Assembly: GCA_963664405.1 (NCBI GenBank)
Contig: OY761158.1
Location: 1,888,001-1,952,000 of the forward strand
From: Thermoanaerobaculia bacterium
Lineage (GTDB): Bacteria; Acidobacteriota; Thermoanaerobaculia; Multivoradales; Multivoraceae
Length of the DNA: 64,000 bases
Direction of reading: 5' to 3'
Shown: positions 1-64,000 of the stretch, one piece after another
Layout: each line of letters starts with the position of its first letter
Numbering within the stretch: position 1 is the stretch's first letter
Translations under genes and position numbers: made by a program
The notes under the pieces: generated by a model
What the model saw: the letters and a program-made list of their open reading frames with translations, nothing else
What the model was told of the DNA's origin: nothing
The model's database searches: none

Positions 1-2
1 CG

Positions 3-896
3 CGATATCGGCATCGAGGCCTGCTCGTATACGTCGATTCCGACCCTGTGTTCACGCAAGTCAAATACCAGGTGGACGAGTCCATGCGGAACCGCATCGA
101 TGCTCACGACGTCTTCTTCAGCTTCGGCGAAGCCTTCTCTGAGGCCACTCCGGTGACGCCTCACCAGTGGCTGCCGACGCGCCAGCCCGTCCTCCTCGAT
201 GAGTGGGACACCGACGACACGCCGCCTCGCGACTGCTTTACGACCGTGATGAGTTGGACGAGCTACAAGCCGCTGGAGTTGAGGGGCTGTCGTTATGCTC
301 AAAAAGATGTGGAGTTCTCGAAGTTCCTTGATCTTCCTCGGCGAGTGCCGACTGCTACCCTGGAAGTTGCTCTTGGCGACACTCGGCACGTCGATTGGGA
401 AGGCAAATCGCCGGAGAGCGGTGGCGGCGTTCGAGGCCGTCTCTCGCGCAGCGGCTGGAGGGTCGCGGACGCCATGGATACTTGCGGCACGCTGAACGAC
501 TACAGGCGCTACATTGCTTCGTCGAAAGCGGAGTGGAGCGTCGCCAAGAACGGCTACGTCGTTGGCCGGCCTGGTTGGTTCAGCTGTCGTTCGGCCTGCT
601 ACCTCGCCTCTGGCCGGCCGGTTGCTGTCCAGGAGACAGGGTTCTCGGAGGTGCTGCCCGTGGGCGATGGGATCTTGCCTTTCTCGAATCTCGATGAGGC
701 AGTAACCGCGGTGGAGGAGATCGAGATTCGCTACGAACACCACCAGAAGGCGGCTCGAGAGCTCGCGGCCGGGTACTTCTCGGCCGAGGTCGTCCTCGAG
801 CGGCTCGTGGGCGACGCCTTGAACGCTGCCACCCGCTCGACCATCGCTGAAGCGGGACGCGAGACTGACGAGGTCGGAGTCCGGCCCGATGAGTGA
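3..896 (+). CDS. Glycosyltransferase-like protein (GT-B type), 5' end outside the window
   Basis: The frame is open from base 3 (RYRHRGLLVYVDSDPVFTQ). The C-terminal motif YRRYIASSKAEWSVAKNGYV..GWFSCRSACYLASGRPVAVQETGFS is typical of a conserved GT-like family in polysaccharide loci. Confidence 0.7.
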   Translation, partial: RYRHRGLLVYVDSDPVFTQVKYQVDESMRNRIDAHDVFFSFGEAFSEATPVTPHQWLPTRQPVLLDEWDTDDTPPRDCFTTVMSWTSYKPLELRGCRYAQKDVEFSKFLDLPRRVPTATLEVALGDTRHVDWEGKSPESGGGVRGRLSRSGWRVADAMDTCGTLNDYRRYIASSKAEWSVAKNGYVVGRPGWFSCRSACYLASGRPVAVQETGFSEVLPVGDGILPFSNLDEAVTAVEEIEIRYEHHQKAARELAAGYFSAEVVLERLVGDALNAATRSTIAEAGRETDEVGVRPDE

Positions 897-976
897 CCTG
901 AGCGGGTCCTCGAGGACATGACCAGGCACCGCGTCTGGTTTCGCCGGTCTCGCTGTGTGCACCAGGGTCTAGCGCG

Positions 977-1696
977 TTGACTCTCTGGACCGGGGGCGGC
1001 GCCCAGTGGTGGACGAAGAAGAGCCTCTATGCTTGTCTGAGGTGGTGGGCAAGAGACGCGGTGAACGTCCTGACTTTCGGGCCGGAGGCGCCGAGGTTCG
1101 CCGAGCTCATCTACGTGCCGACGGCCGCCTGTACCGCCGCTCTGAAGCCGTACGTCGGTCACCGTAAGAACTCCGGGAAGGTCATGGAGCCGTCCTGGAC
1201 TCCCGAGATGCAGCCGGTCGAGAGCGTCAGAAAAGTCGAGATATGCCTGCGCCATTGGCGGGAGGGCATGTCTTGGGAGGATGCAGGAGCGTATGAGAAC
1301 GCGGCCCGGAAGATCGCAGAGAAGGGCAATGCAGATTGGTGTACGACTCTCGAGGAGGTGGTCTCGAGATACGAGAACCTCGACAGGGTGTTCGAGGTCG
1401 TGCGAGCGGAGGGAAGGTTGCGCGCTACGGGGCGCGTGGGCGTCAGAGGCGGCCGGGTGCTCGATGGAACACTCGTGCACATAGACGAACGCGGCAACCC
1501 GATCGCTGGTGGCGGCGGATGGCATAGACTCGGCATGGCGCTGGCACTGGACTTACCGGAGTTCCCTGCTCAGATCGGTATGGTTCATCCACAGGCGATT
1601 CCAGAAGCTCAACGGGTATCGCCGAGTGAGTGGGCGACCCAGCGATTGAGATTCACTACGTGCACCTCCACGATCAATTTTGGGAATGACTCGTGA
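977..1696 (+). CDS. Hypothetical protein with a ParB/sulfiredoxin-like C-terminal motif
   Basis: VHIDERGNPIAGGGGWHRLGMALALDLPEFPAQIGMVH resembles the G-x-HRL motif of the ParB/Srx fold. Start codon and last ~30 aa are uncertain (possible frameshift near 1600). Confidence 0.45.
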   Translation: MTLWTGGGAQWWTKKSLYACLRWWARDAVNVLTFGPEAPRFAELIYVPTAACTAALKPYVGHRKNSGKVMEPSWTPEMQPVESVRKVEICLRHWREGMSWEDAGAYENAARKIAEKGNADWCTTLEEVVSRYENLDRVFEVVRAEGRLRATGRVGVRGGRVLDGTLVHIDERGNPIAGGGGWHRLGMALALDLPEFPAQIGMVHPQAIPEAQRVSPSEWATQRLRFTTCTSTINFGNDS

Positions 1697-2122
1697 GTAT
1701 TTCCTAGGTGTCGCCGACCGAGCGGATCTCGTGCTCAGCGAGAAGCCATCGTGGCTTCTCCGAGATCCTGCCCGTAGGGGGTGGGTGAGCACTCCCCAGG
1801 CGAAGGAGAAGATGATGTTGGTTTCTTGCTGATCCCAGCGCCCGAGGAAGCTCTCTGCTACCTCCTGGCGATCGCGGATGAGATGCACATAGAACGCCTC
1901 AGACCCGTATCGCTCCTCTAGGTCGCCTAGGAACCAAGAGAGGCGATTGTCGACCTCGACGTGGTTGTCGGGGTACTCCAGAGCCCCGTACCGGCTCGAG
2001 CCGCGTGGTCCCGCTCCGCGCCGCTGGCTCTCGTGAGACGCCGTGTAGTTGCGAATGCCTTGGCATGCTCTTACAAAGGTCGTCGAGCCGCAGCGCCCGG
2101 TGGAGAGGACGAATACATTCAT
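1553..2122 (-). pseudogene. Sulfotransferase-family protein, apparently truncated after ~115 aa
   Basis: Starts MNVFVLSTGRCGSTTF (PAPS 5'-phosphosulfate loop) and contains YVHLIRD (3'-phosphate motif). Below ~1775 the translation stops looking protein-like and overlaps the convergent gene. Confidence 0.55.
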
Positions 2123-2245
2123 GGCGCTGTGTCTCGTTCCGTAGTCACCGAGTGGAAGCCGAGACCCTCCTGCGACGCAGCAGGGCTCCGCCAACCGTTA
2201 AGATGCATTCGCTCATGATAGGACAACAACGTGCACCCTGAGGCC

Positions 2246-3412
2246 ATGTCGAATCGTCTCGTCAGCATCATTGTCAACAACTTCAACTACGAGCGGTTCT
2301 TAGGAGAGGCGATCGCAAGCGCTCTCAGTCAGACCTACGAGCCAAAGGAAGTGCTCGTTGTCGACGACGGTTCAACAGATGGCTCGCTTGATGTCATCTC
2401 GAGCTTTGGGGCGAGCGTCAAGCCGATCTTCAAGACCAACGAGGGTCAGGCTTCTACCTTCAACGCCGGCTTCGAGGCCTCTAAGGGAGAAGTGATCATC
2501 TTTCTCGATGCTGACGACCTCTTACTTCCCGAGGCGGCCATGCACGCTGTTCGTGTGCTCGAAGAGCCTGACGTCGTCAAGGTCCATTGGCCGATGTGGG
2601 AGATCGACGAAAACGGCAACAACACCCGGAGGTTTCACAAGAAGTCTCTGATCGATGGGGACTACCGCGAGGAGTTCATCGCTCGCGGCCCCATCGCGTT
2701 GTCTCAGTCACCCACGAGCGGTAACGCCTGGCCGAGATGGTTCCTAGAGAAGGCCATGCCCTTGCCAGAGCACGAGGATCGTCACGGTGCGGATGGATTT
2801 CTCAAGAAGCTCTGCCCGATTTATGGGCCGATCCGGCGTCTCGAGATACCTCTTGGTTGCTATCGTCTACATGCCGGGAACTACGGTGGTGGTAGCGGCA
2901 CCTTCTTCAAGTTGCGGCGCTCACTTCGCCGCTACCCGGCTTACTGTCGCCTTCTCGAAGACCACTTGCGGCGAACGGGAGTTGACGCCGACTCGGCGGC
3001 TTGGATGGGCCCTGGTAGTTCCTTCGAATGGCTGGAGATGGCGGTTGAGCTTTTCGACGAGCTCGAGCGATTGGTCCCTCAGGACGCAGAAGTGGTACTG
3101 ATCGACAACGGCAAGTTCGGGTCCGAATTACTACCCGGACGAGAGCTAAGACCCTTAGTTCGGGGCAGCGATAGGATCTGGGGATCGTCTCCTGAAAGTG
3201 ACGAGCAAGCTGTAAGGGAGCTCGAGCGTGCGATCGATGCGGGGGCGCAATATCTGGCGTTTGCGTTTCCGGCGTTCTGGTGGCGCGAGTCGTTCCCGCA
3301 CCTTCTTCGCCAGGTCGAATCTCGCTTTGAACGCCTGTGTGCGAACGAGCGGCTCGTCCTCTTCGACCTCGAAGCCAACGCGACGGATGGTGTAGAAGGC
3401 GGCGGCCGATGA
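2246..3412 (+). CDS. GT2 family glycosyltransferase with an extra C-terminal domain
   Basis: LVSIIVNNFNYERFLGEAIASALSQTY, VVDDGSTDGS and FLDADD (DxD) motifs. Confidence 0.9.
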   Translation: MSNRLVSIIVNNFNYERFLGEAIASALSQTYEPKEVLVVDDGSTDGSLDVISSFGASVKPIFKTNEGQASTFNAGFEASKGEVIIFLDADDLLLPEAAMHAVRVLEEPDVVKVHWPMWEIDENGNNTRRFHKKSLIDGDYREEFIARGPIALSQSPTSGNAWPRWFLEKAMPLPEHEDRHGADGFLKKLCPIYGPIRRLEIPLGCYRLHAGNYGGGSGTFFKLRRSLRRYPAYCRLLEDHLRRTGVDADSAAWMGPGSSFEWLEMAVELFDELERLVPQDAEVVLIDNGKFGSELLPGRELRPLVRGSDRIWGSSPESDEQAVRELERAIDAGAQYLAFAFPAFWWRESFPHLLRQVESRFERLCANERLVLFDLEANATDGVEGGGR

Positions 3413-4401
3413 AGAAGGTGGAGATCCGATTCGCCAAGTCCTTTGACGATCCATCGTTGTCACCCGAGATATGGACTCGCCTGCTCAGTCAGGGCTCGAC
3501 GAATGTGTGTGCGATGACGCGGACGGCCCAACGCCTGTGGTGGGAAGCGAATGAAAGAAAGGGCGATCTAAAGCTGCTTGTAGCTCTTCGCGGCGGAGAG
3601 CCGGTGACGATCGCGCCAATGTTCGTGCAAGGAGGAATGGCATTCAATCTGTGCCCAGTTAGTCAACTCGACCTAGTGGGCGACGTCGAGGATCTGGAAG
3701 TTGCTAGGGCCATTCTCGAAGCTCTTCGAGACTCGACGCCGGAGTTCGCGGGGGTTCGCCTCTATTTCGTTCCCGACACATCCCCCACCGGGTGCGTCAT
3801 GGGACAAGCAGCAGCGGATCTCGCCCTCACCTGGCAACTCGAAGACGAGTTGCCGGCCCCCTACATCGACATGAAGGCCAACCCTGACATGGCGCTGGCG
3901 AGCTCGCGAAAGAAGACGGTCCTCCGTCGGGAGAACTACCTGCGACGGGAAGGCAGCCTCGAAGTGCACCACTACTCCGACGCTGACGAGATCCTTCCCC
4001 AACTCGATTCTTTCTACCAACAGCACGTTTCGAGATGGGCCGAAACTGAGACACCCAGTCGGTTCCGCGAAGAACGAGAACGACGGCGGTTTCGTGTGCG
4101 TATGCGAGAGCTGAGTAGGCTTGGTTACCAGCGTTTCTCACGACTTGATTGGAACGGCCGACCCATCGCCTACCACGAGGGTGTCGCGTATCAAGGGCGC
4201 TTCGAGTACGGAAAAACCTCGTACGAGATCGAGCTGGCGCACGCTTCACCCGGGGCAGTGCTGCTCCGCCATCTCATTCTTTCGGCCATCGCTGAGGGGG
4301 CTTCCGTTTTCGATCTCGGACCCGGAGCAGAGGACTACAAATTCAGGTACACGAAGGACTTCGTCACGCTGCAGACCTGGGCTGCCTACCCACGGGGCTA
4401 G
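3409..4401 (+). CDS. GNAT-family acyltransferase (CelD/BcsL-like, Acetyltransf_6)
   Basis: ATGA overlap with the GT2 stop. C-terminal SPGAVLLRHLILSAIAEGASVFDLGPGAEDYKFRY motif. Confidence 0.85.
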   Translation: MKKVEIRFAKSFDDPSLSPEIWTRLLSQGSTNVCAMTRTAQRLWWEANERKGDLKLLVALRGGEPVTIAPMFVQGGMAFNLCPVSQLDLVGDVEDLEVARAILEALRDSTPEFAGVRLYFVPDTSPTGCVMGQAAADLALTWQLEDELPAPYIDMKANPDMALASSRKKTVLRRENYLRREGSLEVHHYSDADEILPQLDSFYQQHVSRWAETETPSRFREERERRRFRVRMRELSRLGYQRFSRLDWNGRPIAYHEGVAYQGRFEYGKTSYEIELAHASPGAVLLRHLILSAIAEGASVFDLGPGAEDYKFRYTKDFVTLQTWAAYPRG

Positions 4402-4455
4402 CTGCAAGCTGAAGCGGGCGACATCCAGGCGGCGGCTCTAGACGATCCCCAGCTC

Positions 4456-5388
4456 ATGAAACGCAAACTCGACCTGTCTGGACTCTCCACGGCCTTGAGT
4501 CGTCTGTTCGGGCAGCCCGCGAGAGTGCTGAGCGCTACACCGTATGACGATGCGAGCACCTATTCCTGCGACGTCCTGAAATGCGACATCCAAGGGAAGC
4601 AGATCGAGATCTTCGCCAAGCATGGGGTCGGTCAGCCGGTGGATCGATTACTGGGTCACTCGTTCGGACTAGATTACGAGTTTCGCATCTATCAACGGAT
4701 TCTGCCGAACTTGGATGTCGGCACAGCTCGATTCTTTGGCACGGCCACAATCGATGACGAGACGTGGGGTTTCCTGGAACTGCTCGCAGGCGGGGAGTGG
4801 GTCTCCGCATCGCCGAACGGGAACGGGGTCGTTCGGGCGGCAGAATGGCTGGCGGAGTTCCACCACAAGGCGGATCGATGGCTCGCTGGTACGTCAGAGT
4901 CTGCGCTTCGCGGAGCCACGAGAGACACCTACACCGATCTCCTGGCCAAGGCCCGCGAACGAGCAGCTCGACTGACGAGCGACATCACGGCTGTTGGTAA
5001 GCTTTTCGAGCGTCTAGGCGACTTCCCTGACGCAATGGTGTCATCCGATCAAACAGTCGTGCACGGCGAGTTCTACCCCGGCAACATCGTTCTAAAGGGC
5101 GATCGTGTGTGCCCGATCGATTGGGAGTCGGCAGCCGTGGCGCCTGCCGAGATCGATTTGGCGAGTCTCATCGAAGCGTGGCCATCTCACGTGGCACTCC
5201 GTTGCATCGAAGCCTATCGCCGAGGCCGGGGCCTTGAACGGTCCGGTTCTGGTTTTCAGACCAGCCTGACCAGGTGTCGAATCTACTGGGCGCTTCGTTG
5301 GCTGATAAGCAAGCCACCTCGAGGTGCGCGTCGACGCTTGCGCGACCTGATGGCCCTGCAGCACTGCCGACTGGCGACCAAGGACTGA
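4456..5388 (+). CDS. Aminoglycoside phosphotransferase/choline kinase-like protein
   Basis: Brenner-like motif VHGEFYPGNI...IDWE and DLASL. Confidence 0.8.
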   Translation: MKRKLDLSGLSTALSRLFGQPARVLSATPYDDASTYSCDVLKCDIQGKQIEIFAKHGVGQPVDRLLGHSFGLDYEFRIYQRILPNLDVGTARFFGTATIDDETWGFLELLAGGEWVSASPNGNGVVRAAEWLAEFHHKADRWLAGTSESALRGATRDTYTDLLAKARERAARLTSDITAVGKLFERLGDFPDAMVSSDQTVVHGEFYPGNIVLKGDRVCPIDWESAAVAPAEIDLASLIEAWPSHVALRCIEAYRRGRGLERSGSGFQTSLTRCRIYWALRWLISKPPRGARRRLRDLMALQHCRLATKD

Positions 5389-5399
5389 GGTCCTAGCTC

Positions 5400-6284
5400 G
5401 TGGCACGATCCCGCGGCACGGAGATGGTAGACGGAGCGCCTAGCGCCCTTGGGGATCGGCTCGAAGGTATCTGCGTCACTCTGTTCGGAGAGGCGCCGAC
5501 ACGCGTGACTCCGCTGGGGGAGGGAAACAACGATTGCTGGTCTCTGCAGGTATGGGTCGGTGGTCGGCGCTTGAAGTGCTTTGAGTGCACCAGTCCCGGG
5601 CGAGCTCAGATGGTCAAAACTGCGTCGCACATCCTAGAGCGTTCTAACATCTCGATTCCTCGAGTCCGCGCAGTACTCGATCGAGTTGTTTTTGCCGACT
5701 GGATCGCCGGAAGGGCGATGCGACGGGTTGGCCAGACCGAGATCGACCTGATAGCGCGATATCACGCGCAACTGCACCAAGCACCCCTTACGCGCTCTGA
5801 GCGCGCCAAATCGGGGGGGTTCGTTCATCTGACGTGGCTATCCGATCGCTTCCGAAGCATCGCTACCCCAGTTCTTGGCCAGGCGGCTGTCGAAGAGACT
5901 CTGGGGGCTCTTGCTGCCATGGTGCCTTCTGAGCTCAAGATCGGAATTGTTCACCCCGACTTCATCGAGCCCAATATCGTGGTTGACCGCGATGGCGACT
6001 TCGTCGTCGTGGACAACGAGTTTCTGTCACTCGGTACCGGATTCGAGTTCGACATCCTGAATTCGAGCTGTTTCAGGAAAGCGGTGGATCCGAGCCGCCG
6101 CGAGAGCTATCTCGAGAGCTACTCGAAGTACGGCGATTGTGGAACCCTGTGGAGCCACCTCCGATATTGGGAGCTCTGCTTTCTGTTGAAGCGAACGAAC
6201 AAGCAGTTTTTACTTGGTGACATGGGGGCAGGCCGGACCAACTTTGAACGCCTCCGACAAGAGATCCACGATCGAGATGTCTAG
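5400..6284 (+). CDS. Aminoglycoside phosphotransferase-like kinase
   Basis: LGEGNNDCW Gly loop and VHPDFIEPNI...VDNE motif. The start may be the ATG at 5424. Confidence 0.7.
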   Translation: MARSRGTEMVDGAPSALGDRLEGICVTLFGEAPTRVTPLGEGNNDCWSLQVWVGGRRLKCFECTSPGRAQMVKTASHILERSNISIPRVRAVLDRVVFADWIAGRAMRRVGQTEIDLIARYHAQLHQAPLTRSERAKSGGFVHLTWLSDRFRSIATPVLGQAAVEETLGALAAMVPSELKIGIVHPDFIEPNIVVDRDGDFVVVDNEFLSLGTGFEFDILNSSCFRKAVDPSRRESYLESYSKYGDCGTLWSHLRYWELCFLLKRTNKQFLLGDMGAGRTNFERLRQEIHDRDV

Positions 6285-7134
6285 CGACGTAAGACCTGCA
6301 CGAGCTGTAGCTATCAACGGTCTCCAACGAGGCGGGTCCAATGTGCTGTGGAATGTGCTGCAGTCTCACCCACTACTCTGTTCACCGATCCTAGAGACCG
6401 GCGCTCTCTTCACCGAGGAGATAGCACCTTTCTCGTGGCTACCACCGGCGCGCGCAAAGCAGCTCGCCTCGAGCGGGCTTGTTCAGAGTCTTGGAGCGAG
6501 ATACGTGGGCCGGAAGCTCGATAGCTGCAAACTGAGAAACTTCGAGTCGCCCGACAACGGCAGCAAGTGCGAAGGCGTGGCCTACACATCAAAAGAGGTG
6601 CGAGACAGCATTATCTGCCTCAAGGGTGTTGGAAGCGATATCGACCTCAACCCGCTCCTCCGCAAGGTCTACGGTAGGGTGGCATTCGTACCCCTCGTTC
6701 GCGATGGCTATGCCGTGTGTGACGGATGGATGCGCCGGGGTATGTCTGCTTCCGCCGCCGGGAAGCGGTACGCGTCCTGCGTGCGCAGAATCCTTCAGCT
6801 CCAAGACGCCCCCGATAGCTGTCCTCTGGTCAGGTTCGAGGAGTTGGTCGTCGATCCTTTCGGGATCGCAGAGCGGATCTTCGGGTGGCTTAACCTCGAG
6901 CCGACCCAGCTGCCAAAACTGCGACTGAAAGCAAAACGGGTCTTGGGCGGCTCCGGGAGCCACGAGCCCACCTTTGGTGTCGAGGGGCAGAAGGAGTGGT
7001 TCGACCCGATCGAGATAGGCACAGTTCTGCGGCCCGGCATCGATGCTGTCCAGCGGGACAAGCTCGAGAGAGAGGCGCTGGCAGACTTCGAAAGACATGC
7101 TGGCCCGGCCCTAGCAGAACTGGGTTATCTGTAG
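6277..7134 (+). CDS. Sulfotransferase-family protein
   Basis: INGLQRGGSNVLWNVLQSHP (5'-PSB loop), LVRDG and VRFEELVVDP..AERIFGWL motifs. Confidence 0.8.
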   Translation: MSSDVRPARAVAINGLQRGGSNVLWNVLQSHPLLCSPILETGALFTEEIAPFSWLPPARAKQLASSGLVQSLGARYVGRKLDSCKLRNFESPDNGSKCEGVAYTSKEVRDSIICLKGVGSDIDLNPLLRKVYGRVAFVPLVRDGYAVCDGWMRRGMSASAAGKRYASCVRRILQLQDAPDSCPLVRFEELVVDPFGIAERIFGWLNLEPTQLPKLRLKAKRVLGGSGSHEPTFGVEGQKEWFDPIEIGTVLRPGIDAVQRDKLEREALADFERHAGPALAELGYL

Positions 7135-8321
7135 TGTTCCGGAGGGGAGGAACCCCGTCCGTCAACACACATGCGCAGATCGCGCCCCCTGCCGAGTAGG
7201 CTGTCAATGTGGTGCACACCGCAGTTGTTCCAAGCCGCAGAACCCCTCGCGAGAATTGGCGCCACGGGCAAAGACCGCTCGACGAACTCCCCCCTGGTCA
7301 GCTCGACGATCTCGAAAGCATGGATGTCGAGGCCGTACTCCGGATCGCAGTTCTGAGCGAAGCGAATCAACTTCTCGCGCTCGACGGCCATCCTCCCGGC
7401 GGGGCGAGCGTGATGAGCATCACCGCGGATCACAGGGCTCCGGGGATGCTCCACCCAGTTCTGTTCGAGGCGATCGGAGAAGTAGAGATGTAACTCGTCG
7501 TTTCGCCCTTCCCCATCCGCTCCTGCGAACAGCCACCAACTCCCGTCGAATCGGAAGGGGGTCGCATCCACCAGCGCCACATCTTCAAGCAGCACCGACT
7601 CGAGCCGCCAGTCATTGGGGTATTCGTAGGCGCGGTACAAGCGTACCGTCGTGTCCTGTTTGCTTTCGGGAACCATGTAGTAGCTGCCGTCGACTTCGAA
7701 AGCGTGTGGATAGGACAGATGAAAGGGCTCGGCAAGCACAACGCCCTGGTAAGTCCATCGGTACCCGTTTCGACTCGTGGCGACGCCGATCTCGCCTCTG
7801 TTCTCCAGCCAGTTAAGGGTCTCGAAGAACATCTGCCAGCCTTCTGGAGAAGGCAGAATGAAGGGGTCGGCGACCATGGCGGACACGTGGTCGGTGACGT
7901 CGTAGCGCGTGAGCACGGGGTTGTCGGTCTCGGGCGCCGGCCGGAGGCGAGTCAGGCTCGGTCCCGAGTAGATTCCGATCGACCACTCGGGGTAGGCGGG
8001 TTGGGACGGGACGTAGAGAAGGCACTCGATTCGGTCTTCCGCGGGCCGGCTCACCATGAGTCCCCTGGCTTCGAGGGCTGAGGCTTCTTCTTCGAAGATC
8101 TGCCGCAGCGCCTCGTTCGACGCCGTTTCGTCTGGCGGAAGTCGAGGCTCCGTGCCGGTCGCGCGGCGGTTGTTGTCCTCATCGAGACAAAGGTAGCTGC
8201 CCGCGTCCCCAACGTCGAGCCACTCGGGACAGTTTGACGTGTCGATCGGTCGCGCCTCTCGGCGCAGAGCCTCAACGTCGTCGGGCCCCTCGGGGATCCG
8301 AAAGAAGGTCCCCTCACGCAC
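7125..8321 (-). CDS. Five-bladed beta-propeller protein, GINT1 N-terminal/GH43-like
   Basis: ADPF, GEIGVATS, EPFHLSYP, YMVPES, WVEHPRSPV, ARPAGR and QNCDPEYG motifs. Confidence 0.75.
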   Translation of the reverse strand: MREGTFFRIPEGPDDVEALRREARPIDTSNCPEWLDVGDAGSYLCLDEDNNRRATGTEPRLPPDETASNEALRQIFEEEASALEARGLMVSRPAEDRIECLLYVPSQPAYPEWSIGIYSGPSLTRLRPAPETDNPVLTRYDVTDHVSAMVADPFILPSPEGWQMFFETLNWLENRGEIGVATSRNGYRWTYQGVVLAEPFHLSYPHAFEVDGSYYMVPESKQDTTVRLYRAYEYPNDWRLESVLLEDVALVDATPFRFDGSWWLFAGADGEGRNDELHLYFSDRLEQNWVEHPRSPVIRGDAHHARPAGRMAVEREKLIRFAQNCDPEYGLDIHAFEIVELTRGEFVERSLPVAPILARGSAAWNNCGVHHIDSLLGRGRDLRMCVDGRGSSPPEHYR

Positions 8322-9555
8322 GGTGTCTCTCCTCGGAGAGCTTGTTCGCGAGAATTACGACTTCGGCGGTAACCCGCTCCCACGTGTAACGAGCAAGCAC
8401 CTCTTCGCGCGCGGCGGTACCGATTCTCCCGGCGAGGTCGCTGTCGTCCAACAATACCGAGATGCCTTCTGCCAATTTCTGGTTGTCGCCGGCTGGGTAG
8501 AGCCATCCGTTGCGCCCATGCTCGACGACCTGGGAGATCTGACCGAGATCGGCGGCGACGGTGGGCGTCCCGACCGCCATCGACTCGAAGAGCTTCATCG
8601 GCGAGAAGAAGAAGTCGTCGATGGGGCCATAGGGAACGACGGCCACGTTCATGGCAGCCAGGTAGCTGGGAATCTCCTCGTGGGGCACTTTGCCTGTGAA
8701 GTGCACGCTCTCGGTGAGGCCGAGTCGGGCGACCTGCTGCTCGAGCTTCTCGCGCGTGTGTCCGTCACCGACCAGAAGCAGGCGCCGGTCGCCGGTACCC
8801 TGCTCGAGAGTGGCAAACGCCTCGATCAGGCCGGCTACGTCGTGCCATTTGTGAAAGCTGCCTACGAAACCCACGATCTCGGCCTCGTTTTCTCCCAGTA
8901 CCTCGCGGACCTTGCCCCTGTCTATCTCGCCGCCGAAGAGCCGCTTCGAGACCCCGTCGGGCAGCACGCGGATCCGATCGCGCTCTGCTCCGAGACCGAC
9001 GGCCCAGTCCGCCAGCCAATCGGTGAGAGCGACGATGGCATCGGCCTCACGGAGGATTGCCCCCTCCAGCTTGCGAGCCGTCTCGATCAGCGGAAAGTAG
9101 GTGTACCCGTCCTGCTGATCGGTGAGCGGAGCGTTGAGCTCGAGGATCCAGGGAATGTCGAGTTGGCGACGAAGCTCGAGGCCCCCAAACCCGAAGAGCG
9201 CGATGCGCTCGTACACGAAGTCGGGCTTCTCCTCTCGAAAGATCCGCGCGCCCTCAGCTTGGAGCCAGTGGTTCCACAGAATCGATCTCAGGTCTCGCTC
9301 CAGATAATGGTCGTAGATCTGGGGTTCGTTCTCGAGTCCCTCCCACAGCTCTTTGTTGAGTCCAGTAGGCCCAAGATGGTGGATGCGAGCCCGTGTCGAG
9401 TTGCCAGTGCCCTCACCGCCAGGCCACGAGCACACAATGAACACGTCATGTCCCGCGTCGACCAGTGCGTTGGTGAACTCTCGAATGTGTACCGAGCAGC
9501 CTTGGGAGCCCAAAACCTCGACGTCGACGTCGGAAACTAGATAGCCGATCTTCAT
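8314..9555 (-). CDS. GT4 family glycosyltransferase
   Basis: GFVGSFHKWHDV, FTGKVPHEEIPSYL, SPMKLFESMAVGTPTVA and YTWER motifs. Confidence 0.92.
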   Translation of the reverse strand: MKIGYLVSDVDVEVLGSQGCSVHIREFTNALVDAGHDVFIVCSWPGGEGTGNSTRARIHHLGPTGLNKELWEGLENEPQIYDHYLERDLRSILWNHWLQAEGARIFREEKPDFVYERIALFGFGGLELRRQLDIPWILELNAPLTDQQDGYTYFPLIETARKLEGAILREADAIVALTDWLADWAVGLGAERDRIRVLPDGVSKRLFGGEIDRGKVREVLGENEAEIVGFVGSFHKWHDVAGLIEAFATLEQGTGDRRLLLVGDGHTREKLEQQVARLGLTESVHFTGKVPHEEIPSYLAAMNVAVVPYGPIDDFFFSPMKLFESMAVGTPTVAADLGQISQVVEHGRNGWLYPAGDNQKLAEGISVLLDDSDLAGRIGTAAREEVLARYTWERVTAEVVILANKLSEERHRA

Positions 9556-11840
9556 ACGGCTCCCTCGAGCTCTCTCACCCTCTCAGCGGAGGCTGCCATG
9601 GCCCTCTCATAAGCGGCCAGGACCCGCTCGATGTAGCGGTCCTGAGCGAAGTAGCTCTCGACCCTTTGTCGTGCGCCCTCTCCGAGGCGCTCGCGGAGCT
9701 CCTCATTGCTCAGAATCCGATCGATGGCTCTGGCGACCACGCCGACGTCTCGCGGCGGGACGAGAAAGCCAGTGTCGCCTTCGACAACCGCTTCCGCCGA
9801 GCCACCTGTGTCTGCTACGACGACCGGGCAGCCGCAGGACATCGCCTCCACGTAGACGTTGGCTACCCCATTCTCGTTGTCGCAGGGAGAAGCGAACACG
9901 TCCGCCCCCTGATAGAGGCTGACAATCTCCGAGCGCTCCTCGACGAAGGGTATGAGCTCCAGGTTGCGGGAAGCGCCTGCCGCTTCGGCCTTCGAGGCGA
10001 GGCGACGCGTCAAATCGTTCTGCCTGCCGACGACCTGCAGCAAGATCTCAGGATGGCGCTCACGTAGCCCCATCACGGCTTCGAAGACGGTCTTCACGCC
10101 TTTTGCCTTTGAGATGGTGCCGACGAAGAGCACTGTGTGCCGATGGCCGGGGAGGCGCTCACCGGCATCGGGTGAAAAGACCTCGGTGTCGATCCCGCAG
10201 TGGACGACATCGATTTTCTCGCGCGGCGTGCCATAGAAGCCGCTCACCCAGTCGGCGATATTCGCGCTCGAAGCCATCCAGCCGTCGGCCAACCGAATTG
10301 CTTCACCCTCGAGAACCGCCGCCGTGCGATAGAAGCTCGATTCCTTCTCGGGCCACCCCATGCGCTCGGCGAGCATGGCCAGGGGAGCGTGCAAGTGAAC
10401 GATGGCCGGGACCCAGTTCTCGACCGTGCGATTGAGCAGAAACGCCGCCCCCTCCGCTCCATACTCGGGAAAGTTCACCAGATCGAACGACTCCCGCGGC
10501 CGCAGTCGCGTCAGACACTCGAGCACGGCCCAGGAGTAGCCCAACAGGAACGCGGGTTGAGTGAGCAAGGGCACCCCCGGCGGCGCGTCCCCGGGCCGGC
10601 GCATTCTATGCACGCGGACCCCTGCCTGAGTCGTTGTGGCCATTGGCTCCTCGATGGCACCGGCGGCGCAGGACAAAACATCGACCGAGTGCCCGAGACG
10701 GGTGAGCCCCTGGGCCTTGTTCCAGGTTTGCGTGCCGATACCGCCATCGGCGGTTTCGGGAGGATACTCATAGGACACCAAGCAGTAACGCATGCCTTGT
10801 CTGTACAGTTGTCGAATCCCGGCGGATTCGATAGGCCACCGATGATATCCGGGTCGCGACTGCGACGCCTCGGAGGCCTCGGCGCCGGGCATCTGCCGGG
10901 CGACGAGGTCGCGCAGCCTTCGACACCACCAGTAGGATCGGTATCGATAGAGCTTACGTAAGAACACCTTCGCGGGCAATACCTCCAGGCCCAGCTGCCC
11001 GGCCTCCTCGCGATAGCTCTCGACGAAGCGTTCGAGATCCTTTGGCTTGTAGCCCTGGCTGAACTGAGAAAGATCGAAGAGGGTACTACCAAGGCCAAAC
11101 CCTTCCCAGTCAACGGGGCAAACACTATTGCTCGATGGCTGCCCATCCCCGGACCTAATGAGAATATTGTGGTGGCTGAAGTCACCGTGAACCCAGGTAT
11201 GGCCGTCGTCCATCAAGGTATCGGCCAGAGAGAGCACGCGGTCCCTCACTCCTAGCACACTCGGAGAAATTTCGGGATAGCGTTCGCGAACGAGGGCGTA
11301 CATCTCATTCGCAACGCGGGAGAAGTGACGGTGATCGAACCTGACCTCGCCGAATGTAAGAGCTCCGCTTTCAAGAGACCGGACCTGCTCGTGGAATTTC
11401 GCTAGCCACGAAGCGGCTGCGTACCAGTACTCCACACCGAAGTGGGCCACCGTGGTTCCGGAGATAGCCTCGATCAACAGCCACTCCTTGTTCTCATCAT
11501 CGACAAGGGACGCGGCAACGAATTCCGGTGTCCCGACCTTGATTTGCGGAAGGGCCGTTCGGTAGGCGAACACCTCACGCTGCCTCTTGCGCCGACGGCT
11601 TTGCTCTGGATTGACGCGCCGATCAATGCGTTGCCCATACTTCTTGAGAAACAGCCGCAGGGTTCCACCGGAAGAGAGATCGACCGATATGACGTCGCAC
11701 TCGGCAGTGCTTGTGTCTTGGAAAGGCATCCCCCTCAAACTGTCGACATGGGTATCGGCGCCGAACCGCTGACGGACGTATCGGTCAATGTGGGGGCCGA
11801 TTTCCTCGTCCCGGATGCCCTCTCCTGCTTGGCTACACAT
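9552..11840 (-). CDS. Fusion of an N-terminal APH-like phosphotransferase and a C-terminal GT4 glycosyltransferase
   Basis: Single 762-aa frame. HGDFSHHNI...VDWE lies in the N-half. The GT4 part begins MRYCLVSYEYPP (ATG 10793) and contains NVYVEAMSCGCPVV. Confidence 0.8.
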   Translation of the reverse strand: MCSQAGEGIRDEEIGPHIDRYVRQRFGADTHVDSLRGMPFQDTSTAECDVISVDLSSGGTLRLFLKKYGQRIDRRVNPEQSRRRKRQREVFAYRTALPQIKVGTPEFVAASLVDDENKEWLLIEAISGTTVAHFGVEYWYAAASWLAKFHEQVRSLESGALTFGEVRFDHRHFSRVANEMYALVRERYPEISPSVLGVRDRVLSLADTLMDDGHTWVHGDFSHHNILIRSGDGQPSSNSVCPVDWEGFGLGSTLFDLSQFSQGYKPKDLERFVESYREEAGQLGLEVLPAKVFLRKLYRYRSYWWCRRLRDLVARQMPGAEASEASQSRPGYHRWPIESAGIRQLYRQGMRYCLVSYEYPPETADGGIGTQTWNKAQGLTRLGHSVDVLSCAAGAIEEPMATTTQAGVRVHRMRRPGDAPPGVPLLTQPAFLLGYSWAVLECLTRLRPRESFDLVNFPEYGAEGAAFLLNRTVENWVPAIVHLHAPLAMLAERMGWPEKESSFYRTAAVLEGEAIRLADGWMASSANIADWVSGFYGTPREKIDVVHCGIDTEVFSPDAGERLPGHRHTVLFVGTISKAKGVKTVFEAVMGLRERHPEILLQVVGRQNDLTRRLASKAEAAGASRNLELIPFVEERSEIVSLYQGADVFASPCDNENGVANVYVEAMSCGCPVVVADTGGSAEAVVEGDTGFLVPPRDVGVVARAIDRILSNEELRERLGEGARQRVESYFAQDRYIERVLAAYERAMAASAERVRELEGAV

Positions 11841-11975
11841 GTCGAGAGAATGTCATCTCGCTGTCATCACCATGGCCCATTTCTGGATTCTCAGCAAGGA
11901 GCCCACAGAGGCACACACCTCGGACGAAGTCGACCTGTTTGTCCGTGTAGCAAGTTCTTGTTGAAACTCGCGGAA

Positions 11976-12686
11976 CTAGAAACCCAGCTCCACCCGCATT
12001 TCGTCACTGGGGCCAACAATCTCGATCTCCCGCTCGCTCCGGTGCTCGGGCTCGAGATGCCACACCGAGAGCTTGTAGGAACCCGGTGGCACATCGGGCA
12101 GCGAGAAGGTTCCATTAGCATCGGCGACGACCGCGTAGGGAGTCGAGCTGACCACGATGAACGCCGCCATCGCCGGGTGTATGTCACACCCTACGTCGAA
12201 GACTCCGGGCGCTGGGAATGTGTGTTGGTAGGAGACGAAGGCGGGTGATGCGACGTTGAACTCGGTCTCACCCGACTCGCCGTCGACCACCCGCACATTG
12301 TGAAAGACGTCTTCGCTGTTGATGAACTCGACCGGCTCGCCCGCACCGACGAGGAGCACGGCGGGATGGAACACGCTCCCCAGCTGGTCCATGTACTTCG
12401 TACCCTCTTGTGTCGCGGGAACAACTCTGTCCAGGGCCTCGAGCATGACTACCGCAGGGTGACCCCCTACCGCAGGCGGAGCTTTCCCCGTCACCCGGAC
12501 ACCGAGACTGGGCTCCGCGGTTTCTATCGCAGCCGCCGGCAGGCCTTCGGTCGGGGCCTCCGCGCAGCCACCACTGGTCACTAAGAGCACAGGGACCGCG
12601 CCACGCAATAGACGAAGAGCACCTTGGGATACACCGCACACGGCGGAGCAAAGACTTCTGGGAATCATGGGGAGAGAGCGAGCCAA
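11976..12686 (-). CDS. Cupredoxin-like lipoprotein with a carboxypeptidase-regulatory-like domain (copy 1)
   Basis: Lipobox-like VTSGGC; FHNV and GCDIHPAM (His plus Cys-x2-His-x2-Met type-1 Cu pattern); GTFSLPDVPPGSYKLSVWH. Start uncertain (12686 or 12668). Confidence 0.75.
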   Translation of the reverse strand: MARSLPMIPRSLCSAVCGVSQGALRLLRGAVPVLLVTSGGCAEAPTEGLPAAAIETAEPSLGVRVTGKAPPAVGGHPAVVMLEALDRVVPATQEGTKYMDQLGSVFHPAVLLVGAGEPVEFINSEDVFHNVRVVDGESGETEFNVASPAFVSYQHTFPAPGVFDVGCDIHPAMAAFIVVSSTPYAVVADANGTFSLPDVPPGSYKLSVWHLEPEHRSEREIEIVGPSDEMRVELGF

Positions 12687-12756
12687 GGGGGAGCGCGGCG
12701 CTTCCAGACTCCGGCTAGTCTACACTCGCCTTCGACGTGAGAGTGCAGCGGGCGGC

Positions 12757-13470
12757 TCAGCTTTCGTCAACGATCCGCCCGTCAGACATCAGAACCCGTC
12801 GCTGTGCATGTTCCGCCACCTCGGTCTCATGGGTGACGACGACGACCGTGGCACCCGACGCCGACAGCTGATCGACGATCTCCATCACCTCTCTCGACGT
12901 CCGCGAGTCCAGATTGCCGGTCGGCTCGTCGGCAAGGAGAAGAGAGGGTCCTCCGACCAAGGCACGAGCGATCGCAACTCGCTGGCGCTCCCCTCCCGAG
13001 AGTTGATTCGGCCGATGCTCCACGCGATCGCCAAGGCCGACTCTCTGCAGAGCGTCCCGAGCCCGATCCGCTCTCTCCGGTGGCTTCACGCCGGCATAGA
13101 TCAACGGCAGCTCCACGTTCTTCAGTGCGCTGAGTCTGGGCAGTAAGTTGAAGCTCTGGAAGATGAAGCCGACCTCCCGGTTTCGAACCCTGGCTAGAGA
13201 ATCATCATCCAGTTGGGGAACGTCGTGACCGAGCAGATGGTATCGCCCCTCGGTCGGCGTATCGAGGCAACCCAGGATGTTCATGAGGGTCGACTTCCCG
13301 CTGCCCGACGACCCCATCACCGCGACATACTCCCCCGCCTCCAGTGATAGATCGATGCCGTCGAGAGCGCGTACCTCGCTCGACCCGACCGAGAAGACGC
13401 GGTGAATGTTCTCGAGCTCGATCATGGAGCTCACGCGCTTGCCGACGGGGGCCACCGAGCTACTACTCAT
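12757..13470 (-). CDS. ABC transporter ATP-binding subunit (LolD/MacB type)
   Basis: GSSGSGKST, LSGGERQRVAIARAL, LLADEPTGNLD and VTHE motifs. Confidence 0.95.
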   Translation of the reverse strand: MSSSSVAPVGKRVSSMIELENIHRVFSVGSSEVRALDGIDLSLEAGEYVAVMGSSGSGKSTLMNILGCLDTPTEGRYHLLGHDVPQLDDDSLARVRNREVGFIFQSFNLLPRLSALKNVELPLIYAGVKPPERADRARDALQRVGLGDRVEHRPNQLSGGERQRVAIARALVGGPSLLLADEPTGNLDSRTSREVMEIVDQLSASGATVVVVTHETEVAEHAQRRVLMSDGRIVDES

Positions 13471-14710
13471 AGTGCAGAGCCTGGATCGGATCGAGATCCG
13501 CAGCGCGACGAGCCGGATAGAAGCCCGAAGAGACCCCGACTACGACCGCAACTCCAGTCGCAAGAAACACCGAAAGCGGTGTCACCACTGTCGGCCAATC
13601 CGCGACCGCGCCTACCGCACGAGAGATGCCGAGCCCCATGAGAACGCCGATCAACCCACCGAAGGCGCTGATGGCGAACGACTCGACGAGGAACTGCACC
13701 AAAATGTCACGCCTGCGCGCGCCTACTGCGCGCCGCAAGCCAATCTCGCGTGTTCGCTCGAGTACGCTCGCGAGCATGATGTTCATGATGCCGATACCAC
13801 CCACCAGAAGCGAGATCCCGGCGATGCAGCCCATGACGATGTTGAAGATGCGCTGGGTCCGTCGGCTCTGCTCCAGCAACCCCTCCGGAACCACCAGAAC
13901 GTAGTCTTCCATTCCGCCGTGCAGAACCGAGAGCAGTGCTTCAATAGAACGGGCGGCGGTGCGACTCGCCGTAGCGTCGTCTTCGCTGTCTTCGAGATGG
14001 ACGATGATCTCGCTCAAAGGAGAACCGAGCGGGCTGTGATCGAACCTTCTCAGCGCCGTCGTCACCGGCACATAGATGGCTCTCGAGGATGAACCGAGGG
14101 AGACTCCCTGGAAGGTGTCTCCCTCCCCTCCCCTCGCAGCGAGCACACCGATCACTGTGAGCCAGACGTCGTTCACTTTCAGGGCTGCACCCAAAGCAGG
14201 CTTGTACTGGAACAGCTCCCTGCGCAGGCCTGGCCCGATGACGCAGACCTGGGCGTGCTCCTTCTCGTCCAGCGCATCCACGAAGCGCCCCTCTTCGAGC
14301 TCGAGATCAGCGAGCTCCTGATGCTCCGGAACCACACCGTAAACGGTCCCTTCACCCCGCGCGCTACCGGCGAGGATGGCGTAGGGGGCAATCTCGACCT
14401 TGGGTGCGACCGACTCGACCCCGGGCACCGCCTCGCGAATCGCCTCGCAGTCACGCATCGATAGCCCGATGGAATGCTCTCGAATCTCGAGCAGCCGATC
14501 ATTATCGAAGCTCCGGGACCGAACGATTACGTTGCGCAGCCCCAGGCGCTCGATCGTACCCATGGCCTGAAGCTCTGCTCCCGCGCCGATAGAGAGCATC
14601 GAGATGACGGCGCCGACGCCGAATACCACTCCGAGCATGGCAAGCAGCGATCGCAGCTTGTGAGCGGCTAGGTTGCCAAGAGAGGCCATGAAGGCCTCCA
14701 GATAGCTCAT
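13463..14710 (-). CDS. ABC transporter permease (MacB/FtsX family)
   Basis: True start MSYLEAF at 14710; HKLRSLLAMLGVVFGV, GGIGIMNIMLASVLERTREIGLRRAVGA and PARRAADLDPIQAL motifs. Confidence 0.93.
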   Translation of the reverse strand: MSYLEAFMASLGNLAAHKLRSLLAMLGVVFGVGAVISMLSIGAGAELQAMGTIERLGLRNVIVRSRSFDNDRLLEIREHSIGLSMRDCEAIREAVPGVESVAPKVEIAPYAILAGSARGEGTVYGVVPEHQELADLELEEGRFVDALDEKEHAQVCVIGPGLRRELFQYKPALGAALKVNDVWLTVIGVLAARGGEGDTFQGVSLGSSSRAIYVPVTTALRRFDHSPLGSPLSEIIVHLEDSEDDATASRTAARSIEALLSVLHGGMEDYVLVVPEGLLEQSRRTQRIFNIVMGCIAGISLLVGGIGIMNIMLASVLERTREIGLRRAVGARRRDILVQFLVESFAISAFGGLIGVLMGLGISRAVGAVADWPTVVTPLSVFLATGVAVVVGVSSGFYPARRAADLDPIQALHYE

Positions 14711-15981
14711 CCACTCCCGCCAAGCAGCTTCACCAGGCCACTCCGCGCCTCCTGAGCCACCTCCGGTGCGGCACTGGGTGGCTCGAGAGCGACCCGCTCG
14801 CCCTCTCGGAGGCCCTCGTCGACCACCGACAGCCCCAGCGACTGAGCGCCGACCCTGATCCGACGCGCTTCGAGCCCAGACGCAGTCGCGACCCGCACGT
14901 GCGGTTCGCCCTGTTTGAGGAAGAGTGCCTGCCTCGGTATCACCAGAACGCCGGGGCGACGATCCAAGAAGAGTGTCGCCTGCACCCGCTGACCGGGGCT
15001 CATCGAAACATGTCCCGGGCTGTCGAGACGGACCGTCACTCCGAAATACTTGACGGGAGATCCCCTGAACCGGGGCTTCGAAGCCCAGTCCACACTCGAG
15101 ATGCTCCCGGAGAGAATCAATTCCGGGTGCGCCTCCACTTTCAGTTCTGCCGGGCGGCCCTCCGCCAGCCCGGCCGCGTCTGCCTCCAGTACGAATACCC
15201 TTGCCTGCATCGTCGACAGGTCCGGAATCTCGCCCAACTCCTGCCCCCGCCAGACCTCGTCGCCAATCCGGGGCGGATCGCCCCGGGAGTCGCGGACCCA
15301 GGTAAGCAATCCCGCCCGCGGCGCTCGCACAATCAATGAGTCCAGAACATCCTGGGCCCGACGCTCCCGAATCTCCGCCTTGCGGCGATCCACTTCTACA
15401 AGGCCCACTTCTGCTCGAGAAAGGGATGTGTTGACGCCCTCCATTCTCGTTGCCTGGTCCCAACGCTCACCCGCCAGTTCAGCGTCGATTCTCGATTCGG
15501 CGATCTCGAGTCGCGAGAACACGTCCTCATTGATCTTCTCGTAGTTCTGAGCGTGACGAAGCTCCAGATCCGCGACTTTCCGATCCTTGAGGGTGGTGGT
15601 GATGCGCGAGCTTCCTTCGCTCTCCGTCTTCTCCAGCCGGTAGGACTGGGAGTCGAGCTCTGAGATGGTGTCCTCGAGGCGGATCTCCAGGTCCGTTGGA
15701 TCGAAACTGGCAATAACATCTCCTTCCTCTACCAACTTCCCCTCGACTTCCAGCCACGCGATGCTCACCACCTCGCTGAGGCGCGAGGGAGCGGTCACCA
15801 TCGTCGACTCAACCGCTTCGAGAACTCCCTGCGCTGTAATGCGATTGACGAAGTCCCGTCGCCGAACCTCGATGGTGGGAACGGCGCTTTGAGGCCGGCA
15901 AGAAGCCAGGGCCACGATCAGTATCAAGGCTGCACTCAGCGTCGAGGAAAGGGTCGGCTTTCGCGTCGTGAGGCGCTTCAT
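14707..15981 (-). CDS. Periplasmic adaptor (membrane fusion) protein 3
   Basis: EGKLVEEGDVIASFD lipoyl-like motif, coiled coil, and IVRAPRAG...IPDLSTM. Confidence 0.88.
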   Translation of the reverse strand: MKRLTTRKPTLSSTLSAALILIVALASCRPQSAVPTIEVRRRDFVNRITAQGVLEAVESTMVTAPSRLSEVVSIAWLEVEGKLVEEGDVIASFDPTDLEIRLEDTISELDSQSYRLEKTESEGSSRITTTLKDRKVADLELRHAQNYEKINEDVFSRLEIAESRIDAELAGERWDQATRMEGVNTSLSRAEVGLVEVDRRKAEIRERRAQDVLDSLIVRAPRAGLLTWVRDSRGDPPRIGDEVWRGQELGEIPDLSTMQARVFVLEADAAGLAEGRPAELKVEAHPELILSGSISSVDWASKPRFRGSPVKYFGVTVRLDSPGHVSMSPGQRVQATLFLDRRPGVLVIPRQALFLKQGEPHVRVATASGLEARRIRVGAQSLGLSVVDEGLREGERVALEPPSAAPEVAQEARSGLVKLLGGSG

Positions 15982-17189
15982 CCGCCGGCTCCTACCTGAA
16001 CAAGTGTGCCTTCCTCCAGGCCGTCAAGCACTTCCACCCAGTCGGCATTGGATCGACCGAGCTCTGGGGCGACCCAACGGCGACGCCCGACAATCTCACG
16101 ACTGAGCACACGAGGCTCAGTGGAAGTCGCCCGAACCGCCACGACAGGCACCACGAGTGCGTCCTCCACTCGATCGACTTCGATCCTCCCCTCCACTCGC
16201 ATGCCCGGTCGCATCCTCGAGGGATCGTTCTCGTCGAACTCGAGCTCGAGCCAGACGACCCTCTGGGGATTCAGCCACGAGCGCGCTTGGACGGTGCGGC
16301 GAATCTGGCCTACGCGAACACGATAGGTCCGATCAGGGTACGCGTCCAAGCGCAAGGTGCCCACCTGCCCAACGGAGAGCCGACCCGACATGACCTCCTC
16401 GACCTGGACCTCCGCTTTCATAGATCGCAGGTCGGGGATCTCCAGCAGAGTTTCGCCACGCCACGCCCTCTCGCCCACCTTCTTCTTCTCTCCGCGCGAG
16501 TTTGTATGGTAGATGACCGTCCCCGGCTCTCTCGCTCGAACGGTCATCGCCTCGATCTCCCGCTCGAGGCTCGCAACTCTCGCCGTTTGGCGGTCGCGCT
16601 CCTGTCTCTGTCGCTCGACTTGCGAATAACCGCGGACGCCGAGATGCTCCAAGATCCCCTGCCGATACTCGATCTCCTCGGCAGCCAGCTGGCGATCGAT
16701 GATCGCCTGCTCCAGGGTAGCGCCGGCGACCAGCTCTGGCGGGATCCCTTCTTGAAGCTCGCCACGGCGCAGCTTCGCCTGCGCTGCCGCGAGAGCTAGC
16801 TCCGCCCTGCTTCGTTCCGCCTCGAGCTCCTGCTGCTGCTTCTCCAGACGCATCTGGGCAGCGTCGCGATTCGCTTCCGCCTGCAGCAGGAACTCCTCCA
16901 GCTCGGTCGTGTCGAAGCGAATTGTCTCCTCGCCTACCCCCAGCTCCCTCCCCTCGGGAGCCATGTAGGCGATCTTGAACTGCCTGGCTCGCCTCAACGC
17001 AGGCGGCCCGTAGGAACCGCTGCGCCCGGCGATGAGCTCGCCCGTCACACTGACTTCGAAGACCAGATCGCGGCGCGCGACTCGCACCCACTCCCCCTCG
17101 GAGGATTCGGCGCGCAGACGGAGACCGAACACCAACGACGCAGCCGCCAGCAGAGCGAGCAACCATTTGATCGTCGTCACACGCTTCAC
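15978..17189 (-). CDS. Periplasmic adaptor (membrane fusion) protein 2
   Basis: N-terminal signal/TM segment; VRAREPGTVIY...IPDLRSM, MRPGMRV and VEVLDGLEEG motifs. Confidence 0.88.
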   Translation of the reverse strand: MKRVTTIKWLLALLAAASLVFGLRLRAESSEGEWVRVARRDLVFEVSVTGELIAGRSGSYGPPALRRARQFKIAYMAPEGRELGVGEETIRFDTTELEEFLLQAEANRDAAQMRLEKQQQELEAERSRAELALAAAQAKLRRGELQEGIPPELVAGATLEQAIIDRQLAAEEIEYRQGILEHLGVRGYSQVERQRQERDRQTARVASLEREIEAMTVRAREPGTVIYHTNSRGEKKKVGERAWRGETLLEIPDLRSMKAEVQVEEVMSGRLSVGQVGTLRLDAYPDRTYRVRVGQIRRTVQARSWLNPQRVVWLELEFDENDPSRMRPGMRVEGRIEVDRVEDALVVPVVAVRATSTEPRVLSREIVGRRRWVAPELGRSNADWVEVLDGLEEGTLVQVGAGG

Positions 17190-18439
17190 GAGCGTGCCTT
17201 CACGACTCGGGCCAGCTCGGTCCCTACGCTGAGCTCACCCTGGATCAGGCAATGGCGCGGGCTACAGCGCTCTATCTCCACTTCTCTCCAAGATCCGTCG
17301 CTGAGCAAGGCCCTCGCCAGACGACCGCTCTCGTCTATGACCAGGGCCTCGCGAGGGGCAAGCAATGAGGGGCTCTCCCCACGCGAGCCGATCGACTCTT
17401 CGATGATCACTCTTGCCGACATGCCAGGGCTGAGGCGGTCGAGATCGGGATCCGAGAGCTCCACCATGACCTCGAACGCGCTCCGCGAGCTTCTCCTCGG
17501 ACTTCGGGCAATCTTGGCGACCGACCGGATCCGACCTACGATCTCTTCGTCGGGGTGGGCGTCGAACAGCACTCGCGCAACCTGGCCGACCTCGACCCTG
17601 CCGTCGTCCACGTCGTCCAGCCTAGCTCGTACGACCAGGCTGTCGAGCTCTGGGAGGCGCACCAGCGGCCAGCCCCGCTGTACCGAGTCGCCGACCTGCC
17701 AGCGACGACCCTCGCCCTGGCCCACCGTCAGGAGCACGATACCCGCTTGCGCGGGAGCCCGTAGAGTCAACCGGTCTGCTCCCTCCTCAGCCCGTCGAAG
17801 CTCTCGCTCGGCCGTCTCGAGAGCGATTCGCTCTACTTCGACGCTCGCCCTCTGCCCGCTCTTCGTCGCCTCGATGTTGAGCTCCGCCTCCTCGGTCTCG
17901 AGTTGAGCAGACTGGAGCTCCAACTGCAGCGCATCCCAATCTCTGGCTGCCTTGAGAGACTCTGGGATCCTGGCCGCTAATTCCGCTTTATCCAAGATCG
18001 ACTGTTTCTCCAAGAGCTGAAACTCGGCCTCCGCCACTTTCGAGGCCGCCTCCGCTTCGGCGGCTTGAAGAGCCATCGCCGCCTCGACTGCCCTCATCTG
18101 GAGATCGTCGATCGAGCTCACGAGCTCTGTGCTGTCGAGCTCGACGACGATCGCACCGGCTGCCACTTCCGACCCGTGATCGGCGAGCCAACGGATCTGG
18201 AGGGACCGCGGACCCGCCCTGGGTACGACCAGGTCGACGGCTCGCTCGGCGACGACCTCGCCGGTCAAATGGTGACGCACCACGAGCGGCTCCTGAACCA
18301 CGAGGAGCGGGGGTTGGTCCATCTCTTCCGGCACCGAGCACGCCCACGACGCCACGAGCAGCAGCAAGGCTCCCTGCCAGGGGATAGGAGGCCCGTTCGG
18401 GCGTGCTCTACGAAGCTTTGTCGCGAATCGACGACTCAT
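17186..18439 (-). CDS. Periplasmic adaptor (membrane fusion) protein 1
   Basis: HGSEVAAGAIVVELD, LRAPAQAG and LSPGMSARV motifs. The start is uncertain. Confidence 0.85.
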   Translation of the reverse strand: MSRRFATKLRRARPNGPPIPWQGALLLLVASWACSVPEEMDQPPLLVVQEPLVVRHHLTGEVVAERAVDLVVPRAGPRSLQIRWLADHGSEVAAGAIVVELDSTELVSSIDDLQMRAVEAAMALQAAEAEAASKVAEAEFQLLEKQSILDKAELAARIPESLKAARDWDALQLELQSAQLETEEAELNIEATKSGQRASVEVERIALETAERELRRAEEGADRLTLRAPAQAGIVLLTVGQGEGRRWQVGDSVQRGWPLVRLPELDSLVVRARLDDVDDGRVEVGQVARVLFDAHPDEEIVGRIRSVAKIARSPRRSSRSAFEVMVELSDPDLDRLSPGMSARVIIEESIGSRGESPSLLAPREALVIDESGRLARALLSDGSWREVEIERCSPRHCLIQGELSVGTELARVVKARS

Positions 18440-18600
18440 GGGTGGCTCGAGCCGAGGCGCCAACTATCAACAAGACCTGGGCGCCAGCGGTAAACCCCAA
18501 TTCTACCGCAAAGACCTTCGGTCCACCCCCGAGTACACCCGCGGCCTCCCAGACGCGTAGGTTCCTCGAAAGCAAGCCCTTAACCTGCTCTCGAAGGAGC

Positions 18601-19023
18601 TCAGGGCTGCTCGAACACCTTTCGCTCGACCACGCAAACTGCCGCGCAGCGTCCGTCGCTCAGAGGCTGGAACAGGCTGCGCTCCAGGAAATTGAGATTG
18701 ACGACGACCTGGAAGGCCTCTACTGGGAGCTCTACCTCGGTCAGGTCACACTGCCGCGCCCGAATCTCGAGCCCTCGCCGGGCCGCCTCGCCGGCCACGG
18801 CCTCGACCGCGACATCCGAGATGTCCCAGACGTCGACGTCAAATCCGAGCTCCGCCAGATAGAAGGCGTTCCTCCCAGCACCTCCGACTACGTCCAGCGC
18901 GCGACCCTTGGGCTGCTCGAGGAGGAGAGAACGATGCGATACCAGCCACTCGGAGGGCTCGGCATGGAGCCGCGCGGCGAGCGAGTCGCGGTAGCGTCGG
19001 TTCAACTTCTCGCGATCGGACAT
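18601..19023 (-). pseudogene. TehB-like class I SAM methyltransferase, apparently internally deleted
   Basis: Motif I ALDVVGGAGRNAFYLAELGFDVDVWDIS and NFLERSLF are present, then the protein jumps to a terminal strand (AVCVVERK) without the usual LxPGG segment. Only 140 aa. Confidence 0.55.
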
Positions 19024-19038
19024 CTCTGAACCGTCTGT

Positions 19039-19701
19039 CTAGGGACTCAGATCCAACCGCACCTCGCCCCCGTCCCCGCCGATCTGGACCTCCCGCTCAC
19101 TCCGCTGCTCGGCCTCGAGATGCCACACCGTGAGCTTGTAGGACCCCGGCGGCACATCGGCCAGCGCAAAGAAGCCATCTTCATCGGCGACGACCGCGAA
19201 GGGAGTCGAGCTGACCACGATGAAGGCCGCCATCGCCGGGTGGATGTCACACCCAAGGTCGAAGACACCGGGCTCTGCGAAGGTGTGCGGGTAAGAGACG
19301 AAAGGGGGCGATGCGACGTTGAACTCGGTCTCACCCGACTCGCCGTCGACGGCCCTCACATTGTGGAAGACATCTTCGCTGTTGATGAACTCGACAACCG
19401 CCCCCGCACCGACAACAAGCACCTTTGGATGGAATGTGCTCCCGAGCTGGTCCATGTACTTCGTGCCCTCCAGAGCCCCGGGAGCACTTCCGTCCAAGGG
19501 CTCGAGCATGACCACCGCAGAATGGCCCCCTAGCGCCGGCGGCGCCTTCCCGGTCACTCGGACACCGGCGCTGGGCTCCGCACTTTCCGGCGCGGAAGCC
19601 GGCGCGCTTTCTCTGGGTACGTCGGTGCAGCCACCGCTCAACAGTACGAGTGCCGGCACCCCCCCGCGCAGAAAACGAAGAACGCTTGGGAAACCGCGCA
19701 T
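19039..19701 (-). CDS. Cupredoxin-like lipoprotein with a carboxypeptidase-regulatory-like domain (copy 2)
   Basis: LLSGGC lipobox, FHNV and GCDIHPAM; highly similar to 11976..12686 at both DNA and protein level. Confidence 0.78.
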   Translation of the reverse strand: MRGFPSVLRFLRGGVPALVLLSGGCTDVPRESAPASAPESAEPSAGVRVTGKAPPALGGHSAVVMLEPLDGSAPGALEGTKYMDQLGSTFHPKVLVVGAGAVVEFINSEDVFHNVRAVDGESGETEFNVASPPFVSYPHTFAEPGVFDLGCDIHPAMAAFIVVSSTPFAVVADEDGFFALADVPPGSYKLTVWHLEAEQRSEREVQIGGDGGEVRLDLSP

Positions 19702-19714
19702 AGCGCAAAGACAG

Positions 19715-20854
19715 CTAGGCGCGAAGGCCGCGGAAAGTCTCTCTCACCTCACTGACAAAGATCTCCGGCTGCTCGAAAGCGGCGAAGTGGCCGCCGCGCT
19801 CGGCACGGTTCCAGTGCACGATGTTGGTGTATCGCTTCTCCGCCCAACGCCTCGAGGAGCGGAAGATCTCCTTCGGGAAGATGGTGCAGCCGACCGGAAT
19901 GTTCACCTTGTCGCGACTGCCGCTGCGGAAGCTCTCCCAGTAGAGGCGAGCTGAAGAAGCGGCCGCCCCCGGCAGCCAGTACATCATCACGTTGTCGAGC
20001 ATCTCGTCGCGACTGAGCGCGTTCTCGGGATGGCCGTTGCAGTCGGTCCAGGCCCAGAACTTCTCGAGAATCCACGCCGCCTGCCCTGACGGAGAGTCCG
20101 CCAGGCCATAGCCGACCGTCTGCGGTCGAGTGCTCTGCTGCTTCGAATAGCCTGAGTCCCAGTCTTGGTAGTGCTTCAACCCCGCAAGCGCGTCGATCTC
20201 CAACTCGGTCAGATCCTCCGCCTTCGGATCGGCTCGAGCAGTGACCATATTGAGGTGGATTCCGTGACAGTGCTCGGGATCGCGAAAGCCGATAGCCGTG
20301 GTGACCGCAGCCCCCCAGTCGCCCCCCTGCGCGCCATACCACTCGTAACCGAGGCGCGCCGCCAACTGAGCCCAGGCGTCGGCGATCTTCTCGACCTTCC
20401 AGCCCGGCTCTGTCGGTTTTCCGGAGTAGCCGTAGCCAGGAAGGCTGGGTAGCACCAGGTGAAAGGCGTCGCTCGCGTCGCCTCCGTGGGCCACCGGGTC
20501 TGTCAGCGGGCCAATTACTTTGAGGAACTCGACGATCGATCCCGGCCAGCCGTGCGTCATGACCAGCGGCATCGCGGCTTCTACCGGAGAGCGAATGTGC
20601 AGAAAGTGGATGTCGAGACCGAAGATCTCGGTCAGGTACTGGTCGTAAGAGTTGAGTCGCGCTTCGGTCGCCCGCCAGTCGTACTCACTAGCCCAGTACT
20701 CGCAGACTTCCTGCACGTAGCTCAGCGGGATCCCCTGCGACCAGTCATCGACGGTCTCGGCGTCGGGCCAACGAGTGGCGAGGAGCCGCCTTTTCAGGTC
20801 CAGCAGCTCTTCTTCAGGGGTGTCGATTCGAAAAGACCGGATCTCGTCGCTCAT
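19715..20854 (-). CDS. Epoxide hydrolase (EHN domain plus alpha/beta hydrolase)
   Basis: HGWPGS, LPGYGYS, QGGDWG nucleophile motif and GGHFAAFEQP. Confidence 0.93.
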   Translation of the reverse strand: MSDEIRSFRIDTPEEELLDLKRRLLATRWPDAETVDDWSQGIPLSYVQEVCEYWASEYDWRATEARLNSYDQYLTEIFGLDIHFLHIRSPVEAAMPLVMTHGWPGSIVEFLKVIGPLTDPVAHGGDASDAFHLVLPSLPGYGYSGKPTEPGWKVEKIADAWAQLAARLGYEWYGAQGGDWGAAVTTAIGFRDPEHCHGIHLNMVTARADPKAEDLTELEIDALAGLKHYQDWDSGYSKQQSTRPQTVGYGLADSPSGQAAWILEKFWAWTDCNGHPENALSRDEMLDNVMMYWLPGAAASSARLYWESFRSGSRDKVNIPVGCTIFPKEIFRSSRRWAEKRYTNIVHWNRAERGGHFAAFEQPEIFVSEVRETFRGLRA

Positions 20855-20952
20855 CGGAGGGCTCCTCTCGGGTGCAATCGTGTCACCGGCCATCGTAGCG
20901 CAGCCGCACATCTTCGGAGTCCTCGAGAAGGTCCCGCCACCTCAGGCACTGT

Positions 20953-20981
20953 TTGACTTCACCACCTTGCGGCTATAGTTT
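20953..20981 (+). promoter_or_regulatory. Putative sigma70 promoter
   Basis: TTGACT-17 bp-TAGTTT upstream of the GTG at 21047. Confidence 0.35.
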
Positions 20982-21046
20982 CTGAGAGCGCACGTTGATG
21001 TCGACAGCGGCCCCGGCGGCCTGGCCGGCGGTGTCTGGAGGATGCG

Positions 21047-22333
21047 GTGAGAGCAGCTCAGACAGCTATTCTTGGAGGCCTATTGGCTTTGGCTGCCGCG
21101 GCAAGTTGGGGCGCGGCCGACCAAACGACGAGTCCGACCTTCACCAAAGACGTGCTGCCGATCCTCCAGGAGCGGTGCCAGGACTGTCACCGCGAGGGAG
21201 GCGACGGGATCGCCGGGATGGTCGCGCCAATGGCGCTGACTTCTTATACGGAGGTCAGGCCGTGGGCAAAGGCGATCGCTCGCGCAGTCCAGTCTAAGGC
21301 GATGCCTCCATGGGACGCGACCGACGTCACCCTGGGCCAGTTCTCCAACGAAAGGGTCATGACCGACGAGGAAAGGGAGACCATCTTGCGTTGGGCTCAG
21401 AGCGGCGGTGCGCAAGGCAACCCGGAAGATGCTCCCGAGCCGAGGGTGTTCGCGGATAAGCAGGGCTGGCTGCTAGGCGTCCCCGATCTGGTGGTGACCA
21501 TGCCTGAGCCCTATTTCGTCGAGGACGATGTCCAGGACATCCAGCCGCGGATCACCTTCGAAGTCACCAAAGAGATGCTCCCCGAGCCCAGGTGGATCAG
21601 CGCTATCGAGATCCGCCCGGATAGTCGTGGCGTCCATCACGCCGTCGGCGGCGCAACGGCACCCGCCTTCGGCGAGCACGAAGAGGAGTCCTTCTCGGCC
21701 GGCTCGATCGCCGCCGGCGAGGACCCCATCATCTATCCGAAAGGCTTCGGCAACCTGCTGCGCGCCGGAACCGAGATCCGTCTCTCGATGCACTACTTCA
21801 AAGAAGTCGGCCCAGGCACGGGCTTTTTCGATCAATCGTCAATCGGCTTCCACTTCCACCCCAAAGACGAAGTGGTGAAGTACAAGGTCAGTCGCGGCGG
21901 CATCAGTCGCAGCGGATGGGAGATTCCCCCTCGGCAAAGCGATTGGCGCATCGGCGCGTCGCGAACCTTCGACGAGAACACCGTGCTCATCTCACTGCAC
22001 CCGCACATGCATTTTCGCGGCGACTCGATGAGATACGAAGCCTTCTATCCCGACGGCACCACCGAGGTGCTGCTCGACGTTCCCGAGTACGACTATGCGT
22101 GGCAGACGCAGTACACCTACGTCGCCCCCAAGTTCATTCCGAAAGGAACTCGGATCGAAGCCATCTCGAGCTTCGACAACTCCGAGCGCAAGAAGGCCCG
22201 CTATGGGGTTCTCGACATCGACCGCGCGGTCGACTTCGGTGGGCGCAGCAGAGACGAAATGTTCATTCCCTTCATCGAGTCGGCCGAGATCGACGAAGCC
22301 GACGTCGAGCGCTTTCGAGCTGCCAGCCCCTAG
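21047..22333 (+). CDS. Secreted cytochrome c plus copper type II monooxygenase-like protein
   Basis: Signal peptide; CQDCH heme motif with AMPPW; VHHA, MHY, HPHMH and DEM match the PHM/DBH copper-ligand pattern. Confidence 0.7.
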   Translation: MRAAQTAILGGLLALAAAASWGAADQTTSPTFTKDVLPILQERCQDCHREGGDGIAGMVAPMALTSYTEVRPWAKAIARAVQSKAMPPWDATDVTLGQFSNERVMTDEERETILRWAQSGGAQGNPEDAPEPRVFADKQGWLLGVPDLVVTMPEPYFVEDDVQDIQPRITFEVTKEMLPEPRWISAIEIRPDSRGVHHAVGGATAPAFGEHEEESFSAGSIAAGEDPIIYPKGFGNLLRAGTEIRLSMHYFKEVGPGTGFFDQSSIGFHFHPKDEVVKYKVSRGGISRSGWEIPPRQSDWRIGASRTFDENTVLISLHPHMHFRGDSMRYEAFYPDGTTEVLLDVPEYDYAWQTQYTYVAPKFIPKGTRIEAISSFDNSERKKARYGVLDIDRAVDFGGRSRDEMFIPFIESAEIDEADVERFRAASP

Positions 22334-22461
22334 GCTCCACAAATGATAAATATCATTTGCTCCGCCTAGTTGTTTTCTGGCGCCGAGGACGGCGCACTTG
22401 GGCGCTGCTTCCTATTCGCTCACGGAAACGGCTCAGGACGAATACTCGGACACACTCCTAG
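22330..22461 (-). repeat. 132-bp CTAG-bounded REP/MITE-like element (family A)
   Basis: Its reverse complement aligns end to end with 34478..34609. Contains a GCGCCG-TCCT-CGGCGC hairpin and a 40-bp CTAG...AAATGAT..ATCATTT...CTAG hairpin. Confidence 0.85.
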
Positions 22462-22527
22462 CTCCAGAAAACGCGCCTTCGGCCCGTTTTCCGGCCCATC
22501 CCCGCCTGAGAACTACCGAGAACGGTG

Positions 22528-24213
22528 CTACCGAGTGAGCTTGCGGTAGGAGATGCGGTGGGGGCGGTCCGCGGCGTCTCCCTTGCGGCGGCGTAGATCT
22601 CGCTCGTAGTCGCTGTAGGAGCCCTCGAACCAATAGGCCTCGCTATCGCCTTCGAAGGCGAGGATGTGAGTGGCGACCCGATCGAGGAACCAGCGATCGT
22701 GAGAGATGACGAGGGCACTGCCCGCCAGCTCTTCCAGCGCCGTTTCCAGGGCTCGTAGCGTGTTGACGTCGAGATCGTTGGTCGGTTCGTCGAGCAGAAG
22801 GACGTTGGCGCCCGACGTGAGCACCTTCGCCAAGTGGACGCGGTTTCGCTCGCCGCCGCTCAAGGCACCGACAGACTTCTGCTGATCCGCGCCACCGAAG
22901 CCGAAACGGGCCACGTAGGCTCTCGAGTTGACCTCGCGCGAGCCCAAGAGCATGGTCTCTCCACCTCCTGTGATCTCCTCCCATACCTTTGCACTTTCTT
23001 CGAGAGAGTCGCGGCTCTGGTCGACGTAGCCGAGGCGTACGGTCTCGCCCACGACCAAGCTGCCCTCGTCGGGCTCTTCCTGGCCCACGATCATGCGAAA
23101 GAGCGTCGTCTTTCCGGCTCCGTTGGGACCGATGATGCCGACGATGGCCCCCGCCGGGATATCCAGCGACAGGTCGTCGTAGAGCAGGCGATCGCCGTAC
23201 GCCTTGCGCACTCCCTCGGCCTTGATGACGACGCCCCCGAGTCGTGGGCCGGGCGGCACATAGATCTCCATGTCTTCCCGACGCTGCTCGGACTCTTGCT
23301 CGAGCAGTCGACCGTAAGCGCTGACCCGCGCCTTCGACTTGGTCTGCCGCGCCTTGGGCGTCATGTGGATCCACTCGAGCTCGCGTGCGAGAGTGCGCTG
23401 TCGCGCCGACTGGACCTTCTCTTCGCGCCGCAGCCGCTCCTGCTTCTGCTCCAGCCACGAGGAGTAGTTCCCCTTCCAGGGGATCCCTTCGCCGCGATCG
23501 AGCTCGAGAATCCAGCCCGCTACGTTGTCGAGGAAGTAGCGATCGTGAGTGACGGCGATTACGGTCCCGGAGTAGTCGTTGAGATGCTTCTCGAGCCAGC
23601 CCACGGTCTCGGCGTCGAGATGGTTGGTTGGCTCGTCGAGTAGGAGGATATCGGGCGCGCGCAGGAGCAGGCGACAAAGGGCTACCCGTCGCCGCTCGCC
23701 GCCCGAGATTACGTTGACCCGAGTATCGCCGGGGGGGCAGCGCAGCGCGTCCATCGCCAGCTCCAGGCGGCTGTCGAGATCCCAGGCGTTGGTGCGATCG
23801 AGAACCTCTTGCACTTCTCCCTGGCGCTCGATCAGCTTCTCCATCTCCGCGTCCGACATCTCTTCGCCGAACTTCTCATTGATCTCATCGAACTCGCCAA
23901 GAGCCGCGGCGATCTCCGCGACCCCCTCCTCCACTACCTCTTTGACCGTCTTCGTATCATCCAGCTGCGGCTCCTGCTCCAGGTAGCCGACGGTGAAGCC
24001 CGGCGAGAGGACCGTTTCACCGATGTGCTCACGATCCACCCCCGCCATGATCCGTAGCAGGCTGGTCTTCCCAGAGCCGTTGAGGCCGAGGACCCCGATC
24101 TTGGCGCCGTAGAAATACGACAACGAGATGTCGCGCAGGACGGTCTTGCCGCCGTCAAAAGCCTTTCCCACCTCGACCATCGAGTAGATGATCTTTTTGG
24201 AGTCCTCTGTCAC
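22528..24213 (-). CDS. ettA: Energy-dependent translational throttle protein EttA (ABC-F)
   Basis: GTG start (VTEDSKKIIYSM), ISLSYFYGAKIGVLGLNGSGK, two ABC domains, ARQTKSKAR linker and terminal PHRISYRKL; 561 aa. Confidence 0.95.
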   Translation of the reverse strand: MTEDSKKIIYSMVEVGKAFDGGKTVLRDISLSYFYGAKIGVLGLNGSGKTSLLRIMAGVDREHIGETVLSPGFTVGYLEQEPQLDDTKTVKEVVEEGVAEIAAALGEFDEINEKFGEEMSDAEMEKLIERQGEVQEVLDRTNAWDLDSRLELAMDALRCPPGDTRVNVISGGERRRVALCRLLLRAPDILLLDEPTNHLDAETVGWLEKHLNDYSGTVIAVTHDRYFLDNVAGWILELDRGEGIPWKGNYSSWLEQKQERLRREEKVQSARQRTLARELEWIHMTPKARQTKSKARVSAYGRLLEQESEQRREDMEIYVPPGPRLGGVVIKAEGVRKAYGDRLLYDDLSLDIPAGAIVGIIGPNGAGKTTLFRMIVGQEEPDEGSLVVGETVRLGYVDQSRDSLEESAKVWEEITGGGETMLLGSREVNSRAYVARFGFGGADQQKSVGALSGGERNRVHLAKVLTSGANVLLLDEPTNDLDVNTLRALETALEELAGSALVISHDRWFLDRVATHILAFEGDSEAYWFEGSYSDYERDLRRRKGDAADRPHRISYRKLTR

Positions 24214-24220
24214 GGGGAAT

Positions 24221-24386
24221 CTAGTGCCCTGTACCAGTAGTTCGTCACATAACTCGCTGGCCCTTTTGCGGCCTGCCGTCGTTGCGCCTCCTCGAAATAT
24301 TCCCAATATGACTTCGTCGGCGCGCCTTGACAGCCCACAAAATGACTGCGCGATTTATGCAACGAACCACTGGTACAGGACACTAG
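24221..24386. mobile_element. 166-bp CTAG-bounded palindromic MITE-like element (family B, copy 1)
   Basis: The ends CTAGTGCCCTGTACCAGTAGTTCG and CGAACCACTGGTACAGGACACTAG are inverted repeats. The core is homologous to 41990..42155. Confidence 0.8.
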
Positions 24387-24652
24387 CGATCGCCGCCGCG
24401 AGGGGCTTTGGCCCCGGATCGATAGCCCTGGGTCGAGGCCCGACCACCCTCAGTGACGGTCGTAGAGTCGACGTGCCTTTCGCTATCGGCCAGAATCTCG
24501 ATGTCGCCCGCCTCCACCAGCGCCTTCAGAGGGGGGTGATCCGCCGCGGGAGTCCCGATCTCGCTGATTTTGCCAGGCCCCAGATGCAGCTTCTTGCCGC
24601 GCGGCAGGGGTACCCGTATCGGCCGCTGCGTCGTATTGCGGATGGATTTCAT
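24383..24652 (-). CDS. Small hypothetical protein
   Basis: MKSIRNTTQRPIRVPLPRGKKLHLGPG..., 89 aa, preceded by a GGGGAG RBS. Its stop codon is the terminal TAG of the MITE-like element. Confidence 0.6.
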   Translation of the reverse strand: MKSIRNTTQRPIRVPLPRGKKLHLGPGKISEIGTPAADHPPLKALVEAGDIEILADSERHVDSTTVTEGGRASTQGYRSGAKAPRGGDR

Positions 24653-24796
24653 CGACAGCTCCCCCAGCCTCTCGGCAGACCTCTGCCTTGCAGCGACCTC
24701 GTGCCCCACCCTATAACGAGATCCCTCTATCGTGTCGATCGATTAGCATACCCGAGCGCAAACGAGGTTCCGTGACCGGCGAGAGCGGTCCTTTCC

Positions 24797-24927
24797 GGAG
24801 TGCGCCGTCCTCGGCGCCATGTTCCGCATCCGGAGGAAGTGATACCGATCACTTCCGTAGGATGCGCCGTCCTCGGCGCCATGTTCACTAGCCGCAGGAA
24901 ATGATAGCGATCATTTCCGGAGGCTAG
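24797..24927 (+). repeat. BIME-like tandem of family A hairpins (two 62-bp units)
   Basis: TGCGCCGTCCTCGGCGCCATGTTC at 24801 and 24863, each followed by a GGAARTGATA..GATCAYTTCC hairpin. Confidence 0.85.
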
Positions 24928-26669
24928 GAGGTGAGGCGCTTTGGAGGCCTGCCCTCGGCGACAAAGCGCACCGCCTCGAAAGAAAGGCGGCCGATCGATC
25001 GTTCCTGAACCGGTGAGGCGAGAAAACGCACCGCGGCAAGCACCGGGCGATCGCGCAGGGGGTCCTCAGCGAGAGCCGCACGCTCATCGAAGGCGGCGAT
25101 ATTGGTCTTGATCGCATGAGCGACGATGATCGGTCGAGTGAGCCCATCGCCCATCGAGACCTCCTCCAAGCGAGCTCGCAACTCCTCGCTCGAATCTTCC
25201 TGGCGTAAGACCGCTGCGGCGCTCGCAACCGCCTGCACTACTTCTTGCTGCGCGATCGCCGCTACCACATCGTCCACGCTGGCCGAGCCCGTCGTAGCGG
25301 TTGTTGGGTTGATGCGATCGGCAACCTGCAGGTCCAGGGGCCGTGTGCGGTTGACGAAGTGCGCAGCATAGAAGAGCAGCCGGACCAAGGCTGGATCATC
25401 ACTGCGCTCGAAGGCACGCCTGGTAGCGTTGGCAAAGGTCAGCGTATGGGTGACGTCGAGCCAACCCTCTTGCACCGTCGGGTCGGCGTCGATCGAAGCG
25501 TCGAAGCGAAACAACCTCTCGGCCGCGCTCAGGCTGAGTGCGTCGATCAGAGCATGGCTACCGACACCGTCGGCCAGGGCCGAGGCTACCCCTTCAGCAG
25601 CCTCCTGCTTGGTGCCATCCACCACTGCAGCGATGAAGCTCTCACGATCCCACCCGACGCCATCCGTCGCCGCTCGCCAGGCTGGGAAGCTCGGCTCCAG
25701 CTCTGCCAGTCGGCGCCGTAGGAAGGCCATCGGCGGCAGGCTGTCCTCTCGAGTACCGGTGGCGATCGAGAAGACCAAAGATGGCAGCAGTTCCCGCCCC
25801 CGCTGCCAGCCGACGCGATCAATCAAGTCGAAGGCCTTGATCACATATATCAGCCGGTGGCCGAAAGAGAGGAAATGCTCGGCGCAAAGCCGCAGGAGCC
25901 ACTTCTCGACCGTGTCGCGACCCCAGTCTCGACCGAGCGCACCGCGAAAAAGAGCCTCCGCCTCGTCACTCTCCTCGGCCTCTACCAGGGCGAGAAGCCT
26001 GTCGCCAAAGGCCTGGGGGTCATCGCCCGGGTCGGTAGACTGGGGGATCGGGCGAGCCGGCCGACGCACACTCGGCTCGGAAGCCAACTCCATCACCTGC
26101 ATGACCGGTCGAACGGCCTCGAGCCCCGAGTAGCGAGACAGAAGCCCGGTGATGTCACAGGCGACGGGCAGCGCATGGGTGGTGCCGTACTCGGCGTAGC
26201 GGGCGTCGAAGAGGGCGCCGTGAAGGGCGATGTCCACGGCCGGAACGTTTGCCTCGAGCAGACGCACGACGTCGCGTGCGACTCGACCCATCGAGTCTTC
26301 GAGAAGCCCCTGCGACAGGCTGCTCCAAAGCTTGCCGAGGTCGGCAGCGGCGCGCCGCTCGCGAAAGTCCACTTCGACCAGGCCATCGGTGACGCGCACC
26401 GGGAAGGTCGTAACATCTTCGTCCCCCTTGAGACACTCCCCGGTCGCAAGGTCGAACTTGAAGTTGTGCCAGGCGCACGTCAGCACGCAGTCCTTCACGT
26501 AGCCTTGGGCAAGCGGATACCCCTCGTGTGGGCAGAGATTGTCGACCGCCAGGAAACGGTCGTCGGCTAGGCGGAAGACCGCCGCTTGTCTGCTCTCGGA
26601 CTTGACGACCTCGCCGCGGCCGATCTCAAATCCATCGGCCCGACCCGCGCTGACCCAAGACTCCTTCAT
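24924..26669 (-). CDS. Rieske [2Fe-2S] domain protein with a large His-containing helical C-terminal region
   Basis: CPHEGYPL...CAWHNFKFDL Rieske ligands followed by ~470 aa of unknown function. Confidence 0.8.
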   Translation of the reverse strand: MKESWVSAGRADGFEIGRGEVVKSESRQAAVFRLADDRFLAVDNLCPHEGYPLAQGYVKDCVLTCAWHNFKFDLATGECLKGDEDVTTFPVRVTDGLVEVDFRERRAAADLGKLWSSLSQGLLEDSMGRVARDVVRLLEANVPAVDIALHGALFDARYAEYGTTHALPVACDITGLLSRYSGLEAVRPVMQVMELASEPSVRRPARPIPQSTDPGDDPQAFGDRLLALVEAEESDEAEALFRGALGRDWGRDTVEKWLLRLCAEHFLSFGHRLIYVIKAFDLIDRVGWQRGRELLPSLVFSIATGTREDSLPPMAFLRRRLAELEPSFPAWRAATDGVGWDRESFIAAVVDGTKQEAAEGVASALADGVGSHALIDALSLSAAERLFRFDASIDADPTVQEGWLDVTHTLTFANATRRAFERSDDPALVRLLFYAAHFVNRTRPLDLQVADRINPTTATTGSASVDDVVAAIAQQEVVQAVASAAAVLRQEDSSEELRARLEEVSMGDGLTRPIIVAHAIKTNIAAFDERAALAEDPLRDRPVLAAVRFLASPVQERSIGRLSFEAVRFVAEGRPPKRLTS

Positions 26670-26754
26670 CGATACTCGAAGTCAGTATAGGCCACCCAGG
26701 ACTTCTCACTCTGTGCTTGCGGCTCGGGCTCGGGACGAGGAAACGGGTCGAGAC

Positions 26755-26783
26755 TTGATATTGACGCGTGTGCATAATACGAT
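26755..26783 (+). promoter_or_regulatory. Putative sigma70 promoter of the SARP gene
   Basis: TTGATA-17 bp-TACGAT, 33 bp before the ATG at 26817. Confidence 0.5.
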
Positions 26784-26816
26784 CAATGGTCTTCTGGACA
26801 ACGACAGCTGTCGGCA

Positions 26817-27803
26817 ATGGACAACAACTTTCTCAGGAACTCGGCTCCTCGCGACGCGACCGTGGGGTCCATCGAGGTACAACTGCTTGGGCGCTTCGAT
26901 GCTCGCTCGTCAGGTCAGCCGCTGAAGGATCTGCACAGCGGGAAGGCACAAGAGCTTTTCAGCTACCTGATCCTGCACCGGGACCGACCCCATCTCAGAG
27001 AAAGCCTCGCCGGCATCCTGTGGGAAGACGACACCTCGGCATCCCCCCGCAAGACTCTCCGGCAGACACTCTGGCAACTGCAGTCGGCCCTGAGCTCGGC
27101 AGCGCCCCACTTAGAAAGACTGGTAGAGCAGCAGGGCCCGGACTGGATCGGACTGAGTCCGCAGGTCGAGATGCATGTCGACGTCGAGGCCCTGGAGAGC
27201 GCCTTCAGGAGAGTCGAGAAGGTTCCGGGCCACCGCATGCCAATGAAGGAGGCACGGGCGGCAAAAGAAGCGCTCGAGCTTTACCGGGGAGACCTCCTCG
27301 AAGGGGTGAGGCACCCGTGGTGTCGTCTCGAGCGCCAGCGATTCAGGGAGCTCTACTTTCGACTCCTCGAGAAGATGATGAATCACAGTCTCGCCACCGG
27401 CGACTACGACGCCGGAATCGAGTTCGGAGTTCGAGTGCTGCGTGGGGATCCCGCCCGAGAGCGCACCCACCGCCGCCTGATGCGCATTTACTACCTGCAG
27501 GGGAATCGTACTCTGGCTCTACGGCAATACCAGCAGTGCTTGGAGTCATTGCGCAATGAGCTCGACGTCAAACCGTCGCGTGCCACCCAGCGCCTCTACG
27601 AGCACATCCGCGAGGATCGCTCTCCTCTCGGATCCACCGAGGCGGGGCGAGTCCTCGCCGACCAGGACGGCGAAGTCCTCGATTTGCTTGTCGCCCTCCG
27701 AGGGCTGCTGAGCGAGGCTCGCAGCCAGGTCCACACCGAGATCCTCTCCCTCCGCAGCGAGCCGACCCTCTCGCCGCAAGGCGAGACAGAGACTCGCGAC
27801 TAA
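26817..27803 (+). CDS. SARP-family transcriptional activator (winged HTH plus BTAD)
   Basis: VQLLGRF, LRESLAGILWED, LRQTLWQL, LYRGDLLEG and ERTHRRLMRIYYLQGNRTLALRQYQQC motifs. Confidence 0.9.
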   Translation: MDNNFLRNSAPRDATVGSIEVQLLGRFDARSSGQPLKDLHSGKAQELFSYLILHRDRPHLRESLAGILWEDDTSASPRKTLRQTLWQLQSALSSAAPHLERLVEQQGPDWIGLSPQVEMHVDVEALESAFRRVEKVPGHRMPMKEARAAKEALELYRGDLLEGVRHPWCRLERQRFRELYFRLLEKMMNHSLATGDYDAGIEFGVRVLRGDPARERTHRRLMRIYYLQGNRTLALRQYQQCLESLRNELDVKPSRATQRLYEHIREDRSPLGSTEAGRVLADQDGEVLDLLVALRGLLSEARSQVHTEILSLRSEPTLSPQGETETRD

Positions 27804-27909
27804 CGCTCTTCCCCCTCTCACTCCACGAAGGGCTCCTCGCTCAATTTGTCCGGGTTCATGTTTGTCCCGCTCAGATTGTTGCTGTAGCCTCGCCGAGGAG
27901 GACCCAATC

Positions 27910-29040
27910 ATGTTCGATCGACGCCGCTTCGCACTCTGTGCTGTTGTTACCGCTACGCTTGTCGCGCTTGGCCCTGGCTCAGCGGTGGCAGCCACTGCCG
28001 TCAACGACAAGGAGGCCGGCGCAGGCCTCTACTTCCCTCCTCGTTCGGGGGACTGGGAAACGATCTCTCCTGAGGCGGCGGGATGGAGCGAGAAGGCGAT
28101 TGAAGAGGTGCTGCGTTATGCCGGCGAGCAACGCTCAACCGGATTGGTCATCCTTCACCGCGGGCGCATAATGGCCGAGCGCTATTGGGAAGTGGAGCCT
28201 GATCCTAAAGACGAGCTCGATCGGTTCGGCAAGATGACGGCCGGGAAGACGGCTCGCGGGCATGCACTCGAGGATGTTGCCTCAGCCCAAAAGAGCGTCG
28301 TCTCGTTTCTCGTCGGGGTAGCGGAGGGTAAAGGCCTGGTCGACTTCGAAGCGCCGGCCTCCCGCTACTTGGGAAAGGGCTGGTCGAAAGCGACACCGGA
28401 GCAGGAAGGCGCGATCAAGGTCCACCACCTGGTGTCGATGTCGAGCGGACTGGCCGAAAACCACAGCTACAAAGGGACGGCCGGCTCGATCTGGATGTAC
28501 AACACCCCGGTCTACAGTCAGAGCGTGAAGGTCCTCGAAAAGGCCAGCGGCATGAAAGTCAACGAGTACACCGCCAAGTGGCTCACCGAGCCCATCGGCA
28601 TGAGCGAGAGCAAGTGGGCGCCTCGCCCCTGGGCCGGGGGTACATCGGGCAACTCGATCGGCTTCGTCACTTCGACACGCGATCTTGCCCGCTTCGGCCT
28701 GTTGGTGCTCGCCGACGGTCGCTGGGACGGGAAGGACCTCCTCGGCAACCGCGGCTATCTAGAGCGCGCCCTGGCGCCGTCGCAGAAGCTCAACCCCTCC
28801 TACGGCTATTTGTGGTGGCTCAACGGACAAGAAAGCGTCGTACGAGGGCCTAAGACGTTGAAGGGACCCCTCATCCCCAACGCCCCCGCGGATCTCGCCG
28901 CGGCCCAAGGGGCCCTGGGGCGCAAGTGCTACGTGGTCCCGAGTCTGGATCTAGTGGTCACACGACTGGGGGGGCAGCCTCCCGCTGGGAACGCGTTCAA
29001 CGACGAGATTTGGAAGCGGCTAAGCAAGGGCGCACCCTAA
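27910..29040 (+). CDS. Secreted serine hydrolase (beta-lactamase class C-like)
   Basis: Signal peptide; SAQK (SxxK), WMYN, RDLARFG and YGYLWWLN motifs. Confidence 0.88.
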   Translation: MFDRRRFALCAVVTATLVALGPGSAVAATAVNDKEAGAGLYFPPRSGDWETISPEAAGWSEKAIEEVLRYAGEQRSTGLVILHRGRIMAERYWEVEPDPKDELDRFGKMTAGKTARGHALEDVASAQKSVVSFLVGVAEGKGLVDFEAPASRYLGKGWSKATPEQEGAIKVHHLVSMSSGLAENHSYKGTAGSIWMYNTPVYSQSVKVLEKASGMKVNEYTAKWLTEPIGMSESKWAPRPWAGGTSGNSIGFVTSTRDLARFGLLVLADGRWDGKDLLGNRGYLERALAPSQKLNPSYGYLWWLNGQESVVRGPKTLKGPLIPNAPADLAAAQGALGRKCYVVPSLDLVVTRLGGQPPAGNAFNDEIWKRLSKGAP

Positions 29041-29045
29041 CCCGT

Positions 29046-31067
29046 ATGCCACTTTCAATCGCCAGATCACCAGGAGGCCCCTCGCTCCTGGCGGGCTCTC
29101 TATTCCTCTGCCTCTTCGGAGCCGGCCTTCACGCCCAGAGCAGGGAGGGAGCGAGCTCGAATGAAAGCCTCATCGAATGGAAGCACTACGCTGCCGACAG
29201 AGCCAGTAGCAAGTACTCGCCTGCCGCTCAGATCGACGCCGACAATGTCGACCAACTGGAAGTCGTCTGGCGCTGGAGCACCCCGGACGGCAAGGTCGAG
29301 ACGCAGGCCCGCGCGGGCAACCTGAAGGGCACTCCATTGATGGTGAATGGAGTGCTTTACGCGGTCTCGGCGCTCAACCTGGTGAGCGCCCTCGACGCCA
29401 CCACCGGCAAGGAGCTGTGGACCTACGACCCGAAGGCGTACGAGCTGCACGAGCCCGCCCACGGAGGGCTGGCCCAGAGGGGCATCGAGTACTGGCGGGA
29501 TGGTGAGCGCGAGCGAATCCTGCTGGTGACCAGCGTGCACCAGCTGGTGTCGATCGATGCTGTGACCGGCCTCCCGGACCGCCACTTCGGCGAGGATGGC
29601 GTCGTCGACATGCGCAACGACGTTGCGCCGCCCGAGCAACTGCCGCTGACCGGCGTCAACTCACCCGCCATCGTCTGTGCCGACACGGTGATCATGGGCA
29701 TGACGGTCAAGGACTTCTCCATGCCCAAGGCGATGCCGGCCGGGCATATTCGCGGCTACGACGTGCGTAGTGGCAAAAAGAAGTGGGTCTTCCACACCGT
29801 GCCGCAGGCCGGCGAGCCGGGAGTCGAGACCTGGCTCGAAGAATCGTGGCGCTACTCGGGCAACACCAACGTCTGGTCGATGCTCAGCTGTGATGACGAG
29901 ACCGGCTGGGTCTACCTACCGACCGGCACCCCGACCAGCGACTATTACGGCGGACATCGCCCCGGCAACAATCTCTATGCGGAGAGTCTGATTGCCCTCG
30001 ATGCCGACACCGGTGAGCGCAAATGGCACTTTCAGGCGGTCCACCACGGTCAGTGGGATTACGACTTCCCCAGCGCGCCCAATCTGGTGGATGTCGAGAT
30101 CGGTGGCCGCATCGTCAAGGCGGTCGCACAGGTCAGCAAACAGGCCTTCACCTACGTCTTCGATCGTCGCACCGGTGAGCCGCTCTGGCCCATCGAGGAG
30201 CGCCCGGTCGAAGCAAGCACGGTACCTGGCGAGTGGTCGGCCGCGACCCAACCTTTCCCCACCAAACCACCTCCCTTCGACCGCCAGGGTGTGGCCCGAG
30301 ATGACCTCATCGATCTCACCCCCGAGCTCGAGGCGGAGGCGCTCGCGATCTTCGCCGACTTCGTGAGCGGGCCACTCTTCACTCCCACAATCGTGGCCGG
30401 GGAAGGCGGCAAGAAGGGCATGCTCCAGCTCCCCGGCCAAGCCGGCGGCGCGAACTGGAGTGGAGCCGCATTCGACCCCGAGAGCGGAGTCCTCTTCGTA
30501 CCCTCACAGACGCGCCTGGGCAGCATGAGCCTCAAGCCTCCAAGCGCGCGCCAGCCCTCGGATCGAGATTACCTGCCGGCCTTTGTGAGACCTGGGGGCC
30601 CCCAGGGACTGCCCCTGATCAAGCCACCCTGGTCCCGTGTCACGGCCATCGACCTGAGCCAGGGAGAGATCCTCTGGCAGGTACCCCTCGGAGACGGCCC
30701 ACGAGATCATCCCGCCCTGGAAGGGCTCGATCTTCCCCGGCTGGGCACGGTGCGCAACGCGAGTCTTGCCCCGGGGTGGCCAATGGTGACCAAGACACTG
30801 CTCTTCGTGCTTCAGGCCATCTCCAACGAAGCGGCAGACGGTCAGACCAGTCTGGGTGGCGTGGGCGGCGCAGCCTTCGGGATCCTGCGCGCCTACGACA
30901 AGGCGACCGGAGAGTTGGTGGCCGAGAGCGAGATCGACAGGGCGCCGGGCGGAGCACCGATGACCTACGTCGTCGACGGCAGGCAGTTCATCGTGGTCCC
31001 CGTCGGGTCGCGCGGAGAGGAGCAGGAGCTCGTCGCCCTCGCGGCCCGCCTCGAGACGGGCCCCTGA
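29046..31067 (+). CDS. PQQ-dependent dehydrogenase (glucose/quinate/shikimate-like)
   Basis: TPLMVNGVLY, ALDATTGKELW repeats, WHFQAVHHGQWDYD, GGANWSG and PMTY motifs. Confidence 0.9.
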   Translation: MPLSIARSPGGPSLLAGSLFLCLFGAGLHAQSREGASSNESLIEWKHYAADRASSKYSPAAQIDADNVDQLEVVWRWSTPDGKVETQARAGNLKGTPLMVNGVLYAVSALNLVSALDATTGKELWTYDPKAYELHEPAHGGLAQRGIEYWRDGERERILLVTSVHQLVSIDAVTGLPDRHFGEDGVVDMRNDVAPPEQLPLTGVNSPAIVCADTVIMGMTVKDFSMPKAMPAGHIRGYDVRSGKKKWVFHTVPQAGEPGVETWLEESWRYSGNTNVWSMLSCDDETGWVYLPTGTPTSDYYGGHRPGNNLYAESLIALDADTGERKWHFQAVHHGQWDYDFPSAPNLVDVEIGGRIVKAVAQVSKQAFTYVFDRRTGEPLWPIEERPVEASTVPGEWSAATQPFPTKPPPFDRQGVARDDLIDLTPELEAEALAIFADFVSGPLFTPTIVAGEGGKKGMLQLPGQAGGANWSGAAFDPESGVLFVPSQTRLGSMSLKPPSARQPSDRDYLPAFVRPGGPQGLPLIKPPWSRVTAIDLSQGEILWQVPLGDGPRDHPALEGLDLPRLGTVRNASLAPGWPMVTKTLLFVLQAISNEAADGQTSLGGVGGAAFGILRAYDKATGELVAESEIDRAPGGAPMTYVVDGRQFIVVPVGSRGEEQELVALAARLETGP

Positions 31068-31068
31068 A

Positions 31069-32775
31069 TCAGTAGCCGGCCGCGTTGCCGTCTTTCCGCG
31101 ACTCGGAGGCGCCGTAGTAAACGCCGTTCTCGGCGTCGTACAGAATGGCCTGATAACCGCCGTAGGGGCCCGACTCGAAGCCGACCCGGTGACCCCTGCT
31201 GGCGAGATCTCGAATCGACTCGTAGGGGAAACCGGTCTCGAGAGAGACCCGTCCACCGTCGACCATCCGCTCGCCGGTCGGCTGCGAGGAGCCGCTGTGG
31301 AGGATCCGTGGCGCGTCACCCGCCTCTTGGAGGTTCATCCCGAAGTCCACCATGTTGATGATGATCTGCGCGTGGGCCTGAGGCTGCGTCGCCCCGCCCA
31401 TGACCCCAAAGCTCATGAAGGGCTTTCCCTCACGAGTGACGAAGGCTGGGATGATGGTGTGGAAGGGGCGCTTGTGCGGCTCGTAGGTGTTGAAGCGACC
31501 TTCGGTGAGGTCGAAGAGCTCGCCCCGGTCCTGCAGCACGAAGCCCAGGCCATCCGGTGTCATTCCTGAGCCCATGCCGCGATAGTTGCTCTGAATCAGC
31601 GAGACCATCATGCCGTCGCTGTCGGCGGTGGTCAGGTAGATGGTGTCGCCCTGGTTCGGGATCGGATCACCAGATCCGACCTCCCGGGCTGCCCTGGCCG
31701 GATCGAGGGAAGCGCGACGCTCACCCGCGTACTCCTTGGAGATCAAGGTCTCGACCGGGATCTCGTTGAACTCCGGGTCAGCGTAAAAGCGCGCCCGATC
31801 TTCGAAGGCCAGCTTCTTGGCCTCGACGAAGTGGTGAATGTGATCGGCGCTGCCGAAGCCCATCGCCGCGAGATCGAAGGCCTCGAGGATATTGAGAATC
31901 TGCAGAGCCGCGATGCCCTGCCCGCTCGGCGGTAGCTCCCAGACCTCCCAGCCGCGGTAGCTGGAAGAGACCGGCTCGACCCAGTCAGAGCTGTGCGCGG
32001 CGAGATCCCGCTCACTCAGAAAGCCACCTTGGCGTTTCATGTAGGCGGCGATGGTGCGAGCGATGTCTCCCTTGTAGAAGGCGTCGCGCCCCCCTTTGGC
32101 AATCGCCTCGAGCGTCTTGGCCAGAGCCGGGTTGCGGAAGATCTCTCCCTTCTTCGGAGCCCGCCCACCGGGCATGAAGATCTCGGCGAAACCGTCATAC
32201 TTCTGAAGCGATCTGGCGTTCGATGCCCAAGCGTGGGCGATCACCTCGGACACCGGAAAGCCTTCGCTGGCATAGCAGATGGCGGGCGCCAGGTTCTCCT
32301 CCATCGACAGCCGACCGAAGCGACCGTGGAGCTCGAACCATCCGTCCACCGCCCCCGGCACCGAGACCGGCAGTGGGCCTTGGGAGGGAATCTTGGTGAG
32401 CTTGCGGCGATGAAGCTCCTCCAGGGTCAGATCGAAGGGCGAGCGCCCGCTGGCGTTGAGGCCGTGCAATTTGCCGCTCACGGGGTCCCAGACGATGGCG
32501 AAGAGATCTCCGCCGAGGCCGCTGCCGGTGGGCTCCATCAGACCGATGGCCGCATTGGCGGCGATCGCCGCATCGACGGCGCTGCCGCCCTTCTGGAGAA
32601 TGTCGACAGCCACCTGCGTCGCCAAGGGCTGGCTGGTTGCCGCCATGCCATGGCGGGCGATCACTTCGGAGCGCGTGGCGAAGCTGCGACCAATGACCCG
32701 ATCGGCCGCCAGCGCGGTGGTGGCCAAGGTGAGCATGGTCAAGGAAGTCATGGCTAATCCAAGCGTCTTTCTCAT
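31069..32775 (-). CDS. ggt: Gamma-glutamyltransferase
   Basis: GGSAVDAAIA, GLGGDLF, autoprocessing Thr in DTIY, KRPFHTIIP and GVMGG motifs. Confidence 0.93.
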   Translation of the reverse strand: MRKTLGLAMTSLTMLTLATTALAADRVIGRSFATRSEVIARHGMAATSQPLATQVAVDILQKGGSAVDAAIAANAAIGLMEPTGSGLGGDLFAIVWDPVSGKLHGLNASGRSPFDLTLEELHRRKLTKIPSQGPLPVSVPGAVDGWFELHGRFGRLSMEENLAPAICYASEGFPVSEVIAHAWASNARSLQKYDGFAEIFMPGGRAPKKGEIFRNPALAKTLEAIAKGGRDAFYKGDIARTIAAYMKRQGGFLSERDLAAHSSDWVEPVSSSYRGWEVWELPPSGQGIAALQILNILEAFDLAAMGFGSADHIHHFVEAKKLAFEDRARFYADPEFNEIPVETLISKEYAGERRASLDPARAAREVGSGDPIPNQGDTIYLTTADSDGMMVSLIQSNYRGMGSGMTPDGLGFVLQDRGELFDLTEGRFNTYEPHKRPFHTIIPAFVTREGKPFMSFGVMGGATQPQAHAQIIINMVDFGMNLQEAGDAPRILHSGSSQPTGERMVDGGRVSLETGFPYESIRDLASRGHRVGFESGPYGGYQAILYDAENGVYYGASESRKDGNAAGY

Positions 32776-32908
32776 CGTGACACTACCTCCCACTCGGCAA
32801 TTCACAAAGGGACTAAGAGGAGTCTACGATGCCGGCAGCGTGGAAGACGCCCCGAGCGAGCTATGATGCTTCTCACCGAGCACATTTCAACCAACGAAGG
32901 AGATCCCA

Positions 32909-33122
32909 ATGCCGATCACCGGGCTGTACGCGGGCGCTCGCGTGCGCCGCTCCACGGCTTATCCATGGCCTGGGTCTCACTCTGCTCATCGCGCGCATCC
33001 TCCACCCTCTCGGGCTCGAGCCACCTGGCGGCGCCAACCCGGTTCGCGTCGTTGGAGCTCTGGGGACCTGGATCGTCCTCGCCATTGGCGGGCTGAGAGC
33101 GATCCTGAGATTCTTCGGCTGA
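32909..33122 (+). pseudogene. MAPEG-family (YecN-like) remnant with an internal deletion and frameshift
   Basis: GAAGGAG RBS and MPITGLYAG start. A different frame gives IHGLGLTLLIARILHPLGL...RVVGALGTW. The central helix carrying the N-x-x-E motif is missing. Confidence 0.65.
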
Positions 33123-33125
33123 CAC

Positions 33126-33968
33126 GTGACCGGTAGCCGCGCGCATCTGATCACCGGTGGCTTTCCGGCTGGGACCAGCGCCGGTCACGATATGGCTTAC
33201 GCCCGCCTCCGGCTTCTCGAGATCCTCTATCAGGACTCTCGATGGTCGACCACGGTAGCGAACGACTTCAGCGACATCGAGCGCTGGCTCGACCGGACCG
33301 ATCTGCTTATCACCTACGTTGCCGGCCCGTACCCGGATGAGACACAGAACGATCAGATCCGCAGCTGGATCGGAGGGGGAGGCCGTTGGCTCGGGCTGCA
33401 CGGGACCAGCGGTGGCAGAGCGGCTCGGATCGAGGGCGATGGGCGACGCCGGACGATGGTCAAGACCGCGCACCACCAGACCCTGGGCTGCTTCTTTCTC
33501 AACCACCCGCCGTTGCGCAGGTTTCGGGTCGAGGTCTGCGACCGGGCCCATCCGCTCACCCGCGGACTCCCTGCCAGCTTCGAGGTCACAGACGAGCTCT
33601 ATCTGGTAGAGCTTCAAGACCCCGCATCGTGCGAGATTCTGTTGACGACCGAGCTGCCCGAAGATCCGTCACCGCCCGGCTTCGGATTCGAGTACGAGCA
33701 AGACACGGCCTTGCAGCCCGACGGCAAGACACGAGTGCTCGGATACACGAGAGCCCTGGGCAATGGTGGTGTGGCGTATATCGCCCTCGGACACTGCCAC
33801 TCTCCGCGCACCAACCTACAACCCCTCGTCGAGGAGAGCGCCGCCGCCGGAGGAGAGGTGCCGCGGCTCTTTCACGGGCCCTGGGAGAACGAGACCTTTG
33901 GGCTTCTGTTACGCAACAGCCTCGAGTGGGGGGCCGGGGCGGACCCAGCGGGAACGGCACTGCCGTAA
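33126..33968 (+). CDS. ThuA-like domain protein
   Basis: GGRWLGLHGT, HPLTRGLPASFEVTDELY and GGVAYIALGH motifs. Confidence 0.85.
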   Translation: MTGSRAHLITGGFPAGTSAGHDMAYARLRLLEILYQDSRWSTTVANDFSDIERWLDRTDLLITYVAGPYPDETQNDQIRSWIGGGGRWLGLHGTSGGRAARIEGDGRRRTMVKTAHHQTLGCFFLNHPPLRRFRVEVCDRAHPLTRGLPASFEVTDELYLVELQDPASCEILLTTELPEDPSPPGFGFEYEQDTALQPDGKTRVLGYTRALGNGGVAYIALGHCHSPRTNLQPLVEESAAAGGEVPRLFHGPWENETFGLLLRNSLEWGAGADPAGTALP

Positions 33969-34047
33969 CAGACCGCGAGCGGACCCGAGATGAGATGGGG
34001 TAGAGAGCCTAAGCTGCGTTCACCGACACAAAACGAAAGGGAGAAAG

Positions 34048-34368
34048 ATGTTCTACGAGTTGAGGCAGTACAAGATCTTCGAAGGCAAGATGGACGAGTG
34101 GGTCGAGTTCATGGAAGGCACGATCATCCCCTTCCAAGTCGGGAAGGGAATGGTGATCGCCGGTAGCTTTCGTGGCGAGGAGGACGAGACGGTCTACATC
34201 TGGATCCGAAGATTCGAATCCGAAGAACACAAGGCAGCGCTCTACAAGGCGGTCTATGAGAGCAGTGAGTGGACCCAAAATATCGCGCCGAGGGTCGCCG
34301 AGCTGATGGATCGCCCGGCGATCAACGTCCAGCGCATCGTGCCGACATCGCGCTCGGTCCTCCAGTAG
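34048..34368 (+). CDS. NIPSNAP-family protein
   Basis: MFYELRQYKIFEGKMDEW...YIWIRRFESE; strong RBS. Confidence 0.85.
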   Translation: MFYELRQYKIFEGKMDEWVEFMEGTIIPFQVGKGMVIAGSFRGEEDETVYIWIRRFESEEHKAALYKAVYESSEWTQNIAPRVAELMDRPAINVQRIVPTSRSVLQ

Positions 34369-34445
34369 CCGGCCGTCCAGGGCACCCCACCTCGCCGCGA
34401 GCTGATCGCACCTGAGAGCGCGGTCGTCCCTCGGCTCGACGTAGT

Positions 34446-34609
34446 GCCTCCGGAAATGATGGGCTCATTTCCGGAGGCTAGGAGCGTGTCCGAGTATACG
34501 GCCAGAGCCGTCACCCGGAGCGAATAGGAAGCAACGCCTGAGTGCGCCGTCCTCGGCGCCAAAGGGCAACTAGGCGGAGGAAATGATACCGATCATTTCT
34601 GGAGCCTAG
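34446..34609 (+). repeat. Family A element (132 bp, 34478..34609) preceded by an extra hairpin unit
   Basis: Colinear with the reverse complement of 22330..22461. A GCCTCCGGAAATGA-TGGGC-TCATTTCCGGAGGC hairpin lies at 34446..34478. Confidence 0.85.
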
Positions 34610-34630
34610 AAAAAATCGCGCGACGGCACG

Positions 34631-35179
34631 TCACGAGGCTGTTCGTGGAGCCTCGATGTCGATCGACATGATCTGTTGCAGCGGGATGTGACGAGTCTCG
34701 CCGGACATCTCGAAGTGAACCGTCGTTTCGTCTCCACTGACGAACTTTCCCTCGAGTACATCCCCGTTCAATAGACGGATCACATCGACAAGAGGTTGCT
34801 CGAGCGGCGACTCCACTACCAGGTAGGAGCCGGAAGCCTGCTCGTATCGGTAGTAGGTTCCGTAGTAGTAGCAATAGGTGCTTCCGCCGACGAATACGGG
34901 GGTTTGACCGTGAGGTAGCACTCCGACCCTTGCACCGGGCGGCGCCGGGACGACGTCGAAGCCGGACTCTCCCGCGCGATAAAAGACTCCCGCGTGAAAG
35001 TAGTAGGCAACGCCTCCCACGACCAAGGGCTGGTGGCCCGCCGGTAGGTCGGCGACCGAGACCGCTGCCGGGTAGCTTGCCGGCTCGGTCTGATCCGAGC
35101 GCTCGTCATGAGCCTGGGCAGAGGTATTGAAAACAACGCTAGACAGAATGACAACGGCAATACTGAACTTGATAGTCAT
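34631..35179 (-). CDS. Secreted DUF6515-like protein
   Basis: Signal peptide; two repeats of LP.G...V.VGG..YYY..G..YR....(F/Y).VV..P. Confidence 0.65.
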   Translation of the reverse strand: MTIKFSIAVVILSSVVFNTSAQAHDERSDQTEPASYPAAVSVADLPAGHQPLVVGGVAYYFHAGVFYRAGESGFDVVPAPPGARVGVLPHGQTPVFVGGSTYCYYYGTYYRYEQASGSYLVVESPLEQPLVDVIRLLNGDVLEGKFVSGDETTVHFEMSGETRHIPLQQIMSIDIEAPRTAS

Positions 35180-35292
35180 GTTGATCTCCTTTGGCTCGGG
35201 CCGCATGGCCCGTTATGCCACCCATTCTCGCGGGCCCCCCGCCTAGAGTCATCAAGGAGACGCAAAGAGACTGTTCAGGATGTAAAACCGTT

Positions 35293-36330
35293 CTAGAAGA
35301 TCGCAAGCGGGTTCAGCGGCGAGCCCGTTCCACCCTGGACCCGCAACGGGCTGCCGACAAAGAGGAACTCCCATCGATCTCTCTCCCGCGCCGCGGCAGC
35401 GACTGCATCGAGATCGAGGTTGTCCAAGATGCGCATACCGAGCCCGACCAGAACGAGCTCGTGGAGTGGGTTTGCCAACCCTTCGACCCCCGAGGGCATC
35501 ACATCGCTGACTCCGTCGCTGCCGATCACAGCTACATCCCGCGCCTTCAGCCACTTGGCGATCGAGGCATGTGACCCCGCCGCCTTCTCGAGGAAGTTCC
35601 ACTGGCCTTTCTCCCGGACTCGCTGCCAGCGCCCCGTCCTGATGAGAAGAACGTCGCCGCTGGTGACCCGAACTCCGGTCTTCTTCTCCCAAGCCTCCAG
35701 GTCTGCGATCGTGATCGCGGTACCAGGCTCCAGAGAATCGACACCTTTGAACCAGGGCATGTCGACCAGCACTCCTCGAGTGACGATGCCGTCGCGGACA
35801 TTGTGAATGCCGAGCTGCTCGGCGCCGCCTTCCTTCAACTGATCGACCGAGACGCCGTTGTACATCTTGCCGTTGTGGGCAAAGTGCGCCAGACCGTCGA
35901 GATGGGAATGGGCGAAGCCGTGGTACTGAATGCTGTATCTGTCTCCGGCAACTTCGTGGCCGCTGAAGGTCGAGACCTCCAAGGTGTGCTCGAAGGGAAA
36001 CTGATTGAGCTCGTCGCCCTTCTTGTTCAAGTCAAGCGCCATCGACACCGACACACCGTCACGCACTAGCCGCGCCGCCGCCTTTCGCTTTTCGTCAGTA
36101 ATCAGGTTGAGCGTACCGAGCTCGTCGTCCGCGCCCCAACGTCCCCAGTTCGAGATCTCGGTCATCCAACGGTCGAACTCCGCCTTGCTGACCGGCGCCG
36201 GCTCCGCAGCGGCTGCACCCGACGTGAGCGAAAGAGAGAGGAGCACCAGACCCAGGAGCCAGGTCGTCTGCCAGCTCGAGTGAAAGAGTCTCCGCCCTGC
36301 CCGCTCTGTGTGCCTATCGCTGCTCTTCAT
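35293..36330 (-). CDS. Cyclase-family (kynurenine formamidase-like) metal hydrolase
   Basis: NWGRWGADDELGTLN, HGFAHSHLDGLAH, GDVLLIRTG and GGTGSPLNP motifs. Confidence 0.9.
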   Translation of the reverse strand: MKSSDRHTERAGRRLFHSSWQTTWLLGLVLLSLSLTSGAAAAEPAPVSKAEFDRWMTEISNWGRWGADDELGTLNLITDEKRKAAARLVRDGVSVSMALDLNKKGDELNQFPFEHTLEVSTFSGHEVAGDRYSIQYHGFAHSHLDGLAHFAHNGKMYNGVSVDQLKEGGAEQLGIHNVRDGIVTRGVLVDMPWFKGVDSLEPGTAITIADLEAWEKKTGVRVTSGDVLLIRTGRWQRVREKGQWNFLEKAAGSHASIAKWLKARDVAVIGSDGVSDVMPSGVEGLANPLHELVLVGLGMRILDNLDLDAVAAAARERDRWEFLFVGSPLRVQGGTGSPLNPLAIF

Positions 36331-36434
36331 TCGTGGTACTCCAGTCAGTTGCGCGGACGGGTGATCTGCGGCGTGCCGTTCTGTCTGTCTCGCGGGGGTC
36401 GTCACGCCAATAGTGACACGGCGTGAGCGCCACG

Positions 36435-38441
36435 TCACGGCGCTAGGGCCGCCATGACCGGCAGCTCCACGTACGAAGCTCGCTCCCCTCCTCGCAGCAC
36501 CCGGATCGTGGGCGCATCCTCGCCCTCTGGATCGGGGTGGAAAGCAAAGTTCGCCGAGTCGGCTCCAGTCAGCGTGACCCGAATACGGTGGCCGGCGTCG
36601 ATCACGATCGCCGTACCCATCAGATCGAAGCTGAGCTCGGTCGGCTCGCCGGGCACCATCGCTGCCAAATCCTCGGGGAAGGAGCGGTGGTAGGGCAAGC
36701 CAAAATTGTCGAAGGGCGCTTCGCTTGTCTTACGATGCGACGCCCGCAGTGCTCCCTCCGACACGTAGTGGGATCGGCCCTCGAGGTCGATCTCTTCGAC
36801 ATAGACAAAAAAGTCGCCGTCGGAGTGTGTCGAGGTCACCCATAGGTGCGCCGTCGGATAGCCGCTGAGGGTGAGCTCCTCGGTCATCGGCTCGGTGGTG
36901 TAGGTCAAGGCCTTCTCGTTCTCGCTGGTGCGCTCGTCGAAGTAGGTCGAGCCGGGCGGAGACTCTCGGCGGGCGCCGTGTCCATTCATCCAGCGCGAGA
37001 ATGATCCCATGCGCGATGAATAGTCGACGGAGTAGGCGTCCGCCCCGGCATCGCCGGGACTACCCGCCATCTGCAGGAGCCCGTCATTCACAGAGCCAAC
37101 GGTCCTCGAGGTCCCGCCGCCAAGCCAGAATCTCCGCATCTGCGCGGCGGGCGGCCAAGCTGAAGCCGCGATCCACGCTTCCCCGTCCTCAGCTCCGGCC
37201 TCGTCCAGCGTCGGCATCACCTCCACTGCGTCCTCTCCCCCGCCCACAGCGGCCGCCTCGCTCGTCGAGGAGCTCGCCGGCACGGTGTGATTTCCCTTCA
37301 TCAAGTAGTAGTGGATGGGCTCTTCCTCCATCACGCCGTTGTCGATCTCCTTCAGCCAGTAGTCGTACCAGCGCAGGATCTCCGCGCGATGCACCTTGCC
37401 CCCATACCCGCCCGAGTGCGTCCATGGGCCGATCATCATCTTTTGAGGCGACGCGCCCTCGAGGGCGGCGTACATCCACGGTTGCTGCGTCGTATAGATG
37501 TCGTACCAGCCCACCAGGTGATAGATGCCGATACCGGACTCGGCAATCGCATCGGCGTCGTCAAGGGTCGCAATCACATCCCACGACCAGTGGCCGCCGT
37601 TATCGAGATCGACCGCGAAGTCGCGGAAGCTCGAGTCGAGCTTGACCAGGTCCTGCACCCACAGATTCTCGGCGTGTTCGGCGATTGCATCATCCCGCGA
37701 CACCCCCTCGACATCGGTATCGACACGAGCGGGGACCCCGGCCTGCCCCAGGTCCTGGGCCTTGGTCCCCTCTCCCCACACCTCTACGAATTGCTTTTTG
37801 TACGTGCCACCGCGAAATGGAAAATCGTAGGCCGACGGCCCCGCCATCTCGGCGAAGATCGCCTTCAACGCCGGAGGTGCTTGGGTCGCCGCCTGGTACT
37901 GGGTCATTCCAGGGTAGGACCGTCCCGACATGCCGACCTTGCCGTTCGACCACCGCTGCGACGCGAGCCATTCGATGATCGCACTCGAATCCGCGGTCTC
38001 CTCCACCGAGAAGGCGCCGTTGTGCACCCCGTAGGACGCCCCGGTTCCTCGAGCGTCAGCAACCGCCACGGCGTAGCCGTGCTTCAGGAGATGCTGCAGC
38101 ACCAGGTCACGGTCTCGCCCCCGCACCTGGCCCTTCTCCTCGACGGCACGGATGTAGCGGGTGTAATGGAGCACTACCGGCACTGGGGCCTCCGCCTCGA
38201 CGCCGTCGCGAGTGGGCAGGAAGACGTCAACGGCGAGCCGGGTGCCGTCCTTCGCCGGAATGTACTGCGAGTACCGATTCCAACCATCGAAGGTTGCGGC
38301 GGAGGGGTTAGTGTAGGTGCCGAACTCAGACACCACCTCAGGCGGTGCCGAGGCGGGGTCGCTAGCGGGCGCACACGCCAGAAAGGCGAGTCCTCCGACC
38401 AAAAGAGCCCAACCTGAAAATCGATCACTGATCCTGCTCAT
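36435..38441 (-). CDS. CocE/NonD-family hydrolase, probable lipoprotein
   Basis: LAC lipobox; DGTRLAVD, DARGTGASYG, GRSYPG nucleophile and GPWTH motifs. Confidence 0.9.
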   Translation of the reverse strand: MSRISDRFSGWALLVGGLAFLACAPASDPASAPPEVVSEFGTYTNPSAATFDGWNRYSQYIPAKDGTRLAVDVFLPTRDGVEAEAPVPVVLHYTRYIRAVEEKGQVRGRDRDLVLQHLLKHGYAVAVADARGTGASYGVHNGAFSVEETADSSAIIEWLASQRWSNGKVGMSGRSYPGMTQYQAATQAPPALKAIFAEMAGPSAYDFPFRGGTYKKQFVEVWGEGTKAQDLGQAGVPARVDTDVEGVSRDDAIAEHAENLWVQDLVKLDSSFRDFAVDLDNGGHWSWDVIATLDDADAIAESGIGIYHLVGWYDIYTTQQPWMYAALEGASPQKMMIGPWTHSGGYGGKVHRAEILRWYDYWLKEIDNGVMEEEPIHYYLMKGNHTVPASSSTSEAAAVGGGEDAVEVMPTLDEAGAEDGEAWIAASAWPPAAQMRRFWLGGGTSRTVGSVNDGLLQMAGSPGDAGADAYSVDYSSRMGSFSRWMNGHGARRESPPGSTYFDERTSENEKALTYTTEPMTEELTLSGYPTAHLWVTSTHSDGDFFVYVEEIDLEGRSHYVSEGALRASHRKTSEAPFDNFGLPYHRSFPEDLAAMVPGEPTELSFDLMGTAIVIDAGHRIRVTLTGADSANFAFHPDPEGEDAPTIRVLRGGERASYVELPVMAALAP

Positions 38442-38531
38442 ACGAGTACCCTCCTCATCGCCTCCGAACCAGAAACATCGACACCGGGCGAGGGCTCTGA
38501 TCGCGGAGTGCGTCTAAGATCACACTACATT

Positions 38532-39524
38532 ATGCGCCAACGTGTAATCCCGTGCGTTCTGGCGCTGGCCGTCGTGATCTTGCTGCCGACGTGGCTTTGC
38601 GCTGACAGTTCGACCTCCCGCTCCGGAAGACTGGACGGGGTTTACGAGCCGTCTGGCGTCGCTCAGCTCAGCGACGGCTCGCTTATCGTTGTCGAAGACG
38701 AGCCTACCCGCCCGTTCTGGCGACTGAGCCCCGAGGCTGAGACCGCCGGCTTCGAGACCGAGCTCCTCAAGCCGGGATCGCCGCAGGTGGCCCTCTCAGC
38801 CCAGATCAATGACCTCGAAGGTATCACTGCCGCCGACGCCGGATCTCTCTATGCGATCACTTCTCACTCGCGCCAGAAGGACGGCAAGAGAGATCCGGCG
38901 AGGGAGAAGCTGGTACGGCTCGAGGTGAAGGGTGACCGAATAGAGCGTCTGAGCACGCGAGTCGATCTCCGTGACAGCCTGGTTCGAGCCTTTCCCAGGC
39001 TCGAGAGGTCGATGGAGGAGAGAAAGGTCAAGCGCAAGGGAGGTTTCAATATCGAGGGACTCGCCTTCGATCCGCCGCGAGGGAGTCTGTGGATCGGCTT
39101 CCGGGCTCCCCTCTTCGATAACGACGCCCTGCTGATCGAAGTGACCAATCCGCAGGGCGCCTTCGAAGACGAAGAAGAGTTCGACTTCGCCGACGACCCG
39201 GTGCTTCTCGATCTCGACGGCGGCGGCATCCGCGACATTGCCTTTTCATCCCGCCTCGAGGGCTATCTGATTCTCAGCCAACGCGAGGGAAAGAAAGAGA
39301 AGCACTTCAAACTCTGGCTCTGGGACGGCGCCCCCTTCTCTTCACCGAGGAGAGTACGCATCGAAGGAGTCGACCACTTCGACCGGGCTGAAGGAATAAC
39401 CCCGGTGAACCTCGACGGAGAGGAGAGGCTCCTACTGGTCAAAGACGACGGCAACCCGGGACAGCAAGAAGGAGCCACGTACCTTCTCATCGACTTCGCT
39501 GATCTCCGAATCAAGAGAGAGTAG
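38532..39524 (+). CDS. Secreted DUF3616-like beta-propeller protein
   Basis: YEPSG, DLEG, YAITSHSR, NIEGLA, IGFRAP and LDLDGGGIRDI motifs. Confidence 0.7.
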   Translation: MRQRVIPCVLALAVVILLPTWLCADSSTSRSGRLDGVYEPSGVAQLSDGSLIVVEDEPTRPFWRLSPEAETAGFETELLKPGSPQVALSAQINDLEGITAADAGSLYAITSHSRQKDGKRDPAREKLVRLEVKGDRIERLSTRVDLRDSLVRAFPRLERSMEERKVKRKGGFNIEGLAFDPPRGSLWIGFRAPLFDNDALLIEVTNPQGAFEDEEEFDFADDPVLLDLDGGGIRDIAFSSRLEGYLILSQREGKKEKHFKLWLWDGAPFSSPRRVRIEGVDHFDRAEGITPVNLDGEERLLLVKDDGNPGQQEGATYLLIDFADLRIKRE

Positions 39525-39636
39525 CGAGCCGCAACGAAGGCTGGCTGCCCCTCCGGGCCCGTCCGCCCATGTTACGGTGCGATCGTCACCGCAAACCGGA
39601 AAAAGACGCACTAGCCTCGGAAGGACCACCGACCCA

Positions 39637-41967
39637 GTGACGTTCGAGATCGGCTTCCTCTTCGCACTGCTCATCGGGATGGTCTACCTGTTCCTGACCG
39701 AAAAGCTGCCAGTTGATCTCACCGCGTTTCTAGGCCTCGTTGTACTCATCTTCGGTGGCTATCTGACGGCCTCGGAGGCCTTCACAGGCTTCTCGTCTCC
39801 AGCCGTCATCACCATGCTCTCGGTCTTTATCATCGGCGCGGCACTCCTCGAGACCGGCGTTGCAGACGCGATCGGCGGGCGCATCCACCGAATCGTCGGT
39901 GACGGCGAGGTCCGACTGATCGTGGTGCTGATGTTGGTCTGCGGCACGCTGTCGGCGTTCATGAACAATATCGCCGCCACCGCGGTGCTGATGCCCGCGG
40001 TCGCCACCATCGCGCGACGCTCCGGGCTGGCGCCGTCGAGACTCTTCATGCCGATGGCCTTCGGCGCCATTCTCGGCGGCACAACCACCCTGGTGGGCAC
40101 GCCACCGAACATCGTAGCGGCCCAGGTGATGGCCGAGCGCGGGCTGGAGCCCTTCACTCTCTTCGACTACACCCCGATCGGCGTGGCTCTGCTCGCGGTC
40201 GGCTGCGTATTCGTCGCCACTATCGGCCGCAAGCTCCTCCCCGTACGCGAGACCCGAGGGCCGGCAGGGACCAAGGCAAGCGATCTGACGCAGGTGTATC
40301 AGCTCGACGAGCGCTTGTTCTCGATTCGCATCCCTCCACAGTCGCCGCTCGACGGGCTCACTCTGTCGGAGACCCGACTCGGCAACACCCTGGGCATCAA
40401 AGCGCTGGCAATCGTGCGCGAAGGCAACGAGCGCCTGGCTCCCGAGGGAGATGCGGTGCTGCGTCAAGGCGACGTGCTCTTTGTCGACGGCTCCGCGGCG
40501 GACCTGGAGGAGCTCTTGCGTCTGCAGAGTCTCGAGGTCGAAGAGGCCGAGCTCAGCGACCTACCGACCCCCGCGGCCGGCGTGACCGGCATGCGAGTCG
40601 AGATCGGATCGGCATCGGCATTGACCGGGCACTCGTTGCGCGATCTGCGTTTCCGTGAGCGCTTCGGTCTGGTGGTGATCGGGATCCGGCACAACGGGCT
40701 CCTGCAGCGCGCCAATCTTGCCAGACATGAGTTTGCCGAGGGCGACGAGATCTTCGCCTTGGCAACCGAGGAGAACGCCGAGAAACTGCACGCGGACCCT
40801 GACTTCGACATCTGCGAGCTGGGGCTGAGCGCGATCCGTGAGCTGAGCGATCAGATTTTCCTGATTCGGATCCCCGACGGCTCGAGTCTGGTTGGTGCGA
40901 CTATGAGCACCAGTCGCCTCGGCAACTTGGTCGGCTTGACCGTGGCCGGGCTTGTACGCGGTGAAGAGACCCGGCTCGCGGTCGACCCCGACGAGGTGCT
41001 TGAGGCGGGCGACCGGCTGATCGTCAATGCGGAGCCTTCGCGAATCCTGACACTGGTGGAGCTTGGCGACGTCCAGATGCAGCGGGAGGTTAGCGCCTCG
41101 CTCGAGTCGCCAGACGTGGGCATGGCCGAGGTCGCGGTGGCACCTCGCTCGAGCCTGGTCGGGAAGACCATGAAGAAGTTGGACTTCCGCGATCGCTACG
41201 GCCTTTTGGTGCTGGCCCTGTGGCGGCAAGGGAAAGCGCTTCATGTCGACTTCAGCGACATGCCCCTGAATTTCGGCGACGCCATCCTCCTGCACGGGTC
41301 TCGCGACAAGATCCGAAAACTGTCGGCCGATCCCGACTTCGTCGTCTTCTCGGCCGATGATCAGGTTCCGCGGAGCACCCGCAAGGCCCCTCACGCCTTT
41401 GCCGGCCTGCTGTTGATGATCGGGCTTGTGGTCACCGGCTTTCAGCCGATTCATGTCGCCGCCTTCACTGCAGCCTCGGTGGTGCTGTTGATGGGGGCCC
41501 TGAGCATGCAGCAGGCCTATCGGGCGATCGAGTGGCGGGCCATTTTTCTTGTTGCGGCGGTGTTACCGGTAGGCATGGCGATGGAGCGCACCGGCGCGGC
41601 GCTTCTGCTCGCCGACAGCGTGACGGCGATCGCCGGCGACGCCGGCAACCACGCGATTCTGGCCGCCCTTGTGATCCTGGCAAGTCTGCTGAGCCAGGGC
41701 CTCGACGGCGCACCCGCGGTCGTACTGCTCGCGCCGGTTGTGATGAGCACCGCCGAGGGCCTCGGCATCAGCCCACGCCCCCTGATGATGGGTGTCAGCC
41801 TGGCCGCCTCCGCCGCCTTCATGACCCCTTTCAGTCACAAAGCCAACCTGCTGGTGATGGGTGCCGGCGGCTACCGCGTCAGTGACTATCTGAAGATGGG
41901 AACGCCGCTCACCGTCGTGGTGATTGGGATGCTTGTGGTCCTCGTTCCAGTGTTCTTTCCTTTCTGA
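39637..41967 (+). CDS. SLC13-family permease with four TrkA-C (RCK_C) domains
   Basis: SAFMNN, GGTTTLVGTPPN, four S.L.G.T/S repeats and FMTPFSHKANLLVMGAGGY. Confidence 0.9.
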   Translation: MTFEIGFLFALLIGMVYLFLTEKLPVDLTAFLGLVVLIFGGYLTASEAFTGFSSPAVITMLSVFIIGAALLETGVADAIGGRIHRIVGDGEVRLIVVLMLVCGTLSAFMNNIAATAVLMPAVATIARRSGLAPSRLFMPMAFGAILGGTTTLVGTPPNIVAAQVMAERGLEPFTLFDYTPIGVALLAVGCVFVATIGRKLLPVRETRGPAGTKASDLTQVYQLDERLFSIRIPPQSPLDGLTLSETRLGNTLGIKALAIVREGNERLAPEGDAVLRQGDVLFVDGSAADLEELLRLQSLEVEEAELSDLPTPAAGVTGMRVEIGSASALTGHSLRDLRFRERFGLVVIGIRHNGLLQRANLARHEFAEGDEIFALATEENAEKLHADPDFDICELGLSAIRELSDQIFLIRIPDGSSLVGATMSTSRLGNLVGLTVAGLVRGEETRLAVDPDEVLEAGDRLIVNAEPSRILTLVELGDVQMQREVSASLESPDVGMAEVAVAPRSSLVGKTMKKLDFRDRYGLLVLALWRQGKALHVDFSDMPLNFGDAILLHGSRDKIRKLSADPDFVVFSADDQVPRSTRKAPHAFAGLLLMIGLVVTGFQPIHVAAFTAASVVLLMGALSMQQAYRAIEWRAIFLVAAVLPVGMAMERTGAALLLADSVTAIAGDAGNHAILAALVILASLLSQGLDGAPAVVLLAPVVMSTAEGLGISPRPLMMGVSLAASAAFMTPFSHKANLLVMGAGGYRVSDYLKMGTPLTVVVIGMLVVLVPVFFPF

Positions 41968-41989
41968 GAGAAACATCAGCCCGCGGCCC

Positions 41990-42155
41990 CTAGACCAGCG
42001 TTTCCAAAGTTCGCGCACATATCTCGGCCCCTTCTGCCCGCTGGCTGCGTTTCGCCTCCTCGACATATTGCCCAATATGCCTGCGTCGGCGCGCCTTGCC
42101 AGCGAACAGAATGAGCTCGAGCTATGCAGCACGAACTCTGGAAGCGCTGGTCTAG
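41990..42155. mobile_element. 166-bp CTAG-bounded palindromic MITE-like element (family B, copy 2)
   Basis: Inverted ends CTAGACCAGCGTTTCCAAAGTTCG and CGAACTCTGGAAGCGCTGGTCTAG; same length and core as 24221..24386. Confidence 0.8.
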
Positions 42156-42553
42156 CCCGTGAGCTCGGGGAGAGATAGAGTGAGTGTCAACTTATGTTGA
42201 TGGCTGCGAGAAAGCGCATCCCGTTGGCTGCGAGCGCAGTTTCCGGGATGGAGTGAGCTGAGGGCTTCGCGACCGCGGGAAAGCTAGGCCTTCTTCAGGA
42301 AGGGCGGCATCATCCCGCCGGAACGGCGGTCCGGGTGCGTGGTCCCGGCGGCGTGTTTGCGGTCGGAAGAGATGCGTGAGTCGGTGTAGGGCTTTGCAGT
42401 GCGGGCTCTGCTCTGATAGAGCAGGCCGACCAGAGACGGCGAGAGCCCGGGAAAGCGAAGTAGAAAACGCCCCGGGCTCTGCCCCAAACCGCAGCATTAG
42501 CTGCGCTTGCAGTATGGCAGAGAGTCGGGGTCGTCGTCGAATGGGAGGCGACG

Positions 42554-42949
42554 ATGCGACCGGACTACCGACTCTTCGACTGTGCTCGATGCCGTCGGCG
42601 TATCTCGCTGTGCTCGCACTGTGACCGTGGCCAGCGTTACTGCCGGGCTTGTGCTCTGGTGGCTCGTCGGGAATCGACTCGGGCGGCCGGCCATCGGTAC
42701 CAGCGAAGCCTCCGAGGTCGGCATTGTCATGCCGCCCGTCAGGCCCGCTACCGTCGGCGCCAGCGCGAGCGGGCAGAGAAAGTGACGCATCAGGGTACCC
42801 CAGGCGGTACTTCGGGGAGGACACTGTGTCGGATCGAGACTCCGAGGCGCGAAGTGCGCTACGACCCGAGGAATCCGCGATGCATGCAGTGTGGAGAGGC
42901 CTGCCGAGAGTTTGTGCGAACGAGCTTTCGTCGTTGCCGACGGAGATAG
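42554..42949 (+). CDS. IS-borne Cys-rich basic protein (putative zinc-binding)
   Basis: GGGAGG RBS; CARC-x6-CSHC-x6-CRAC, an Arg-rich helix and CMQC; ends 4 bp before istA. Confidence 0.7.
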   Translation: MRPDYRLFDCARCRRRISLCSHCDRGQRYCRACALVARRESTRAAGHRYQRSLRGRHCHAARQARYRRRQRERAEKVTHQGTPGGTSGRTLCRIETPRREVRYDPRNPRCMQCGEACREFVRTSFRRCRRR

Positions 42950-42953
42950 GGGC

Positions 42954-44462
42954 GTGATCGACGCACAGCTGCGCGGGGAGATCCGTCGTCTGTTCCTGGT
43001 CGAGAAGTGGAAAGTCGGCACGATCGCTCGACAGCTACAGCTGCACCCCTCAACCGTGCGCCGGGCGCTGGAGAAGTCCGGCGTGCTACCCCAGCAGCGA
43101 CGAGGGAGGATGATCGATCCTTACCTGCCGTTCATCGAGCAGGTGCTCGGGACCTACCCACGACTGCCGGCGAGCCGTCTCTACACCATGGTGGTGGAGC
43201 GCGGCTATCCAGGAGGCCCGGATCAGTTTCGCCACCTGGTGGCCTCGATGCGACCGAAGCCCCAGCGCGAGGCGTTTCTCTCGCTGCGCATGCTGCCAGG
43301 AGAGCAGGCGCAGGTCGACTGGGGCCACTTCGGTCGGCTCCGCGTCGGCCGGGCACATCGTCGGCTCTATGCCTTCGTCTTCGTGCTGTCGTTCTCGCGC
43401 ACGGTCTTCGTGCACTTCACCCTCGACACTCGTCTCGAAACCTTCTTGCACGCTCACCAGCTGGCCTTCCACTACGTCGACGGCGTCGTCAGGACCGTTC
43501 TGTACGACAACCTGCGAACCGCGGTGATCGAGCGGCAGGGAACCGCGGTGCGCTTCCATCCCGTGCTGCTCGATTTCGCCAGCCACTACGGCTTCCTTCC
43601 CACCGTCGCCGCGGTGGCTCGGGGAAATGAGAAAGGCCGCGTCGAGCGCGCAATCCGCTTCCTGCGAAGCTCGTTCTTCGGCGCCCGAACGGTGAGCGAT
43701 TTGGATCGTCTGAATCGGCAGGTCCTGGAATGGTGCCAGAGGTCGCAGCGCAGACCCTGGCCGCAGGACCGACAGCGAACCGTGAAAAGCGCCCTGGCCC
43801 AGGAACGACCTCGACTGCTTGAGCTTCCCGGAGACGACTTCGAAACCGACCTGCGACTGGAGATCAAGGTCAGAAAGACGCCGATCGTGCGCTTCGACCT
43901 CAACGACTACTCGGTGCCGCACAGTCATGTGCAGAGGACCGTCACGCTCCTCGCCAGCGAGCATCGGGTGCGGATCCTCGATGGCCAGGAGCTCCTCGCC
44001 GAGCACCCTCGCTCGTACTCCCGGGGCGAGCAGATCCTCGATCCTCAACACCTCGAGGAGCTCCTCGCTCACAAACGCAGGGCCCGACGACACCGGGGCT
44101 TCCATCGGCTGTTTTCCGCTGTGCCTCGATGCGAAGAGCTGATGCAGCAGCTCGCCGAGCGAGGCGAGAACCTCGGAACGCAGACCGCCGGCCTGCTCCG
44201 ACTCCTGCGCCAGTACGGCCCCCAGCGACTCGACAAAGCCGTGCGCGAAGCGCTCCTGAACCACGCACCGCGATTCCAGTCCGTCCGGCTCCTACTCGAA
44301 CGGCACCAGCGCGGCCTCGGTCAGCCCCCGGCTTTACCGGTGCCGCTCAGCCAGGAGCTCCAACAGCGAGATCTCTCCGTGAGACCGCACAACCTCGAGG
44401 ACTACGACCAACTTGGAGGCAACGACGATGGCCCGACCCAGGAAGAGTCCAACGATCCCTGA
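42954..44462 (+). CDS. istA: IS21-family DDE transposase
   Basis: N-terminal HTH (TIARQLQLHPSTVRRAL), PGEQAQVDWG, LYDNL, KGRVER and NDYSVP motifs. Confidence 0.95.
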   Translation: MIDAQLRGEIRRLFLVEKWKVGTIARQLQLHPSTVRRALEKSGVLPQQRRGRMIDPYLPFIEQVLGTYPRLPASRLYTMVVERGYPGGPDQFRHLVASMRPKPQREAFLSLRMLPGEQAQVDWGHFGRLRVGRAHRRLYAFVFVLSFSRTVFVHFTLDTRLETFLHAHQLAFHYVDGVVRTVLYDNLRTAVIERQGTAVRFHPVLLDFASHYGFLPTVAAVARGNEKGRVERAIRFLRSSFFGARTVSDLDRLNRQVLEWCQRSQRRPWPQDRQRTVKSALAQERPRLLELPGDDFETDLRLEIKVRKTPIVRFDLNDYSVPHSHVQRTVTLLASEHRVRILDGQELLAEHPRSYSRGEQILDPQHLEELLAHKRRARRHRGFHRLFSAVPRCEELMQQLAERGENLGTQTAGLLRLLRQYGPQRLDKAVREALLNHAPRFQSVRLLLERHQRGLGQPPALPVPLSQELQQRDLSVRPHNLEDYDQLGGNDDGPTQEESNDP

Positions 44463-45222
44463 CGAACCACTACGAGAGCTCGCCCGATCCCTCGGCTTCT
44501 ACGCCCTCGTCGACGACTGGGGCACCTACCGAGAACAGCCCTGGCTCGAACAGCTGCTGCGCAAAGAAGAGGCCGAGCGCAAACGGCGCAGCCTCGAACG
44601 GCGCATCCGCACCAGCCGCGTCGGGCTCTTCAAGAGCATCGCCGACTTCGACTTCTCCTGGCCCCAGCGCATCGACCGCGAGCAGATCCAGGATCTGCTC
44701 ACCCTCCAATTCCTCGACGACATCACCAACGTCATCCTCCTCGGACCCAACGGTGTCGGCAAGACCATGATTGCCAAGAACCTCCTCTACCAGGCGCTGC
44801 AACGAGGGGCCACCGCCAGCTTCGTCACCGCCTCCGACATGCTCAACGATCTCGCCGTCCAGGAAACCCCCTCGGCGCTCCAGAGAAGGCTCTCCAAATA
44901 CACCCGACCCTCGCTTTTGGCAATCGATGAGCTCGGCTATCTCTCCTACGACCACCGCCACGCGGATCTCCTCTTCGAGGTCGTCTCCAGGAGATACGGC
45001 AACAAGCCCATTCTTCTCACCACCAACAAGCCCTTCGCCGAATGGGCCGAGGTCTTTCCCAACGCCTCCTGCGTCGTCACTCTCGTCGATCGACTCACCC
45101 ACCACGCCGAGATCGTCAAGATCGAGGCTAACTCCTATCGCCGCAAGGAGGCCAAGGAGGCTGCTGAAAAAAAGGCCAAGGACCGCGCCAAAAGGCGGAG
45201 CGCAGCACGACGACGCTCATGA
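44428..45222 (+). CDS. istB: IS21-family AAA+ helper ATPase
   Basis: DFDF, GPNGVGKT, LLAIDELGY, TTNKPFAEW, DRLTHHA and SYR motifs. Confidence 0.95.
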   Translation: MARPRKSPTIPDEPLRELARSLGFYALVDDWGTYREQPWLEQLLRKEEAERKRRSLERRIRTSRVGLFKSIADFDFSWPQRIDREQIQDLLTLQFLDDITNVILLGPNGVGKTMIAKNLLYQALQRGATASFVTASDMLNDLAVQETPSALQRRLSKYTRPSLLAIDELGYLSYDHRHADLLFEVVSRRYGNKPILLTTNKPFAEWAEVFPNASCVVTLVDRLTHHAEIVKIEANSYRRKEAKEAAEKKAKDRAKRRSAARRRS

Positions 45223-45575
45223 CCCGAAGCCACTATCGGCGCCAGCTCCTCCGCCTCTATCGACTCCTTCCCGACACCCCGCACCGCTTCCACCACGGCG
45301 ACCGCGTCATCGTCGACCAGCTCTTCGACCAAGACCTGCCTCTCACCGTCCTCCAGGCCGCCCTCCTCCTCGGCTCCGCCCGACGCGCATGCCGAGATCC
45401 GCGCCTACCAAAGCTCCAGCCCATCCGATCCCTCGCCTACTTTCTCCCCATCCTCCGAGAACTCCCCACGACGCCACCCCCCGAGGGGTACCTCGACTAT
45501 CTGCGCCACACCCTGAGTCACGCCTCGCGGGGACAAAAAACCGACTCGCAGCCAACTAAGTGCGCTTTCTCGTAG
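45219..45575 (+). CDS. IS-borne small helical hypothetical protein
   Basis: ATGA-coupled to istB; LYRLLPDTP...AALLLGSARR...PIRSLAYFLPILREL; the stop lies inside the right inverted repeat. Confidence 0.7.
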   Translation: MTRSHYRRQLLRLYRLLPDTPHRFHHGDRVIVDQLFDQDLPLTVLQAALLLGSARRACRDPRLPKLQPIRSLAYFLPILRELPTTPPPEGYLDYLRHTLSHASRGQKTDSQPTKCAFS

Positions 45576-45590
45576 CCGGTAACAACTTAC

Positions 45591-46208
45591 GTGACTCGCT
45601 CATCGAGTACAGAGATCAGTGGGGTGCTCGCGGCCATCCGCGCCGGCAACGAGGGTGCGGTGGATCGTCTGGTGCCCCTCGTCTACGACGAGCTGCGCAA
45701 GCTCGCCGGAACCTTCCTGGCCAACGAGCGTCCGGGACACACCCTCCAGCCCACGGCCCTCGTGCATGAGGCCTATCTGCGCCTCCTCGGCGACGGCCGG
45801 CCTCCGTGGAACGACAAAGCCCACTTCTTCCGAGCCGCGGGGCAGGCGATGCGCCGCATTCTCATCGAGCGAGCGAGAGCGCGGGCGCGCCACAAGCGCG
45901 GTGGCGACTGGCAGAGAGTTTCGCTCGACACAGCCATCGAAGGCGATCTTCCGCGGCCGGAGTCGCTCCTCGACCTCGATCGTGCTCTTTCGCGTCTGGC
46001 GAAAATCGACTCTTCCATGGCAGAAGTGGTCGAGTTGCGCTACTTCGCGGGACTGACAGTTGAGCAGATAGGGAACGCACTCGAGGTGTCGCCCCGCTCG
46101 GTACAGCGGCTGTGGACCGCAGCGCGTGCCTGGCTGCACGCCGAGCTCACACCCTCGGTGCGGCGCGACTCCGATGGCGCATCTCTCGCCGTTTCGTCGC
46201 TTGAGTAG
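45591..46208 (+). CDS. ECF-type sigma factor (kinase-associated, ECF43-like)
   Basis: LVYDELRKLA, TLQPTALVHEAYLRL, AMRRIL, VVELRYFAGL and WTAARAWL motifs. Confidence 0.92.
   Translation: MTRSSSTEISGVLAAIRAGNEGAVDRLVPLVYDELRKLAGTFLANERPGHTLQPTALVHEAYLRLLGDGRPPWNDKAHFFRAAGQAMRRILIERARARARHKRGGDWQRVSLDTAIEGDLPRPESLLDLDRALSRLAKIDSSMAEVVELRYFAGLTVEQIGNALEVSPRSVQRLWTAARAWLHAELTPSVRRDSDGASLAVSSLE
46175..46207 (+). promoter_or_regulatory. Putative ECF promoter TGGC-N19-CGCnT upstream of kinase 1
   Basis: TGGC gcatctctcgccgtttcgt CGCTTGAGTA; same spacing as the sites at 50401..50433 and 61226..61254. Confidence 0.5.
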
Positions 46209-46270
46209 ATAAAAGGGAGAGTGGTCACGGCGTAGCTAAGCCGGTCTCACCCACTCTCGACTCGACTCGA

Positions 46271-49200
46271 ATGACCGAGCCCATCGTCGACTGGCCACGG
46301 GTCTGGGAGCTCTTTCACCAGACTCTGGACCTGCCGCCGCAAGAGCGGCGATCTCTTGTCGAAGCGACTCGCGCCAGCGACCCGGGTCTGGCCACCGAGA
46401 TCGAGCGCCTGCTCGATAGCCACGAGACGAGTGGACTGCTCGATCAGCCTCTGCTGGTAGACGACGAGAGCGCGCCGGAGCCCGAAGCGGGTCTCGACCC
46501 AGGCCTGGTCCTCGCCGGCCGCTTCGAGGTCGTACGCGAGATCGCCAGGGGCGGCATCGGACGAGTCTACGAGGCCCGCGACCGCGAGCTCGACGCCCGC
46601 GTCGCGGTCAAGGTGCTGCGACCCTCGATCGCCGGCGACGCGAAATCGCGAGAACGCTTCCGCCGCGAAGTCCAGCTCGCCCGTCAGGTCACCCACCGAA
46701 ACGCCTGCCGGCTCTTCGACCTGGTGCATGACAAAGAGATCACTTTCCTGACCATGGAGTACCTCGATGGCGAGACGCTGGCGGATCGGCTACGCCAGCA
46801 CGGTCCGCTATCGACCCAAGAAGCGCTCTCGATCGCCAAGCAAGTAGCTGCAGCGCTCGATGCGGCTCATGCGGTCGGGGTCGTCCATCGTGACCTCAAA
46901 ACCGGCAACGTGATGTTGGTCGACGAAGCGGACGCAACACGGGCCGTGGTCACCGACTTCGGACTAGCAAAAGTATCTGGCGACCAGCTCGCACCGGCGC
47001 AGGCCGGCGGCGACCCCCACGGGCGCCTAACCGAGGCTGGGCAGGTGGTCGGCACTCCCGCCACCATGGCTCCAGAGCAGCTGGCAGGGGGCGAGATCAC
47101 ACCCGCCACCGACCTCTGGGCGTTCGGCATGCTGCTGCACGAGATTCGCACTGGGAGCCTGCCGGTGCGAACGACACCTGGTCCAGACGGAGGAGAGGGT
47201 ACGCCGCTGCCGTTGCAGGCTGAGCTGGATCGCCCCTGGCGAAATGCGATCGCGGCTTGCTTGGCGGCCGATCCCATCGATCGACCGCAGAGCGCCGGGC
47301 AAGTGCTCGCCATCCTTTCGGGCGAGGAGTTCGCATCGGGGAGAGCTCGCCCCGGCAAACGCTTCAGAGGTTTCCTTGCCACAGCGGCGGCGGCGGTTCT
47401 CCTGGCGACCCTCGGCGTCATGATCCAGAACAAAGTGCTGGCGCCGGGTCGCACGACCGACACGGCCCAGCAGGCTCTGTCTCTCGAACAGCCCGCCTTC
47501 GTCCTCATCGCCGACTTCGACAACAACACCGGCGAGGAGCTCTACGACGGGGCGATTGAAGCGGCACTGCGAGGCGAGCTCGACAGCTCGGGCTATGTGA
47601 ACGTCGCGACACCCTCTCTCGTTGCCGGAGCTCTGCGCCTGATGCGCCGCCCGCTCACAACGCCGATAGATCGCCGGGCAGCGCGGGAGATCTGCCTGCG
47701 CGACGGGGGCATCAAGGCATTTCTCATCGGTGACATTTCCCGGCAGGGCTCGGCCTTCGTCCTCAACGTCGACGTAGTCGAGCCGAACGAGGATGTCTCG
47801 ATCGCAAGTTTCACCGAAGAAGCCACCGAGGCAGAGCTCGAGACGGCGTTGGCCAGGCTATCCAGTCGTGTGAGCGAGGGCATAGGCGAGGAACTCGCCC
47901 AGATCCAGCTCAGCGACGCGAAACTGAGCCGAGTCACGACACCGTCGCTTCGCGCCCTCGGGCTCTACTCCGATGGAGACGCTGCCATGCGACGCGGGGC
48001 ACTCAACGCTGCTCAGCCCCTTCTTCGTGCCGCGATCGACGAGGACCCCGAGTTTGCATCGGCCTACAACCACCTCGCCTGGGCGCTCTTCAATGTGAAT
48101 GTGGGCGCTCACGCGGCTCTTACCACCCAGCTGACGCCCGAGACCCGCGGAGCCTGGGCCGAGACGATGGCCGAAGTGCAAACCTACTCCGATCGAGCTA
48201 TTGCGCTCGCACCTCTAGCAACCGAAGTCGAGCGCTACTTCATCCGCGGTAGCGATCTAAGTCGTCGAATTTCGGGCCTGGGCGCTGGAAGAAACGAGCT
48301 ATACAAAGAAGCAATAGGGCAATACGAAGCGACCCTCGAGCTGGAGCCCGACCACTTCTGGTCGGCCAGAAATCTAGGTGCTCTGGTCGGGGCTCCGATG
48401 ACCCAGGGCGGCTTTTCAGCCTGGACCTGGGGACCACAGGCATGGCGGCATGCGAGCCTCTACCCGAACGACCTAATTGCCAACATATCGGCCGCCAGCA
48501 GTTACGTGCAATTCGGATATCGTTCTCAAGCGCGTAAGCATGTGGCGCGGAGCCTCGAGCTCAGGCGAGAATCGCAATCCGGTCCAATCTTGGTGTGGGC
48601 CCGCTTCTTCTCGGTGCACGAAGCGTGGATGGCAGGTGACCTCGAACAGGTTCGCGCCGAATTGGAGCGCCTCGAGGGCGGTCGAGTGCCACCCGGCAGC
48701 GGGGACATGAAGCGCGACTATTTTGCTAACTGGTACCGAGCTCTGGGAGTGCAATGGAACGACTCGCGTTGGACCTCCGAGCTACTCCCGACCTCTCTCC
48801 GTTGGAGCCGAGGTACGGCTGCCTACTACAGGGGTGACCTGGACGATCTTCAGCTCGCCTTCGACGCCAGCTTCCTGGACTACTCTGGTATGAGTCTCGT
48901 CCTCGAGCCGGTAAGGATCTGCTACCTGGCACAGATCGGGCTGGTATGGGAGGCTCGACAGGCGCTGACGGAGCTTCAAGCGATCGAACACCTGTCCGGG
49001 GATCTGCCACACGGCTTCCCTATGCCGCCGCTCGGGCCCGTGCTCGAGGTCGTGGAGGGGCGGGTGCTGGCTGCTGAGGGAAAGGGAGGGCGGGCAATCT
49101 CGCTACTCGAGAATGCTCTCCCGCGTTTGCTCCAAAACAGCGGCACTTTGCGGGGCTATGGCGGTGCAGTTCCGAGTTACTTCGAGGGGGCGATGGGGCT

Positions 49201-49483
49201 CGCCGAGTCGTTGCGAGCCGAGGGGAGACTCGTAGAGGCTGTTCGCGCCCTGGAGAATGCCAGCGACCTCAGATTCCAGACCTATCCCCTCAGCGCCCCC
49301 GCTTGGATGTTTACCCAGACCGCGCTGGTCCGCGCCTACCGTCAGATGGGGTGGAAGGCGGAGGCCGCGACAGCCGAAGCCCAGCTTCGCGACCTCCTCC
49401 GCCTTGCGGAGCCGGACTTCGTCCTACTGCGCGAATTGGACGATCGCGAAGCCGAGAGCCTCCTCATCCCCAGCTTCGACTAA
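46271..49483 (+). CDS. Membrane Ser/Thr protein kinase with an extracytoplasmic TolB-N-like/TPR region
   Basis: GGIGRVY, VAVKVL, HRDLKTGNV, DFGLA and GTPATMAPEQ motifs, a TM helix and TPR-like repeats. Confidence 0.93.
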   Translation: MTEPIVDWPRVWELFHQTLDLPPQERRSLVEATRASDPGLATEIERLLDSHETSGLLDQPLLVDDESAPEPEAGLDPGLVLAGRFEVVREIARGGIGRVYEARDRELDARVAVKVLRPSIAGDAKSRERFRREVQLARQVTHRNACRLFDLVHDKEITFLTMEYLDGETLADRLRQHGPLSTQEALSIAKQVAAALDAAHAVGVVHRDLKTGNVMLVDEADATRAVVTDFGLAKVSGDQLAPAQAGGDPHGRLTEAGQVVGTPATMAPEQLAGGEITPATDLWAFGMLLHEIRTGSLPVRTTPGPDGGEGTPLPLQAELDRPWRNAIAACLAADPIDRPQSAGQVLAILSGEEFASGRARPGKRFRGFLATAAAAVLLATLGVMIQNKVLAPGRTTDTAQQALSLEQPAFVLIADFDNNTGEELYDGAIEAALRGELDSSGYVNVATPSLVAGALRLMRRPLTTPIDRRAAREICLRDGGIKAFLIGDISRQGSAFVLNVDVVEPNEDVSIASFTEEATEAELETALARLSSRVSEGIGEELAQIQLSDAKLSRVTTPSLRALGLYSDGDAAMRRGALNAAQPLLRAAIDEDPEFASAYNHLAWALFNVNVGAHAALTTQLTPETRGAWAETMAEVQTYSDRAIALAPLATEVERYFIRGSDLSRRISGLGAGRNELYKEAIGQYEATLELEPDHFWSARNLGALVGAPMTQGGFSAWTWGPQAWRHASLYPNDLIANISAASSYVQFGYRSQARKHVARSLELRRESQSGPILVWARFFSVHEAWMAGDLEQVRAELERLEGGRVPPGSGDMKRDYFANWYRALGVQWNDSRWTSELLPTSLRWSRGTAAYYRGDLDDLQLAFDASFLDYSGMSLVLEPVRICYLAQIGLVWEARQALTELQAIEHLSGDLPHGFPMPPLGPVLEVVEGRVLAAEGKGGRAISLLENALPRLLQNSGTLRGYGGAVPSYFEGAMGLAESLRAEGRLVEAVRALENASDLRFQTYPLSAPAWMFTQTALVRAYRQMGWKAEAATAEAQLRDLLRLAEPDFVLLRELDDREAESLLIPSFD

Positions 49484-49494
49484 GGGATGGCGGC

Positions 49495-50349
49495 TTAGGG
49501 CGTGCAAACGCCGTCGTTGTCACAGAGCACCCGCTTCACCCTGAGCTGAACGGGCATGTTGTACTCGCCCAGTTCCACCCCTTGCTTGCGAACGCTGACG
49601 ATACAGGCGTCAAAACAAGTCAGCGTCAGATCGTCGTCGCCGATTTCGGTGTCGGTGACAATCAAAGGCGAGAAGAAGGTCAGTGTCGTGACGATCTGCT
49701 GCCACTCGATCGCGGACTTCTTGCCTTTCTGATTCAGCGACGGGATCATGACCTCGAGCGTGGCCGGCCCGGCTGAGACCCCTTGCGGCAAGTCAAAGAT
49801 GCCTGTGCCGACGCGCAAGAGCGCTTCCACGTTGTCGACGCACGGATCCGGATTGGGCATGGGGACATAACCCACGACCTCGTCAGGGACCGATCCGTAG
49901 AACTCTGTGTCCAAATAGAGGCACGGACCACCTTCCAGGGGTCTGCTGAAGTCGAGCGTGAAGTGGCGGTTGTCTCCTGGTGGCAACCCATCGTTGAGGT
50001 TGGTAGAGCCGTCGTGGGTCTCAAACCAAAGCCCGTCCGGCCCGGTCAGACCGACAAAGACGTTTCCTCCCGGAGTACATTCGGGATCCCCTCCGTCAAG
50101 GGTCGTCCAGTAGTCGAAGAGGCCGTCACAAAGGGAGAGGGCCAGACCATCGCCTCTGATACCGGCTGAGGATCCATCGACCATGTCGCTGAAGACAGCG
50201 CGCTGAAATGCGGTCGACGAATTCCCCCCGCCGCCACGACCCTTTCCGCCTTTGGCGGCCGAAGCCGGCGTGACCGGCGCGAGTATCAGAACGGCCAGTC
50301 CCATTCCGCTGACAACCGCAAAGAGTCTGTTCTTTGCACATCGAGACAT
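49495..50349 (-). CDS. Secreted hypothetical protein
   Basis: GGGAGG RBS, signal peptide ending ASA-A, Gly/Lys-rich linker, and several Cys in a beta-rich body. Confidence 0.7.
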   Translation of the reverse strand: MSRCAKNRLFAVVSGMGLAVLILAPVTPASAAKGGKGRGGGGNSSTAFQRAVFSDMVDGSSAGIRGDGLALSLCDGLFDYWTTLDGGDPECTPGGNVFVGLTGPDGLWFETHDGSTNLNDGLPPGDNRHFTLDFSRPLEGGPCLYLDTEFYGSVPDEVVGYVPMPNPDPCVDNVEALLRVGTGIFDLPQGVSAGPATLEVMIPSLNQKGKKSAIEWQQIVTTLTFFSPLIVTDTEIGDDDLTLTCFDACIVSVRKQGVELGEYNMPVQLRVKRVLCDNDGVCTP

Positions 50350-50400
50350 TAGGAACCTCCCTGTCGTCAGGAGGCCGGCGCACAGTCGTCGGTCTCCTTA

Positions 50401-50433
50401 TACTAAGGCGACGTTTCTTCTGCTACCGTGCCA
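50401..50433 (-). promoter_or_regulatory. Putative ECF promoter upstream of the secreted-protein gene
   Basis: The minus strand reads TGGC acggtagcagaagaaacgt CGCCTTAGTA. Confidence 0.5.
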
Positions 50434-50476
50434 GCTCGATCACACGGCCCGCATGCCGGCCTGCGATCGAAGCGCG

Positions 50477-50574
50477 TCAAGCGAACCGGCTCTCGAGATA
50501 GCGCACGATGTCTTTCGACTCGTAGAGCCACTCGACCGCGCCATCTTCGCCCTCGATACGAAGGCACGGGACCT
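50477..50574 (-). repeat. 98-bp duplicate of the 3' end of the glutaredoxin gene (51256..51353)
   Basis: 70 bp are identical (50505-50574 = 51284-51353). The remainder diverges but still encodes YLESRFA-stop. Confidence 0.92.
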
Positions 50575-50653
50575 AGGCATCCCCGCCGGCAAATACTCGG
50601 CTGGCACCTTTTGGTGGATGCACCTTTAGTGGATCTCGGCTTGGATACATAAG

Positions 50654-50672
50654 GCACACGTTGTGCTAGAAT
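50654..50672 (+). promoter_or_regulatory. Extended -10 promoter and palindromic operator of the toxin-antitoxin operon
   Basis: GCACA-CGT-TGTGC palindrome overlapping TGnTAGAAT, 6 nt before the GTG at 50679 (leaderless geometry). Confidence 0.55.
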
Positions 50673-50678
50673 CGGAAC

Positions 50679-50951
50679 GTGAAGTACTTCTCGTGGGATC
50701 CTGAGAAGAACGAATGGTTGAAAGTGCACAGAGGCATCTCGTTCGAAGAGATCATCTTCCACATCCAGCGAGGGGACGTACTCGATCTCTTAGAGCATCA
50801 CAATCAGCAACGCTACCCTGGCCAACGCGTCATGGTAGTTCGCGTAGGTGACTACGCTTATCTAGTACCACTAGAGGAAGACGACAACGAAGTAGTTCTC
50901 AAGACCGTGATTCCGAGCCGGAAGGCCACGAGGGACTACCTCAGGAGCTGA
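50679..50951 (+). CDS. BrnT-like type II toxin
   Basis: FSWDPEKNEWLKVHRGISFEEI...LKTVIPSRKAT. Confidence 0.85.
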   Translation: MKYFSWDPEKNEWLKVHRGISFEEIIFHIQRGDVLDLLEHHNQQRYPGQRVMVVRVGDYAYLVPLEEDDNEVVLKTVIPSRKATRDYLRS

Positions 50952-50955
50952 GAGA

Positions 50956-51231
50956 ATGGGCAATCGAGACAAGGAAGAAGCTGAGCTACTCGACTCTTTT
51001 GAGCGCGGAGAGTGGAAGGCCGTCCGCGACAAGGAGCGCGAGATTGCTCGGTATCAAGGCTACGCAGAAGCGACCTTTCGCAAGGACCAGCGCGTCAACA
51101 TCCGGATTTCCGGTAAGGACCTGGATGCGCTCAAGACACGAGCGCTCGAGGAGGGCCTTCCCTACCAGACGCTCATCTCCAGCGTCCTTCACAAGTACGT
51201 GTCAGGGCGCCTCAAGGAGCGGACCACCTAG
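50956..51231 (+). CDS. CopG/BrnA-like RHH antitoxin
   Basis: KDQRVNIRISGKDLDALKTRALEEGLPYQTLISSVLHKY. Confidence 0.88.
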   Translation: MGNRDKEEAELLDSFERGEWKAVRDKEREIARYQGYAEATFRKDQRVNIRISGKDLDALKTRALEEGLPYQTLISSVLHKYVSGRLKERTT

Positions 51232-51255
51232 GAGGCTAGCCTCGACGGAGGCGGT

Positions 51256-51603
51256 TCAGGCGAAACGACTCTCGAGATAGCTGACGATGTCTTTCGACTC
51301 GTAGAGCCACTCGACCGCGCCATCTTCGCCCTCGATACGAAGGCACGGGACCTGCCGGCTACCTCCCCCTTCGACCAGATCGTCGTAGTGCTCGCGTGAG
51401 CGATGGATGTCGCGTAGCTCGACCTCGAGCCCCAACCGGGTCATGGCGCGCCGTGCGCGCACACAGAAGGGGCAGGTAACAAAGTGGTAGAGAGAGAGCG
51501 TGCCGAGCTCGTCTTCTACTCGCGATTGCTCTTCAGCGCTGCGCTCGACCACCTTCGCCGGCGTGAGGCTGAGCGAGTCCAAGAAGCTTTGAACGATTCC
51601 CAT
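51256..51603 (-). CDS. Glutaredoxin-family protein
   Basis: CPFC active site, QVPCL cis-Pro loop and WLYESKDI. Confidence 0.88.
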   Translation of the reverse strand: MGIVQSFLDSLSLTPAKVVERSAEEQSRVEDELGTLSLYHFVTCPFCVRARRAMTRLGLEVELRDIHRSREHYDDLVEGGGSRQVPCLRIEGEDGAVEWLYESKDIVSYLESRFA

Positions 51604-51743
51604 CGCGAATCCTGTCAAGGATCATAGCTGACGCGAACCGACCGCTGGTGTCGCGACGGGGCGCGTTGGCCCTCGTCGACAAGGGTCTGGTAACTGCGCC
51701 GATACGAGAGCGGGAGTCGATTCGGCGTCCGCGGCTGAGCTGC

Positions 51744-52136
51744 TCAATCCTCCGCGAGGAGACGCTGCGTATCTTCACTGAGGGTGACTCGGCGCTGCTC
51801 GCGGGTATCGAGCCAGACCCAGTGATGCACGAAGCGGGCAATCCGCCGGCCATCGCTCGCGGCTCTGACCTCGAACTCCTGCTCGAAGCCTCGCTCACTC
51901 ACGCTCAGCGTCGTCACCCGAATCGTCGCTCCTTCGTCCCAGATCAAGGGAGCAAAGTAGGTGACTTCGGTCGCCTTCTGCACGGCGTACACATGATCCG
52001 GCTTCGAAATGCCACAATGCCCTTCGAATCCGGCATAGGCCATTTCTGTAAGTGCAAGCAAGACACCAGCATGAACGATGCCCGTCGCACCGAAGGCATC
52101 CGTGTGGCGAGTCGGAAAGGTGATCTCGAAAGCCAT
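51744..52136 (-). CDS. Hot-dog-fold thioesterase (4HBT/YbgC-like)
   Basis: TDAFGATGIVHAG and VTYFAPL motifs; 130 aa. Confidence 0.7.
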   Translation of the reverse strand: MAFEITFPTRHTDAFGATGIVHAGVLLALTEMAYAGFEGHCGISKPDHVYAVQKATEVTYFAPLIWDEGATIRVTTLSVSERGFEQEFEVRAASDGRRIARFVHHWVWLDTREQRRVTLSEDTQRLLAED

Positions 52137-52166
52137 GGTCCGAGTTTACAGAAGGAGTGAAGAGAG

Positions 52167-53633
52167 ATGGGGTTGATGTCAATCGGTCGAATCTTTCAGA
52201 AGCAGGCAGAGGACGACCCGGACCGACCGGCGGTGACCCACGAGTCGAGATCCGTTACCCGTCGCGAGCTCGACCTGCGCACCAACCGACTCGCCCGAGC
52301 CTACGCTGAGTTGGGTGTCAAGCAGGACGATTTCGTCACCATCGCGCTACCCAACGGCGTCGAATTCTACGAAGCGACAATCGCGACCTGGAAGCTGGGC
52401 GCCACCCCACAGCCGGTCTCGGCCCGGATGCCCTTTCTCGAGCGCGACGCCATCATCGATCTCGCGGCACCCTCCCTCATCGTCGGTGTCGAGCCGGGAG
52501 AGCACGGAGACCGGCCCGCTCTGCCGATTGGCTACGAGGCCGACCCCTCGATCTCCGACACTGCGCTGCCCGAGCGCGTCGCCAAGCACTACAAAGCGAT
52601 GACCTCGGGGGGCAGTACCGGCCGGCCCAAGCTGATCGTAGCGGCCGGCCGCGGTGAGATCGACCTCGAGATCGACCACCCGATGCTGATCCTCCCCGAT
52701 CGCACCCATCTGGTGCCGGGACCGCTGTACCACAACGGGCCCTTCGCCTTTTCGATGGGCGCCCTCATACGGGGCAATCACGTTGTCGTCATGACCCGCT
52801 TCGATGCCTTGGAGGCACTGCACCTCATCGAGCACCATGGTGTCGACTATGTCGTTTTCGTGCCGACCATGATGCATCGCATCTTCCGCCTGCCGAAGGA
52901 AGAGCGCGAAGCCATCGACATCTCCTCACTGCGGGTCATGCTGCACGTGGCAGCGCCGTGCCCTGCCTGGCTCAAGGAGGGGTGGATCGAGTGGCTGGGG
53001 GCCGAGCGCATCATCGAGATCTACGGCGGCACCGAAGGCCAGGGAGTGACCTGGATCGATGGCAACGAGTGGCTCGACCATCGAGGCTCGGTGGGCCGTC
53101 CCAAGGAAGGCTGCCGGATGAAGATCCTCGACGAGGAGGGCCGCGAGCTGCCGGCGGGCGAGGTCGGCGAGGTCTTCATGATCCCCGACGAAGGACCGGG
53201 AACTACGTACCACTACCTCGGCGCCGAAGCTCGCGTCAGAGAAGGCTGGGAGTCTTTGGGCGACATCGGCTGGATGGACGAGGACGGATATCTCTATCTC
53301 GCCGACCGGAAATCCGACATGGTGTTGAGTGGCGGCGCCAACATCTACCCCGCCGAAGTCGAGGCCGCTCTCGAAGCGCACCCCCAGGTACGATCGAGCG
53401 CTGTCATCGGCATGCCGGACGACGACCTGGGCCAGCGTGTGCACGCCATCGTCCAGGTCGAAGGCGAGCTCGACGACGAGGAATTGCGCGAACACATGGC
53501 CGAGCGTCTGGTGCGCTACAAGGTGCCTCGCACTTTCGAATACGTCGACGAGCCGCTGCGCGACGATGCCGGCAAAGTGCGGCGATTGGCACTGCGAGCG
53601 GAGCGAATCGCGGCGATCGAGACCTCGGAGTAA
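52167..53633 (+). CDS. AMP-binding acyl-CoA ligase (bile acid-CoA ligase-like)
   Basis: TSGGSTGRPK, PLYHNGP, IYGGTE, GDIG, SGGANIYPAEVE and DDAGK motifs. Confidence 0.93.
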   Translation: MGLMSIGRIFQKQAEDDPDRPAVTHESRSVTRRELDLRTNRLARAYAELGVKQDDFVTIALPNGVEFYEATIATWKLGATPQPVSARMPFLERDAIIDLAAPSLIVGVEPGEHGDRPALPIGYEADPSISDTALPERVAKHYKAMTSGGSTGRPKLIVAAGRGEIDLEIDHPMLILPDRTHLVPGPLYHNGPFAFSMGALIRGNHVVVMTRFDALEALHLIEHHGVDYVVFVPTMMHRIFRLPKEEREAIDISSLRVMLHVAAPCPAWLKEGWIEWLGAERIIEIYGGTEGQGVTWIDGNEWLDHRGSVGRPKEGCRMKILDEEGRELPAGEVGEVFMIPDEGPGTTYHYLGAEARVREGWESLGDIGWMDEDGYLYLADRKSDMVLSGGANIYPAEVEAALEAHPQVRSSAVIGMPDDDLGQRVHAIVQVEGELDDEELREHMAERLVRYKVPRTFEYVDEPLRDDAGKVRRLALRAERIAAIETSE

Positions 53634-53777
53634 TGGACCAACTTAGCCGCGATACCACCGGAGAGCACGAGGGCCCCGAGGCTCACGTGCGAGAGGGCGG
53701 TGGACACGTAGCTGTAGGAGTTCAAGGGCAGACGGAGTAAGAGAGGGGGAGCTCTCTCTTCTGTTGCCCTACAGGGC

Positions 53778-55811
53778 TCAACCCTGGTCTCCCGCGCTCA
53801 CCGGTTCTACTCCCGCGCCGGCATCTTCCCGCGAAACTACGTGGCCAAGGTACGGGCGCCCTTCTCTGTAGAGCTGAAGCCGCTGCCTGATTCCACGGAC
53901 AACCGGATCCTGCTGTGCGCGCTGAGCGATCTCGAGCGCCTCGCCGGCGATCCTCTGCGCGGCCTCGAAGTCACCCGAGACGGCATGTGCGGCGGCGAGG
54001 GTGTCTAGCGCGAATGAGTCCTCTCGCGAGCTCAGCGCGACACCCTCGGTGGCGAGCCGAACCGCTTCGGTCGGATGCCTTATGGCCTCGTCAGGATGGA
54101 TCGCAAGAACTCTGGCTGCCGCGGTCCAGGGCACAGACCACGAAGGCTCGAGCGCTCTCGCCGCCTCAAAGTGAGCCAGCGCCTCGCCTGGCAGCCCGCT
54201 CGCGAGCCGCGCCCGCGCCAAGCCGTAGTGCGCCTTCGCAAGAGAGGGGCGTGCGTCTTCAAACGAGGGCTGGAGCTCGAGCGCAGCCGAGAAACTCGCG
54301 ATCGCTGCTTCGAGCTCGCCGCTCTCCTCATGGATGCGGGCGAGGTCAAAGTAGAGCCCTGCGCTTTGCGGATTGCGTGTGAGCGCTCGCCGGTAAGGGT
54401 CGAGCGCCCCAGCGCTGTCGCCTCGACTGAGGTGAAAGAAGTAGTAGTAGCGCGTCCGCACACGTAGATCCGGACCGATGAACCGCCGACCCAGTTGCTC
54501 CGATACCGAGTCGAGAAGCGGCCGCTCCTCGGCCCACGCGCTGAGATTTGCCAGTACCGGGCTGACAACGCCCGCCAGACCCGGAGTTGGCGTCTCCGGC
54601 TCGTCGATCGGCGGCCACGGATGGTATGCACCGAGAAGCGCGAGTGGGATCGAGACCACGAGGGCTGCTCCGAACAGCCATTTGCTACGCCGTGTCAGCA
54701 CCCGAGGTGCGAAGAAGAGCAACAACGGCACCAGCGGGATCAAGTAGCGATAGCCGTAGGACCAGCCGCCGAACGAGCGAATGAAGAGTAGGTGACCGGC
54801 AGCTGTAGCGAGGGTGGCGACTCCGAGGGCGCGGCTGACGGGGATCTCGAGCGGACCGCCGCCGCGAGCCGCGGCCACCATACCGAAAGCGCCGAAAAGA
54901 AGCACCGGAGACACCGAGAAGAAGCCATGCCACCCGAGCAGCGCAGCAAAGAGATGGCCAGGACTCGCGGGTCGCAGGCTTATAGGCACGTTGAGTTGAA
55001 GGGCGTCATCACCGTACTCGAAGACGCTACTGTGATCGACGGCCCCAGGCACCATTTTCGGCGGCAGTGGGGAGCCTACGATAGCGAGATTGGCCGAGAG
55101 AAAGAGGATGGCGCCGGCTACGAGGGCAAGAAGGGCGCGCCCAAGATCCGCCCGCTGTCCCTGGCGGCGAACGATGAACAGCACGGCAGGGACGAAAACT
55201 AGCCCGGGCACGAGATCGACACACGCGGTCAGCGCCGTCCAAACACCGGCGGCGAGACCCCGTCCCTCCCATGCGCTCCGGCACGCCAGGAACAGCAGCA
55301 GTGCCGCGACGGGGTGGTTGCTGAAGGTGGTCGTGAAACTAGTGAGAATCGTGCCGGCAGCGACTGCGCAGGTGGTCAAGAAACGCGCCGGTGTGTCGAC
55401 GCGCTCGTAGACCCCGAGCGAAGTCCAGAACACGGCGCTGAGACAGGCGGTGGGAACGGCGATCACAAACAAAGTAAGCAGGTAGACGACGACCCGCTCG
55501 TTGGCCGAGAAGTCGAGGCCGAGAGTCGTCTTTACGACGAAGTAGACGGCCGCTCCGAAGAGGCTGAGCAGGGGAGGTTTATTGCTGTAGTCCTTGCCGT
55601 CAATCGTCACCCGGTCAACGGTCCAGCCATAGCGCGAAGAGTCGATCGACGACTCTCCATAATCCACCAGTGACTCGATCTGGGCGAAGCGGGAAGCATC
55701 GTTGCCTCCGCCGAAGACCCTGCTGTGGACCAACGGCGCCAGACAGACGAGAGTCAGAGCAAACGCGAGAAAGGCACCAGGCCGCGAGCTGACGATCGAT
55801 CTGGAAACCAC
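53778..55811 (-). CDS. Polytopic membrane protein (GT-C-like) with C-terminal TPRs
   Basis: NDASRF, YSNKPP, about 10 hydrophobic segments and GYRYLIP, followed by TPR helices. Confidence 0.7.
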   Translation of the reverse strand: MVSRSIVSSRPGAFLAFALTLVCLAPLVHSRVFGGGNDASRFAQIESLVDYGESSIDSSRYGWTVDRVTIDGKDYSNKPPLLSLFGAAVYFVVKTTLGLDFSANERVVVYLLTLFVIAVPTACLSAVFWTSLGVYERVDTPARFLTTCAVAAGTILTSFTTTFSNHPVAALLLFLACRSAWEGRGLAAGVWTALTACVDLVPGLVFVPAVLFIVRRQGQRADLGRALLALVAGAILFLSANLAIVGSPLPPKMVPGAVDHSSVFEYGDDALQLNVPISLRPASPGHLFAALLGWHGFFSVSPVLLFGAFGMVAAARGGGPLEIPVSRALGVATLATAAGHLLFIRSFGGWSYGYRYLIPLVPLLLFFAPRVLTRRSKWLFGAALVVSIPLALLGAYHPWPPIDEPETPTPGLAGVVSPVLANLSAWAEERPLLDSVSEQLGRRFIGPDLRVRTRYYYFFHLSRGDSAGALDPYRRALTRNPQSAGLYFDLARIHEESGELEAAIASFSAALELQPSFEDARPSLAKAHYGLARARLASGLPGEALAHFEAARALEPSWSVPWTAAARVLAIHPDEAIRHPTEAVRLATEGVALSSREDSFALDTLAAAHAVSGDFEAAQRIAGEALEIAQRAQQDPVVRGIRQRLQLYREGRPYLGHVVSREDAGAGVEPVSAGDQG

Positions 55812-55839
55812 GAAAGGCCTGCACGCGGCGCTGCCGGCG

Positions 55840-56387
55840 CTACATAAATCCGAGTTGGAGGCGCACGGCTTCCGACATCATGTCCGGGTTCCAAGGCGGG
55901 TCGAAAAGCAACTCGATCTGCGCCCGACGCACGTCGGCAAGCTCCTCGAGCTTGCGCCGTACATCTTCTACCAGTACCGGCCCCATCCCGCAGCCCGGCG
56001 CCGTCAGGGTCATCTTGACAGCTATGTCTTGCAGCCCTTCCGAGGTGTCACCGAAGCTGCAGTCGTAGATCAGGCCGAGCTCGACCACATTGGCCGGAAT
56101 CTCCGGATCGTAGACGGTTCGCAGCAGCGCCCATTCGCGCTCTTCGAGAGTACCTTCAGGCGCGCGCTCTGCACTCCCGGCCTTGGCCGTGTCGCTCTCG
56201 TCAACTCCAAGAACATCGGCGTGGCTCGAAGCGATCCTCAACATCTGACCGAAGTCCGTCACACGGTGATGCTGCCGCCGAGGGCCTGGGTGATACGTAC
56301 CGGCGTGCCCTCGTTGAGCAGAACAGGATGACCGTCAGGGATCTGGATGGCCTCGACGTCGCGGTTTACGATGACCTGTTGATGCAT
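55840..56387 (-). pseudogene. sufT: Fe-S cluster assembly protein SufT, frameshifted
   Basis: ATG 56387 gives MHQQVIVNRDVEAIQIPDG...ITQALGGSITV then TGA. A 1-nt shift near 56262 continues into YDPEIPANVVELGLIY...MTLTAPGCGMG...FDPPW. Confidence 0.8.
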
Positions 56388-56434
56388 TTACGCTCGTCTC
56401 CTCGGGAGCGAATGCTAGCACGCGGGTGCGCCCC

Positions 56435-56770
56435 TCAGCGCGCAGTCACAGGCTCGGCGACCCCGGCCAGTCCCTCGGCAAGGCTCTCCGCCTCGAGCAC
56501 CCGCAGATCGCCATCCCCGAGCAGATTCCCGTCGACGACTTCGTAGAGCATGGGGCTCTCGAGCCCCTTGAGATCCGCCAATCCCAGCTTTCGCAGGCCG
56601 ATCTCCACCTTCTCTCCTGCGTCCTGAATCTCGGTGATGATGAGGGTCCTATCCGTAGTTTCAAAGCTGCGCAGAGGAAGTGGAGGGATCAAGTCGTCGA
56701 GGTTTCGAATCAACGGCGCGGTCGCTACGATGCCATTGTTCAGCAGCTGGCCGGAAGGAGAGAGGGAAAC
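56435..56770 (-). pseudogene. Orphan C-terminal gene fragment, ending like a class III nucleotidyl cyclase
   Basis: LRKLGLADLKGLESPMLYEVV resembles the LKG..P..YEV cyclase terminus. It has no start and abuts the ligase remnant. Confidence 0.3.
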
Positions 56771-57289
56771 AAGAACCCGCTGCAGATTCTCCACGACCGC
56801 GCCCACCTCGTGCCTGGTCCGCTCTACCACAATGCTCCCTTCGCCTTTTCGATGGGCGGCCTCATACGCGGCAACCACGTGATCGTCATGACCCGCTTCG
56901 ATGCCCTCGAGGCCGACATCGGCTGGATGGACGAGGACGGATATCTCTATCTCGCCGACCGGCAATCCGACATGGTGTTGAGTGGCGGCGCCAACATCTA
57001 CCCCGCAGAGATCGAGTCCGCTCTCGATGCTCACCCCCAAGTGAGGTCGAGTGCGGTGATCGGCATGCCCGACGATGACTTGGGCCAGCGCTTGCACGCC
57101 ATCGTCCAGGTTGAGGGTCAGCTCACCGACGACGACCTGCGCGAACACATGGCGGAGCGTCTGGTGCGCTACAAGGTGCCGCGCACTTTCGAGTACGTCG
57201 ACGAGCCGCTGCGTGACGATGCCGGCAAGATGCGACGATCGGAGCTGCTGGCGGAGCGGATCGCAGCGATGGAGAAGACCTCGGAGTAG
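56771..57289 (+). pseudogene. Truncated, internally deleted paralogue of the acyl-CoA ligase at 52167..53633
   Basis: HLVPGPLYHN...RFDALEA is joined directly to DIGWMDEDG. The equivalent of 52818-53261 (444 bp) and the N-terminus are missing. Confidence 0.9.
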
Positions 57290-57293
57290 GGCT

Positions 57294-58647
57294 CTACCCG
57301 GTCGGAGACGCCCCGCCCGGCTCCGCGGCCATCCACCACGACTCGATCCCGGGGTAGAAGAGAATCGGCCCGGAGGCGGAGAGCTCGACCCCGCGCAGCT
57401 TGTTGCTGAACGCCCACAGCAGGTTGTAGTCGTAGATCCAGGGGGTCGGCTGATCGTCGTAGAGGATATCTTCTGGATCTCCTGGTAGAGCGGACGACGC
57501 TCTTCGCGGTCCAATACGGAGCGGGCCTGCTCGAAGAGCTCGTCGACTCTCGGGTTCGAGTAGCCGCCCCAGTTGTAGCCGCTGTCGTAGCCCTCGGTAG
57601 TCCAATAGATCGACCACTCGTCGGGGTCGCTGGTGACCTCGACCACATTGATGAAGGCATCGAACTCGTGGGAGCGCAGGCTTTCACCCCGAAGCTCCGG
57701 AAACCCTCGTCGTTGGTCTGGGTCGCAAACTGTTGGCCGGAGAGGTTGATCTCGTCGAGCTCCCCCTTCTTGAACAGCAGGAGAGCGACGTTGGTGTCGG
57801 GGATGACTCTGAGCACCTGTCGTTTGAAGCGGGCCTTCTCGAAGGGATAGTCGTCCCAGCGCTCCACCACCACCTTGTCGTTGTTGTGCCACTCGACGAA
57901 ACGGTAGGGGCCGCTGCCGACGATCTTTCGCCGCGCACGGTCGCTGTAAAACGTACTACTGCGCATGCTCGGATCGCTCGCGCGCTCCGCCGGGTTGTCG
58001 AACTCATGCTTGGGGATGACCGGGAACGACATGTCCCGCAATCGGGTCGGCAGCGCATCGTGGTGGCGGTACTCGACGGTGTGGTCGTCGAGGGCCCGCA
58101 CCGAGGCCAGACGCTCGGCGCTGCGCTTGTAAAAGAGCGCAGGGACACTGTCGTCCGAGATCACTTCGAAGCTGAAGGCGATGTCGTGTGCGGTCCAGGG
58201 GGTGCCATCATGCCAACGCGCCTCGGGTCGCAGCTTCAAAGTGAAAGTCCTGTGATTCTCCGACTCCTCCCAGGACTCGACCACCGTCGGATTGATCTCG
58301 GTCACCAGCTCCCTATTGCGCCGAATCGGGTTGAGGAACAACAGGAAGTGCATGTAGTGGTCTTGCCACGGCACGTTGAAGATCGGATTGAGCGTGGTCG
58401 GGTCGCCGCCGATGTGACGCTTCAGCGTCGCGTCGTGGTCGACGAGATCGGGGTTGTCGACCGGATAGGGATCGAAGAGGAAGCTGGGATTGACCAGCTC
58501 ATCCTGGAGTGGGTCGTAGACTGGTGCCGACTCGGCAGGGCGGCGCCCTGGTACCTCAGAGGAGCAGGCTAGAGCCAGCGCGGCAGACCCAAAGATCACC
58601 GACCAAGTGAGCCATGGTCTCTCGCGGGTGGCTCGACCATCGAACAT
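57294..58647 (-). pseudogene. ABC peptide-type substrate-binding lipoprotein (family 5), broken
   Basis: LAC lipobox, DPTTLNP, WHDGTPWTAHD and GSGPYRF. Frame changes occur near 57680 (with an apparent deletion) and 57468. C-terminal YSNPRVDELF and ILYDDQP lie in other frames. Confidence 0.85.
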
Positions 58648-58656
58648 CTTCTTAGG

Positions 58657-59046
58657 CTATACCAGCTCCACATCGGCGTCGTGCGGCGCTACGGCCAGTC
58701 GCCGGTCGCGCGTCAGGAGGGTGGCGTCGAGCGTCTCCGCTAAAGCAACGTAGGCCGCGTCGTAGGCCGTCAGATTCGCCCGCAGCTGCCAGATCCGCGG
58801 CAGCAACAACCGATGTGAGTAGCGCTCGACAGCGATGTCGGAGAGATCCCTCAACAAAGCCGCCCCTCGAACTTCATCGAGATCGCCGAGTCGCTCGTAG
58901 CGACGTACGACCTGCGCCACCTCGATGTCGAGCAGCTCCGGAGCGTGCAACGTCTCTTCACCCTCGAAGATCCGCCTGGCTATGTCGACGCCCGAGTCAG
59001 TCAGCATCAGTAGCTCGACCAGAGCGGACGCATCGATGACGATCAC
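58657..59046 (-). CDS. vapC: VapC-family PIN toxin
   Basis: MIVIDASA, APELLDIEV, TAYDAAYVALAE and LLTRD motifs. Confidence 0.92.
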   Translation of the reverse strand: MIVIDASALVELLMLTDSGVDIARRIFEGEETLHAPELLDIEVAQVVRRYERLGDLDEVRGAALLRDLSDIAVERYSHRLLLPRIWQLRANLTAYDAAYVALAETLDATLLTRDRRLAVAPHDADVELV

Positions 59047-59273
59047 CGAGAATCTCTGATCTCGCGCACGATCTCGGCGACGGGAGTGCTGGGTGAGACC
59101 GGCGTGCGAGAGCCGAGGCGCTCCAGGAACTCTTCCGGTGTCGGACGATCTGAAGACTTCCGAATCTCGGCAAGTAGGTAGTCCGAAAGGGTCATCCCCG
59201 CTTGCGCCGCTCGCGCCTTGAGCGTGCGATGAAGAGAATCGGGCACGTTCCTGATCTGAATCATCTTTGACAT
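59043..59273 (-). CDS. FitA-like RHH antitoxin
   Basis: MSKMIQIRNVPDSLHRTLKARAAQAGMTLSDYL; overlaps the vapC start. Confidence 0.88.
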   Translation of the reverse strand: MSKMIQIRNVPDSLHRTLKARAAQAGMTLSDYLLAEIRKSSDRPTPEEFLERLGSRTPVSPSTPVAEIVREIRDSR

Positions 59274-59310
59274 GTAATAACGATATTCACATGTGGTCAA
59301 CATGTCAAAG
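59265..59310 (-). promoter_or_regulatory. Leaderless sigma70 promoter with an operator inverted repeat
   Basis: Minus strand TTGACA-17-TATCGT-6-ATG; perfect inverted repeat CTTTGACATGT/ACATGTCAAAG plus a third ACATGT. Confidence 0.65.
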
Positions 59311-59380
59311 TCGGTCACCTCACTGAAAAAGGGTCAGGAAGGCCCGCGTTTGATGTAGCCAGCAGTCGAGAAACCGGCTC

Positions 59381-59776
59381 TCAGCCGTCGAAGGGGTTGA
59401 CCACAGGAATCCCGCACCCCTCGAAGTCGGCAATGTTGCGAGTGGCGAGGGCCAGCTGGTGAACCTGCGACGTCGCGGCGATAAGCATGTCGGCCTGGGT
59501 TCGCTGGCGTCCCGCGCTGCGGAACGTGCCTCGCAGTTGGCCGGCGCGACGCGCGATGCCTTCGGTCACGGGCAAAACGACGCAGCCGTCTGCGAGAAAG
59601 CTTGAGAACCAGGCCTCGATCTCGTCATTGGGTCGCCAGGAGAGGCCGTAGCTAACCTCCTCGAGCGTGACTACGCTGATCGAGAGGGGCAACGAAACGG
59701 CTCGGGCCCACCGCACCACACTCGGATCAGGAACCGGACGAGCGAGCTCGCTCAACACATTGGTGTCAACGAGCAT
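59381..59776 (-). CDS. vapC: VapC-family PIN toxin
   Basis: MLVDTNVLSEL, ISVVTLEEV, ADMLIAAT and LATRNIADF motifs. Confidence 0.92.
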   Translation of the reverse strand: MLVDTNVLSELARPVPDPSVVRWARAVSLPLSISVVTLEEVSYGLSWRPNDEIEAWFSSFLADGCVVLPVTEGIARRAGQLRGTFRSAGRQRTQADMLIAATSQVHQLALATRNIADFEGCGIPVVNPFDG

Positions 59777-60054
59777 CAGCAATCCTGGTCGTCCCAACCA
59801 ACCCGATCCCGACGTTCCCCGGTGTCGAGCTCGTAGTCGTAACGAGCGCAAAGCTCACGGATCTCGTCGCACGCATCCCCGAGTGTGCGCCGGTGTCTGG
59901 CCTCCTGCCAGCGCAGAAACTCGCAAAAGACGTCAGCGGAGATCACGGCCGCCACCAGCCGATTACGCCGATAGATCTGCTGTGGCTCGGCCTCGCTCCG
60001 TCTCAGCACCTCCGAGAACTGCTGCTTCGCCTCTCCTGTCAGCCATCTGCTCAT
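59776..60054 (-). CDS. Phd/YefM-family antitoxin
   Basis: WLTGEAKQQFSEVLRRS..PQQIYRRNRLVAAVIS; its stop overlaps the vapC start. Confidence 0.85.
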   Translation of the reverse strand: MSRWLTGEAKQQFSEVLRRSEAEPQQIYRRNRLVAAVISADVFCEFLRWQEARHRRTLGDACDEIRELCARYDYELDTGERRDRVGWDDQDC

Positions 60055-60086
60055 CTTGTCTATATTAGACTCCTTTTATAGACAAG
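60055..60086 (-). promoter_or_regulatory. Operator inverted repeat over the toxin-antitoxin promoter
   Basis: Perfect inverted repeat CTTGTCTATA-12-TATAGACAAG immediately before the antitoxin ATG. Confidence 0.65.
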
Positions 60087-60094
60087 TCGAGCAC

Positions 60095-60523
60095 TCAGTC
60101 CGAGACACCAGAAACAGCGCTCACCTGCTCTAGCGGCACCCGAACGAGAACCTCCCCTTCAACCGCGTTTCTCTTGCCGTAGACGTCCGCACGCTCCTCG
60201 CCGACGTATCTCGCAGCGATCCGTCTGGACCAGGGGAAGAGCTCTTCGGGGCTGAGCTCCTCGATCGTTGCGCTTCCCTGAATCAAGACAAACGCATAGG
60301 GAAACGACTCTTCATCGACGCTGATCATGACCCGCGGGTCGCGGCTCATGTTCTTGCCCTTGACCGTGCTCAGCCCGGTCATGAAGACCAGCTCGTCCTG
60401 ATCGACGACAAACCACACCGGTGCCACGTGGGGCCGCCCGTCCGAGCGCACCGTCGCCAGCTTGGCGGTTCGACGGCCTCGATCGAGAAAGGCGCGCCAC
60501 TCTTCAGGCTCCATTTGCTTCAT
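60095..60523 (-). CDS. PPOX-class (F420/flavin-binding) oxidoreductase
   Basis: AKLATVRSDGRPHVAPVWF and KGKNMSRDPRV motifs; GAGGAAGGAG RBS. Confidence 0.88.
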   Translation of the reverse strand: MKQMEPEEWRAFLDRGRRTAKLATVRSDGRPHVAPVWFVVDQDELVFMTGLSTVKGKNMSRDPRVMISVDEESFPYAFVLIQGSATIEELSPEELFPWSRRIAARYVGEERADVYGKRNAVEGEVLVRVPLEQVSAVSGVSD

Positions 60524-60633
60524 GCTCACTCCTTCCTCAAACGATCCAGGTTCCATGCCCCCGACGTAACCCATGGGGGGCGGAGATACAATAGCTCTTC
60601 CCCCTCGCCTCCAAAAGACTCGCTCTAGCTGAT

Positions 60634-61203
60634 ATGGCGACCCCATCTCATCAGATCACTCAGATCCTCGACGCAATGGGTTCCGGCGACTCGGATGCCG
60701 CGGACAGGCTCCTTCCCCTCGTCTACGACGAGCTGCGCGGCATCGCCAGGGCCTTCATGGCGAAGGAGAAGCCCGGCCAGACTCTCCAGCCGACCGCTCT
60801 GGTTCACGAAGCCTACATCCGTCTCTTGGGTAAGGACGCTCCACGCTGGGACAACCGGGCCCACTTCTTCACCGCCGCCGCCGAGGCGATGCGCCGCATC
60901 CTGATCGAGAACGCGCGCCACAAGACGGCCCTCAAAAGGGGCGGCGACCAGCTGCGCATCACCCTCGGTGATGTCGCCGACGGAGAGTCCGCCCGCTTCG
61001 AGGAGTTGCTGGCCCTCGACGAGGCGCTCCAGCGGCTCGAGGAGAGAGACGCGGCGATGGCTCAGGTGGTCAAGCTGCGCTACTTCGCCGGGCTGACCGT
61101 CGAGGAGACGGCGAAAGCACTCGACACTTCCCCGCGTTCGGTCAACCGCCATTGGACGGCGGCGCGGGCCTGGCTGCGGAGAGAGTTGTCGAGCGCGAGC
61201 TAA
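60634..61203 (+). CDS. ECF-type sigma factor (kinase-associated, ECF43-like)
   Basis: LVYDELRGIA, TLQPTALVHEAYIRL, VVKLRYFAGL and WTAARAWL motifs. Confidence 0.93.
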   Translation: MATPSHQITQILDAMGSGDSDAADRLLPLVYDELRGIARAFMAKEKPGQTLQPTALVHEAYIRLLGKDAPRWDNRAHFFTAAAEAMRRILIENARHKTALKRGGDQLRITLGDVADGESARFEELLALDEALQRLEERDAAMAQVVKLRYFAGLTVEETAKALDTSPRSVNRHWTAARAWLRRELSSAS

Positions 61204-61225
61204 GACCTCTGCCTCCGGGCAGAGT

Positions 61226-61254
61226 TGGCGTACAACGCGGCAAATCTGCGCATG
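61226..61254 (+). promoter_or_regulatory. Putative ECF promoter upstream of kinase 2
   Basis: TGGC gtacaacgcggcaaatctg CGCATG. Confidence 0.5.
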
Positions 61255-61298
61255 TAAGTGTGGAGCGGCCTCAGCAGAGACCCGCTGCTAGACTCGTC

Positions 61299-64000
61299 AT
61301 GTCTTCCATGCCCCCATCGTCTTCACCAGACAGGCGCTGGCACCGCCAGTGGGACCTCTTTCACGAGGCCCTCGAGCTCGACCCCTCCGAGCGCAAAGCC
61401 TTTCTGGCGCAAGCTGGTGGCGACGACCTCGAACTCGTCGCAGAAGTCGTCGCTCTCCTCGAAGCCCACGAGGATGGACCCACGGTTCTCGACCGACCGC
61501 CGCCAGACGCAGTCGCAGCGACGGTGGAAGACGGCGGTGCGACACGGACGACGCAAACTCTTGCGCAGCAGGGGCTTACACCCGGCCAGGTTTTGGCGAA
61601 CCGCTTCGAGATAGGCCGGCTGCTCGGCCGAGGCGGGATGGGAGCGGTCTACGAGGCAACAGACCGAGAGCTCGGTACTCGGGTGGCACTCAAGATCCTG
61701 CGGCCCGAGATCGCTTCGAGCGAGAGGGCTCATGCTCGTTTTCGGCGCGAGATCACGCTCGCCCGCCGAGTCACCCACCCTAACGCCTGCCGGGTCTTCG
61801 ACCTCTTCCAAGCGGATGGGCTCGCCTTCCTCACCATGGAACTGCTCGACGGCGAGACCCTCCACGCGAGGCTTGCCCGGGACGGACGCCTCGACCTCGA
61901 AGAGGCCCGCCTCATCACCGAACAGATCGTGGCGGCACTCGAGGCCGTCCACCGCGAAGGGGTCATCCATCGCGATCTCAAAACTTCGAACGTGATGCTG
62001 GTCGCCGACGGCGAAAGCACTCGAGCCGTCGTCACCGACTTCGGCCTGGCAACCAGCCGTCATCACGACGACAGCGAAGAGACCCAGCTCACGCGGTCGG
62101 GCGAGCTTCTGGGTACGCCCGCCTACATGTCTCCTGAACAGTTGGAAAACGGAGCGATCACCGAGGCCACCGATGTCTACGCGCTCGGGCTGACTCTGTA
62201 CGAGATGGTGACCGGCAAGGCACCGTTCATCGGTGACACTCCCTTCTCGGTGGCGGCACTGCGTCTCGCCGGTACTGCGCCGTCGCCGCGGAGGGAGGTG
62301 CCGGGCCTCGACCGCACCTGGGAACGAACCATCCTCCGCTGTCTCGAGAAAGAACCTGTCGATCGCTTTCAAACCCCGCGCGAAGTGCTCGAAGCTTTGG
62401 AAGGCGACCGACCCCCTGTTGTTTTCTCGAAGAGACGCCACCGGATGCGGCAGCTGGTGTGGGCCTTGCCCGCCGCGATTCTCACCTCGCTGGCGGTGAC
62501 CGGGCTCTGGCTGGCGCTGGTCGCGGATCCTAGAGGCCAGGCCCTGGTCGCTGAGACCCTCTCGTTCGAGGAGCGCGACGCCGTTCTGATTGGAGAGTTC
62601 GAGAACCAGAGCGGCGACCCTGACTTCGACGGCACGCTCGAGGCTGCCTTGACACGCGAGCTCGCCAACTCCACCTTCGTCACCGTCGCTTCGCGCCTGC
62701 GCATCGAGGACACGTTGCTGCTCATGAAGCTACCGGTGGACACGCCGCTGACCGACGAGACTGCCCGCGAGCTTGCCGTTCGCGACGGCGGCGTGCGGGG
62801 CATCTTGTCCGGGACCGTGGACCGGGTGGGTAGCTCCACCATTCTCAGCGCCGATCTGATCGCACCGAGAGATGGAGCCGTAGTGGCAAGTCTGAGCGAG
62901 GAGATTGCCGACGGCGAAGAGCCGATCCACGCCTTGCGCCGCCTCTCCCGAGGCGTGCGTCAGCTGCTCGGCGAAGAGTTGGTCTCCATCGAGAAAAGCG
63001 AGCTCGAGCTGGCGAAGGTATCGACACCTTCGCTGCGTGCACTGAAGCTTTACAGCCAGGCGGACGCGATGCACATCGGCCGTGGGCAATTGGCAGTCAA
63101 GGAGCAGCTCCTACGCGACACGATCGTCGAGGATCCGGACTTCGCTTCGGCCTATCTCGAGCTAGCCCACGTCACCACGCTGAGTGCGATGCGCGGCAAC
63201 GAGACCGGCGGCTGGGCTGAAACCCACGGCCTTGCCAAGCGGGCTATGGAGCTCTCGGACAACACCCCGGATCGCGAGCGCTATTACATTCGCGGCCGTT
63301 TCTACCACCTCTTCTTCGAGGAAGACGGTTGGCCGATGGACCCCAAGCGTCTCGACCGGGCACGGGCGAACTACGAAGCTCTGCTGCGTCTCTACCCCGA
63401 CCACTACGATGCCAATCTCGCCATGGCCGGCATTACTTCGGACGGGGGCGAGAATCGCCTCGCGGGCATCCCCTACACGGTTCGCGCTGCCGCTCAACGA
63501 CCGAACGACTTCGAGAGCAACTTCGATGTGGCCCATCAGCTGGCCTCCTGGGCCAACCGTTTCGACGAAGCCCAGCCCTTCGTCGAGCGCGCCATCCAAA
63601 TAACCGCGGAGGAAGTGCACGAGTGGAAGGGGTATGAAGCCACCTGGGCTCGCTTCTTCGCTGCCCATCGCGCATGGATGAGTGGTGACGTCGGCGGCAT
63701 GCGAGAGGATCTCGAGCGCGCGGCCGAGCGGCTGCAAGAGGCCCCGCCCCACGTCGCCGGTTGGACGCGATCCGCGCTGCAAGACGGATATCGCGGACTC
63801 GGGCTCCGCAGCGAATTGTCGCGGCTCGAGATGGGCGGCGGCTCCTGGCTGGGAGTTGACGCTTACTTCGACGGCGACGACGAGGCCGTACTCAGGCATC
63901 TCGGCGGCGCAGCGCACGAGGACCGCGGCTGGTCGAGCTTCATCCTGCATGACCCGGTCCGTGTCGCCTACCTGGCTCGGTCCGGGTTTACCGACGAGGC
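61299..64000 (+). CDS. Membrane Ser/Thr protein kinase with a TPR region, running off the window end
   Basis: Absent from the ORF track because no stop occurs in the window. Translated by hand: MSSMPPSS..WDLFHEALEL, LGRGGMGAVY, HRDLKTSNV, DFGLA, GTPAYMSPEQ; colinear with 46271..49483. Confidence 0.9.
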   Translation, partial: MSSMPPSSSPDRRWHRQWDLFHEALELDPSERKAFLAQAGGDDLELVAEVVALLEAHEDGPTVLDRPPPDAVAATVEDGGATRTTQTLAQQGLTPGQVLANRFEIGRLLGRGGMGAVYEATDRELGTRVALKILRPEIASSERAHARFRREITLARRVTHPNACRVFDLFQADGLAFLTMELLDGETLHARLARDGRLDLEEARLITEQIVAALEAVHREGVIHRDLKTSNVMLVADGESTRAVVTDFGLATSRHHDDSEETQLTRSGELLGTPAYMSPEQLENGAITEATDVYALGLTLYEMVTGKAPFIGDTPFSVAALRLAGTAPSPRREVPGLDRTWERTILRCLEKEPVDRFQTPREVLEALEGDRPPVVFSKRRHRMRQLVWALPAAILTSLAVTGLWLALVADPRGQALVAETLSFEERDAVLIGEFENQSGDPDFDGTLEAALTRELANSTFVTVASRLRIEDTLLLMKLPVDTPLTDETARELAVRDGGVRGILSGTVDRVGSSTILSADLIAPRDGAVVASLSEEIADGEEPIHALRRLSRGVRQLLGEELVSIEKSELELAKVSTPSLRALKLYSQADAMHIGRGQLAVKEQLLRDTIVEDPDFASAYLELAHVTTLSAMRGNETGGWAETHGLAKRAMELSDNTPDRERYYIRGRFYHLFFEEDGWPMDPKRLDRARANYEALLRLYPDHYDANLAMAGITSDGGENRLAGIPYTVRAAAQRPNDFESNFDVAHQLASWANRFDEAQPFVERAIQITAEEVHEWKGYEATWARFFAAHRAWMSGDVGGMREDLERAAERLQEAPPHVAGWTRSALQDGYRGLGLRSELSRLEMGGGSWLGVDAYFDGDDEAVLRHLGGAAHEDRGWSSFILHDPVRVAYLARSGFTDE

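Follow-up and report, generated by a model that had tools for sequence, protein, structure and literature searches.

An active IS21-family element from an apparently undescribed branch with two further conserved genes beside istA and istB

IS21 currently serves as the structural model of how AAA+ ATPases control DDE transposases and is regarded as a two-protein system, in which oligomers of IstB bend the target DNA, recruit the synaptic complex of IstA and activate it. The 64,000 nucleotides of DNA analyzed here (the window) contain an intact IS21-family element of 3390 bp, at 42195-45584, in which istA and istB share the space between the terminal repeats with two small open reading frames, ORF1 and ORF4. 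Are these frames genes, do they belong to the transposon, and what could they add to a two-protein reaction? The features of the element are as follows.

42190-42194, no strand: left copy of the target-site duplication, ACTTA, read from the sequence
42195-42234, + strand: left terminal inverted repeat, beginning TG, 40 nt, 80% complementary to the right repeat
42235-42553, + strand: long non-coding leader; it forms strong hairpins, one of them at 42443-42483
42554-42949, + strand: ORF1, operon gene 1, a basic protein of 131 aa, pI 11.5 (about 11)
42954-44462, + strand: istA, DDE transposase, 502 aa from the GTG at 42954; alternative in-frame GTG at 42891
44428-45222, + strand: istB, AAA+ helper ATPase, 264 aa from the ATG at 44428; alternative TTG at 44413
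45219-45575, + strand: ORF4, a basic protein of 118 aa, in ATGA overlap with the istB stop
45545-45584, - strand: right terminal inverted repeat, ending CA
45585-45589, no strand: right copy of the target-site duplication, ACTTA, read from the sequence

Each end carries two GGCTGCGAG sites at a spacing of 24 nt. The two on the left are at 42202-42210 and 42226-42234, and their complements on the right lie at 45545-45553 and 45569-45577, the latter with one mismatch. ORF1 is preceded by 359 nt without coding (42195-42553, left repeat included). Its stop is separated by 4 nt from the GTG at 42954, which is most likely the istA start; istB more likely starts at the ATG at 44428, downstream of a GGAGG motif, than at the TTG at 44413, and given this start it overlaps istA by 35 nt. 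The TAG stop of ORF4 (45573-45575) falls within the right repeat, which encodes the final 10 codons and the stop. The original prediction had described an intact element, and its TG..CA ends, 40-nt repeats, ACTTA duplication, length and gene positions were all found in the sequence, together with the four CxxC pairs of ORF1, the ATGA overlap between istB and ORF4 and the ORF4 stop in the right repeat.

Both central genes are typical of the family. IstA matches NF033546 at 1.2e-72 (245 bits, cut-off 160) and contains an rve domain (PF00665) and a Mu-transposase C-terminal domain (PF22483), while IstB matches PF01695 (1.8e-62, 211 bits) and NF038214 (2.6e-62, 210.6 bits, cut-off 200), so that both proteins score above the curated NCBIfam cut-offs, as for canonical IS21 elements (IS21, IS5376). 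Further likenesses are the IstA-type DDE transposase with IstB encoded downstream and overlapping istA, the TG...CA inverted repeats with sub-terminal sites, and the 5-bp target duplication, a length that in IS21-family elements is usually 4-8 bp. Unlike the canonical elements, this one is 3.4 kb long, has relatives with leaders of 273-417 nt, belongs to a separate IstA clade and carries four conserved genes within its repeats instead of two; because of these four genes we file it as a variant clade of the IS21 family. As to RNA, one 247-nt contig in one metatranscriptome is identical to part of istB; the remaining RNA contigs come from other organisms and show diverged IstB motifs, and none covers ORF1 or ORF4.

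The element is a currently active IS21-family member. Full-length copies number 21 in the genome; 15 are identical, and the remaining 6 show one or two differences. There are also fragments, a copy that lacks the final 24 nt and a copy interrupted by another insertion. Perfect 5-bp duplications flank 18 of the full copies, one has a 6-bp duplication and two have none, which bears out the mobility proposed for the element. The same genome contains eight copies of a second, diverged four-gene element with the same gene order (seven with four uninterrupted genes, one with istA split by an insertion), as well as a mini-element of about 590 bp that has kept only ORF1 between IS-like ends.

ORF1 and ORF4 are real genes. 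The region has a GC content of 63% and many spurious overlapping frames, and small open reading frames could in principle be chance products of GC-rich DNA; for ORF1 and ORF4 this is next to impossible, being refuted by hundreds of homologues, invariant residues, a conserved position and coupling, and dN/dS values of 0.22-0.39 (medians of 0.39 for ORF1 and 0.22 for ORF4, compared with 0.27 for IstA and 0.20 for IstB). Homologues of both proteins had been expected to co-occur with istAB, and they do. Among 75 testable genome loci seeded with ORF1 and having room for the neighbor, 74 have IstA as the gene immediately following ORF1; among 73 testable metagenome loci seeded with ORF4, 72 have IstB as the gene immediately preceding ORF4. 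In 25 of 34 loci an ORF1 is found 2-3.2 kb ahead of ORF4. The start of ORF4 overlaps the IstB stop as ATGA or GTGA at 63 of 66 distinct junctions, and most of the 82 junctions between ORF1 and IstA have a spacing between -20 and +15 nt. In a tree of IstA built with FastTree only and with four long-branch outgroups, the 80 ORF1-linked rows form one clade (support 99) separate from those four canonical IS21 IstA proteins, of which three belong to this genome and the fourth to a metagenome locus.

The conserved unit is a translationally coupled operon of four genes within the repeats, encoding ORF1, IstA, IstB and a small accessory protein, the last being ORF4 in this element and in the basal lineages. 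Co-inheritance with istAB across deep divergence, translational coupling and purifying selection uphold the proposal that ORF1 and ORF4 are integral to the element and not occasional cargo. This layout defines a large branch of the IS21 family, whose loci number in the hundreds and occur in phyla that include Acidobacteriota, Pseudomonadota and Planctomycetota. The branch is apparently undescribed, as had been supposed of the extra frames: a literature search, with ISfinder outside its scope, gave no description of them.

ORF1 has the appearance of a zinc-binding, nucleic-acid-binding protein. Its CxxC pairs at residues 10-13, 20-23, 30-33 and 110-113 are all invariant, its center is rich in arginine and the median pI of its family is 11.1. 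We found 236 homologues, and a scan of species-representative genomes confirmed 402 stretches, spread over several phyla. ORF1 has no match in Pfam or NCBIfam at E up to 1 and none in PHROG or PADLOC at E up to 0.1, although the ORF1 of the second element gave one sub-threshold PHROG match at E 0.066. A search for a known zinc-finger family (zinc-ribbon or Zn2Cys6) returned sub-threshold matches only, among them the Leu3 Zn2Cys6 domain at E 0.55; other sub-threshold matches of family members were to Rhodanese_C (21 of 63 members, best E 0.0065) and NinG (4 of 63). The ORF1 profile found nothing significant in a PDB sequence search, and the ESM Atlas offered unnamed clusters only. Homology between ORF1 and the Cys/HTH first protein of a third element was tested, and none was found.

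ORF4 is likewise without a Pfam match at E up to 1 and without a match in NCBIfam, PHROG or PADLOC, and it was not found on the plasmids of PLSDB. Its family is nevertheless large. Thirty word-indexed homologues reach down to 43% identity, and the profile collects 1656 cluster representatives with an E-value limit of 1e-3 and 902 with one of 1e-10; the median pI of the family is 9.6. Nearly all are 100-150 aa long; the longer ones are without a Pfam domain and resemble over-extended starts. On profile comparison, ORF4 shares a helical domain, new here, with the N-terminus of chrX, a conserved single-copy host protein (hhalign 98.9%, E 1.9e-17, 78 columns). Through chrX the domain probably has a further homologue in phage replication organizers, at their C-terminus, a link that is also new: the chrX N-domain profile matches residues 216-293 (about 216-294) of gp77 of Brevibacillus phage Jimmer1 at 54.6 bits (hhalign 97.6%), while the ORF4 family aligned directly with the same region of gp77 reaches hhalign 50% (E 1.6e-4). 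No Pfam model covers the ORF4-like part of gp77. The gene after gp77, gp78, encodes an IstB/DnaC-like loader (PF01695 at 1e-16), and in phiOH2 the next gene is likewise an IstB/DnaC-like loader, according to the annotator's note. The phage link draws on few lineages (8 records), and one of the three lineages inspected has no adjacent loader.

The original prediction had seen in ORF4 a loose resemblance to DnaD-like helical domains. In favor of this hunch, the domain homology with chrX leads to phage organizers near DnaC/IstB-like ATPases, and annotators had labeled the matched phage proteins 'DnaD-like helicase loader' or 'replication protein O'. The part that failed is the family assignment itself. 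PF07261 (DnaB_2) was found neither in ORF4 nor in the three chrX proteins scanned, neither of the two was matched in a genome-wide PF07261 search, and the model was absent from 113 ORF4-family members, among the 25 of 30 families listed. No solved structure was matched by sequence either, the PDB search with the ORF4 and chrX N-domain profiles having returned nothing significant. Separately, PF07261 matches in another Acidobacteriota family resemble, in our reading, the N-termini of NusA, and hhalign gave nothing for them.

The occupant of the fourth position can change. In a nested proteobacterial sub-clade the place of ORF4 is held by an unrelated acidic protein of 67-78 aa with an SSB-like tail, also new here; homology between the two was tested and none was found. 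Since the acidic protein replaces ORF4 in this clade, ORF4 is evolutionarily dispensable. An ORF4-like gene also lies behind the non-IstB AAA_22 ATPase of a different, rve/AAA_22 transposon, which argues against a contact specific to IstB; relatives of that transposon with 35-58% ATPase identity are without the gene. This exchangeability, the acquisition of an ORF4-like gene by an unrelated transposon and the presence of a conserved homologue on the chromosome, where it has a non-mobile role of its own, are what one would expect if the extra genes were selfish cargo, aiding the element or its host outside the transposition chemistry (in replication, SOS response or defense) and kept by their position inside the repeats. 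We consider such a role quite unlikely. ORF1 was found solely in mobile, multi-copy settings (26 of 401 genomes overall, none of the nine of the window's family) and adjoins IstA almost without exception, the start-stop overlap of the fourth gene with IstB is near-universal, and neither protein has a match in PADLOC or PHROG.

Target choice was among the roles proposed for the extra proteins. A transposase and an AAA+ regulator accompanied by small element-encoded proteins recall the layout of Tn7-, Tn5053- and Mu-type systems, where ORF1 and/or ORF4 could stand for a selector that is site-specific, like TniQ/TnsD, or fork-directed, like TnsE; chrX, moreover, ends in a motif that we take to resemble the beta-clamp-binding pentapeptide. 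ORF4, however, is without the C-terminal half of chrX and this motif. No sequence consensus emerges from the 18 mapped insertion sites (GC 0.66 versus 0.63 at random), the target duplications all differ, and of 23 copies 14 run in the direction of replication (p 0.41, with origin and terminus taken from cumulative GC skew only), which is no bias. The lack of both a target-site consensus and an orientation bias makes a TniQ/TnsD/TnsE-like selector unlikely. There is also no sequence similarity to such factors, ORF1 and ORF4 having no Pfam match at E up to 1 and hence no TniQ domain, and TniQ is far larger than 118-131 aa. Target choice by the zinc protein, which the original prediction had suggested, is thus not supported, and a selector of either kind is very improbable.

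Regulation deserves more weight. In IS1 and the IS3 family a small DNA-binding first ORF, InsA or OrfA, regulates transposition, and ORF1 is similarly small, very basic and first in its operon, with a zinc motif and tight coupling upstream of the transposase. ORF1 could then be a repressor or a competitor of the transposase at the ends or the leader, and ORF4 a brake on AAA+ oligomerization, the two together limiting copy number. The mini-element that retains only ORF1 would suit such a role, as would the leader, which is long and structured, with folding z-scores of -2.3 (+ strand) and -3.4 (- strand) and, in a soil clade, a hairpin conserved with compensatory changes; no sigma-70-like promoter site was found in it, and no Rfam match on the element. 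RecX is a filament inhibitor, and 9 of 113 ORF4-family members weakly match its three-helix repeats (best E 0.005), but this likeness is below significance (hhalign 15% over 27 columns) and was discarded as evidence. Sequence similarity to InsA or OrfA was not detected. Nor was a fusion of ORF1 to IstA found among the longer proteins, where only forms of 231-274 aa were seen, and the frame of ORF1 with respect to IstA changes from one relative to another, so that a uniform frameshift signal is absent. Negative control by ORF1 and ORF4 is on balance unlikely: 21 or more copies hardly speak for tight repression, and the ATGA coupling means co-production with IstB, which fits a partner at least equally well.

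We infer that ORF1 and ORF4 function in transposition. According to PMC11208146, the canonical IS21 transpososome was reconstituted with IstA and IstB alone, and extra proteins are therefore not needed by the family generally. Our preferred reading, held with slightly better than even confidence, is an active four-gene IS21 clade in which ORF4 assists IstB or the handover of its product and ORF1 binds the ends or the leader. IstA and IstB would perform transposition in the canonical IS21 manner. ORF4, whose synthesis the ATGA overlap ties to that of IstB, may act on or beside this DnaC-like ATPase, by analogy with organizer-loader pairs either aiding its assembly on DNA or passing the strand-transfer product to host replication and repair. 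ORF1 may use its zinc sites and its center rich in arginine to bind nucleic acid, the target being the element's own ends or the structured leader, where it could control expression or aid end recognition. Neither protein would pick a specific target sequence.

A bolder version, tentative and rather unlikely, takes the phage analogy literally. In the phage replication modules (Jimmer1 gp77/gp78, phiOH2 gp42/gp41), as in the transposon, an ORF4-type domain is encoded beside a PF01695-type ATPase. ORF4, in contrast to the organizers, consists solely of this domain and lacks the Phage_rep_O domain that binds the origin at their N-terminal end, and its gene follows that of its ATPase whereas the phage organizer gene comes before. 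On this proposal an organizer-loader pair would have been preserved or re-created inside a transposon, with ORF4 as a minimal replisome-organizer domain that, together with the DnaC-like IstB, couples strand transfer to the replisome or to replication restart. The proteobacterial protein would be an SSB-tail mimic solving the same problem, chrX an unrecognized clamp-linked replication factor, and ORF1 a new zinc-binding, nucleic-acid-binding partner of IstA.

For a family regarded as a two-protein system, the finding means that a large natural branch always carries two more conserved proteins. Three uncharacterized protein families, ORF1, ORF4 with the chrX N-domain, and the SSB-tail protein, are given names and contexts; genome annotation misses them or labels them hypothetical, and annotation pipelines truncate the four-gene elements to istAB. 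The kinship of the ORF4 domain bears on how IstB relates in function to helicase loaders and on how strand-transfer products are handed over to host replication and repair. If the organizer-loader proposal is true, it would connect helicase-loading systems with AAA+-assisted transposition in a direct and testable way.

The element lies intact at 42195-45584 with an ACTTA target duplication on both sides. The original prediction of a complete IS21 transposon, with ORF1 ahead of istA and an ATGA-coupled ORF4 whose stop falls in the right repeat, is confirmed on each of these points.

Features of the IS21-type element in the window
42195-45584, genes on + strand: IS21-type element, 3390 bp, with 40-nt inverted repeats (80% complementary) of the form TG...CA
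42554-42949, + strand: ORF1, basic Cys-rich protein of 131 aa, inside the repeats
42954 (GTG) to 44462, + strand: istA (NF033546 at 1e-72, plus rve and Mu-transposase C-terminal domain)
44428 (ATG) to 45222, + strand: istB (PF01695 at 2e-62; NF038214 above its cut-off)
45219-45575, + strand: ORF4, helical protein of 118 aa, inside the repeats

Read from the window sequence, each element end carries two GGCTGCGAG sites at a spacing of 24 nt, as is usual for IS21 ends. The start codon of ORF4 and the istB stop overlap as ATGA, the ORF4 frame closes inside the right repeat, 9 nt from the element tip, and a 359-nt non-coding leader lies 5′ of ORF1. The element's right end is separated by 6 nt from the GTG start codon (45591) of a downstream ECF-type sigma factor gene (window 45585-46208), after which comes a gene for a Ser/Thr kinase with TPR repeats. 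Expression of the sigma factor may be altered by the insertion.

The genome of the window, a single contig of 6.78 Mb, contains 21 full-length copies (15 identical, the other 6 carrying one or two changes), together with one copy that has lost the last 24 nt, one split by an insertion and several fragments. The split copy (G000:C1:6339246-6345987) holds an insert of ~3.35 kb at element position 1438-1443 with a 6-bp duplication. A perfect 5-bp target duplication flanks 18 of the 21 full copies and a 6-bp duplication one more; the two without any are probably products of recombination between copies. The element is mobile at present. An identical 1-nt insertion at element position 3291, within ORF4, occurs in two copies (449310-452700 and 2716753-2720143) and puts the last 30 codons of the gene out of frame. 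Since both have their own target duplications, the variant with the broken ORF4 has moved or was converted. A further copy (2646767-2650158) carries two 1-nt insertions in istA. In G164, a genome from another family of the same phylum, three copies with identical ORF1 and ORF4 were found (loci L021-L023, L187, L224; contig C5), a sign of recent horizontal transfer or else an artefact of binning.

A role of the extra genes in target choice, as originally suggested, found no backing in the mapped insertion sites. The 18 reconstructed empty sites show no base preference at any position (GC 0.66 versus 0.63 ± 0.02 for random sites), and 14 of 23 copies point in the direction of replication (p 0.41, origin and terminus being taken from cumulative GC skew). 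Thus there is no sign of sequence-specific or fork-directed targeting. In this genome the cumulative skew is lowest at 2.74 Mb and peaks at 6.76 Mb, so the replichores are unequal (4.0 versus 2.8 Mb), possibly as a result of IS-mediated rearrangement.

Neither ORF1 nor ORF4 matches a Pfam or NCBIfam model (E up to 1) or a PHROGs or PADLOC model (E up to 0.1), and the ESM Atlas returns only unnamed clusters for them. A word-indexed search recovered 30 ORF4 homologues down to 43% identity; an ORF4 profile recovered 1656 representatives of 50% clusters at E up to 1e-3, or 902 with the limit set at 1e-10. Residues D28, R55, R56, S71, Y74, Y91 and Y94 are invariant in the family. ORF1 has 236 homologues, and 402 tblastn-confirmed stretches were found in one-genome-per-species contigs, whose record titles name Acidobacteriota, Beta-, Gamma- and Alphaproteobacteria, Planctomycetota, Polyangiaceae, Limisphaerales and others as hosts. 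A culturable proteobacterial host of a related copy is Methylotuvimicrobium alcaliphilum 20Z, where it lies on a plasmid.

Both ORFs are real genes that belong to the element. Among the best 80 ORF1-seeded genome loci, IstA lies directly after ORF1 in 74 of the 75 with at least 600 nt downstream, the sole exception (L093) sitting amid other transposases. Likewise IstB adjoins ORF4 in 72 of the 73 loci with at least 400 nt upstream, drawn from the best 80 of at least 583 ORF4-seeded metagenome loci. Where at least 3 kb upstream is available, ORF1 stands at the expected distance from ORF4 in 25 of 34 loci, and by their gene maps at least three of the other nine hold truncated or interrupted elements. 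Of 66 distinct IstB-ORF4 junctions, 63 have the stop and the start codon overlapping as ATGA or GTGA, and the gap between the ORF1 stop and the IstA start is at most about 20 nt in most of 82 junctions. Median dN/dS is 0.39 for ORF1, 0.27 for IstA, 0.20 for IstB and 0.22 for ORF4 (rough Nei-Gojobori estimates, pairs with dS 0.1-1.5), figures that are only a guide because dS is near saturation.

In an IstA tree (FastTree, 84 rows; sequences below 440 aa, with stops or duplicated were excluded), the 80 ORF1-linked rows form one group with support 99, on long branches to four outgroups, namely the three ordinary IS21 of the window's genome and one from locus L107. ORF4-bearing elements are basal and paraphyletic, and the elements without ORF4 fall in one nested group of 43 rows (support 97). 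Because the root rests on few long-branch outgroups, the direction of change is tentative.

The three ordinary IS21 loci of this genome have neither ORF1 nor ORF4. A second four-gene IS21 of ~3.3 kb, in the order ORF1, IstA, IstB, ORF4 (G000:C1:6000077-6003376; L102 about 777-4076), is present in eight copies outside the window, seven with four uninterrupted genes and one with an istA split by an insertion. Its identity to the window element is about 66-71% at the nucleotide level, over parts of istA and istB only, and its istB and ORF4 overlap as GTGA. A mini-element of ~590 bp (G000:C1:1147739-1148331; L103:4739-5331) is bounded by ends resembling those of the second IS21 and keeps between them only an ORF1-like gene (150 aa), which is intact.

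The gene in the fourth position can be exchanged. Members of the nested group, which is mostly proteobacterial (loci L024-L096), have the gene of a different protein of 67-78 aa coupled to the istB stop.

Examples of the fourth-protein gene
L042:8678-8893: fourth-protein gene
L024:2965-3189: fourth-protein gene

This acidic protein (pI 4.6; 23 distinct sequences) has no homology to ORF4 by hhalign. In 21 of the 23 sequences the C-terminus consists of acidic residues followed by (P/L/I/V)PF, like the tip of an SSB tail; the SSB of the window's genome ends in DDDDIPF. RefSeq lists the fourth-protein gene as 'hypothetical protein', and ORF1 is unannotated or placed on the wrong strand.

A gene 33% identical to ORF4 is also the last gene of a different transposon in the same genome (G000:C1:537655-541223; L101), which is 3556 bp long, has TGAGAGTGATCA... 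ends and a 5-bp TCCGG duplication, and occurs in five copies. Its products are a Cys/HTH_23 protein, an IS481-like rve transposase (below cut-off), an ATPase of the AAA_22 type and the ORF4-like protein, and the genes of the last two overlap at the end of that for the ATPase. Relatives of this transposon (five loci, 35-58% ATPase identity) do not have the ORF4-like gene. A 99% identical copy of this third (AAA_22) transposon adjoins one of the element copies in G164. Being swapped out in the proteobacterial group and present behind AAA_22, ORF4 is a portable module; it tends to follow transposon AAA+ ATPases and is not an obligate IstB-specific part.

These observations bear on one of the two main rival explanations, that the extra genes are cargo. 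Tight packing had been taken to mark both as transposition machinery. Co-inheritance, coupling and selection of the two genes speak for integral genes and against cargo; the exchangeability of the ORF4 position speaks for cargo. We hold it very probable that ORF1 and ORF4 are integral accessory genes of the element.

ORF4 also has relatives beyond transposons. Its profile matches in 50 of 401 Acidobacteriota genomes, a tally that takes in one unpublished genome (G049). Strong matches, often several per genome, are IS copies. The weak ones (E 1e-12 to 1e-6) are single-copy and occur in all 9 genomes examined from the window's family and in most of its order; they belong to a conserved protein encoded on the chromosome, about 220-240 aa long, which we name chrX.

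The chrX gene in the window's genome
G000:C1:6684136-6684804 (L270:8136-8804), - strand: chrX, downstream of birA and coaX

All seven chrX clusters looked up are 'hypothetical' and come from Thermoanaerobaculia or Acidobacteriota. ORF4 is homologous to the N-terminal domain of chrX, which spans about 85 aa (hhalign 98.9%, E 1.9e-17, 78 columns). A C-terminal motif, L-P-x-L-(S/T)-L-(F/L), is conserved in most of 27 aligned sequences and resembles the pentapeptide QL[SD]LF that binds the beta clamp.

Against 50,697 phage records, tblastn with chrX gave five matches. Four (E 0.09) fall in one gene of two Brevibacillus phages, Jimmer1 and Jimmer2, each represented by two records; the gene is annotated 'DnaD-like helicase loader' or 'replication protein O'; the fifth is weak (E 9), in a Geobacillus phage PK5.2 gene annotated as a transcriptional regulator. 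The chrX N-terminal domain aligns with residues 216-293 of the Jimmer1 organiser gp77 at 54.6 bits (hhalign 97.6%), and the ORF4 family aligns directly with the same residues at 50%, E 1.6e-4. At the level of sequence profiles, the link of chrX to the Jimmer gene appears solid. A Phage_rep_O domain occupies residues 6-98 of gp77, and no Pfam model covers its ORF4-matching C-terminal part, which recurs in 8 phage records. Directly after gp77 comes gp78, an IstB_IS21/DnaI_N protein; in phage phiOH2 the gene after the organiser is annotated as an IstB-domain DnaC-like loader, and in phage CBP1 the next gene has no such annotation. The ORF4 domain family, as judged from these alignments, also adjoins DnaC/IstB-like loaders in phage replication modules. 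The original loose comparison of ORF4 to DnaD-like domains holds in part: chrX connects it to a phage protein so named beside an IstB-like loader, but the Pfam DnaD-type model PF07261 matches neither ORF4, chrX nor the related proteins scanned. No solved structure matches by sequence, and weak recurrent Pfam matches in the ORF4 family (RepB_primase_C in 14 of 113, RecX_HTH2 in 9 of 113) are leads only.

ORF1 presents a different picture. It has eight invariant cysteines in four CxxC pairs (C10, C13, C20, C23, C30, C33, C110, C113), which would be enough for two zinc sites; the first six are spaced CxxC-x6-CxxC-x6-CxxC. The centre that comes after them is rich in arginine and probably helical. 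The family has a median pI of 11.1, and Y49, G55, H59, Q63, T78 and H79 are invariant in the basic core. Resemblance to Cys-rich modules is sub-threshold only (Rhodanese_C in 21 of 63, NinG in 4 of 63, Leu3 at E 0.55). ORF1 matches in 26 of the 401 genomes, many with several copies; no chromosomal homologue was found, the window's family giving a match in 0 of 9 genomes, and no ORF1-IstA fusion was found. In all relatives with mappable ends the leader is long, at 273-417 nt (13 loci, about 6 distinct elements), and shuffled sequences fold somewhat less well than the window's own leader (z -2.3 for the + strand, -3.4 for the - strand). In a soil clade (loci L107-L177) a conserved leader hairpin shows compensatory changes at 7 of 10 pairs (alignment A7, columns 177-207); it may be a regulatory RNA or a site where a protein binds. 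Repeated ATCATC motifs lie near it.

The IS21 IstA/IstB system has been solved (PMC11208146), and IstA and IstB of the present element would act in the same way. ORF4, co-translated with the ATPase, would act on or beside it, either aiding its loading onto DNA or passing the product to host replication or repair; an SSB-tail protein in the place of ORF4 in the sister clade would fit such a link to the host replisome. ORF1 may bind the element ends or the leader, as DNA or RNA, and serve as a regulator or a helper of IstA. We give this mechanism, in which the extra proteins are positive partners, slightly less than even chances, the other main rival besides cargo being that they are negative regulators.

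In the portion of the literature available to us we found no account of extra conserved IS21 genes or of a DnaD-IstB transposon link, and ISfinder or supplementary files may already include some such elements under 'other ORFs'. What we describe is an IS21-type element with two additional genes that are co-inherited, coupled and under selection. The host protein chrX may be a replication-linked factor of Thermoanaerobaculia that has gone unrecognised.
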